Source: Armatimonadota bacterium (GTDB lineage Bacteria > Armatimonadota > UBA5829 > DTLH01). Taken from it: DNA of 43,511 nucleotides. This document shows, one piece after another, positions 1 through 43,511 of the stretch. The stretch is taken from contig JBDKSP010000057.1 in the NCBI GenBank assembly GCA_039680575.1, positions 1-43,511 on the forward strand, in the 5' to 3' direction. Under the pieces are notes generated by a model. The model was not told where the DNA came from. It made no database searches and saw only the letters and a list, made by a program, of their open reading frames with translations. Numbering within the stretch: position 1 is the first letter of the stretch; each line of letters starts with the position of its first letter. The translations under genes were made by a program, and so were the position numbers.

Positions 1-77
1 AAAGAGTGCCGCTTCTGTCTGTCTAGTCTCGGATCATCGAGTTCATCAAAATATTCGTCGAAGATGTTCGGTTCCAT
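1..77 (-). CDS. ISAs1-family transposase, N-terminal part (runs off the window)
   Basis: Manual translation MEPNIFDEYFDELDDPRLDRQKRHS matches the ISAs1 N-terminal F..L.DPR...KRH motif; GAGG RBS upstream. Confidence 0.85.
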   Translation of the reverse strand, partial: MEPNIFDEYFDELDDPRLDRQKRHS

Positions 78-220
78 AGGTATACCTCAAGTATGCAATA
101 TACCTACTACTTCGACAACCCTTTCAAAAGTACCTAATTGTAATATATGTCACAAACTGTACTCGCAATTAATCCTTCGCATGCACTCTTAACGGAAATT
201 ATACATGTGCGTTTGCCCTG
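1..220 (-). mobile_element. Left end of ISAs1-family insertion sequence
   Basis: Terminus CAGGGCAAACGCAC at 220 (minus strand); 134-220 is the reverse complement of 4104-4190 with one mismatch. Confidence 0.85.
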
Positions 221-256
221 GGGCTAAAGGGGGATAGGGTTAGGAAGTGCAAATTA

Positions 257-321
257 TATGCTGCGGGAATGGCAGGTTTAGTATAATCTATCATATTTCT
301 ACTATTCAATTCCCGCAGCTT
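257..321. repeat. Small element of about 65 bp with terminal inverted repeats, copy 1
   Basis: GCTGCGGGAAT...ATTCCCGCAGC; inverted homologue at 15064-15132. Confidence 0.65.
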
Positions 322-341
322 ACGGTAGATTAGTGGTCATT

Positions 342-378
342 GTGCTTCGGGATGAAAAGCAATCCGAAGCAAGAGAAG
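342..378. repeat. REP-like palindrome TGCTTCGG...CCGAAGCA
   Basis: Same hairpin family as 32887-32967. Confidence 0.6.
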
Positions 379-467
379 AAATACCTGATTAATTAATCAA
401 CATCCATCAATCCCTACCGGATAGGCAAATGAGGCATCTGTGATGCCGAGTGAGGGTCAGTCCGGCA

Positions 468-1199
468 TTACTCTCCTACCGCACTCATCTCCGCAGCTAT
501 CTTTCTTGCAGCTTCGGCGGGATTTTCGGCGCGGGTGATAGGCCGTCCGATCACGAGATAGCTCGATCCGGTGCGGATGGCATCCGCCGGGGTCATTACG
601 CGCTTCTGATCGCCCACATCGGCTCCGGCGGGACGGACTCCGGGAGTTACAATCAGAAAATTCTGGCCGGTGACATCTCGTATATACTTCACTTCGTTCG
701 GGGACGCCACTACGCCGTCCAAACCTGCCGACTGGGCAAGCTGGGCAAGGTGCATGACCTGGTTTACAAGGGTCGATGCGACTCTCAGCTCGTCAGCAAG
801 GGTCATGTTGTCGATGCTGGTCAGGATCGTAACCCCGATCAGCTTGGGAGGGTCGATGCCGAGCTTTCCTGCTTCTTCTTTTGCGGCTTCAGCGGCTGCA
901 CTCATCATGGCGCGGCCTCCACTCGCATGCACGTTCAGCATCCAGACGTTGTTTCGGACGGCAGCTCGGACAGCGGAGGCCACCGTGTTCGGAATATCGT
1001 GGAATTTGGCATCGTAGAATATTTTCCCGGCCCCGGCAGCTTTAAGCTCATCGAAAATAGCCGGTCCGGTGACGTTGAAGAGTTCCAAACCGACTTTGAA
1101 CGCTCCGACCTCTCCCGCAAGGCTCTTTACAAGCTCAACTGCCTTCTCCGCACTGTCCACATCCAGCGCTGCGATGATTCTATCCTTGCTCAAACTCAT
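468..1199 (-). CDS. pyrF: Orotidine 5'-phosphate decarboxylase
   Basis: AALD, FKVGLE, DAKFHDIPNTV, TPGVRP, LVIGRPI motifs. Confidence 0.97.
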   Translation of the reverse strand: MSLSKDRIIAALDVDSAEKAVELVKSLAGEVGAFKVGLELFNVTGPAIFDELKAAGAGKIFYDAKFHDIPNTVASAVRAAVRNNVWMLNVHASGGRAMMSAAAEAAKEEAGKLGIDPPKLIGVTILTSIDNMTLADELRVASTLVNQVMHLAQLAQSAGLDGVVASPNEVKYIRDVTGQNFLIVTPGVRPAGADVGDQKRVMTPADAIRTGSSYLVIGRPITRAENPAEAARKIAAEMSAVGE

Positions 1200-1205
1200 T
1201 CTCCT

Positions 1206-2021
1206 TTATTTGACATCAACTACAGAACCAGGAAACTTCAGCCTTTCCTTGTTAGCTTCCCACCACGCCAGTGCCTCTTCGGCAGACCAGTTTTCCTTAT
1301 CCTTTCGAGCCTTCAATTCAGCTCGAGCCTTCAATTCAGCAGGGCTTAGTTTTGTAGCTAAGACTAAATCCGCCTCAGTAGACCTTTTCATGATCGCAAC
1401 CATTGGCAACAGCCGTTTATCTCCACCCTTTATCTTCTGAATGATCAATGGCAGTGCCTCTACCCCCTGATACCTGATCCGATCAAGTACATCCTTTTCT
1501 TTAGCTTTATCGCTCTCGTTTTCGGGGTTCTTTGGTAAACTCCCCAGCTCAGCATAAAGCGTGTTAAATGTCTCTGTGGTCTTCTTGCGACCTTCCTTCC
1601 ACCACTTTACATACATCTCAATTTCAGCTTGATGATCACCATACTTGCCCTCTGGCCATTCATCTTTAAGGAATTTCTTGCAAGTAATAAACCATACTAT
1701 TTCAAGATTGGCACCGCTAAACCGGTCGCTCCACTCAGGGTTGCTCAATTCCTTCTCGAACTTTTCGATCATGAAAGGAACGACGCTGGGACCCATTGCT
1801 ACTAACGCCTTTTCTTCAGGCAGGATTGCAGTGTAAGATAGAAATGGGTTTTCACTGATCCATTTTCTCCGTGCTAAAACCCAGGCTTCATACTTACTGT
1901 CGAACTCTGCCCGCAGGTCCTTTGTGCCAGAAGGGGTTTCAGACGCGCAGCAATTTACTACACTGAACGACAAGCAAACTACAAACAATACTGCTGTGAT
2001 TACAACCGTTTTTATGTGCAT
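1206..2021 (-). CDS. Hypothetical secreted protein with an internally duplicated helical (HEAT-like) unit
   Basis: ATG at 2021 with GGAGG RBS; hydrophobic signal peptide; LVAMGPSVVP..WWKEGRK / IRYQGVEALP..WWEANKE repeats; AT-richer than neighbours; 18-bp tandem duplication (AELKAR x2). Confidence 0.75.
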   Translation of the reverse strand: MHIKTVVITAVLFVVCLSFSVVNCCASETPSGTKDLRAEFDSKYEAWVLARRKWISENPFLSYTAILPEEKALVAMGPSVVPFMIEKFEKELSNPEWSDRFSGANLEIVWFITCKKFLKDEWPEGKYGDHQAEIEMYVKWWKEGRKKTTETFNTLYAELGSLPKNPENESDKAKEKDVLDRIRYQGVEALPLIIQKIKGGDKRLLPMVAIMKRSTEADLVLATKLSPAELKARAELKARKDKENWSAEEALAWWEANKERLKFPGSVVDVK

Positions 2022-2137
2022 TTCGGCCTCCTGGTCAAGGTGTAATTGTATATAAGAATTAGACTCCTTATCAATCTCTTCGGATGGGAACCAGCCCCCC
2101 ATCTTCTAAGTAGTCTCCGTTTCTAGTAGCAGCTATG

Positions 2138-2217
2138 GTAGAGTCCGGCTCTTGCAGAGCTCCCCGTGGTCCGGTGGGTCCACGGGGTAGATGGCCGGCA
2201 CGGAGACTGGCCACTAC
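2138..2217. repeat. GTAG-type REP-like palindrome cluster
   Basis: GTAG...CTAC-bounded hairpins CCCCGTGG/CCACGGGG and TGGCC..GGCCA CTAC. Confidence 0.55.
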
Positions 2218-2251
2218 GTCAAGCTGGCCTGCTATTAAGACAGGATGTTAC

Positions 2252-3160
2252 TTAGCTCCCAACTCCTCCTGTAAGCTCTCGCACGTCGTCGATTCCCATC
2301 TTCTCCATATAAGAAGCGATTCCGTCTACGACAGCGACGGTTGCGGCCGGGTTGACGAACGTTCCGGTCCCTACCGCTACCGCATCTGCTCCGGCGAGTA
2401 AAAACTCCACGGCATCGAGCGCATTTACAATCCCGCCCATGCCGATGATCGGGACATCCACAGCCTGCGCGACCTGCCAGACCATCCTGAGCGCGACAGG
2501 CTTCACTGCCGGACCGGAAAGCCCTCCGGTGATGTTCGCGAGCTTGAATTTGCGTTTCCACGGGTCGATAGCCGTCCCAAGAAGGGTGTTTATGAGCGAA
2601 AGCGCGTCCGTCCCGGCGTCTACCGCAGCTTTCGCCATCTCTACGACATCCGTCACGTTCGGAGAAAGCTTCGTGATGACCGTAAGCGAAGTCGCCGCCC
2701 TAACTGCGCTCACCACCTCAGCAGTCCCGCGTGTTGTCGTCCCGAAGGCCATACACCCCTCTTTAACGTTTGGGCAGGAGATGTTTATCTCTATCCCTGA
2801 AACACCTTCAGCCGCATCGAGCCTTCGCGCGACCTCGGCATAGTCCTCCACGTTCTGTCCGACCACATTCACGATGACCGGAGTGTCGAAATTCCTCGAA
2901 AACGGGAGCTTTTTCTCTATAAAATCATCCACGCCGTCATTCTGCAGGCCGATTGCGTTCAGCATCCCGGCAGGAGTCTCGGCTGTGCGAGGGTAAGGGT
3001 TGCCCTTCCAGGGTTTCAGCGCTGTTCCTTTGACGACTATCGCCCCCAGTTTGTTCAAATCCACCAGGTCGGACAGTTCCTGACCGGAACCGAACGTGCC
3101 TGAAGCCGTCATCACGGGGTTTTTCATCCTGATCTTGCCGATCTCGACTGAAAGGTTCAT
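2252..3160 (-). CDS. pyrD: Dihydroorotate dehydrogenase B, catalytic subunit
   Basis: [38 protein letters not shown] overlap with pyrK. Confidence 0.97.
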
Positions 3161-3999
3161 TCCCACACAAGCTCCTTTGCATCAAAAACCGGTCCGTCCG
3201 TGCAGACCCGGCTGTAGCGCCAGTCCTCGCACGATTCTTCGTGGTGGTCGCAGGCCTTCGTGACGCAGCCCATGCAGACGCCGAGCCCGCAGGCCATCGC
3301 GCTTTCGAGCGACACCTGGCAGCTATCGACATTGCGCTCCCGGCAGACTCTCGCGACTTCGCGCATCATCGGCATCGGCCCGCAGGAGTAGACCCTGGTG
3401 TTAATTCCGAGGCTCAAGGTCGATTTAAGACAGTTGTCCAGTAGTTCCGTCACAAGCCCGTTGAACCCGAACGAGCCGTCATCCGTTGCGACTTCTACAT
3501 TGACCCCGTGCGCGACGAACTCGGCCTGGCAGAGAAGCGCCGTGCCGGTCTTTGCGCCGACAAGGACTGTCACCCTGTCGCATCCGTGCTTATGGCACAG
3601 TGCGTCCGACAGAAAATGGATTGGAGCAGTGCCGCACCCGCCCGCGACGAGCATGTGGTGAACATTAGGGTCATCTCCGAGGTCGAACGAGCTTCCGAGC
3701 GGGCCGACGACGCTCACCTTGTCGCCGACGTGCATATCTCTTAAAATTTTTGTCCCCCGCCCGACCACGTCGTAGAGGAGTGAAAATGTGCCCTTTTCAG
3801 GGTCGACCGCGTGGACGGAAAATGGACGCCTTAGGAGCGGGTCGTAGCAATCGCACACCCGGACATTCACGAACTGGCCGGGTTTCGCGGCTTTCGCAAT
3901 GGTCGGCTCGACCAGCACGCTCCTGAAGATATGCGGAGCGACTTCAATTTGCCCTATTATCTCGCAATCGGCGACGATTCTGTTTTTATCGTTACTCAT
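3157..3999 (-). CDS. pyrK: Dihydroorotate dehydrogenase electron transfer subunit
   Basis: [28 protein letters not shown]...VCTDGPVF. Confidence 0.95.
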
Positions 4000-4058
4000 A
4001 TTACCTCGCGTTTTTTAGCATCCCGAAACAGCCAGAAAATGCTCAAGCGCTACGCTAC

Positions 4059-4087
4059 AGTTTACCCGCCAGCGCACGGCTGGTCAA
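4059..4087 (-). promoter_or_regulatory. Sigma70-type promoter of the pyr operon
   Basis: TTGACC-N17-TAAACT. Confidence 0.6.
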
Positions 4088-4103
4088 CAGTAAGAGTTCA
4101 CTC

Positions 4104-4420
4104 CAGGGCAAACGCACAAGTATAATTTCCGTTAAGAGTGCATGCGAAGGATTAATTGCGAGTACAGTTTGTGACATATATTACAATTAGTGGAGAACAA
4201 ACTACACTGGGTGATGGATGTGGACTTTGGGGAGGATGCTTGCAGGGTAAGAAGAGATCATGCGCCAGAGAACTTCGCCCTAATCAGGCAGATTGCACAC
4301 AACTTGCTAAAACTAAAGCAAACAACAGACAACAGAAGCGTAAGACGCAAGATTAACCTGTGCTGCTGGGACAACGACTTCCTGGCTTCCGTAGTTGCTG
4401 GATTTTAGTGCGTTTGCCTG
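4104..4420 (+). mobile_element. Internally deleted ISAs1 derivative (317 bp)
   Basis: 87-bp left end joined directly to the transposase C-terminus (VENKLHWVMDVDFGED...NLL, 4190-4408) and right inverted repeat GTGCGTTTGCCTG. Confidence 0.88.
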
Positions 4421-4435
4421 AAATCCCGTACAAGT

Positions 4436-4470
4436 GAAAAGGCTGCGGGTAAAAGCGCTCGCAGCCCTTG
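4436..4470 (-). terminator. Probable intrinsic terminator of the hdr-flx operon
   Basis: GGCTGCGAG...CCCGCAGCC hairpin followed by TTTT on the minus strand. Confidence 0.55.
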
Positions 4471-4496
4471 TAAATCATAATCTGCGTCCGAAATCT

Positions 4497-5354
4497 TTAG
4501 AACTCCGGCGGAAGCTCCTGTATCTGAGCGAATGAGAACACCGGACCATCGATACACACGTACTTTTTGCCGATATTGCATCGTCCGCACTTGCCGACTC
4601 CGCATTTCATCTTCATCTCAAGCGTTGTGTATATCTGCTCGTCCTTAAAACCGAGTTCCTTCAGGTTTGCGAGCGCAAACTTGATCATGATGGGTGGTCC
4701 GCAGGTGACTGCTATCGTGTTCTCCGGCTTGGGAGCAAGCTCCATCAGGCAGCCCGGAACGTGTCCGACTCTACCCTTCCAACTGTCATCACCGGTGTCG
4801 ACCGTTAGGTGAAGAGCGGCGTTCTTCTTCCACTCGTCGAACTCATACGTAAAGCAGAGGTCGCCCGGCGTACGCGCGCCGTAGATGGTCGATATTTCGC
4901 CGTAATCTGCACGGTTGTCCAGGCAATAGTTCAGGATAGACCTCATAGGAGCCATCCCGATTCCTCCGCCGATGAATATCAGGTTCTTCCCCTTCCACTC
5001 GTTATAGGGGAACCAGTTGCCGAACGGTGCGCGGATGCCTACTTTTTCGCCTTCGGAAAGCTCATGGAGTGCTTTTGTGACGCCTCCGACCTTCTTGACC
5101 GAAAACTCGATGTAGCCCTTCTTTGAAGGGCTCGATGTAAGGCAGAACGTGCACTCGCCGACCCCGAAAACGCTCACTTCCTGGAACTGACCGGGTTGAT
5201 AGGCGAAGTTCTCACGGAGATTTTCGTCTACGAACACCGCTCGAAACGTCTTAGTATCCCATGTCTCAGTGATTATCTTCTCGACCACAGCCAGGTTCGG
5301 CATGTAGGGGTTCTGCATCCGCTCTTTGGTTATCTCGTTTATATCTGTGCTCAT
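4497..5354 (-). CDS. flxA: FAD/NAD-binding oxidoreductase, FlxA (AsrB/HydG-like)
   Basis: PGQF, GGGIGMAP, CGPPIM, MKCGVGKCGRC...CIDGPVF; hdr context. Confidence 0.85.
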   Translation of the reverse strand: MSTDINEITKERMQNPYMPNLAVVEKIITETWDTKTFRAVFVDENLRENFAYQPGQFQEVSVFGVGECTFCLTSSPSKKGYIEFSVKKVGGVTKALHELSEGEKVGIRAPFGNWFPYNEWKGKNLIFIGGGIGMAPMRSILNYCLDNRADYGEISTIYGARTPGDLCFTYEFDEWKKNAALHLTVDTGDDSWKGRVGHVPGCLMELAPKPENTIAVTCGPPIMIKFALANLKELGFKDEQIYTTLEMKMKCGVGKCGRCNIGKKYVCIDGPVFSFAQIQELPPEF

Positions 5355-6373
5355 AATTTTTGCTCTGTTATCTTCGAGAGTACCTCTCTAAGATCAATAT
5401 TGACCGGGCAGCTTTCGACACAGCGTCCGCAGCCTGTGCAGCCGATCATGTTGAACTGCTCCATCTGATATTTGAACTTATGCATAACCCGCTGGCGGGT
5501 GCGCATCGTCTTTTCGGGACGAGGGTTGTGTCCCGCGCCCATACGCGTAAAATCGGAGAACTGGCAGGTATCCCGGCAGCGGTAGCGCTCTATCGTGTTG
5601 CCCACTGTGTCGTCCTGTATGTCAAAACAAGTGCAGGACGGGCACTGATAGCTGCAGGCGCCGCATCCGAGGCATCTGTCGGCCATATCCTTCCAGATCG
5701 GGTCATCCCACGAGACACTCTGGGATATATCCTTGCCCGCAAACGGCTGCTTGGGCAGTGCGAGCAGGTTTTCCCATACCTGGGTCTTCTTTTTCACGTC
5801 TTCCTCGGTCGGTTCCTTGAACGCCGGTGATGAGAGAAGTTTTGCGCTCTTTTCAGTGACCGGTGCGACATAGACCTTATCGCCAAGGTCGGTGATAAGC
5901 GCGTCTACTGTTTTGGCCCACTCGTTCAGGTCTCCGACGGAGGTGCAGAAGCAGCTCCACCTGGGGTCGTCGCAGACGGTAGCCATCAGCGTGAGGTTTT
6001 CCCTCCGCGCGGCATAATACGGGTCGCGGAACCGGCCTTCGAGGTATACGGAATCGAGGACGGAGATCGCCCGCGCGTCGCAGAGCCGGAGGCCGATCAT
6101 AAGCTTCGGCTTTGTGCTCATCTCGGGAGCCTCGAGTATCTGCTCGCCCTTTTTGCCCTTGTAGCGGAAGAGGACATCATGCACCGGCAGGAGATACTCC
6201 TTTGCAGCCATGAGTAGACCGTTTGTGCCGATCTCGATTTCCTCTTTGCCGTCGATGTCCTTCCATGCGGCAGGTCCGGCTCCGCGGTCGACCGGCGCGA
6301 TAACATCATGATCGGCCATAAGGCTCACAAGCCACTGTCGAAGGTCGTTTTTACTTATAACTTTATCTGGCAT
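5351..6373 (-). CDS. flxB: 4Fe-4S dicluster protein, FlxB (AsrA/HydB-like)
   Basis: CLGCGACSYQCPSCTC, RQRVMHKF, CTGCGRCVESCP. Confidence 0.85.
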   Translation of the reverse strand: MPDKVISKNDLRQWLVSLMADHDVIAPVDRGAGPAAWKDIDGKEEIEIGTNGLLMAAKEYLLPVHDVLFRYKGKKGEQILEAPEMSTKPKLMIGLRLCDARAISVLDSVYLEGRFRDPYYAARRENLTLMATVCDDPRWSCFCTSVGDLNEWAKTVDALITDLGDKVYVAPVTEKSAKLLSSPAFKEPTEEDVKKKTQVWENLLALPKQPFAGKDISQSVSWDDPIWKDMADRCLGCGACSYQCPSCTCFDIQDDTVGNTIERYRCRDTCQFSDFTRMGAGHNPRPEKTMRTRQRVMHKFKYQMEQFNMIGCTGCGRCVESCPVNIDLREVLSKITEQKL

Positions 6374-6396
6374 TTTATTCTGCTCTCGTAATTAAA

Positions 6397-7344
6397 CTAA
6401 TGATGCCCGTTCGGGTCTACGTCTTCCGGTTCCCAGTGGCCAAGGACTGGGTCTGCCTCCGGGTCCATTCCCGGCGTGTAATCATACATCTCTTGAACGT
6501 GGAGCGCCACTTCCCGGTTCAGCTTCATAATCGGAAGCTCCATCGGGCAGGCTCTTTCGCACTCGCCGCAGCCTATGCAGCGACCTGCAAGGTGCATCGC
6601 ACGCCCCATGTGGAACATCCATGCTTCGGAGGCGTCCGCCTTCTTGCTCGTCCACTTGGTATCCGGCCGGTCAGCAAAGCACTTGTTGCAGTAGCAGGCC
6701 GGGCATACCTGGCGGCAGGCATAACACCGGATGCAGCGCTCGAACTGCTTCGCCCAGAAGGCCCTTTTTTCTTCGAAAGACCCTTCCATCGGCTCGACAG
6801 GAGCCGCGTTCACCTCAGGCGCATCCCCAAATGCCACGTCACTCATTACCGGCGCGTGGACCGTACATGTTTTGCAGCCCTCGCGCACCGCATCGGTAAT
6901 AGGCAGCTTCGCTTTACCTGCCGGTGTGCCGATCAAGATGCTCTCGCCGTCCCAGTCGAGCCCGTGGACATCCTGAAGCCGGATTTTCGCGGCCTTGAGC
7001 GACGCATCGTCCACTATCCCTGAGCATGTCACACCGATGATCTTCACGTTTTCACGCGGCACCTGCTTCTCCTGGATGAGAGTGACGATAGACCGGCTGT
7101 CGCAAGGCTTGGCGACGACCGCGACCTTAGCACGCTTCGCAACCTGCGGCAGATAAACCGCCAGGTTGTTCGTACAGGCCGGGTTCCACACCAGGCGGTC
7201 GACTTCATCCGCGCTTCTTACGAATGCGGGAGTGGTCTTGAACGGCATGCTGCCTGCTTTCCAACCGATGACAAGCGTCACCTCGCCCGATTCGAGCAGC
7301 CTCTTTGCTTCTTCACGTATCTTTTGTTCTATTTCGTTTGCCAT
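6397..7344 (-). CDS. flxC: 4Fe-4S protein, FlxC
   Basis: KPCDSRS, CIRCYACRQVCPACYC, HLAGRCIGCGECERACP. Confidence 0.85.
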   Translation of the reverse strand: MANEIEQKIREEAKRLLESGEVTLVIGWKAGSMPFKTTPAFVRSADEVDRLVWNPACTNNLAVYLPQVAKRAKVAVVAKPCDSRSIVTLIQEKQVPRENVKIIGVTCSGIVDDASLKAAKIRLQDVHGLDWDGESILIGTPAGKAKLPITDAVREGCKTCTVHAPVMSDVAFGDAPEVNAAPVEPMEGSFEEKRAFWAKQFERCIRCYACRQVCPACYCNKCFADRPDTKWTSKKADASEAWMFHMGRAMHLAGRCIGCGECERACPMELPIMKLNREVALHVQEMYDYTPGMDPEADPVLGHWEPEDVDPNGHH

Positions 7345-7348
7345 TTTT

Positions 7349-7380
7349 AGCTGTCAGCTTTCAGCGGTCAGTTTTCAGCC
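7349..7380. repeat. Heptamer tandem repeat (AGCTNTC-like)
   Basis: agctgtc agctttc agcggtc agttttc; same family at 11781-11800 and 33203-33232. Confidence 0.75.
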
Positions 7381-7424
7381 GCTTTATCCCTGTTATAATT
7401 AAATTGCGTCAAGTCGGCTATATC

Positions 7425-9140
7425 TTATTCCAGCCCGATCAGGTCCTTTTTGAAATGGTCGCGCGTTATGTCCATCGAGTTCCATTCTTCAAAGCGGGTC
7501 AACCCGTAGCCTTTGCACTTCGCAGCGAACGCATCGAGTTCGTTTAACGCTTTCTCTTTGTCAGTGAACTCCTTACGCATTATAGGCTGCATCAGCTTGA
7601 CGTACTCGATAGACAAATAAGCCTTGTTTATTCGCTCAAGAACATCCTGAGATTCTGCGGCTTCTTTTGCCTTTGCAAACAGCTCGTCAGCCTTTGCGAT
7701 TATCTCAGAAGTCAGAAAACTCGCCGTCGGCTCGTCCCAGATGCTCAGATGGATATTATCCTTCGTGACTTTATCCACAAGGAGCTCGATATATTCTCTT
7801 ATATACTTGCCGCCCGCGCCGTAGTAACCGTTCAGAAAATCATTGACCACCGCATCTGCGTCAGCGTCCGGGTTCCACGAGAGTTTTGCCAGAAGATAAG
7901 ACTTCAGCTCGGCAAACTCACCTCCGCCGCCTTCGGGATAACTGCCCTGCCAGAAAACTCCCACGACACCGCACTTCTTATAGAGCTTCGCGGAATCAGG
8001 CAGCTGCCTGTAGTCCGGGAACGGAAGCAAATAATGCTTGAAACTCGTGTTATAGTGCCAGATATAAAGGTTGTCTGTGATTTTGGCCCATTCTTTAAGA
8101 TTGGAAACAAAATCGATATTTTCCTGCTTGTCGCAGGACCCGTAAGGGTGCGCTTCACAGCACTTTATCGGACAAAGCCTTACCCGGACGTTGTGCCTCG
8201 GCTTTGTGATCTTCGGCGGCTTTTCCGTCCACTCGTAAGCCAGCGTGTCGATCAGCTTGTCAGGATAGACCTTCTCAACCTCTTCAGCTATCGCATTGCA
8301 GAACCGCAGCAAAAGCCCCGACGGGCTGCCCTCTTCTTCGTCGATTGCCCGGCAGTTATCGCACTGGCAGTTGCGGTGCCAGTCGTTTTGAGAGACCGAA
8401 TAGATTTTAGCTTCGGGATGCTCCCTTATCCATTCCATCACGGTCGCAGTCGCAATCTTCAGGACATCCGGGTTGGACATACAGAGCTGGGTATTTTCCC
8501 TGACCCGCTCGCCTTTGACCATCGAGAAATACTCAGGATGCGTATCCCAGTATTTATCGAGCGGGACCAGCTTGTCGAACGAGTGAACGAACGGGTAGTA
8601 AACCAACTTGCCGCCGGTCTCTTCGTCCAGCTTCATAGTGGCTCCGTTTGCCCGGTTCCTCGCTGCCCAGTCCTTGTCCCACGCCTCCGTATAGAACGGC
8701 TCGCGGTACTCGAAGGCGGGTTTTTCCGTTATATTCAGGTTATCAATGTCGATGGTGGGCTTACTGGGTATTTTGCTCACTTTGGAGCTGTACCACCTGC
8801 AGCCGAGAACGTCTTCCAGAAACCCGTAGACCCCGTACATCGTTCCGCGCAGCTTTCCACCGGCTATAACGAGCCTGCTGCCGGCCGTCATTATGGTGTA
8901 GCCTTCTTCACCCAGCTCATTAAAGTCGATGTTCAATCCGAGCGACTTCAACGCTTCGGAGTTTCCGATGAGCACCGCGTTCTCCGGCGGGTTCGTGCTG
9001 TCCGAAACATACGATATAGCCGCACCGGACATCTCCTCTATGAACCGCTGGAATTCGGCTGCCGCGCGATGCTCGGATGGAGACGCATCTTTCGCAATTA
9101 TGACGACGTAGTCGCTTTTTCCGTCTTTGACTAACTGCAC
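7425..9140 (-). CDS. DUF4838-like protein with GH67/GH20-type N-terminal domain
   Basis: RGTMYGVYGFLEDVLGCRWY, PAFEYRE, HPEYF, QLCMSNPDV, CQCDNC; GTG at 9140 with GAGG (ORF is open to 9182). Confidence 0.85.
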   Translation of the reverse strand: MQLVKDGKSDYVVIIAKDASPSEHRAAAEFQRFIEEMSGAAISYVSDSTNPPENAVLIGNSEALKSLGLNIDFNELGEEGYTIMTAGSRLVIAGGKLRGTMYGVYGFLEDVLGCRWYSSKVSKIPSKPTIDIDNLNITEKPAFEYREPFYTEAWDKDWAARNRANGATMKLDEETGGKLVYYPFVHSFDKLVPLDKYWDTHPEYFSMVKGERVRENTQLCMSNPDVLKIATATVMEWIREHPEAKIYSVSQNDWHRNCQCDNCRAIDEEEGSPSGLLLRFCNAIAEEVEKVYPDKLIDTLAYEWTEKPPKITKPRHNVRVRLCPIKCCEAHPYGSCDKQENIDFVSNLKEWAKITDNLYIWHYNTSFKHYLLPFPDYRQLPDSAKLYKKCGVVGVFWQGSYPEGGGGEFAELKSYLLAKLSWNPDADADAVVNDFLNGYYGAGGKYIREYIELLVDKVTKDNIHLSIWDEPTASFLTSEIIAKADELFAKAKEAAESQDVLERINKAYLSIEYVKLMQPIMRKEFTDKEKALNELDAFAAKCKGYGLTRFEEWNSMDITRDHFKKDLIGLE

Positions 9141-9156
9141 ACCTGATACCTCATAT

Positions 9157-9630
9157 TTACGGTCTGGATTCCACAGGCACATGCGAGCAGTCCACGCCGG
9201 TGAACGGCCCTATTTTCTTGATATTGTCGCTCATCTCTCGGACGACTTCCGCGAACCGTATACCCTCGGATGCGGAGACCCACTCGAAATGGAACCGCTC
9301 CGGCTCTATTCCTACGCTCTGGAGAAGCTCCTTTATGAGCATAATCCGCCGTCTCGCGAAATAGTTTCCCTTGGCGTAGTGGCAGTCGCCGGGGTGACAC
9401 CCAAGCACCACTACTCCGTCGAACCCCTTCTGGAACCCTTTAAGGATAAAGAGCGGATTGACGCGCCCGGAACACGGGACGCGGATAATCCTGAGGTTCG
9501 CCGGATGCTTCAGCCTGGAGCTTCCTGCAAGGTCTGCTCCGGCATAGCTGCACCAGTTGCACAGGATGCCTAGAATCACCGGCTCCCAGTCTTTTTCTGT
9601 CTTCTGTTGTTCTATAATCTCTTCGTCCAT
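9157..9630 (-). CDS. flxD: MvhD/FlxD [2Fe-2S] subunit
   Basis: CNWCSYAGADLAG, RVPCSGRV, GCHPGDCHY, WVSASEG. Confidence 0.93.
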   Translation of the reverse strand: MDEEIIEQQKTEKDWEPVILGILCNWCSYAGADLAGSSRLKHPANLRIIRVPCSGRVNPLFILKGFQKGFDGVVVLGCHPGDCHYAKGNYFARRRIMLIKELLQSVGIEPERFHFEWVSASEGIRFAEVVREMSDNIKKIGPFTGVDCSHVPVESRP

Positions 9631-9643
9631 AACTCTTTTTTCT

Positions 9644-9762
9644 ATCACGAAAGCACGAAAATACAAAAACACGAAAACAGAAGCGTGAAATCTGTGTTCA
9701 CCGCTTTATAAGTACCCTTTATAATGCTCTTTCGTGCTTTCTCCCTTTCGTGTTTTCGTGAT
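9644..9762. repeat. Inverted CACGAAA-repeat element between hdrA and flxD
   Basis: ATCACGAAAGCACGAAA...TTTCGTGTTTTCGTGAT, three CACGAAA units per arm. Confidence 0.75.
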
Positions 9763-11768
9763 TAAGCTTCTGTATGTATATTCGCTAATGCATCGATTTC
9801 GGCCAATATCTGGCTGTCCTCGAAGCCTCTTAACTTCGCTGAAAGCGACCGGCAGCCGGCGGCGCAGGTCCCGCAGCCGTGGCAGACGCCTTCGTTGACC
9901 CTTGCCACTGTCCGCATAACCTGGTTTTCGCGGGTCGATTTCGCCCGGTCGACCACTTCGACCATATCTATCGCCGTAAACGGGCATACGCTCGCGCAGA
10001 GCCCGCAGCCGACGCAGGTTTCTTCGTTTATGTAAGCGATCATCGGCTCGGAAGTGAGCGCCTCTTTCGAGAAGAGCCCTGTCACCTTCGACGCCGCGCC
10101 GGATGCCTGTGCTACCGTATCAGGAATATCCTTAGGATACTGGCAGGCTCCCGCAAGATAGATTCCTGCGGTCAGCACCTCGACCGGCCTCAGCTTCGGG
10201 TGCGCTTCAGCGAACCAGTTATACTGGTCTGTCGATATTCCGAGCAGTCTCGCAAGGTCTTTTGCATCGCTCTGAGGCTCCATAGCGGTCGCGAGGACCA
10301 CCATGTCAGCTCTCACCTCGACTGGCTTTCCAAGGAGCGTGTCCGCGCCCCGGACGACCATTTTGCCGTCTTCGGGGAAAATCCGGCTCACCCGGCCCCG
10401 GATATAGGTCGCGCCGTAGTCCTCGATGGTCCTTCGGACGAACTCTTCATATCCCTTGCCGTTTGCGCGGATGTCCATATAGAAAACGTAAGCCTTCGCG
10501 TCGTGCAGCTTGTCTCTTAAGAGCAGCGCGTGCTTGGCGTTATACATGCAGCAGACTTTGGAGCAGTAAGGATAACCGTGCTCGTCGTCCCTCGACCCTA
10601 TGCAGGAGAGGAATACGACGGACTCAGGGACCTTGCCGTCACTTGGCCGCTTGATCTTGCCTTCGGTCGGGCCGGATGCGTTCATCAACCGCTCGAACTG
10701 GATTCCGCTGATGACATCCGGGTACTTTCCGTAGCCGTATTCTCCGAGCTTGGAGTAATCCCAAAGCTTGAACCCTGTCGCAACGACGATTGCGCCGATC
10801 TCTTCGGTCACGATCTCGTCTTCCTGTTCGTAATCGATTGCTCCGGCGGGGCACATCTTCTGGCAGACGCCGCATTTACCCTTGACGAACTGGCGGCAGT
10901 GCTCGCGGTCTATCACAGGGACGTTCGGGACGGCCTGCGGGAACGGGACGTAGATCGCATGCCGCTCGCCGAGCCCTTCGTCGAACTCATTCTTGAGCCC
11001 TTTGACGACGCACTTCTCATAGCAGACGCCGCAACCTGTGCACTTGGTTGAATCGACGCTTCTTGCCTTCTTCCGAATCTTGACCTTGAAGTTGCCGACG
11101 TAACCGGAGACCTCTTCGACCTCGGAATACGACATAATCTGGATATTCGGGTGGCTCGCGCAGTCTACCATCATAGGGGTCAGAATACACGCGGCGCAGT
11201 CGAGCGTCGGGAAGGTCTTATCATACTGGGCCATTCGGCCGCCGATGGAAGGTGTCTTTTCAACGAGGACGACTTTGTAGCCTGCTTCTGCGATGTCGAG
11301 CGCAGCCCTGATTCCGGCCACGCCGCCGCCGATAACCATAGCTTTCTTGGTGAGCGGGATGTCCTTCGTGAAGAGCGGCTCGTCCTTTTTGGCCTTGGCG
11401 GCCATCATGCCGACAATATCGATGGCTTTCTCAGTCGCGGCATCGTGGTCTTCGTGGACCCAGGAGCAGTGCTCTCTGATGTTTGCCATCTCGGCGAAGT
11501 AGGGGTTCAGCCCTTCCTGCTCAATGCAGCGCCGGAATGTAGGCTCATGCAGGCGCGGTGAACACGCCGCCACTACTACGCGGTCCAGCTTGTGCTCCCT
11601 GATGGCCTCCTTTATCAGGTTCTGGCCCGGCTCAGAGCACATATATTTGTAATTAGTGGCAAAAACGACATCGGGAAACTCAGCCGCAGCTTGTGCGACC
11701 TTATCAACATCGACCGTTTTTGCTATGTTCGTGCCGCAGTGGCACACGAAAACTCCGATTCTTGCCAT
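9762..11768 (-). CDS. hdrA: Heterodisulfide reductase subunit A
   Basis: IGVFVCHCG, ANIREHCSWVH, GGGVAG, KTFPTLDC, YCSKVCCM, ferredoxin motifs. Confidence 0.97.
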   Translation of the reverse strand: MARIGVFVCHCGTNIAKTVDVDKVAQAAAEFPDVVFATNYKYMCSEPGQNLIKEAIREHKLDRVVVAACSPRLHEPTFRRCIEQEGLNPYFAEMANIREHCSWVHEDHDAATEKAIDIVGMMAAKAKKDEPLFTKDIPLTKKAMVIGGGVAGIRAALDIAEAGYKVVLVEKTPSIGGRMAQYDKTFPTLDCAACILTPMMVDCASHPNIQIMSYSEVEEVSGYVGNFKVKIRKKARSVDSTKCTGCGVCYEKCVVKGLKNEFDEGLGERHAIYVPFPQAVPNVPVIDREHCRQFVKGKCGVCQKMCPAGAIDYEQEDEIVTEEIGAIVVATGFKLWDYSKLGEYGYGKYPDVISGIQFERLMNASGPTEGKIKRPSDGKVPESVVFLSCIGSRDDEHGYPYCSKVCCMYNAKHALLLRDKLHDAKAYVFYMDIRANGKGYEEFVRRTIEDYGATYIRGRVSRIFPEDGKMVVRGADTLLGKPVEVRADMVVLATAMEPQSDAKDLARLLGISTDQYNWFAEAHPKLRPVEVLTAGIYLAGACQYPKDIPDTVAQASGAASKVTGLFSKEALTSEPMIAYINEETCVGCGLCASVCPFTAIDMVEVVDRAKSTRENQVMRTVARVNEGVCHGCGTCAAGCRSLSAKLRGFEDSQILAEIDALANIHTEA

Positions 11769-11864
11769 TTAATTCCTCTAAGCTATCAGCTTTCAGCTTT
11801 TTTATGCTTATACGCGTTTCTTGCGCCTAGATCGCCGTTATCGGCTTACCTGCTTGTTTATTTA

Positions 11865-12103
11865 GAACCGCGGAGGCGCGGAATGCACGGAATCGCGGAA
11901 TTTTAGATTTACGTATTCCGATTAGCTTACACTACTCCACGATTTTGTATTTACCAGCCGCTTAACATAATCCCCAGGACTTTATGAACCTCTATGGCAC
12001 ATGCGATTATCTTCGAAGTCAATTCCGACTGCGGGTAGCCATGACCGGTTTTCCGCAACCCGTAATTCCGCGTCTCCATATCGCTTCAGTGCCTCCGCGG
12101 TTC
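11865..12103 (-). pseudogene. Internally deleted GxxExxY-family gene flanked by 13-bp inverted repeats
   Basis: 12079-11951 reads ...YPQSELTSKIIACAIEVHKVLG, then DYVKRLVN in another frame; GAACCGCGGAGGC (11865-11877) / GCCTCCGCGGTTC (12091-12103). Confidence 0.75.
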
Positions 12104-12115
12104 AAAAATCACTTC

Positions 12116-12997
12116 TTACTCCGCTGCCGCCTGCTTTCCTATCGCCTTCAGCGCGGAGGATACATCCACCAGATGCTTCTGGAAATAGCCCATCGTCTTC
12201 GGCAGGTCCATCGCAAGCGCCATAAGCTCCGTTATATAGAACGCGGGCAGCCCGAATGCCGTGTTGTAGATCTTTTCGATCTCTTCCTGCCGCATATCCA
12301 GGTTTGCCTGGCAGAGCGGGCAGGCGCACGCTATCGCGTCGGCTCCGGCGTTCTTCGCTCTAAGGAGGATATCGTGCGTCATCTTCTGCACCATATCGAC
12401 TCTGGTAAGCGAGAAGCTCGCGCCGCAGCACTCCGTCTTGTAGTGCCAATCAACCGGCTCGGCTCCGAGCGCCGTCACGATGCTGTCGATAGACTTAGGG
12501 TCCTCCGGGTCGTCGAACCCGACTACCTTCGGCGGGCGGGTGAGCAGGCATCCGTAGTAACTCGCAACTTTCATGCCGGAAAGCGGTTTTCTGACGAGCC
12601 CCGCCAACCTTTCGAGCATCTCCGGCGCGGAAAGCGGGTCGATGAGTGGTCTTACGGATATAGCGCCCGTGTATTTTGCATCGAGCGCGGCATTGATCTT
12701 CTCGGCCAACTCTCCGTTATCCTTCATCGCCATCTCCGCGGATTTCAGCCTGTTATAACAGGCCGCGCAGGGCGCAACGATGTCCAGCCCCATCTTCTCG
12801 GCGATGCCGAGGCTCCTTGCCGGGAGCGCCACAGCCAGCTCGTGGTTTGTGGCATGGGCCGATGTCGCGCCGCAGCAGCTCCAGTCGGGGATTTCCTGAA
12901 GGTCGATGCCCAGAGCTTTGCATACTGCTACGGCCGAGTCACCAAACTCTTTTGCTGTGGAATGCAGCGAACAACCTGGAAAATACGCGAACTTCAT
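12116..12997 (-). CDS. hdrB: Heterodisulfide reductase subunit B
   Basis: Two CCG domains (YFPGCSL..CCGA..CAAC; YYGC..CCGA..CPLC). Confidence 0.95.
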   Translation of the reverse strand: MKFAYFPGCSLHSTAKEFGDSAVAVCKALGIDLQEIPDWSCCGATSAHATNHELAVALPARSLGIAEKMGLDIVAPCAACYNRLKSAEMAMKDNGELAEKINAALDAKYTGAISVRPLIDPLSAPEMLERLAGLVRKPLSGMKVASYYGCLLTRPPKVVGFDDPEDPKSIDSIVTALGAEPVDWHYKTECCGASFSLTRVDMVQKMTHDILLRAKNAGADAIACACPLCQANLDMRQEEIEKIYNTAFGLPAFYITELMALAMDLPKTMGYFQKHLVDVSSALKAIGKQAAAE

Positions 12998-13582
12998 CTA
13001 CTTTGCCGCCATATTCTTAAAAATCTTCTTTACCTCGCCGAGTCCCTTGATTCTTGAAGGGAGCAGCGAGAGTTTACCCCTCAGGAACATCTTGATTCCG
13101 AGAGGAATATCGTTGAATAAGTTACCGGAGAACACTTTGTAGAACCCCAGCATACCGACCTCATACACCCGCCCGTTTCGAGCAACATCCGTAAGAAATT
13201 GCTTGTGGAATACCTCGACGCTTTTTTCCGGGCACTTGATGCCCTCTTTCATGGCGAGTTCGCGGCAGGAATCCATCACTTTTGCGACGGAAAGCCCTCG
13301 CGGGCAGCGGGTGGCGCAGGTCTCACAGCTGGCACACAACCATATTGTGGAGCTGTTCAGAACAGGCTCTTTGCAGCCGATCTGGACCATTCTCATCACT
13401 TGGTTGGGGGAGAGTTCCATTGCAAATGCGGCTGGGCATCCGGCTGTGCACTCGCCGCACTGGTAACATTTGAGGGAATTTTCGCCGCACATGTGCTCGA
13501 TTTGGGCGCTGAACGCGGGGTTCATCTCCGCGCCCTGCACAAAAACGTCGGCGCTGACGGCTTTCTGGCTATCTTGGGTCAT
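12998..13582 (-). CDS. hdrC: Heterodisulfide reductase subunit C
   Basis: CYQCGECTAGCP, WLCASCETCATRCP; ATG at 13582 with GAGG. Confidence 0.95.
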   Translation of the reverse strand: MTQDSQKAVSADVFVQGAEMNPAFSAQIEHMCGENSLKCYQCGECTAGCPAAFAMELSPNQVMRMVQIGCKEPVLNSSTIWLCASCETCATRCPRGLSVAKVMDSCRELAMKEGIKCPEKSVEVFHKQFLTDVARNGRVYEVGMLGFYKVFSGNLFNDIPLGIKMFLRGKLSLLPSRIKGLGEVKKIFKNMAAK

Positions 13583-13780
13583 ATCCTCATCCCTGATCAT
13601 CGGTTGGGCTCGGAAATTTTACTGTGCCCGATTTTGAGTTGACACCGGTCCTGCAGCGTTGCCGGACCAATCCGAAACATGATACAGCGTCTACCGAATC
13701 GGCGTCAATAGCTTCGTTCAAACCAAATTTTCAGCTATCGACCTTCAGCAGCCGGGTTTTTTGACACGAAAAGGGAAATC

Positions 13781-14935
13781 CTATTTATACAACCACTCAA
13801 GATCGAAATATGCAAAACGGGTCTGCTGCAGATGGCCGAGCGGCGGCTCGGTGGCGCAATAGGCAAAGAGCACTCGGTCTCCGACAAATTCCACTGCTGT
13901 ATAGCAGTACCATCCGTCCGGGTTGTCTTCAATCGTCTTTTCATTCTGCCAGGTCTTACCCTCGTCCTTGGAAATGGCGACATTGAGCGGACTTCGCCTC
14001 CACCTGTTTGCGGCGTCCACATTTTTGTGGTCGTTCCAGACAAGTAATAAGTCACCGGTCTTCGGTATACGCTCCAAGGTTGCAGGAGAAAGCGGAGAAA
14101 TGATGCCGGACTTTTCGATAGGGGACCATGTAGCGCCTCCGTCGGTCGACCATGACCTGAGCTGGCACCCCATATCACTCCGCGCAAGAAACATCAGCCT
14201 GCCATCATTCAGTTCGATTACAAGGGGTTCCTGTATACCTCCGCGGCTTTCCTTTGAAGGCTCTATTACACTGCTACGGCGCCATGTCCTGCCGTTGTCA
14301 TCAGAAAGATAGCACATTCCCTTTCCAGGCGTAATATCTAGACCCGTCGGCATCTCCGTAACTACATGCACGGCTGCAGGAATGACCAATCGCCCGCTCT
14401 TCAGCTGGATCACGCGGTCATTATTCACTACATAGTAACCGACTTCGTCATTTATGCACATCATCGGCTCGCTCCAGGTCTTGCCCTCGTCCTCAGATGT
14501 CACCATCATTGGGCGGCAGTCCGAAAGGGAGTGTTTTCTCAGGAAGAAGAGCGCAATCCTGCCGTTTTTCAACCTCAAAAGAGAAACGGACATCAGGTTT
14601 ATCGCCTTTCCATTCTTGAGAACGACTACATCCTCCCTGGACCATGTCTTGCCGCCGTCAGAAGACACTCGGCTCGCCAGATAGCTGTTGCCGTTGTCCT
14701 CCAGGCTATCGGTGAAATGGCTGTATATGAACAGCAGCCGGCCATCCTTGAGCTGGATGAAATCGCCTTCGGAGTTTCTCTCATTGCCGGGGCCGGGCGG
14801 CAGCAGGTTGGTCTTGGTCACATCTTTTCCACCAGCAGTATGAGAGCTTTGAGCTATTCCTATTGAGAAAAGAGATAAAGAAAGCATAACTGCCCCCAAA
14901 AACCAAATTATCATAGTTGTTTTAGTCTTATTCAT
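13781..14935 (-). CDS. Secreted sialidase-family (BNR/Asp-box) protein
   Basis: Signal peptide; five S.D.G.TW Asp-boxes. Confidence 0.9.
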   Translation of the reverse strand: MNKTKTTMIIWFLGAVMLSLSLFSIGIAQSSHTAGGKDVTKTNLLPPGPGNERNSEGDFIQLKDGRLLFIYSHFTDSLEDNGNSYLASRVSSDGGKTWSREDVVVLKNGKAINLMSVSLLRLKNGRIALFFLRKHSLSDCRPMMVTSEDEGKTWSEPMMCINDEVGYYVVNNDRVIQLKSGRLVIPAAVHVVTEMPTGLDITPGKGMCYLSDDNGRTWRRSSVIEPSKESRGGIQEPLVIELNDGRLMFLARSDMGCQLRSWSTDGGATWSPIEKSGIISPLSPATLERIPKTGDLLLVWNDHKNVDAANRWRRSPLNVAISKDEGKTWQNEKTIEDNPDGWYCYTAVEFVGDRVLFAYCATEPPLGHLQQTRFAYFDLEWLYK

Positions 14936-14982
14936 CTTGCATCTCTTTGTTTCCTGATTTCAGAATGCACGTAATCAACAGT

Positions 14983-15060
14983 ATGTCCACAGGTCTTTTC
15001 CACAGGCTTTACGCACAACATCCACAAGCTGCGGCGAAATAACTCCCTGTCTGTGGACAA
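14983..15060. promoter_or_regulatory. Cluster of DnaA-box-like 9-mers
   Basis: ATGTCCACA, TTTTCCACA, TTACGCACA, ACATCCACA and inverted TGTGGACAA. Confidence 0.5.
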
Positions 15061-15063
15061 ATG

Positions 15064-15132
15064 TATGCTGAGGGAATTGATTCTGTACAGACTTCATAGC
15101 CATCTTGAACCTGCCATTCCCGCATCAGCATA
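15064..15132. repeat. Small inverted-repeat element, copy 2
   Basis: GCTGAGGGAATTGA...AACCTGCCATTCCCGCA, homologous to the reverse complement of 257-321. Confidence 0.65.
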
Positions 15133-15164
15133 AAGCTCATCAACTCTGAACCCTTATGGTCTGG

Positions 15165-15950
15165 TTAAGCCGGTCCTCTTGCATCGGGACGGCTGATGTA
15201 GATCACTTCGCAGGGAGGATTAGCGAGCATGTTCGGCATGACCTGGTTCACCAACTCGGCAGTATCGTCGCTTACACGCGCCATGCACACTATCAATATC
15301 TCTGGCTTGACTGCAGCAAAGATCTTCTGGATGCCTTCGCCCAAGGTGCGCGCCCGCTCCACATGCTTAAAAAGTTTGAACTTGTAATGCTTGGCTATTA
15401 CATCTGCATCATCCAGCTTACGCCGGGTCATAGCCTCCGCTTCAGGGAGCGGAGTTGCCAGCGGCATAGTCCGGGGGACCTTCAGGATGTCTACCACGTG
15501 GATCTGGTCTTTTCTCCTGTCTGCCAGCTTGCAGGCAATCTCAGTGGCACGCTGCCAGTCTCCAATCAAAAGCACCAGGCCAATATGTGCATTCCTGTTA
15601 ACTGGTGCTGCAGCCAGGTCTTCAAGCCCAAGTGAGGTCCGAGCATCCTCGATTGTTGGAGCTATCGGAAGCTGAGATACGACGGAACGGATTTTTCTTA
15701 CGACTCCGAGCGCGTTTGTCGGCAGCCCGGCAACGATTATCTTCGCATCCTGCTTCTGGATGTAGCCGATACCGTCCAGAAAAGTCTTCGCTCCCTCTTC
15801 CGTTATTTCGGTAAGCTGACTGCAGTCTATGATAATACCTCTCGGGTGTTCCTCCAGAAGCAGCTTGGCGGCAGTCTGGATAGTCGGCCATTCGTTTTCC
15901 GAAAGGATACCTCTCAGTGTTATAACATCTCTTCTCGCTTCTACTATCAT
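15165..15950 (-). CDS. STAS domain plus universal-stress-protein-like domain fusion
   Basis: N-terminal IIIDCSQLTEITEEG (STAS-like); C-terminal VPRTMPL...ERAR...PPCEVI (USP-like); abuts the transporter stop codon. Confidence 0.7.
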   Translation of the reverse strand: MIVEARRDVITLRGILSENEWPTIQTAAKLLLEEHPRGIIIDCSQLTEITEEGAKTFLDGIGYIQKQDAKIIVAGLPTNALGVVRKIRSVVSQLPIAPTIEDARTSLGLEDLAAAPVNRNAHIGLVLLIGDWQRATEIACKLADRRKDQIHVVDILKVPRTMPLATPLPEAEAMTRRKLDDADVIAKHYKFKLFKHVERARTLGEGIQKIFAAVKPEILIVCMARVSDDTAELVNQVMPNMLANPPCEVIYISRPDARGPA

Positions 15951-17798
15951 CTACTTCTCCAGGTAATACCGAATGTTGGCAACGACTATATTCTTCCTGA
16001 ACAGGAGCGCGAGCTTAAGAAGCAGCCCCGACTGGTTATGCAGTATACCTTGCCAGCGCCTTGCCGGGACAAATTCAGGAATAACAACCGTGACAATATG
16101 TCTTTTCTGTTCTTCTACTACCTCGTCCAGGTATTTGAGAATAGGCTGGACTATCGATCTGTAGGGCGATTCAAGCACTACAAGCGGCACACTCTGCCCC
16201 CATTTCTCCCATCTCTCTTCGATCAGCGCCGTAGCTTCCGGGTCCGCCTCTATATATACCGCGCGGCAGTCCGGCGAAAGCGACTTGGCGTATTGTATGG
16301 CAGGAAGAACACCTTTATGTATACCCGGAACTAGCACGAGGACCGTGTTTTTCATTTCGGGTATCTCCGCCGGCCTTTCCGGAGGGAGTCTGAGCTGGTC
16401 AGCCAACTGCATATAGTGCCGGTTTATCTTAAGCAATATAAGCACCAATACAGGGATAAGGATCACTACGATCCATGCTCCCTCCATAAACTTCGTAACC
16501 GCCATTACCAGAGTGACAGCCGCTGTCACAGTCCCGCCTACTCCGCTTATAACCGCGCTTGTCCTCCAATTATTCTCTTTAAGCCGTCTAATGTGGACGA
16601 CCATGCCGTACTGCGAGAGTGTAAACGACAGGAAGACCCCAACGGCATAAAGAGGAAGCAACGATTGTTCTTCTCCATGAAAAACCATGACCAGCACGCT
16701 CGCCAATACCGCAAGGATCACGATGCCGTTCGAGTAGACAAGCCGGTCGCCGATATTTGCAAGCTGGCGCGGCATGAAACGGTCGTGTGCCAGGATCGAA
16801 CAGAGCCTGGGAAAACCTGCAAAGCTCGTATTCGCAGCAAGTATCAAAATAGCGGCTGTAGCAGCCTGAATGATATAGTAGAACCATCCGTGTCCGGATA
16901 TAATGCTTGCGATCTGAGAAACAACCGTTTCAGTCTCATTCACGGATGGATGGATCTTCAGGTAATTAGCCAGAAGGGATGCTCCCGTAAACAGGACAGC
17001 CAGGATGACTGCCATCCAGACAAGCGTAGTGGCAGCGTTCTTTGACTCCGGCTTTCGAAACGCTTGGACTCCGTTCGATATTGCCTCGACACCGGTCATA
17101 GCCGTACATCCTCCAGCGAACGAGCGGAGGATCCAGAACCAGAATATTGCAGCTGGAAGTTGCAGCGCAGGCGCCGGGGCGAGTGGCGGCGACGGAAGCG
17201 CATGCAGTTCCCCGTTCAAATATTTTATGCCGCCCAGGGCAATCATCGAAACAAAACTGAATATGAACACATAGGTCGGCAGCGCAAATAGAACTCCGGA
17301 CTCCCTCACTCCCCGCAGGTTCGCCAGTGCAATTATAAATATAAATGCGACGCATAGTTCAGCGCGGTAAGGAGCAAGGACATGCCCGGCAGGAGTCGAT
17401 GTAATGGCGGCAACTCCTGCTGCAGTACTTACAGATACCGTCAGCACGTAATCAATCAAAAGCGAAGAGGCAGCAGTAAGCCCTGGTATCTTCCCAAGGT
17501 TATCATGCGCGACAATATATGATCCTCCACCGGAAGGATAGGCGAATATCGTCTGCCTGTAGGACATGGCAACCATTGCAAGCAGAAGCACGATTGCTCC
17601 TGTAATGGGTACCATGTTGTGAAGCGCTAATCCGCCGAGTAACAGATTGCGCATAATCGCTTCCGATGCATATGCGACTGATGACATAGCATCAGAAGCA
17701 AATATGGGAAGAGCCAGAATTTTGGGCAGCCGCTCTTCTGCGGCTCTCCACGTCGGGATAGGTTTCCCGATAAGTAAATGCCTTAATGATATTTTCAT
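15951..17798 (-). CDS. kimA: APC-family KimA/YdaO-like potassium transporter
   Basis: LIGKP, ASDAMSSVAY, YPSGGGSYIV, TGVEAISNGV, SPYRSI, VVIPEFV. Confidence 0.85.
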   Translation of the reverse strand: MKISLRHLLIGKPIPTWRAAEERLPKILALPIFASDAMSSVAYASEAIMRNLLLGGLALHNMVPITGAIVLLLAMVAMSYRQTIFAYPSGGGSYIVAHDNLGKIPGLTAASSLLIDYVLTVSVSTAAGVAAITSTPAGHVLAPYRAELCVAFIFIIALANLRGVRESGVLFALPTYVFIFSFVSMIALGGIKYLNGELHALPSPPLAPAPALQLPAAIFWFWILRSFAGGCTAMTGVEAISNGVQAFRKPESKNAATTLVWMAVILAVLFTGASLLANYLKIHPSVNETETVVSQIASIISGHGWFYYIIQAATAAILILAANTSFAGFPRLCSILAHDRFMPRQLANIGDRLVYSNGIVILAVLASVLVMVFHGEEQSLLPLYAVGVFLSFTLSQYGMVVHIRRLKENNWRTSAVISGVGGTVTAAVTLVMAVTKFMEGAWIVVILIPVLVLILLKINRHYMQLADQLRLPPERPAEIPEMKNTVLVLVPGIHKGVLPAIQYAKSLSPDCRAVYIEADPEATALIEERWEKWGQSVPLVVLESPYRSIVQPILKYLDEVVEEQKRHIVTVVIPEFVPARRWQGILHNQSGLLLKLALLFRKNIVVANIRYYLEK

Positions 17799-18201
17799 AT
17801 TGCCATTTCTATACTCTATTAGGAATCTACAAGTTCCGAATATTTATGGAGTCTCAGGTAATACCTGAAACTCATTGATGTGAAGAAAGTGCCGGCCAGC
17901 AGGGGTAGAACAGATGTGACCTCTGAAGATGACAGACTGAGATTCTTCCAACCTGTACATTTCTTGATCGGGCTGATTAGTTCCTGCGTAAAATAGTATT
18001 TTTTAAATAGTATAAAAATTGCTGTAAATGCTTTCCTTTGGTAGAATACCCGCTGTGGGGAAAATAAGGGCTGCCAGCGTTTCGTTTGCAGAAGGATGTT
18101 GGCAGGTAAACCGCGAATTGTGCGGTTTCAAATTTTAGTTTGAGGTAATCTCTGCGCTGGGAACAGTCAGACTCAAGGCATAAAGAAAGCGGCGAAAGAA
18201 A

Positions 18202-18882
18202 ATGTGGGCATTGAGCAGTGATCGGCTGGAAAAGCCGAAAAAAAGCTTTTTAGTCATCGGAATGGGTTATTTTGGCGAAGCAGTTGCCACAAAGCTCTAC
18301 GAGCTTGGACAGAAAGTCGTTGGTGTTGATAACAATCCGGTGATTGTTCAGCATCTTGCGGACAGGCTTACCCAGGCGATAGAGATGGACGCTACCGACG
18401 AGGACGCCCTGGCTACTTTGGGAGTCCGAAACTTCGATGTGTGTATTGTCGGACGAGGATCCAGCCTCGAAGACAGCGTCACCATCACTATGAACCTGAA
18501 AGAACTGGGAGCCAACTACATAATTGCGAAGGCAATGCGTTCCAAGCACGCCAAGATATTGGAGCAGCTTCAGACGGACATGATAGTCTTCCCTGAGATC
18601 GACATGGCTCATCAGCTTGTGGAAAATTTGGTGCATCCCAAGGTGGTAGGCGAGGTCCAACTGGGAAATGGGTACGAAATCGAGGCGGTTAGGCCGACAA
18701 GAAGGCTGATAGGCCAGACTGTGGCAAGACTGCAGGCTTTACTTCCGGTCGGCGTCAAGTTTATCGGGCTTCACAGGCAGGAGGATTTGTTGATGTCACC
18801 TGACTCGACTGTAATAATCACCGAAACCGACCTTATTCTCGTATGGGGCAGGCACGCAAGGCTTACGGAACTGGAGAGATAA
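18202..18882 (+). CDS. TrkA/KtrA-family RCK protein
   Basis: VIGMGYFG, DATDE, IIAKA, VFPE. Confidence 0.9.
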   Translation: MWALSSDRLEKPKKSFLVIGMGYFGEAVATKLYELGQKVVGVDNNPVIVQHLADRLTQAIEMDATDEDALATLGVRNFDVCIVGRGSSLEDSVTITMNLKELGANYIIAKAMRSKHAKILEQLQTDMIVFPEIDMAHQLVENLVHPKVVGEVQLGNGYEIEAVRPTRRLIGQTVARLQALLPVGVKFIGLHRQEDLLMSPDSTVIITETDLILVWGRHARLTELER

Positions 18883-18883
18883 G

Positions 18884-20791
18884 TTGGATACGCGGGAAGT
18901 GCCAGCCGGTATATCTAGGCCGGTGCTGCTGACGAACAAAGACGAACTGGCTTATATCCGGGAGAAGCTAACCGATCCCGAATATAAGTTGCTTTATGAC
19001 GAGGTAATCCGCCTTGCCCGGTCCGACCCGGATGATGTCACGTCACCTCTGGCTGCTGCCGCAGATATCGATCCGCACTTTTGCAATATCGGCTGGCGGC
19101 TGATGGGAATGGAAAGTGTGCTCCCCGCCGCCGGAGTTGCCTGGCATCTGACGGGCGACAAGAGCTATGCCGATTGGGTGCTGCCGCTCATGCAGGAAGC
19201 CCTGGCATGGCCGCATTGGTCCGACGGGCGGCATACGGCCGTAAACGGCTATTACGACGCCGCTCCTGAGACTGCATGCGGGATGAGGGCTATGGCTTGG
19301 GCGCTGGACCTGTTCGACGACATCCTGCCGACGGATATAAAGCGCGCGGCGGAAAAGCGGATTGCATACCTCGCCCAGCGTTTGATGGAAATCAGCCTGT
19401 CCAAAGCGACCAGGTGGGCAGATGATGTAAGCGACGACTGGTCGACGACTATGTACAGCGCAATAGGACACGTTGCACTCGCGCTCAGGGGCGTAGATGA
19501 CCGGACGGAAGAGTGGCTGAATGTGGCGCTGGAACGGATTACGAGCTACCTCGACAGCCTTCCTAAGGATGGAGGCCACCCGAGCGGCCTCGCGCGGTGG
19601 GAGTTCGCGCTTACGCACTGCTGCGAGTTTTTGGAAGCGCTTCACAGGACCACAGGCGCTGATTTTCGCAGACATCCAGCCATCGAGCGGATCAGGAGGT
19701 TTGCGGTAGAGTGCCTTTCTCCGGGCGGGTTGGATGTGATCCAGATAGATCAGGGGCTGCCGCTCGATATTTCCAATGTTACCCGCGGACCTTTGAGCAA
19801 AATACTTGCTATATGGTTCCGTGATCCCGTTATCCGATGGGCGATGCTCAGTACCCGGCGGACCGGCTATATTCAGGCGCAGGACCTGCTTTGGTACGAT
19901 AACAGTATCCACGCCGTCTCACCTGAACAGAACGGCGAAGGCAGTAAAATCTTCAAAGACATCGGCTGGGTGGTCATGCGGTCCGGCTGGAACAGGAAAG
20001 ACAACCTGGTCGCTTTCAAAAGTTCGCCGTACTGGCCGGGTTACCACCATCTCGACCAGAACAGCTTCGAAATTTTCGCTCATGGGCATGAAATCGCGCT
20101 GGATTCCGGCCTCGGCTGGCGGGCGCATCCGAACTACTTCGAGCGGTACCGCGACAGCCTTGCCCATAATGTGATCCTGATAAACAGCCGGGGCCAACTC
20201 AAGCATTCCGCCGAAAACCATGGAGAGTTGATCCATGCATCGACCTCGGATGATGCCGATTATGCCGTGGGGGAGTGCGCGAGCGTCTATGAGAACGCTT
20301 CGAAGATGAGGCGCGCGATACTCTTCCTGAAGCCGGACATTATTGTGATCCGCGACATTATCGAGTTGGACACCGCTCTTCCCATACAGTGGCAGATCCA
20401 CGGTAACGAAAAGATCGAGATCCACCCAGGCGCTGCAGGCGCAGTGGAGCGAGGATTTACGATAGAAATGCCTGATGTACGGCTGGACGCATTCGTTGTC
20501 CGGCCAAAAGACTGGAAGTATGCTCTGCGCAGAGCCTATAAGCTCACAGACTGGCAGACCAGGCACGAGTCGACCCACCCGGTCTTGACCATAACACCAG
20601 ATAGATCAAGCAATTACGAGTTCAATGTCGTTCTCAAAGTGCTGGACTACGACGACACGCGTAAATTCCCGGGCAGAGTCCAGGAAGATGGAAGTATGCT
20701 GATCATAACAGGTGGGTGCAAGTGGACTGTGACCCCAACCAGTGATGGGTTGGATTACCGCAAAGGATCCAACACTCCTCCTAAAGGTTAA
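18884..20791 (+). CDS. Heparinase II/III-like domain protein
   Basis: GWVVMRSGW, HHLDQNSF, DSG, SLAHNVILIN. Confidence 0.85.
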   Translation: MDTREVPAGISRPVLLTNKDELAYIREKLTDPEYKLLYDEVIRLARSDPDDVTSPLAAAADIDPHFCNIGWRLMGMESVLPAAGVAWHLTGDKSYADWVLPLMQEALAWPHWSDGRHTAVNGYYDAAPETACGMRAMAWALDLFDDILPTDIKRAAEKRIAYLAQRLMEISLSKATRWADDVSDDWSTTMYSAIGHVALALRGVDDRTEEWLNVALERITSYLDSLPKDGGHPSGLARWEFALTHCCEFLEALHRTTGADFRRHPAIERIRRFAVECLSPGGLDVIQIDQGLPLDISNVTRGPLSKILAIWFRDPVIRWAMLSTRRTGYIQAQDLLWYDNSIHAVSPEQNGEGSKIFKDIGWVVMRSGWNRKDNLVAFKSSPYWPGYHHLDQNSFEIFAHGHEIALDSGLGWRAHPNYFERYRDSLAHNVILINSRGQLKHSAENHGELIHASTSDDADYAVGECASVYENASKMRRAILFLKPDIIVIRDIIELDTALPIQWQIHGNEKIEIHPGAAGAVERGFTIEMPDVRLDAFVVRPKDWKYALRRAYKLTDWQTRHESTHPVLTITPDRSSNYEFNVVLKVLDYDDTRKFPGRVQEDGSMLIITGGCKWTVTPTSDGLDYRKGSNTPPKG

Positions 20792-21804
20792 TTCCCCGCC
20801 CGCATCAGGAGGTCACATATCACCATCCTGTGGTCCGAGTCATCCGTTCGCTCGGCAATTACGGCTGCAGCGTAGAAGTGATCGTTTGTCCACACCTGGT
20901 CGATTCTGATCAGCGGTATGCTGTTCGGCAAGGTGCATCCCCACCCCTTGCCGCCGTCCCTGAACGCATCGCGCAGTTTTGGGCTGATGGCATGGAAAAT
21001 GGCGTCTCCGGCAGGTGAATTGAAGTCTCCTCCCAGGATAACGGGCGCCGAATCGGCTAACTGGTCGATCCGCTCCTTCACATATTCCATTTCATGCCGG
21101 TGGACTCTTCGCATATGAGACATATATTTCCAATATTCGGATTTCCAGACGTCCGTGCGGAACGCAACCGGCGACAGGTGGACATCCATAACAACCACTT
21201 CCCTGCCGGTGGTAAGCCTTATCCGGCTTTCGGTAAGCCAGGAGTCCTTATTTTGGGATGATAATATACGGCCTCTTGCAATAATGGCTGTATCGTTGGT
21301 CCATACGACCGCCGCTTTATGCTTGTAGAGCTTTCGTGCAATGCTACTTACGCATTGTTTAGCCGGAGACTCCTGAAAAAGCACTATATCGGGGGTGTAT
21401 TCATCCACCTCAGCCGCGGCTTTATCGTTGCCGGCACCGCAGTTGACGGTAACTACTCTTATGGCGTCATTGTGGTCTTTGGCTATCTGCCACTCCTCGC
21501 TGGGCCACTCTTTATTGTTGAGAAAGCCCCTTGCATCACCGAACCCGGTCACTACTGCAAGCCACGCGATGCTGAGGAGCAGCGTGAGAAGCCAGCGCCG
21601 CTTGCTCCATCCGTATTCAGCCGCTAGAAAACCGGGAAGCGCCCATACCCAGACAGGCCAGACCGTCATCCCGGCGACCGAGTCGTGCTGCGTCCAGTAG
21701 CATGCCGTTATTATAACGAGCATCAGCCCTGAGACCACCAGAAGCACCGGCCTGCTCTTTTCAGCAAAAGATGAATAGTTAGTTTTTTTACGCGCCCGCC
21801 TCAT
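20788..21804 (-). CDS. Membrane-anchored endonuclease/exonuclease/phosphatase family protein
   Basis: N-terminal TM helices; DIVLFQE, GGDFN, RIDQVW, SDHR. Confidence 0.9.
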   Translation of the reverse strand: MRRARKKTNYSSFAEKSRPVLLVVSGLMLVIITACYWTQHDSVAGMTVWPVWVWALPGFLAAEYGWSKRRWLLTLLLSIAWLAVVTGFGDARGFLNNKEWPSEEWQIAKDHNDAIRVVTVNCGAGNDKAAAEVDEYTPDIVLFQESPAKQCVSSIARKLYKHKAAVVWTNDTAIIARGRILSSQNKDSWLTESRIRLTTGREVVVMDVHLSPVAFRTDVWKSEYWKYMSHMRRVHRHEMEYVKERIDQLADSAPVILGGDFNSPAGDAIFHAISPKLRDAFRDGGKGWGCTLPNSIPLIRIDQVWTNDHFYAAAVIAERTDDSDHRMVICDLLMRAGN

Positions 21805-21952
21805 ACGGTTTATATCTCCATTCGATGTTCTGACTCGACTATTCTACCATGCAAATGAGAAATGAGGCTGAGGGGTGGAAACTTACACATTGTCTCCTTG
21901 TATTCCGCATTCTATGTAACAGTTCACTCTTAATGAGAGATCTTACATCAAA

Positions 21953-21999
21953 GTCCATTCTTTTCCTGGATGCTGAGTCAAGCTCGGCATGACGTTGTG
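21953..21999. repeat. Palindromic repeat, inverted copy of 33044-33090
   Basis: 43 of 47 positions identical by manual alignment. Confidence 0.85.
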
Positions 22000-22053
22000 A
22001 TAATTCAGTATGATGTTGTAATCATCAACTCTGAACCCTTACTTGTGAACCGT

Positions 22054-22330
22054 CTACAGGTTGTTTAGGAGGCCTGTGTTGTAGAATATTAACTTCCCTT
22101 TGGAATCCTTTCCTTTGAAGGCAGTTACATTATTTCCCCTGATTTTCCCAACATGACCGTCAAGATACGCTACAGTTCCAACGCCGTTATGCTTGTATGA
22201 AAGCATGTCATCACCTATAAAAAGCGCATCGTTCAACAGGCCAAGCGGGTTCCTTGGATCTGTGTTCTCCTCGACAAAGGTAATCATCTTGGATGGTTGT
22301 TTGAACCAGTTTACTGGAAACCCTTCGTAA
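22054..22330 (-). pseudogene. C-terminal remnant of a prepilin/H-X9-DG domain gene
   Basis: FKQPSKMITFVEEN...NDALF...KHNGVGTVAYLDGHV; no N-terminal methylation motif; paralogous to 30238-30945. Confidence 0.7.
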
Positions 22331-22474
22331 TCCGCGCGCCAGAACCTACCATGATAGCTACAATACCCTAATAAAAGAATAGAGGACGAGAAAAATAAAA
22401 TAATCTCGTCCTCTTTTGTACGAATGCACAATCTACATAACTCGGGCTAATTCCGAGCCCGCGATAAACGACAG

Positions 22475-23182
22475 CTAGACCACTGCGATTTCTCTGATTT
22501 CAAACTTGTAGCCAACGCCCCATATTGTTGTAATTCTGCAGGGGCTTCCATTATTCTCAATCTTGCGACGAAGACGTTTGATATGCTGGTCTACAGTCCT
22601 CTCATCACCATAAAACTCTTGATACGCCCAGACCTGCTCGAGCAACTGCTCTCTTGTGAAAACGCGGTTGCGGTTGGAAGCAAGGTACCAAAGTAAGTCG
22701 AATTCTTTAGGAGTAAGGTCTACCTTGCGATCTCCCACAACGACCTCGCGGGAGATTCGGCTTACGGACAAGCCGGGCAGGTTGAGCACCTGCTGCTCAT
22801 CGGGACTGGGAACGTAGGCTGCACGCCTGAGGACGGCTTTTACTCTCGCCAGAAGCTCTCTAGGAGAAAACGGTTTTGTAATATAGTCATCTGCACCTAT
22901 TTCAAGTCCTAATACTCTATCAACTTCATCAACTCTGGCGGTTAACATAATAATCGGAACATTACTGGATTTTCTAATCTCTTTACATACATCCAGACCA
23001 TCCATCCCGGGTAGCATAAGGTCCAGGATAATGATATCCGGTCGATACTGGCGCGATCTTTCAATTCCGTCTGCGCCATCAGGGGCGGTGGTAACTTCGT
23101 ATCCAGCTTTGTCGAAGTAGAGCGATATTAGCTCACAGACGTTCTCTTCGTCGTCTATCACCAGCACCTTCTGTTTGGTCAT
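22475..23182 (-). CDS. OmpR/PhoB-family response regulator
   Basis: VIDDE, LDLMLP, GADDYITKPF, RTVDQHIKRLR, IWGVGYK. Confidence 0.95.
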   Translation of the reverse strand: MTKQKVLVIDDEENVCELISLYFDKAGYEVTTAPDGADGIERSRQYRPDIIILDLMLPGMDGLDVCKEIRKSSNVPIIMLTARVDEVDRVLGLEIGADDYITKPFSPRELLARVKAVLRRAAYVPSPDEQQVLNLPGLSVSRISREVVVGDRKVDLTPKEFDLLWYLASNRNRVFTREQLLEQVWAYQEFYGDERTVDQHIKRLRRKIENNGSPCRITTIWGVGYKFEIREIAVV

Positions 23183-23280
23183 ACTACTTCTTCCTTTCCT
23201 AATAGTTCTCGTGCATCCAAACCACGATCCAGCTGCATTGAGCTTGAGAGGAATTTGTCCATGCAAGCTCATCTATCGCA

Positions 23281-23309
23281 AGTATATGACCTTTTCTCCA
23301 GCATGTCAA
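23281..23309 (-). promoter_or_regulatory. Sigma70-type promoter
   Basis: TTGACA-N17-TATACT. Confidence 0.7.
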
Positions 23310-23352
23310 GACTGAAACATATACAAAGCACAAAAAAAGCTCCGAATTTATA

Positions 23353-24444
23353 CTACCTTAACATCGCTTGCGCGGCTGTAGTGTGAAATAATCGGCGAGT
23401 TATTCGAAATTCCATACCATCGTCCGCTCTACACACACGATTCGTCAGTAAAATCACGAATATATCGCACGTATCATCGATTGCCATAGATACACCTGTG
23501 AAACCTGTGTGACCGATTGTCCCAGATGATTGCAAATTACCGTCGGGCAGCATCGCATTCGGATAGATGAACCAACCGGCGGTATGCCCTCCGATGGAGG
23601 GATCGAGCAGGTTTCGGAACATGAGCCGCACTCCGGCCTCGGGCAGCACACCGCAGCCGCCCGAGAGCAGTATCACCGCAAACCGGGCGAGGTCCAGCGC
23701 AGTCGAAAAAAGCCCCGCATTACCACTCACTCCACCCATAGCCCAGGCGTTTCCATCGTGAACTTTACCTGCGAGCAGTCCATCTCTCATTGGGCAGTTG
23801 GCTGTAGCAGCAGTACGGCTGATCAGCTCACCTGAAGGATTGAATACCGTGTCGCGCATCCCAAGGGGACCAAATATGTTCCTTTCGGCAAACTCGTCGA
23901 GCCTCATTCCGCTCGTTATCCGCACAATTTCCCCAAGAAGTATGTATCCGAGGCAGCTATATGTGTACACTTCACCTGGGGGATTATCGAGGTGCGTCGA
24001 AAGTATCCCTTCAATCACATCATTTGGGGACTGGCCAGCCGTATAAAAATCCTTCCAGGCCGGTAGACCGGAAGTATGGGTCAGCAGGTGAAATATATTG
24101 GCCTTGGATAAGTGCGTGAGATTGCTATTTGGGAGATAGTTTGATAATAATTGCTCAAACTCGACGATGCCTTGTTCGATAAGGATCAGGAGTGAAGCTG
24201 CGGTCGCTACAGGCTTGGTAAGCGATGCGATATCGAACACTGTATCCGGCTGGACAGGCTGCCCATCGCTTGGCCTTGTGTAACCAAAGCACTGCGGTTC
24301 GAGAATTCCGGCCTCTCCTCCGATGAGGTAGACCGCGCCGGGATACAGGCCATCATCCAGCCCGCGCCGGATAATATCATCCGCCATTTGCAGGCGTTTT
24401 TTATCGAATCCTAACTCTTCTGGTTTTACAACAAGCAGTTTCAT
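23353..24444 (-). CDS. Serine hydrolase, beta-lactamase class C-like family
   Basis: FDIASLTK, LLTHTSGL, YSCLGY, VHDGNA, GHTGFTG. Confidence 0.92.
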   Translation of the reverse strand: MKLLVVKPEELGFDKKRLQMADDIIRRGLDDGLYPGAVYLIGGEAGILEPQCFGYTRPSDGQPVQPDTVFDIASLTKPVATAASLLILIEQGIVEFEQLLSNYLPNSNLTHLSKANIFHLLTHTSGLPAWKDFYTAGQSPNDVIEGILSTHLDNPPGEVYTYSCLGYILLGEIVRITSGMRLDEFAERNIFGPLGMRDTVFNPSGELISRTAATANCPMRDGLLAGKVHDGNAWAMGGVSGNAGLFSTALDLARFAVILLSGGCGVLPEAGVRLMFRNLLDPSIGGHTAGWFIYPNAMLPDGNLQSSGTIGHTGFTGVSMAIDDTCDIFVILLTNRVCRADDGMEFRITRRLFHTTAAQAMLR

Positions 24445-24556
24445 CAGTAGTCCAGCCCAGAGCGAAGTTTAATCTATATTATTGTAACACAAGGGAGAAA
24501 ACGCTCGCGGACGAGTTGCCGCTACTGCTAAATAGCTTCTGTGCTGTCAAAGCAAG

Positions 24557-24582
24557 GTTTTGCTTGCATGCCTCGCGGGTAT
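24557..24582 (+). promoter_or_regulatory. SigB/SigF-type promoter
   Basis: GTTT-N16-GGGTAT about 20 bp upstream of an anti-anti-sigma gene. Confidence 0.5.
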
Positions 24583-24601
24583 CAGAGCGAAGTGAACCGA
24601 A

Positions 24602-24970
24602 ATGATATCCGGAGATGACTATTCCAACTTAATGACAGTAGATTCTGTCGAAGCCGATAGCTCGGTCGTGATGTATCTGGTCGGAGAGTGCGACATAGGG
24701 ACCGTACCGACTTTAACGAAAGAGCTTCGCCACGCGCTCGAAGAGCGTAAACACGTCGTGCTCGATGTTCACCTCCTGACCTACATCGACAGTGCGGGCA
24801 TATCCGCGATAGCGGCAGCCCAGGAGAGCCTGGCTCAGAGTAAACGGCAGCTCAGAGTGGTTGGCGCGCACGGTATCTTCGACCGGATTATCCGGTTGAC
24901 GAAGCTGGACGCGCAAATCCCTCTCGACGACAGTGTCGATGACGCGCTTTCGGCGATAGCCTCAATTTGA
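24602..24970 (+). CDS. STAS anti-sigma factor antagonist
   Basis: GECD, LTYIDSAG phosphoacceptor motif. Confidence 0.9.
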   Translation: MISGDDYSNLMTVDSVEADSSVVMYLVGECDIGTVPTLTKELRHALEERKHVVLDVHLLTYIDSAGISAIAAAQESLAQSKRQLRVVGAHGIFDRIIRLTKLDAQIPLDDSVDDALSAIASI

Positions 24971-25172
24971 CTGCTCGTTCGCCAACAGCGCTCTATAAAT
25001 CGCTGTATTTACTGATGAGGTTGTTGTTGACAACACGGTGACACATGCGGTTTTAGTGCCACGTAAGTGTCATGTATGCCAGCTAAATTACACGTCAGTT
25101 CTCACTAAAGTACACTATTTGCTTTACATGCTTTTTTCGGTGTGCTACAATGACCCAAGAGGACTTCTGACC

Positions 25173-25249
25173 CATAGACTATTTGGCTGGAATAATTCAT
25201 AGACTATTTGGCTGGAATTATTCATAGACTATTTGGCTGGAATAATTCA
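25173..25249. repeat. Tandem repeat, 3 x 25 bp
   Basis: CATAGACTATTTGGCTGGAATWATT x3, downstream of TTTACA-N17-TACAAT (25123-25151). Confidence 0.95.
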
Positions 25250-25346
25250 CGAGAAGCATGGATAGTCCGGTTAGCCTATAGATTTGCCCTCGCATTTTTC
25301 AGCCGGTAGATCCGACCGGCTGTTTCCATTCGAGGTACAGCACACA

Positions 25347-25859
25347 GTGAAGGTAATAGAGATCCTGTTCTATAACAGCCACCGAGTAAAGCTGGTAGTG
25401 GAGATGCCCGATCCGAACAGATATTCCACCCGTCACGCACCGCACATACCAGGTCTGTTATTCAAGCTCTTCCCGCATCTGGCAAAACACAAGTGCGAAA
25501 ACGAGAACGGATACTCGTTCAGGAAGGAATGCCAATCTACGGAAATCCCTCATTTATTCGAGCACCTGATTATCGAGCTTCAGGGAAAAGTCCAGCCATC
25601 CGGCGTCCTCAAGGGTGAGACCCAGTGGAACTGGAGAGTCGATCCGAAGGGCAGGTTCCATGTGTATGTGGACTACGAAAACGAGGTCTTGGTGCTCGGT
25701 GCAATACGGGTCGCCGAAAGGATCATCAACGCGCTGGACAACCGCCAGATAGACGATCTGGATATAGACCAGGAAGTAGAAAGCCTGCGCCAGCTTGCCG
25801 AACTCGGTATACGGATACGCAGGTCCACGGGTGCTGTGGAACAGCTAAAGGGTGCCTGA
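25347..25859 (+). CDS. Stand-alone cyanophycin synthetase N-terminal-like domain protein
   Basis: FPHLAKHKC...PHLFEHLIIELQ, YVDYENE; likely GTG start at 25347 (ORF is open from 25284). Confidence 0.75.
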   Translation: MKVIEILFYNSHRVKLVVEMPDPNRYSTRHAPHIPGLLFKLFPHLAKHKCENENGYSFRKECQSTEIPHLFEHLIIELQGKVQPSGVLKGETQWNWRVDPKGRFHVYVDYENEVLVLGAIRVAERIINALDNRQIDDLDIDQEVESLRQLAELGIRIRRSTGAVEQLKGA

Positions 25860-26031
25860 ATCCAGGCTTTTCAACTAATCTTAAGTGGTTAAGTTATACC
25901 GGACACCCTGTCCCGATATATGCCTTACTACGAGAGTAGATTTCGGTACAAGGGTGTCCTCAAATAACAAAACATTAACAATTAACAGTTCGATTATACG
26001 CTGTAATCATAGACCGTGGATGTTTTATCAG

Positions 26032-28197
26032 CTAACTATCTTCCTCTTTCTCCGAGGCGCCGCCTTTTCCACCTTCCAGGGCTAATATGGTCGAGCCTCC
26101 GTTCGGGTAGTAGTGCGAGTGATAATAGAAGCTGTCCACGTTGTTTGGCTGGACGTCGTTCAGCACGACTCCGAGGATTTGCACATTGGCCTTGTTGAAC
26201 AGCTTGCGCACCTGGAGTTCAGCTCCTCGCGGCACCTGGTTCGCGCGGACCACGAGCAGCACGCCGTCGATCCACCTGGACATGACTATCGTGTCCGTGA
26301 ATGCTATTGCTGAAGGGGTATCGAAGAGCACGAAGTCCGCACCCTGTCTGAGTGTCTCCACGACATCGCCCATCCGCTGCGAACCGAGCATTTCGGAGGG
26401 GTTCGTCGGGGTCGGTCCCGCAGGCAGGAGTATCAGGTTCTGGATTTCCGTGCTTACCAGCACTTCGCTCAAGTCTTTTTCACCGGAAAGGACCGTACTC
26501 AAGCCGAAGTCGTTGCCTGCCTTGAATATCCGGTGAAGCGTAGGCCGCCGCATATCTCCATCGACCAGAACGACCCGTTTTCCATCCATAGCAAGCGATA
26601 TAGCAAGGTTGGCGATGGTCGTGGTGCCTCCCTGTCCGGGCTTTGCCGTCGCCACCATCACCGTCTGGCAGCCGGACTCCGCCGCAGTCAGGAGAAGGTC
26701 GGTCCTCAGGAACCTGTAAGCCTCGGCGAGGGGAGAAAGCGGGTCGAGATACGTGATTTTAGGCAGCGCCGGAGCGTTGCGGCCGGTCATGCTGGGGATA
26801 AGCGCATTGACAGGAAGCGAAAGCAGTTGTTCCACATCCACATTGGACCTGATCCTGTTGTCCAGTGTTTCCAGCACGAGCGCCAGCCCGATGCCGACTA
26901 TCAGACTGAGGATAAGCCCCATTCCAAGATAGCTTACCCTGCTGCGGCCTATCGGCCCACGGGCGACGACGGCCTTGTCCACCAGCCTTATGGCTCCAGT
27001 CTCGCTCGTGTCCTTTTCGCTGAGCCTTGCCTGGTTCAATCGGTCTTTGACGCCCGAATACCGGGTCTGCGCGTCCAGAAACTCCTGCTGAAGCCTTGCG
27101 AGCTTGACATCGTCGCCCGGAGAGAGGCTTCCCCTGGCGCGAGCTACTGAGGAATCGAGCTCTTTGACCCTCGCGGAGAACCCCCTGACATCGGACTCGA
27201 GCTGAGACTTCTGCTCAAGCAGAGTCTGCCGGATCGGGTTTGCAACTATCGAATGCCGCATCCTGAATTTTTTCTTTTCGGATTCCAGCTTTGACTGCGC
27301 GTCCGCGAGCGACCGTTTAAGGTCCTGTACAACCGGGTGGACATCGTAATATTTGGCCTGCGCTTCCGTCAGCCTGACTTTGAGCGAAGCTACCTGGGTT
27401 TCGATCTGCTGGACCATCGGAGAATCGGTGGTACCTTCTTCGACGACTTTAGTCGGAGCTTCTTTCGTAAGCTGCTGCCTGATGCTGGCAAGCCGCTGCT
27501 GAGACTCCGCGAGCTGCGCGGCAGCCTGGTCCCGCTGCTGCTGTATCTCCGTCAGATTGGCAAGGGATAGCTGGGCTCCGTCAGGCAGCGCCGCAAGCCC
27601 TTTCGTCTGTTTATAGCCCTTAAGCGATCTCTCCACGCCGGTCAACTCTTCCTCCGCCCTGGCGACTTCCTCTTCCAGTGACCGAACGTTAGTTTCGGCG
27701 TTTTGGTGGCTGATTTCCTTGTAATAGTTGGCAAAAACCAGGGCAATTGCGTTCGTTGTCCTTACGGCGGTTGCCGGATCGCCGTCCGAGACGCGTATCT
27801 CTATGATGTCCGTCGGAATATCGCCATTCTCGGATGGGTTCTCAGCCGTACCCACGGTAATTTTCTTCTGCAGCGATTCCGGGCTGGTGTCCAGATTGAG
27901 CATTTCGATAGTCCGTTCAGCAACGGTCCGGCTGGTTATAAGGCTCATAAGGTTGGCAAGCTGGCCTTCATTATCTCTCTTCGCTACCTGTCCATCTCCA
28001 TCCGCGCGCACGCTCCAGAGGATTGGCCGCTGCAGCACTGCGTCCGAGGGCATAATCTGCGATACTGCCTCATAATATAGCTGCCTTTGCGCGGTTGCGA
28101 CGAAGATTATAGCAAGTGTCGCAGCCACGAGAGCTGCGATCAGAACTTTTCTTTTGCAGATGATCCTGTAAAACTCCCAGAATTTCAATCCTCTCAC
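26032..28197 (-). CDS. Polysaccharide co-polymerase / BY-kinase (Wzc/GumC-like)
   Basis: Two TM segments, coiled coil, HPVV, AEAYRFLRT, DGDMRRP, NPSEML, C-terminal Tyr cluster. Confidence 0.92.
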   Translation of the reverse strand: MRGLKFWEFYRIICKRKVLIAALVAATLAIIFVATAQRQLYYEAVSQIMPSDAVLQRPILWSVRADGDGQVAKRDNEGQLANLMSLITSRTVAERTIEMLNLDTSPESLQKKITVGTAENPSENGDIPTDIIEIRVSDGDPATAVRTTNAIALVFANYYKEISHQNAETNVRSLEEEVARAEEELTGVERSLKGYKQTKGLAALPDGAQLSLANLTEIQQQRDQAAAQLAESQQRLASIRQQLTKEAPTKVVEEGTTDSPMVQQIETQVASLKVRLTEAQAKYYDVHPVVQDLKRSLADAQSKLESEKKKFRMRHSIVANPIRQTLLEQKSQLESDVRGFSARVKELDSSVARARGSLSPGDDVKLARLQQEFLDAQTRYSGVKDRLNQARLSEKDTSETGAIRLVDKAVVARGPIGRSRVSYLGMGLILSLIVGIGLALVLETLDNRIRSNVDVEQLLSLPVNALIPSMTGRNAPALPKITYLDPLSPLAEAYRFLRTDLLLTAAESGCQTVMVATAKPGQGGTTTIANLAISLAMDGKRVVLVDGDMRRPTLHRIFKAGNDFGLSTVLSGEKDLSEVLVSTEIQNLILLPAGPTPTNPSEMLGSQRMGDVVETLRQGADFVLFDTPSAIAFTDTIVMSRWIDGVLLVVRANQVPRGAELQVRKLFNKANVQILGVVLNDVQPNNVDSFYYHSHYYPNGGSTILALEGGKGGASEKEEDS

Positions 28198-28216
28198 CTC
28201 TTGGTTGGATGCTCAA

Positions 28217-28313
28217 TTACAGAGTTTCAGGAGATACCTGAAACTCTCCCGGAAGATTTTCGGCAACAGCCAATATATGATTGGCCATTAATCAATCAGC
28301 CGAAAATCTGTAG
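28217..28313 (-). promoter_or_regulatory. Two-hairpin leader motif, copy A
   Basis: GATTTTCGGC..GCCGAAAATC-TTCCGG-GAGTTTCAGG..CCTGAAACTC-TGTAA. Confidence 0.6.
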
Positions 28314-28336
28314 CACGGAGTACCTGTGTTTTGCTG

Positions 28337-29479
28337 TCAGCGAAGCAGAATGCCGATCAGCGTCAGTCCTATCGTGATGAGCCTTCCCTTGTCCATTCCG
28401 TCGGACCGCTCTGGAACATAGATCGTGTCTCCGGCCTGCACCATTACATCCTGTGCTTTACCGTCCGCTATTTTGTTCAGATCGATCTCTATCGATTGAG
28501 TCTTGCCGTCGGAACCGGTCCTAGTCAGTTTCAGCGCCGACATTTTCGCGCGCGCGGATGTTCCTGCAGTCGCGACAGCCTGGGCGACGGTCATCTTTCC
28601 CTTGATAGGAAACTCACCGGAGTTATTGACCGCGCCGAGTATGGTGAACATACCAAGCTGCTCTATAGACGGCACCGTAATCGTGTCGCCGGGTCGAAGC
28701 GGAAGGTCGGAAGAAGGGTCGTTAGCCATAGCCTTGCCGAGGTCTATCTGTACAGTATCGGCCTGTCCTTCATGTTTCAGCTCCGCGTGGAGCATGTCGG
28801 CCTGCTCGGGAATCACACCGCCTGCTGCGGATATCGCCTGACTGACTCTCATACCTTCCCTGATCGAAATAGGCTGTCCCGGCTGTCTCACGGCTCCATA
28901 AACGAACACGACTCCGACTGCAGGGTTCATCTCCGGTACAACAATGACGTCACCATCCTCGAGAGGGATGTTTGCAGCTTCCTGAGTGCCCGCCAGAAAC
29001 CGGTTGAGGTCACACAATACCGGCTCGGTAGACCCGCGCCTGGTGACGCTTACTCTGGCCAGATCGGCCGTGGTGCTGAACCCACCGGCAAGGCCTAAGA
29101 CCTCCATCAGCCGTGTTCCACTCTGAAGCGTATAGACTCCAGGGGTTTTGACCTGCCCGGAGACTGTAACGGACCTGCGGGCCTTTTCGACGGTTTCGAT
29201 CGTAACATCCGGGTTTTTCAGGAATTTACCCAGCGATTTGGCTACGACTGCCGCCGCCTCTGTCGTCGAAAGACCTGCTACATGGATTCCGCTCGCAAGA
29301 GGAAGCGATATGCAGCCTTCGTTATCGACTACTACCTGCCTGGAGTGGTCCGGCTCGCCGAGAACGGTTATCCCTAGAGTATCACCAGGGCTTATGGTGT
29401 TTTGCTCAACCGCTTGTGCGTGACCTGCGCCGATAACCAGCATAACTACTGCGAGAAATATAAGGAATTTCACGGACAT
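28337..29479 (-). CDS. Polysaccharide export protein (Poly_export plus three SLBB domains, Wza-like)
   Basis: Signal peptide, ISPGDTLGITV, GCISLPL, repeated G.V..PG..A...AGG..GD.I.VP; AGGAGG RBS. Confidence 0.92.
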   Translation of the reverse strand: MSVKFLIFLAVVMLVIGAGHAQAVEQNTISPGDTLGITVLGEPDHSRQVVVDNEGCISLPLASGIHVAGLSTTEAAAVVAKSLGKFLKNPDVTIETVEKARRSVTVSGQVKTPGVYTLQSGTRLMEVLGLAGGFSTTADLARVSVTRRGSTEPVLCDLNRFLAGTQEAANIPLEDGDVIVVPEMNPAVGVVFVYGAVRQPGQPISIREGMRVSQAISAAGGVIPEQADMLHAELKHEGQADTVQIDLGKAMANDPSSDLPLRPGDTITVPSIEQLGMFTILGAVNNSGEFPIKGKMTVAQAVATAGTSARAKMSALKLTRTGSDGKTQSIEIDLNKIADGKAQDVMVQAGDTIYVPERSDGMDKGRLITIGLTLIGILLR

Positions 29480-29537
29480 GTGGTTCAACCTCCTGTCAAT
29501 CCGGCTAGACACGGGGAATCCTGCTGTCCCATCACAC

Positions 29538-29613
29538 TAACAGGTTTCAGACATGGCTCACATCTGAAACTTTCCGGAAGATTTTTGACCGCACTACAGC
29601 CGAAAATCCATAG
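29538..29613 (-). promoter_or_regulatory. Two-hairpin leader motif, copy B
   Basis: GATTTTCGGC..GGTCAAAAATC-TTCCGG-AGTTTCAGA..TCTGAAACC-TGTTA. Confidence 0.6.
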
Positions 29614-29770
29614 TGACCGCCGAACAGCTTCATTTACAACCTGCAAGGTGAAAAATAGTCCGACAGCCAGTTACTCTTCAGCAAATCTACCCAAGTGGTT
29701 GTATGCTTAAACAGCGAGAGGGAGAAAAGAAGAAAAGGAAGGAGGTATGAGAGATGAGTGGGGGCATACA

Positions 29771-29804
29771 AAAACAAAAAGACCACAACGCTTACGCTGC
29801 GGCC
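29771..29804 (-). terminator. Intrinsic terminator (riboswitch expression platform)
   Basis: GGCCGCAGCG-TAAG-CGTTGTGGTC followed by TTTTTGTTTT. Confidence 0.8.
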
Positions 29805-29821
29805 GCTTGATCGGAAAAAGA

Positions 29822-29942
29822 GCTTCCTTCCGCGCCTGCGAGGTTAGCTGACGGGCTGGGATAGGAAGTAGCCCCTCCTTATAAAGGATTCGCCCCACTT
29901 GTTCGGTTCCCCCGCTTTCCAAAATGGAAATTCGGCGCTTGG
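29822..29942 (-). ncRNA. c-di-AMP (ydaO/yuaA) riboswitch
   Basis: GCGCCGAAT...GGGGGAACC...GGGGCGAATC...CCCGTCAGCTAACCTCGCAGGC hallmark segments. Confidence 0.92.
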
Positions 29943-30023
29943 TTATGCTATTAAATTATTTATTCAGTTTTGTATTCAGTTGTATATTAAATTGTAGCAG
30001 AGGAGTCTGTCCCCTACGTTCTT

Positions 30024-30053
30024 AATATAGCAGAGTTGATGCCCGCTTGTCAA
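30024..30053 (-). promoter_or_regulatory. Sigma70-type promoter for the riboswitch leader
   Basis: TTGACA-N18-TATATT. Confidence 0.6.
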
Positions 30054-30139
30054 CGATTTTTAGAAAAATATCCTAAAAATATTTTTCTACAGCAACCAGT
30101 CAGGAATATAGCGGTTTTTTGAGAGGGAAATCACTATCG

Positions 30140-30168
30140 TTGACTATGGCAAGTAAGCATGATATAAA
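30140..30168 (+). promoter_or_regulatory. Sigma70-type promoter
   Basis: TTGACT-N17-TATAAA. Confidence 0.6.
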
Positions 30169-30237
30169 GTAGCGGTGAGCAGATTAGTGGCTGTCACTTA
30201 TACACCGTACGTGATAAATATTACGCAGGAGATATAA

Positions 30238-30945
30238 ATGAACAGAAGAGGGTTCTCCCTCATTGAGTTGCTCGTAGTAATCGCAATTATCGCAGTCCTC
30301 GCAGCTATTCTCTTCCCCGTATTTCAAAGCGCCAGAGAGCACGCCAAGCAGGTGCAGTGCCTTTCCAATTTGAGGCAACTATTTATTGCATTCCAGAACT
30401 ACTATGGAGACAACAACGGCATCATGCCTGCTGTAGGCCATCCTGGAGAGGAAAAACGCAATTGGTGCGGTTGTGAAGGCTCGGATATACCTCGATGCGA
30501 TATTCGTCGAAATTCTCAGATTTACCCCTACATAAAGAATCTCGATGTCTTTCAGTGTCCATCAGATAGAAACCAGAAGGGCAAATATATCTCAGTCCCA
30601 TCGCAGTTTCCGTTGTCTTATACAATGAACGATCAGCTATGCAGGGTCAAAATAGATGCTATGGCATGCAAAAGAGTATCCAGAATGCTTCTTCTGATTC
30701 AGGAAACCAGAGGTAAACCCGGCTCAAGCAGCAAAGCAGGTATCAATGATGGTATTTTCATCCCGTCACCTGAATACACGCGGGATATTCCCAACGATGT
30801 TCATTACGATGGCTCGACCATAGCTTATCTTGATGGACACGCCAGGTGGATGAATTACAGGAATATGATAAAGGAACGCGATAAGGGCTTTTGGGTGCCT
30901 ACTTACAATGCATGGACCGTGTGCAGCCATACAATATCGAAGTAG
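30238..30945 (+). CDS. Prepilin-type N-terminal methylation / H-X9-DG domain protein
   Basis: [45 protein letters not shown]. Confidence 0.93.
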
Positions 30946-30947
30946 AA

Positions 30948-32030
30948 CTATAGGTTTTCGTTACTTTTCCTGTTGTACCTTCGCAGAATTTTGTATTGCG
31001 TGTCCCTTTGAGCCGCATCGAACCCCGCGCCATGGATCAGTTCTATAAGCTGTTCTTCTGAAAGCCTGAAGCGGCATCCGGCGGCAGCCACTACATTTTC
31101 TTCAATCATCGTGCTGCCGATATCGTTCGCGCCGAACCTGAGCGCAATTTGCGCAACTGCATCGCCCTGAGTGACCCATGACGCCTGGATATTCGGGATA
31201 TTATCCAGAACTAGCCTGGAGATCGCTAAAGCACGGAGATAATCGTGCCCGCCGACAGTATTCCCGCCGAGTATGGTATTTCCGGGCTGATATGTCCATG
31301 GGATGAATGCAGTGAACACCCCCGTGCGGTCCTGAAGGCCGCGTATTGTCATCAAATGCTCTACCCGGTCCTTCATGCTCTCTATGTGGCCGAAGACCAT
31401 AGTGGCTGTAGCGCGCATGCCGAGCTCAGCTGCCGTCTCCATTACCTCCAGCCACTCCTCCACGCTCGCTTTTCCCGGTGAGACCAGCACGCGGACGGAA
31501 TTGACGAGTATTTCGGCTCCGCCGCCGGGAAGGGAATCGAGACCTGCATCTTTAAGGCGGGAAAGCGTGGTCTTGATGTCCAGCCCGGACGTATCGGCAA
31601 TATGAACCACCTCGGGCGCCGAAAGCGAGTGGATCTGCACGGAATATTTGGCCTTGATCGCGCGGAAAAGGTCCTCATAAAACTCGATCTTGAGCCCCGG
31701 ATGGAGCCCTCCCTGCATCAAGAGTTCTGTCGCGCCGAGCTCGACGGCCTCACTGACCTTTTCAAGCACCTCTTCAGTCGAAAGCACATACCCTTCCGGG
31801 TGCCCCGGCGGGCGGAAGAATGCGCAGAACTTGCAGCCTGAAACGCAGATATTGGTGAAGTTGATGTTTCGGTCTATGACATACGTGCGCGCCGGCTCCG
31901 GGTGCAGCTTATCGCAAAGCGCGCTTGCGGCGACTCCCAGGTCCGACAGACCGGCATACTCGAAAAGTCCGAGCGCTTCTTCTCTCGTAATTCGATGACC
32001 ATCGGCGACGATATCCATTATTTCGATCAA
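30948..32030 (-). CDS. mqnC: Cyclic dehypoxanthine futalosine synthase
   Basis: DRNINFTNICVSGCKFC, LMQGGLHP, QASWVTQG, EENVVAAAG. Confidence 0.92.
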   Translation of the reverse strand: MIEIMDIVADGHRITREEALGLFEYAGLSDLGVAASALCDKLHPEPARTYVIDRNINFTNICVSGCKFCAFFRPPGHPEGYVLSTEEVLEKVSEAVELGATELLMQGGLHPGLKIEFYEDLFRAIKAKYSVQIHSLSAPEVVHIADTSGLDIKTTLSRLKDAGLDSLPGGGAEILVNSVRVLVSPGKASVEEWLEVMETAAELGMRATATMVFGHIESMKDRVEHLMTIRGLQDRTGVFTAFIPWTYQPGNTILGGNTVGGHDYLRALAISRLVLDNIPNIQASWVTQGDAVAQIALRFGANDIGSTMIEENVVAAAGCRFRLSEEQLIELIHGAGFDAAQRDTQYKILRRYNRKSNENL

Positions 32031-32035
32031 TATTC

Positions 32036-33250
32036 CTACTCCTCGACCACATTCACTTCCGGCTGAAAGCCGATCAACCCATGCTCAAAAGCTTTTTGTC
32101 CGAATATTCTTAGCGACTCTATCTCCCGCTGCCCCAGATCATAGCGTATTACCTTCGCCAGGTATTCCTCGCAGAGTTTATGCGGCAGCCCCAGTATCGG
32201 GGCTTGCTCTTCTGCGATTTTGGGGGTGCGCTTTAGCCCTTCCTCCTTAGCCGAGGCGAGGACAGCGATGAGTTCCGGTGTAATCGACTCCTTCGGCCCG
32301 GCCCAGGTCGCGAATACTGCAGGAAGCCCGGTAAGATTCAGCCATTCCTCTCCGAGATCAAGTATATTCAACCCTGTCTTATCGCAAAGCATCGCAGGGT
32401 CGCCGATAATAAGCGCCGCATCGCACATCGAGAGCATCTTTTCCAGCTTCGGTTCGCAGTCGACATATTCCGGCTCCAGTCCATAGTTCTCTGAGAGGAC
32501 TATCCGAAGGAGCGCCCGTCCGGAAAGCGAACTCGTATCGGCTGCGACGGTTTTTACATCCTTAAGCTCCACTTTCGAAAGCATGAGCACGCTCGTTACC
32601 GGGCCATCTGACGAGATACAGATCCCCGGCACAATGGCAAAATTCGGATTTGAAAGAGACGCGAAGCTGGATACCGGCGCTGCGGCGATCCGGCCTTCGG
32701 CAAGCATCCGCGCAAGCCGAGAAGGAGGCGCATATACCAGTTCCCACCCATCCGGCAGCCGGCCATGCTCGAACGGATAGACCAGAGGCTTAACGTTCAG
32801 ATATGGTAGACAGCCAAGCTTGGGGGATTGGCGGAGACTCGTGCTCCGGGGCGAATTATGGTCCAACCTCGACACCTGCGGTGTCGGCTTCGGCAGCAAG
32901 CAGTCCGAAGCAAGGGAAAGAGATTGGTGTATGTCGTGCTTCGGGATGGACTGCGATCCCGAAGCATAATAAGAGATAGACAGCAAGGGGCATGGATGCC
33001 CTGGAGAATGTGGACCGGGGCATGGATCCCCCGGTCCATCAGCCACAACATCATTCCGAGCTTGACTCGGAATCCAGGAAAAGAATGGACCCTGAATCAA
33101 GTTCAGGGTGACGTCTTTGTTGTTCAGGGTAACGTGGTTGTTGTTCAGAGTGACATCTATGTCGTTCAGGATGATGTATTTGTCGTTCAGAGCGATGTCT
33201 TTGCTGATAGCTGACGGCTGACGGCTGATTGCTTTTTTCTGTTCCCTCAT
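32036..33250 (-). CDS. mqnA: Chorismate dehydratase with a repeat-derived N-terminal extension (start uncertain)
   Basis: Core from about 32825: LPYLNVKPL, GPVTSV, AALIIGDPA, DLGEEW..TGLPAVFA. Confidence 0.88.
   Translation of the reverse strand: MREQKKAISRQPSAISKDIALNDKYIILNDIDVTLNNNHVTLNNKDVTLNLIQGPFFSWIPSQARNDVVADGPGDPCPGPHSPGHPCPLLSISYYASGSQSIPKHDIHQSLSLASDCLLPKPTPQVSRLDHNSPRSTSLRQSPKLGCLPYLNVKPLVYPFEHGRLPDGWELVYAPPSRLARMLAEGRIAAAPVSSFASLSNPNFAIVPGICISSDGPVTSVLMLSKVELKDVKTVAADTSSLSGRALLRIVLSENYGLEPEYVDCEPKLEKMLSMCDAALIIGDPAMLCDKTGLNILDLGEEWLNLTGLPAVFATWAGPKESITPELIAVLASAKEEGLKRTPKIAEEQAPILGLPHKLCEEYLAKVIRYDLGQREIESLRIFGQKAFEHGLIGFQPEVNVVEE
33101..33205. repeat. Degenerate tandem repeat, 5 x 21 bp
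   Basis: GTTCAG-initiated units at 33101, 33122, 33143, 33164 and 33185. Confidence 0.85.
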
Positions 33251-34341
33251 CTGACCACCTCGTTATAAACGGTGTCGCGCTCGACTGGGATGGTGCCGGT
33301 CTCTTCGATCATCCGGCGGATTTCTTCGACGGTTCGGCTCTCGGGAGTCTCGGCCCCGGCCCTGTGGGTGATCTTCTCCTCCACCACTGTACCATCCACG
33401 TCATCCGCGCCGAATGAGATGGCGATCTGAGCGAGCTTTAAGCCCAGCATGATCCAAAACGCCTTGACATGCGGGAAGTTATCGAGCATCAACCTGCCTA
33501 CCGCCACTACTTTGAGGTCGTCCATCCCGGAGCGCGGGCGGGCGAGGTACGCAAGGTTAGTGTTCTCGTGATGGAACCGAAGCGGGATGAAGCTCATGAA
33601 CCCTCCGGTCTCATCCTGAAGCTCTCTTAGCTTAATCATGTGGTCGACCCGCTCTTCGGAGGTCTCGATGTGGCCGTAGAGCATCGTCGCGTTCGACTTC
33701 ACGCCCTCTTTGTGCGCCGCGCGCATCACGGAGAGCCATTTTTTACCGGACATCTTCTCCGGGCAGACCATTTCCCGCACTCTGGGAGAGAAAACCTCCG
33801 CTCCACCGCCCGGGAGGGACCCCAACCCTGCGGCTTTCAGCCTTTTCAGGCATTCTTCGACGGTAAACCCTCCGATTTCGGCAATATGGGCAATCTCGAC
33901 CGCTGTAAACGCCTGAAGATGGACACCGGGGAAGCGGTCTCTTAAGGTCGAGAGCATTCCGGTGTAATAGTCGAACGGCATAGTGGGGTGCAGCCCGCCG
34001 ACAAGGTGAAGCTCCGTAAATTTGAGATCGGAGTAGTATTCCTCGGCGCGCGCGAGGATCTCTTCTATGCTCATCGTGTAGGCGCCGTCTTCTCCCTCGC
34101 TTCTGGAGTAGGCGCAGAACTTGCAGCGGTTCTTGCAGACATCGGTATGGTTGATGTGCCGGTTGACGATATAGTAGGTCTTATTGCCGTTTATTCTTCT
34201 TCGGACAAGGTTCGCCGCCCAGCCAATGGCCGTTATATCGTTGCTTTCAAATAACCTGACTCCGTCATCGAACGAAAGCCGCTCACCGGCCTCGACTTTT
34301 TCGATTATATCCGCAATATCCAATTTTGTTAGCTGATTCAT
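33247..34341 (-). CDS. mqnE: Aminofutalosine synthase (radical SAM)
   Basis: NRHINHTDVCKNRCKFC, ELHLVGGLHP, AFTAVEI, HVKAFWIM. Confidence 0.92.
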   Translation of the reverse strand: MNQLTKLDIADIIEKVEAGERLSFDDGVRLFESNDITAIGWAANLVRRRINGNKTYYIVNRHINHTDVCKNRCKFCAYSRSEGEDGAYTMSIEEILARAEEYYSDLKFTELHLVGGLHPTMPFDYYTGMLSTLRDRFPGVHLQAFTAVEIAHIAEIGGFTVEECLKRLKAAGLGSLPGGGAEVFSPRVREMVCPEKMSGKKWLSVMRAAHKEGVKSNATMLYGHIETSEERVDHMIKLRELQDETGGFMSFIPLRFHHENTNLAYLARPRSGMDDLKVVAVGRLMLDNFPHVKAFWIMLGLKLAQIAISFGADDVDGTVVEEKITHRAGAETPESRTVEEIRRMIEETGTIPVERDTVYNEVVR

Positions 34342-34370
34342 GTTTTCTGTATCTTGATCCTATTATTCAA

Positions 34371-34997
34371 TTATTTCGGTATGGTAAAGAGCAATATTAC
34401 AATCACCAGGCCGTAGCAGATCGCATTCGCAGTCCAGGCCCATGCTTCGGCAGGATCACCGTTTACCGAGCCGTCTTCGTCCCATGCAGGTCTTTTTTCA
34501 ACACCTTTCCTTGCTGCCCTCTTGTCCCACCATGTGGCAGCAACGCCGGACACGGCGAGAAGTATCGCAAGTGCCACATTAACTTGCCAATCCGGGACGA
34601 GCTCCCCTTCAATCGGGACAAATGCCACACAACATAGCACCGGAATCCGAAACGACATTGCGACTATACTGAGCGCGACAGCAACAAGCGGTACTCCGAC
34701 AAGTGTAGACACAGCCGATGCTTTAAGCGCCAGGAGAAAGCTGCTTCCCCAGCCGGTTTTTATTATAAGCCTCGCGGCAAGAACCTTGACCAGAAGGAAT
34801 ACCAAAAACAAAGCCCCCAAAGCCACCGCCCCGGGAACGATGAGCAATATGGGCAGAGCAGCACCCGCTGTTGCATGCGCCGGAGCACACAAAAGAGTGA
34901 TAAAAAGCGAAATTGCCAGCACGAGCTGCCAATTGTTTCGAGTCATTTGTCTAGTCTCTCTTTTATGCTGAAATATCTCTTTAAACCAGATAATCAT
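34371..34997 (-). CDS. Hypothetical multi-pass membrane protein (start possibly 34946)
   Basis: Several hydrophobic segments; co-oriented within the mqn operon. Confidence 0.7.
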   Translation of the reverse strand: MIIWFKEIFQHKRETRQMTRNNWQLVLAISLFITLLCAPAHATAGAALPILLIVPGAVALGALFLVFLLVKVLAARLIIKTGWGSSFLLALKASAVSTLVGVPLVAVALSIVAMSFRIPVLCCVAFVPIEGELVPDWQVNVALAILLAVSGVAATWWDKRAARKGVEKRPAWDEDGSVNGDPAEAWAWTANAICYGLVIVILLFTIPK

Positions 34998-35047
34998 ACT
35001 CTTCTATACGCATGGAAGCCAGTTATCGTCTCATGAATACATCCAGC

Positions 35048-35088
35048 AGCGCAAATATAAAGAAAGAAATGCTCACGCAGCCGTTCAT
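35048..35088. repeat. 41-bp direct repeat of the ubiA/mqnP 3' end (other copy 36564-36604)
   Basis: AGCGCAAATATAAAGAAAGAAATGCTCACGCAGCCGTTCAT is identical in both places. Confidence 0.95.
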
Positions 35089-35113
35089 TCGCGTTTGTTT
35101 GCCTGCATGCCGG

Positions 35114-36514
35114 CTACTTATCCAGCGCCGAGAGCAGCTCTTGCGGGACTTCAACCCATTGAGGAACCCCGGCGGTACGGAGCCGCCGAACGATTGCCAG
35201 CAACAGACGCACGTAATCCGCTTCCGGCAGCATTACAGGAATTGTTATTCTTTTGTGCTTCTTATTACTGCCAATATACAGGAATACTCCTGCAGGAACT
35301 CTCAGCCAACAGGCTGCAGTCACATCCGAAAACGCGATAGTTTTCAACTTGCCGTTCTTATCGACGCTGATTTGATCATTCCGCAGCTCTATTGATTTGA
35401 TATTGAATCCCGCAGGTGCATCCACGGGTTTCCAGTCCATCTCTTTAGGCACGCTCTTCGGGATTTCATTCCACAGAGACCTTACCGATTCAGTGATATG
35501 GACATTGTACGCCTTTCCATACTGACGAAGATACTGCCAGATCGAAGCAGCAAGACCGAGATTGAGCGTTGCAGTGCCCGACATAGAGAAAACTTTGCCT
35601 TTATGCTTCAGTGTAAGTCTCGGTTTTCCACCAGGGCTCTGTGCTATCCAGGCATCTTCAACATCGGACCATGGAATGAAACTCTTTGACAGAGCTCTTT
35701 TCACTGTCAGCCCAAAGCTGTCGGACCTTATATACTGTTCTTCCAAAAGAATACGTTTTACGAAATTGATGTAGAAAAGAATGAGCGCGGTTGCCAGTAC
35801 TGCAGAGCCGATATTACCTATCAAGGTGTGAGGTAAGTGCCATAGGCAGTACAGCCACCCAATGAACATGCCTCCCGTTAGCAAAACAAATACCAGACTC
35901 AGAAATCCTGACATTTCTCCATGTGAGCCGTGCGCATCGACAACTTCAAGCTCCGGCAGGTAAACCGGATTATTTCGGTCTACCTGTGACGAAGCCCGAA
36001 TTCTTTCATCGCAGGCTACATTGTGACGCCAAAGATGGTATTTAATAGATGCTTCGAGTGCTGCATGCTCCATTACACTGGATGAGACGGAAAATATGCC
36101 ATGCTGCGTTTTGAACCTGTAGTACAGGCTACCAAAGCGCGATTTAGCGAGCGATGCTTCACGTATATCACTCCAGAGGACGCGCCGTTTGGTGAAAACC
36201 TTGTGGACAGTCAATCCTCCAGAGTCAGTCTGCCAATAGTTCTCAGCATAGAAAAGCCGACGTACTACCCATGTATCGAAGAAAGCAGCAAACACGACAA
36301 TCACAACAAGCAAGCAGCCATCGCCAAAGCTGCATGTGTTGGTAACTAATACGACCAGAGGTGCAATCACTAAAAATGGCGTAAATAACAATGCGAAAAG
36401 CAGAAATATAGACGCAAAAAGAGCGCTGATACAACGATTACTCTTGTTGCCCGCTTCGACTTCCTCTAAATCAGGTTGCTCAGAGCTTTTGCACTGCGTA
36501 TCTTCGTTATTCAT
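35114..36514 (-). CDS. Membrane protein with repeated bacterial PH-like domains
   Basis: TM pair plus GLTV..W.D[IV] unit twice, and a third degenerate unit. Confidence 0.7.
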   Translation of the reverse strand: MNNEDTQCKSSEQPDLEEVEAGNKSNRCISALFASIFLLFALLFTPFLVIAPLVVLVTNTCSFGDGCLLVVIVVFAAFFDTWVVRRLFYAENYWQTDSGGLTVHKVFTKRRVLWSDIREASLAKSRFGSLYYRFKTQHGIFSVSSSVMEHAALEASIKYHLWRHNVACDERIRASSQVDRNNPVYLPELEVVDAHGSHGEMSGFLSLVFVLLTGGMFIGWLYCLWHLPHTLIGNIGSAVLATALILFYINFVKRILLEEQYIRSDSFGLTVKRALSKSFIPWSDVEDAWIAQSPGGKPRLTLKHKGKVFSMSGTATLNLGLAASIWQYLRQYGKAYNVHITESVRSLWNEIPKSVPKEMDWKPVDAPAGFNIKSIELRNDQISVDKNGKLKTIAFSDVTAACWLRVPAGVFLYIGSNKKHKRITIPVMLPEADYVRLLLAIVRRLRTAGVPQWVEVPQELLSALDK

Positions 36515-36538
36515 CCGTTTTCATCCTCGACTAATGCA

Positions 36539-37435
36539 TCATCTGCGCACCAGCACGTCCGCTAGCGCAAATATAAAGAAAGAAATGCTCACGCAGCCGT
36601 TCATCGTAAAAAATGCGGCGTTGACTCTCGAAAGATCGGCCGGTGAAACGATGGAGTGCTCGTATATGATAAAGAGTGAGATTACCGCGAGTCCGATGTA
36701 GAAAATCGTCCCCATCCCGCACGCCAGACCGAACCAGACGAGGAGCCCCATCATAATGGCGTGCATCAACCGGCTGACAAGAAGCGCGCGGGACTCGCCC
36801 AGCGCCTTCGGAAGCGAAAATAGCCCCATCTTGCAGTCGAACTCCACGTCCTGAAGCGAATAGATCACGTCGAACCCGGCTGTCCAGAGCATAACGCAGG
36901 CAGCGAGGATCATCGGCTGGAGCTCGAGCTTTCCCGTAACAGCAATCCATGCCCCGACCGGAGCTATACCGAGCGAAAGCCCAAGGACGAGATGCGACCA
37001 GGACGTAAACCTCTTCGTATAAGAGTATCCGAGGATAACCACCAGCGCGACCGGCGAAAGGAGAAGCGCAAGCCTGTTCAGCATCCCCGCCGCGAGGACG
37101 AAAACGGCAATCGCCGCGAGGGTGAACGCCCACGCCTCAGTGACGGAGATTACACCTTTCGGAATTGCCCGCCCGGCGGTCCTGGGGTTTTTGGCATCGA
37201 ACTTGAGGTCGGCGATCCGGTTGAACGCCATCGCCGCGCTCCTCGCTCCAACCATAGCAGCAAGTATCCACCCAAGCGTCCGCCATACCGGAATCCCGCT
37301 TGCGGCGACCACGGCGGATGTCAGCGCAAACGGCAGGGCGAACACCGTATGCTCGAACTTGATCATCTCCAGGATGATGCCGAGCTTACGAAGGAAAGAG
37401 CTCGATTGCTTCTTGCTGCTTTCTACTCCTGCCAT
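36539..37435 (-). CDS. ubiA: UbiA-family prenyltransferase (MqnP-like)
   Basis: IKFEHTVFALPFA, NRIADLKFDAKNPRT, YSYTKRF, FDVIYSLQD. Confidence 0.93.
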   Translation of the reverse strand: MAGVESSKKQSSSFLRKLGIILEMIKFEHTVFALPFALTSAVVAASGIPVWRTLGWILAAMVGARSAAMAFNRIADLKFDAKNPRTAGRAIPKGVISVTEAWAFTLAAIAVFVLAAGMLNRLALLLSPVALVVILGYSYTKRFTSWSHLVLGLSLGIAPVGAWIAVTGKLELQPMILAACVMLWTAGFDVIYSLQDVEFDCKMGLFSLPKALGESRALLVSRLMHAIMMGLLVWFGLACGMGTIFYIGLAVISLFIIYEHSIVSPADLSRVNAAFFTMNGCVSISFFIFALADVLVRR

Positions 37436-37998
37436 CCGTCCACCAACCGTACGTCCAGCCCCAGATGCTGCAGGATTCGGTCCACCACGAAGTCTACCAG
37501 GTCGTCTATACTTGCCGGGTTGTGATAAAACGCCGGGGAGGCGGGCATAATCGTAGCTCCGGCGCGCGCGAGAGCCGCCATATTCTCAAGATGAATGAGC
37601 GAAAGCGGGGTTTCGCGCGTCACCAGTATGAGTTTCCGGCGCTCCTTGAGGCACACATCGGCTGCGCGGGTTATGAGGTCGTTCGAGACTCCGGCGGCGA
37701 TCCTTCCTACGGCTCCCATAGAACAGGGGACAATCACCATCCCATCGCAGCAGTGCGACCCGCTAGCAGGCGGCGCGCCGATCTCGTTCGGGTCGAGAAT
37801 AGTGAAATTTCCGTCTGGTATGAGGTCATCGAGCTCCACTATTCCGAGTTCATCCTTCAGGATCGAAATAGAATGCTCCGACGCGGTCAGGTAGACCATG
37901 TCGTAGTGCCCTGCGAGCGATTTCAAAAGCCGTTTTGCATAGATTGCGCCGCTTGCCCCGGTTATGGCGACGAACAGTCTCTTCTCAGCCAATTCCAA
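37423..37998 (-). CDS. ubiX: Flavin prenyltransferase
   Basis: ITGASGAIY, ASGS, RAADVCLKERR, RETPL, PAFY. Confidence 0.96.
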   Translation of the reverse strand: MELAEKRLFVAITGASGAIYAKRLLKSLAGHYDMVYLTASEHSISILKDELGIVELDDLIPDGNFTILDPNEIGAPPASGSHCCDGMVIVPCSMGAVGRIAAGVSNDLITRAADVCLKERRKLILVTRETPLSLIHLENMAALARAGATIMPASPAFYHNPASIDDLVDFVVDRILQHLGLDVRLVDGWQE

Positions 37999-39439
37999 GC
38001 TCCTTTGAAAGCCCCTCTATCTTGGCCTTCACGGCCGGGTGCATCTCTATTTCAGGCGGCCATTCCCGCGTGAACCCTTCCTCCGGCAGCTTGATCGTGG
38101 CGTCTATTCCCATCTTCGAGCCGTAATTCCGCATGGGAGAGGCGTGGTTCAGCACATCGACCGGTCCTTCCACGAAACATACATCCCGCTTCGGGTCGAT
38201 GTTGTTCCCGACCCGCCAGAGGACGGACTTCATGTCCTGCACATCGACATTTTCATCTACCACGACCATGATCTTCGTAAACGACATCTGCCCCATCCCC
38301 CAGAGCGCATGCATGACTTTTCTCGCATGCCCTGGGTAGCGCTTCTTGATCGAAATTATCGCCAAGTTATGGAAGACTCCCTCGACAGGCAGGTTTATAT
38401 CTACAATTTCGGGAAGCTGGCTCTTGATTAGCGGCAAAAATATCCGCTCGGTCGCTTTTGCGATCCAGCAGTCCTCCATCGGCGGCTTTCCGACTATGGT
38501 TGCCGGGTAAACCGGGTCTTTTTTGTGGGTAATTGCCGTGACATGGAAGACCGGATATTCGTCCGCCAGGCTGTAGTAGCCCGTATGGTCGCCGAAAGGC
38601 CCTTCGGTCCGGCGCTCTTTGGGGTCGACATAGCCTTCTATCACTATTTCGGACTCAGCAGGGACCTCCAGGTCTACGGAGACGCATTTTACCATCTCGA
38701 CGGGCTTCTGTCGCAGGAACCCGGCGAAGATCATCTCGTCGATCTCTTCAGGAAGCGGCGCAGTGGCCGAATAGGTGATAGCCGGGTCGCCTCCAAGCGC
38801 GACAGCGACTTCCATACGTTTTCCGAGCCGCTCGTATCCGGCGTAATGTTTCGCCCCGACCTTGTGCGCGTGCCAGTGCATGCCGGTCGTATGTGAATCG
38901 TAGACATGCATCCGGTACATCCCAGCGTTTCGCGTGCCGGTCTCGGGGTCTTTTGAGAAAACTATCGGCAGGGTGATGAACCGCCCGCCGTCCCCCGGCC
39001 AGCACTTCAAAATCGGGAATTTATCGAGCGAGGCCTCATCGCCTTTCAGCACGACTTCCTGGCATGGGCCGGATTTGACCGTTTTCGGGAAGGATGCCGA
39101 GAGCTTGAGGAGCGTGGGCAGCATCCTGATCTTACCGATCAGCCCTCCCGGCGCTTCCATGTGCATCAGGTCTTCTATGCGATGAGCGATTTCTTCTATA
39201 TCTTCCACGCCGAGCGCCATCGCCATGCGTTTTTTGGAGCCGAGCGCGTTGATGAGCACCGGAATATCGGACCCTTCGGGTTTTTCGATCAAAAGCGCCG
39301 GTCCGTCGGACTTCATCGCCCTGTCGGCAAGTTCCGTTATCTCAAGCTCCGGGCTGAGCGGGACTCTGACACGCTTCAGCTCGCCTGCAGACTCGAGCCT
39401 GCTAATAAAATCTTTAAGGTCTTTATAGGCCATATCCAC
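37985..39439 (-). CDS. ubiD: UbiD-family menaquinone biosynthesis decarboxylase (MqnL-like)
   Basis: DGGRFITLP, NAGMYR, EGPFGDHTGYY, GKPPMED, KMGIDAT. Confidence 0.95.
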   Translation of the reverse strand: MDMAYKDLKDFISRLESAGELKRVRVPLSPELEITELADRAMKSDGPALLIEKPEGSDIPVLINALGSKKRMAMALGVEDIEEIAHRIEDLMHMEAPGGLIGKIRMLPTLLKLSASFPKTVKSGPCQEVVLKGDEASLDKFPILKCWPGDGGRFITLPIVFSKDPETGTRNAGMYRMHVYDSHTTGMHWHAHKVGAKHYAGYERLGKRMEVAVALGGDPAITYSATAPLPEEIDEMIFAGFLRQKPVEMVKCVSVDLEVPAESEIVIEGYVDPKERRTEGPFGDHTGYYSLADEYPVFHVTAITHKKDPVYPATIVGKPPMEDCWIAKATERIFLPLIKSQLPEIVDINLPVEGVFHNLAIISIKKRYPGHARKVMHALWGMGQMSFTKIMVVVDENVDVQDMKSVLWRVGNNIDPKRDVCFVEGPVDVLNHASPMRNYGSKMGIDATIKLPEEGFTREWPPEIEMHPAVKAKIEGLSKELGIG

Positions 39440-39492
39440 ACCACAAATGGTACTGAAGCAGCATGACTTGTGCCAGCCTGCCGCTCTGCTAA

Positions 39493-39521
39493 ACTATAAC
39501 ATCGCATGGGGTGAGTGTCAA
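39493..39521 (-). promoter_or_regulatory. Sigma70-type promoter of the mqn operon
   Basis: TTGACA-N17-TATAGT with TGn extension. Confidence 0.7.
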
Positions 39522-39644
39522 AACAGCAAAGGAGGAGTTTGTGTAAAGAGGGAAGAATTACCAATATATTGGCATATTAGCAACATTTTATGTAACTGAA
39601 AGCCCGGCTGTACGTCTATAATGTCATATAGGAGGAGAAATGAG

Positions 39645-40472
39645 ATGAAAACAAAGACGTTTTTGATGGTCGCTTTACTCATGGTGTGCATCTCGACAGG
39701 AGTCTATGCCAAGGGTAGTAGTACAAAAATCCCCTTCAAGCCGTCGGATACCTGGATGGGCGTATATTACAAAGATTTCAAGATCGGTTATGTGCACACT
39801 ACCATCCATAATGACAATTACGAAGGAAAGGACGCGCTGAAAAGGGTAGACGTTCTAGCTCTGAAATGGTGTTACAATGGTAAGATAGAGCAATGTGAAG
39901 TGGCATGTACATTAATTGTTGATAAGAGCTACAATCCATTGTATGAATCGGTTAAGCAGAGAGATGGTGATCCATCCAAACCATCTAGATGTCCTATGGA
40001 GATCAAGTATAGAGAAAAAGACATGATATTGTCCTTTAATGACGGCAACAAGCTTTTGACCTCTGATTTTGAAGAGAAAGACAAGACGATAGAAAGGCTC
40101 TCCCATCAGTACGATCTAGGAGCAATGAAACTGCTTGTTGGGAGTAAGTTTCATATGAGACACGCTTACCTCATTGGTTGCGCTGTAGGGGATAATGCTG
40201 TTGACATTAATTACATGAGATCCTCAACAGTTCTGAATGTTGTAAGAGGTGAAAAGCTCCAGCTTGATGGGCATGACTATGATACACTCGTGGTTTCGGA
40301 AATTGTCGAGAAAGGTGATACACCCGAAGTCTTGAGATGGCATCTAAAGACTGGAGAGGTGGTAAAGATAGAAATACCAGCTAATCAGATCACCTATATA
40401 CGTGAACCCAGAGAAAAGGCTATACTGATCCCCTTGTTCAGTGGTCCCGATATCAGCGAAATAGCCAAATAG
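39645..40472 (+). CDS. Hypothetical secreted protein
   Basis: AGGAGG RBS, signal peptide; WMGVYYKDFKIGY resembles the N-terminal region of some transglutaminase-domain proteins. Confidence 0.75.
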   Translation: MKTKTFLMVALLMVCISTGVYAKGSSTKIPFKPSDTWMGVYYKDFKIGYVHTTIHNDNYEGKDALKRVDVLALKWCYNGKIEQCEVACTLIVDKSYNPLYESVKQRDGDPSKPSRCPMEIKYREKDMILSFNDGNKLLTSDFEEKDKTIERLSHQYDLGAMKLLVGSKFHMRHAYLIGCAVGDNAVDINYMRSSTVLNVVRGEKLQLDGHDYDTLVVSEIVEKGDTPEVLRWHLKTGEVVKIEIPANQITYIREPREKAILIPLFSGPDISEIAK

Positions 40473-40641
40473 CTCCCCGACACAATCTAAGGAGTTTCGA
40501 ATAATAAGGAGTTTTGGCTGAAACGATATTTAATACTCGTTATATCAATTGCCAAAACTCCATAGCGCCGGGGCATTACTGCAAGTTAAGGAACAGGTTC
40601 GCCTGGCTTGAGGTCATAGTGCTTGGAGGATGGCCCGTATT

Positions 40642-41064
40642 ATGAAGCTGAAAATCAGGAAGAAGGAAATCGCCGCTGTTATTGCCATAGTTTCGATAAC
40701 AGCATTTATTATGTATCCGGTCCTCAAAACTAGCTCAACTCCGGGCTGGGTCGGAAAAGCCGGATGTTTTATGAAGACAATCGGAAGTTGCTTAGATAGA
40801 TACCAAACTGACCATGATGGTAAACTACCAGGGTCGCTCGCGGAGCTTTATCCCAAATACGTAAATGATCCGCGCATAACTAAAAACCCCGTAGAGATTA
40901 GCCGAAACGGAAAACAGATGTGGATGACATACTACAAACCCAAAAACCTGCACAATCCGAACACAGCCGTAGCAGAACTGCGGCTGCATCCGGACGATAA
41001 GTCGAAATATCCAAAGAGAGGCATTGTCCTCAGAGCCAATTTAAGCGTGCAGTTTACTAAATAA
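40642..41064 (+). CDS. Hypothetical pseudopilin-like protein
   Basis: One N-terminal TM segment; YQTDHDGKLPGSLAELYPKY. Confidence 0.65.
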   Translation: MKLKIRKKEIAAVIAIVSITAFIMYPVLKTSSTPGWVGKAGCFMKTIGSCLDRYQTDHDGKLPGSLAELYPKYVNDPRITKNPVEISRNGKQMWMTYYKPKNLHNPNTAVAELRLHPDDKSKYPKRGIVLRANLSVQFTK

Positions 41065-41097
41065 TGCCAAGCAAACAAAAATAATATAAGGAGACTC

Positions 41098-42543
41098 ATG
41101 TTTACAAAAAATACGGCGATATTGTTTATTCTTATTGCTCTTGCACCATGCCATGCCGAAAGCACCAAGACCTTCGGCAGCTCCAACCGGCCTTCACTCC
41201 CGTTTTATGCGGAAACAGTCTTTCGTTCGCAATATAGTGGCCATGAATCTTTTAACACCCGGACACGTATCTGGTATCAGGACAAAGAGCACTACCGAGT
41301 GGAACTCATCGATTATCCTGACCAGAATCACCGTACTTACCTTGTACGGTCCGGTGCACGCGTATATTCAACACTGGCAAGACTGGATTCTCCTGAAAGA
41401 GCGAAGTGGCTGTGCTGCCCGGTATTCTGGACAGACTCTGATATTCTGGAAGTAACAATCCAGCGAAAATGGAAGCTCAGGGACCCTGTATTATTGGAAA
41501 CCGAGCGCCTGCGCGGACTTAAAGTAGAGCATTGGATAGGCCAATTTGGAAATAAGCGCCCTGCCGCAAAATTGATTGCAGAGATATGGGTGAGCACCGA
41601 CTCCCGTTTCCCAATGGTGATAAAGGTTGACCGAACCAGTACGAAGAGTGTTGTGCATTGGGAGATTACGCGCCTGCGTCTGGACCAGCAAATACCGTCT
41701 TATATGCTTACACCCCAGGTGCACCCTAAAAGCGGGCTTTTGGCTCAGCTCAAGATGACATACAAGCCGCTCTGGATGTTTCTGCTGCGGGATGCCCTTT
41801 ATCTGCTGGCTGTCCTATGGCTGATCAGCGCGCTTATGACGAAGAGAAGTATCACCAGGAAGATTCTGTCAGCCACCGGCGCAGTGGTTGTTATATCAGG
41901 TTTATTGAGTTTTACCTCCTCTACGGACCAGTATATGAACCATCTCTCCGGCCTGCCGGTGCTTGTTCTAATCGGTGGTATGGTTGCGGCGGCACTTTCA
42001 TTTGCTATAAAGCGGTTTCCAATTCCCGGTGATGTCCGCATGTTCGCCGGAACCCGCTGGCCTGTATTAGTCTGGACGTTGCTTGCTGCAGGAGTGGGGC
42101 TTTTACTGCGCACTAATTATGAACACGCTGCAGTATTGAGGCAGTACGTCATTACTCTTCGTGGCCTGCCGTTTCTGCCGCAGACTCTGGTTACAGTCGC
42201 AGTCTTTTTTGCGATCTGGGCTGCACTGGAGGAAGTGCTTTTCAGAGGTTACATAACGGGTCTCCTGAAACGAAGGTTCTCCTCACTTTTGGTTGTTAAC
42301 ATGCTCCAGGCACTTATCTTCGTCATCTGGCATATCCCAAACAGGCTGACCTTAGGATATCCCTTACCGAGAACTATTGGAGAACTTTTCGGAATCTTTA
42401 TACTGGGACTGATTCTTGGACGGCTTCGCTTGAAATATAACAACCTTGCTGCGCCGTGGCTTGTGCATACAGGTTACAACATCGGTGTATACTACGCCAT
42501 ATACGCCGGAATATATAACCTTTTAGGAACATTTGGACACTGA
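41098..42543 (+). CDS. CPBP (Abi/CAAX) intramembrane metalloprotease with an N-terminal extracellular domain
   Basis: EEVLFRG, FVIWH, HTGYN motifs; signal peptide plus beta-rich domain. Confidence 0.85.
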   Translation: MFTKNTAILFILIALAPCHAESTKTFGSSNRPSLPFYAETVFRSQYSGHESFNTRTRIWYQDKEHYRVELIDYPDQNHRTYLVRSGARVYSTLARLDSPERAKWLCCPVFWTDSDILEVTIQRKWKLRDPVLLETERLRGLKVEHWIGQFGNKRPAAKLIAEIWVSTDSRFPMVIKVDRTSTKSVVHWEITRLRLDQQIPSYMLTPQVHPKSGLLAQLKMTYKPLWMFLLRDALYLLAVLWLISALMTKRSITRKILSATGAVVVISGLLSFTSSTDQYMNHLSGLPVLVLIGGMVAAALSFAIKRFPIPGDVRMFAGTRWPVLVWTLLAAGVGLLLRTNYEHAAVLRQYVITLRGLPFLPQTLVTVAVFFAIWAALEEVLFRGYITGLLKRRFSSLLVVNMLQALIFVIWHIPNRLTLGYPLPRTIGELFGIFILGLILGRLRLKYNNLAAPWLVHTGYNIGVYYAIYAGIYNLLGTFGH

Positions 42544-42847
42544 GAAGTGCGAAGTGATTACTCCTTAGGGCAACAGATCTCTTGGTTAGCGATTGCTTAC
42601 AAAGTAATGATTAGTAGTCCTATTTATCCTCTCTGGTTAGCATATCAGATAGATACTTGGACATCCGCACATGTGAAAGAAGAAGACGAGAATATTGATG
42701 CTTAGATTTGGGACTTCCTAAAACTCTTCCTACTATGAATCCTGATATGAAATTTGTGCGAGGTGACTAAGTGCCAGTGTCCTCGATTGGCTTGATGGGT
42801 TATAATAAGTTGATTTTATCAAGTAGGCAGATTGCGAGGAAATTGTT

Positions 42848-43372
42848 TTGGTAAGTGAAGTTGAAATACGCCCGGCGAAAGAAGAAGATATACCTGTCAT
42901 TAATGAAATCTATAACCACGCTGTCAGGACATCCACGGCAACACTCGAAACTAAGGAAAAGACCCGTGAAGAACGGATGGAATGGTTCAGGCAGCATGGC
43001 AATCGTTATCCAGTCTTTGTCACTGTAGTAGATGGCAAGGTAGTCGGGTGGGGGTCTATCTCTCCGTATAGCTCCACACGCAACGGTTGGAAGTCTACAG
43101 TCGAAAGCTCCATCTATGTCGATCCGGACTGCAAAGGGCGTGGACTCGGAAAATTACTCGCAGGGCATACCGTCAGCACTGCTCAGAAGCTCGGCTATCA
43201 CGCGATAATCGCACAGGTTGTAGAAGACAATATTGCAAGCCTGAAGATGCTCGAAAAACATGGGTTCGAGCAGGTCGGTGTTCTGAAAGATGCCGGCTAT
43301 AAGTTCGATCAGTGGCTGAATATAGTTCTGATGGAAAAACTGCTGCCGGTAGAAGATAAAGCTTATGCCTGA
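42848..43372 (+). CDS. GNAT N-acetyltransferase (phosphinothricin/YncA-like)
   Basis: IYNHAV, VESSIYV, GRGLG, GYKFDQW. Confidence 0.92.
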   Translation: MVSEVEIRPAKEEDIPVINEIYNHAVRTSTATLETKEKTREERMEWFRQHGNRYPVFVTVVDGKVVGWGSISPYSSTRNGWKSTVESSIYVDPDCKGRGLGKLLAGHTVSTAQKLGYHAIIAQVVEDNIASLKMLEKHGFEQVGVLKDAGYKFDQWLNIVLMEKLLPVEDKAYA

Positions 43373-43511
43373 AAACTATAGATAATGCAGGGCGAACGCA
43401 CTGAAATTTGTTTTATGACAATTGCATGCGCGGAGTGACATTTATTACAGATAGGTACTTTATGCATTGATGTCGAAGTAGTCAGTATATCATCTTGGAG
43501 GTATGTATATT

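Follow-up and report, generated by a model that had tools for sequence, protein, structure and literature searches.

The window, that is, the whole stretch of 43,511 nucleotides that was analysed, is contig C57 of the genome of an Armatimonadota bacterium (hereafter G000; 2.97 Mb in 122 contigs, 96.8% complete). It carries on its minus strand a futalosine-pathway operon in which mqnE, the gene of aminofutalosine synthase (33247..34341; TIGR03700, 505.6 bits against a cut-off of 434.55), is followed by a 404-aa mqnA open reading frame (33250..32036 in the ORF listing) and by mqnC (30948..32030; TIGR03699, 483.8 bits against a cut-off of 428.1). No sigma-70-like promoter was found in 32700-33400. 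Two membrane-protein-like ORFs (34371-36514) lie between mqnE and ubiA, an order that is apparently swapped in G001, a sister species of the same genus with 84% core identity to G000.

Sequence comparison and structure prediction indicate that the extended ORF encodes an intact chorismate-dehydratase core at residues 144-404 (32036..32821, minus strand). Specifically, residues 144-388 match PF02621 with 170.9 bits (cut-off 26), the best match of the core among PDB sequences has an E value of 1e-27, and its predicted fold resembles solved chorismate dehydratases with Foldseek TM scores of 0.86-0.88 (target-length normalised). In addition, N152, S220 and Y363 align with Asn17, Ser86 and Tyr242 of ScMqnA (PMC9672406). 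A resemblance of the MqnA ORF to TAL repeats was discarded, the matches being weak and no stretch passing.

The last codons of mqnE contain the putative Shine-Dalgarno (SD) sequence of mqnA, a GAGGTG within conserved Glu-Val codons (33256..33261, minus strand), and 5 nt further on the TGA of mqnE overlaps the mqnA ATG in an ATGA (33247..33250, minus strand), just as the first-pass annotation of this DNA had read it. The same annotation had estimated about 140 stop-free codons ahead of the core; the count is 142, between M1 and K144 (32822..33247, minus strand, 426 nt), with 0 stops in frame and 1-8 stops in each of the five other frames.

Repeat modules of the insert

The whole insert is repeat-derived. 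In the direction of transcription, it begins with a run of heptamers of the AGGGAAC and TCAGCCG types (33200..33247, the heptamers themselves being recognised at 33204-33236; 61 HMM matches in G000), followed by five 21-bp units (33101..33205; 22 matches), a palindrome pair that corresponds to a CGTC-tagged REP dimer (33044..33114; 138 matches), a doublet of the REP-type unit GGGGCATGGAT (32988..33042; 41 matches), hairpin A, TGCTTCGG..CCGAAGC (32934..32968; 109 matches), hairpin B with a CGACACC stem (32868..32913; 16 matches) and a degenerate 3′ arm of hairpin A (32826..32855; 43 matches), all on the minus strand. An in-frame GTG (32875) lies inside hairpin B and an in-frame TTG (32866) just after it. 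All modules named by the first-pass annotation occur here and are scattered over G000. Each of the seven module HMMs gave 0 matches in the reversed-genome control, and the HMMs recovered the copies reported at 342 and 21953; the heptamers reported near 7349 and 11781 are visible by reading the sequence and fall below the HMM cut-off. The matches group into 303 stacks in G000, and the mqnA stack, from which the modules were themselves defined, contains all seven, the next richest stack containing four.

Judging from their sequences, the seven modules would reduce to about four families (CGTC-type REP, RAYT-linked REP, TGCTTCGG hairpins and heptamers), since the 21-mers repeat, in tandem, the head of the palindrome pair, and a single TGCTTCGG..CCGAAGC core is common to the three hairpins. 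The CGTC dimer is built of a CGTC tag, an 8-bp stem, a 5-nt loop and a CCA tail, its second tag being mutated at the mqnA locus. Inverted copies of GGGGCATGGAT on contig C33 of G000 (9332-9383, plus strand, and 9992-10041, minus strand) flank a PF01797 (Y1 transposase) gene. A second Y1 transposase gene of G000 (L103; C71:68828-69394) lies between inverted repeats with a GTAG tag, which belong to another abundant family. In G001, a CGTC unit stands on both sides of a 95-aa GIY-YIG gene (L106, contig C62), where 21-mer-like units are also found; tblastn returned no homolog of this gene in G000, and a GIY-YIG fragment on C67 of G000 has no module matches nearby. No inverted pair bounding the whole mqnA stack, a feature of MITEs, was found.

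Moreover, heptamers, 21-mers, CGTC dimer and hairpin B recur in this order as one intergenic block on contig C84 of G000 and on C21 of G001, which suggests that part of the mqnA stack was pre-assembled and probably arrived as one block. The first-pass annotation had proposed successive insertions of unrelated intergenic repeats that kept the frame: the intergenic families and the keeping of the frame through indels stand, while "unrelated" and "successive" are weakened by the small number of families and by the pre-ordered block. When the block of G001 (L039) is compared with its ortholog in G000 (C84:149-377), another repeat element is seen within the CGTC hairpin loop in G001 only, and many CGTC copies of G000 start at the point where that loop holds the extra element.

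The modules belong to intergenic repeat families, an assignment supported by their distribution. Against 2316 genes called in G000 with our own dicodon gene caller, 287 of the 303 stacks fall in no called frame, and the same holds for 535 of 566 in a k-mer census. The 16 stacks inside frames comprise 13 N-terminal, 2 C-terminal and 1 internal; four of them, mqnA included, were covered by the ortholog comparison, and most of the other 12 have their own downstream ATG. On contigs C43 (L036) and C122 (L037) of G000, coding cores are likewise preceded by long open frames that contain repeat stacks. A Pfam search of the MqnA extensions of G000 and G001 gave no match, and Rfam a single chance-level match far below the gathering score. 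A protein search with MqnA residues 1-143 retrieved only the protein itself, its sister-species ortholog and the NuoM of G000 among 263 candidates, and nothing among 281 longer ones, which is weak evidence.

Empty and filled junctions at mqnA and elsewhere

mqnA was found in 35 of the 41 genomes searched, which were compared by families (f1, f2 and f3, with f1 consisting of six genomes, among them G000, G001, G003 and G004), and the junctions were counted without one incomplete locus (L030) and two with no mqnE end (L029 and L094). In f2 and f3 the site is empty: all 22 loci with an mqnE end have an ATG or GTG 0-1 codons before K/R-L-G, and these starts overlap the mqnE stop by 29-38 nt (19 loci) or by 4 nt (one), or lie 11 nt behind it (two). 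Two metagenome loci have the same empty site. Coupling of the start to the mqnE end is accordingly ancestral, and the repeats follow it. All six f1 genomes, instead, carry in-frame extensions (142, 150, 31, 42, 16 and 17 codons), and four of them (G000, G001, G003 and G004) share the same ATGA start; in G003 and G004 the site holds runs of heptamers, as in G000, and these too are in frame. Stops or frameshifts were looked for in these relatives and none was found, the extension being open in frame in G001 as in the rest of f1. Metagenome and genome scans, which found 3 and 4 loci, brought up no further members of the genus.

The mqnA stack of G001 is a different one, of 150 codons and in frame. 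Its shared part agrees with that of G000 in the modules, in their order and in the site; it lacks four of the 21-mers (84 nt) as well as the doublet (63 nt), its 3′ part is a long run of other repeats through which the frame is open throughout, and the overall difference is +24 nt. The two stacks share ancestry and are not independent. At the level of strains, contigs from two sequencing runs of one study (X2 and X3) have +9 nt directly behind the ATG, and those of X2 also -42 nt, corresponding to two 21-mers fewer; indels of 21-mers are frame-neutral by length and constitute no test of frame retention.

Repeat-filled reading frames are found in other genes as well. A pair of genes that we infer to be nuoM and nuoN, from their PF00361 matches, is joined by an [AG]TGA overlap in all eight loci examined, the other 12 of 20 loci having been left out at 31-40% identity as likely paralogs. 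The C-terminal tail of NuoM, which is independent of any start-codon assumption, measures 4 aa in G009, about 84 in G000 (L034:286-2037 on contig C70, where it ends at the ATGA overlap), 160 in G001, 67 in G005 and 110 in G007 (loci L050, L052 and L055 for the other genomes). The tails of G000 and G001 have the CGTC unit alone in common and differ in length by +228, while those of G005 and G007 are made of repeats of their own genomes, with 50 and 46 other matches, respectively.

The third junction is that of an 874-aa gene behind an LptF/G gene (L035:1211-3835 on contig C89 of G000; L069 in G001). It has no Pfam match, and from its position one may guess that its product is LptD-like. Ahead of a signal-like hydrophobic stretch, this gene carries 68 codons derived from repeats in G000 and 181 in G001; no such stack was seen at this start in G002-G005, where the distance between the upstream stop and the start of the gene is -4 to +25 nt. 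Between G000 and G001 the length changes by 313 nt between anchors, that is, by 324 from the ATG, the spacer differing by 11 nt.

In ValRS (L033:343-3030 on contig C37; relatives L043-L047), a loop before the anticodon-binding domain is occupied by hairpin B in G000 and G001, and by runs of heptamers in G003 and G005. At yet another junction, G001 L088 (14127-14160), compared with contig C47 of G000 where the spacer is 1 nt, hairpin B replaces the ATG region; the filled allele is open in the downstream frame, the ATG is lost and a TTG is the sole start candidate. The co-directional intergenic cases with a readable empty allele, which are few, have spacers of at least 24 nt.

Frame retention, translation and rival readings

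In the six terminal inserts (mqnA, nuoM and the lptF/G neighbour, each in G000 and G001), the host frame is free of stops, and each of the 30 other frames contains at least one. Under a null in which intergenic repeat DNA is concatenated at random and scored as open and in register, the probabilities are 7.6e-4 and 6.2e-4 for mqnA, 8.1e-3 and 2.8e-4 for nuoM, and 1.9e-2 and 1.5e-4 for the lptF/G neighbour; the mqnA locus had been picked for its openness and the nuoM and lptF/G cases of G000 came from an open-frame scan of the 303 stacks, and it is the orthologs that represent fair tests. Among intergenic frames of 426 nt, 19 of 1284 are open. As a control for length, about 14% of G001 was examined (430 kb, in part picked from contigs already known to carry repeats), which gave 21 repeat-bearing junctions with anchors in G000. 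When the three loci are set aside, 18 junctions remain; one shows no length change and only one of the other 17 a change by a multiple of 3, unlike mqnA (+24) and nuoM (+228), where the differences are multiples of 3.

These observations are best accommodated by a repeat stack that has grown at a coupled junction, filtered for frame, and is translated as an N-terminal tail of MqnA, a reading that we consider probable. According to this model, the REP-type and heptamer repeats of the lineage would usually insert between genes. At a spacer-less junction, where a start overlaps or abuts the upstream stop, any insertion would fall in one of two frames, and the survivors would be the frame-keeping, stop-free versions only. 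With the mqnA start pinned by an SD within conserved codons of mqnE, the stack would become a translated tail of 142 residues. The heptamer run was probably there first, a pad onto which the REP blocks then landed or recombined. Selection would act on frame and coupling and not on the peptide, which seems the simplest account of the data.

Unlikely, in our judgement, is a false extension, in which the mosaic between the two cistrons is not translated, MqnA is made from the TTG at 32866 (or the GTG at 32875) and the open frame results from chance and ancestry. Several modules are in fact stop-free in all three sense frames, and under the most conservative null, which keeps the modules of the stack and their order and draws the register at random, the probability is 0.033; in addition, the dicodon score of the insert is -0.17 against +0.23 for the core, and many N-terminal REPs are described as probably extragenic (PMC3733652).

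The TTG also has an SD-like match of -8.3 kcal/mol, to be compared with -11.9 kcal/mol for the ATG at 33250 and -0.2 kcal/mol for the GTG, energies computed against what we take to be a generic anti-SD sequence; the GTG is thus without SD, and that of the TTG sits in a predicted stem, the predicted accessibility being 0.35 for the TTG and 0.32 for the ATG. Against the false extension speak, moreover, the part between ATG and TTG, which is open and in register across indels of 63 nt and 9 nt that, in contrast to those of the 21-mers, are not frame-neutral by design, and the TTG counterpart of G001, which is in frame and still about 73 repeat-derived codons ahead of the core. The in-frame heptamer inserts of G003 and G004 lack the TTG module altogether, and the C-terminal tails of NuoM are left unexplained. 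We infer that translation starts from the ATG at 33250; both starts, ATG and TTG, could be in use.

Far less probable is that the extension or its RNA has been selected for a function, be it that the peptide forms a domain or that a regulatory leader tunes mqnA. The block of hairpins A and B is 96% identical over 113 nt between G000 and G001, as against a divergence of 34-42% at four-fold sites (49/116 and 48/142 differ), the RNA of the insert folds strongly (z -5.8), and a terminator-like site is found on the sense strand at 33109-33089 (2 found, 0.6 expected). Yet orthologous intergenic repeat copies are as conserved (86-100% in the eight with at least 30 aligned nt), which might reflect constraint, hairpin repair or conversion, and the substitutions in the insert show no third-position bias (2/2/3 by codon position); on the former ground purifying selection at the peptide level was rejected. 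The modules are also freely swapped and read in several phases, hairpin A in all three and hairpin B in five combinations of strand and phase, the CGTC dimer being read in its stop-free phase only, and no Pfam match, nor any Rfam match near threshold, points to a domain or a known RNA. Since modules are read in any open phase, the peptide appears to be arbitrary, and the new peptide on a housekeeping enzyme that the first-pass annotation had foreseen stands in a neutral sense only. AlphaFold, run on an alignment of 18 rows with almost no depth in the tail, gave no confident structure for the insert: pLDDT is below 50 for residues 1-41 and 44-138, and 239 residues, which include most of the core, reach at least 90. 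Low values in the tail would be expected either way with so shallow an alignment; the 142-residue extension is probably disordered and floppy.

An assembly artefact, with the junction wrongly joined up from repeat copies, is barely credible. The genome is in 122 contigs and 33005-33098 is bridged by none of the contigs listed, but the independently assembled G001 has the same modules, order and site, single contigs from each flanking gene reach deep into the stack, and contigs of another study likewise enter it from both flanks. Run X1, whose sample may be the source itself and which would then not be independent, has contigs identical to the window over 32000-33004 and 33099-34400; contigs of this comparison also show 1-nt gaps at 33006-33233 with a summed depth far above single copy, and the gaps are attributed to other repeat copies.

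Beyond the single locus, it may be supposed that in repeat-rich Armatimonadota the spacer-less junctions are recurrent sinks for repeats, where ribosome run-through to the coupled start or stop, and not the protein, keeps 60-180 codons open, a generalisation towards which we lean, if only slightly. NuoM is the clearest pointer to selection on coupling, because an early stop would leave the conserved protein unshortened, and in four genomes of three genera different repeats are nonetheless read through to the [AG]TGA. As a counterpoint, an extension of 68-181 aa before a signal-like stretch is hard to square with normal export. If true, core metabolic proteins would tolerate long arbitrary tails that are species-specific and turned over rapidly between species, which would offer a natural experiment on how new protein sequence arises, and translational coupling would suffice to impose a frame filter on hundreds of bases of repeat DNA. 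In-frame REPs at N-termini are usually dismissed as misannotation; empty outgroups, the stack of the sister species, strain indels and the nuoM twin make the case testable on genomes. In terms of annotation, a repeat-filled extension would be likelier to be real where the junction is ancestrally spacer-less.

Comparison with known repeat systems

The first-pass annotation had likened the insert to Rickettsia palindromic elements, and the comparison is apt for the CGTC-tagged REPs, which include RPE-4 and RPE-6 (Di Nocera 2013, PMC3733652), and not for RPE-1. Elements of the RPE-1 type are described as single elements of about 150 bp whose peptide is conserved, almost half of them in genes (PMC10969869). 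The mqnA case shares with them the fusion of palindromic repeats in frame into housekeeping genes (PMC10969869), but differs in its multi-module stacks, in the arbitrary phase and in having just 16 of 303 stacks in called frames.

Partial resemblances are found to other systems. Like BIME/NIME and RAYT-associated REPs (PMC3184786, PMC3733652), the stacks are mosaic clusters of small hairpins, and GGGGCATGGAT flanks a Y1_Tnp gene in inverted orientation; unlike those mosaics, which are described as intergenic, the mqnA stack is open in the host frame from end to end. Like the mycobacterial MIRUs, these are repeats within operons, with open frames whose ends overlap adjacent genes (PMC3184786); however, MIRUs are presented in that source as having a short ORF of their own, whereas here the repeats are joined to the protein upstream or downstream, and in mqnA no stop intervenes ahead of the core. 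The CGTC unit flanking the GIY-YIG gene of G001 recalls the Ssn/SRM pairs (PMC11893778); the published degenerate SRM pattern, which fits at best with 3 mismatches and has 11 exact matches in G000 against 17 in the reversed control, says little either way.

CGTC-tagged REPs appear, on our analysis, to be the closest published class. They are reported as mostly intergenic, a minority lying within genes and in frame, many of these at the N-terminus (PMC3733652), and the repeats studied here are likewise dispersed, form inverted dimers and lie predominantly outside called frames. In particular, the CGTC unit of mqnA matches the anatomy of CGTC-2 as described (PMC3733652). On the other hand, several families are stacked here, and the same junctions have been refilled with different repeats in each species. 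Published REP clusters encode 20-30 aa, at most 43-82 aa (PMC3733652, whose Additional file 3 may list longer ones), as compared with 68-181 codons here. No paper on stacks of REPs at coupled junctions, nor any on REPs from Armatimonadota, was found in a literature coverage that is mostly open-access. In other words, REPs in frame have been published before, and what would be new in these bacteria is their length, their multi-family make-up and the repeated refilling of the same spacer-less junctions.
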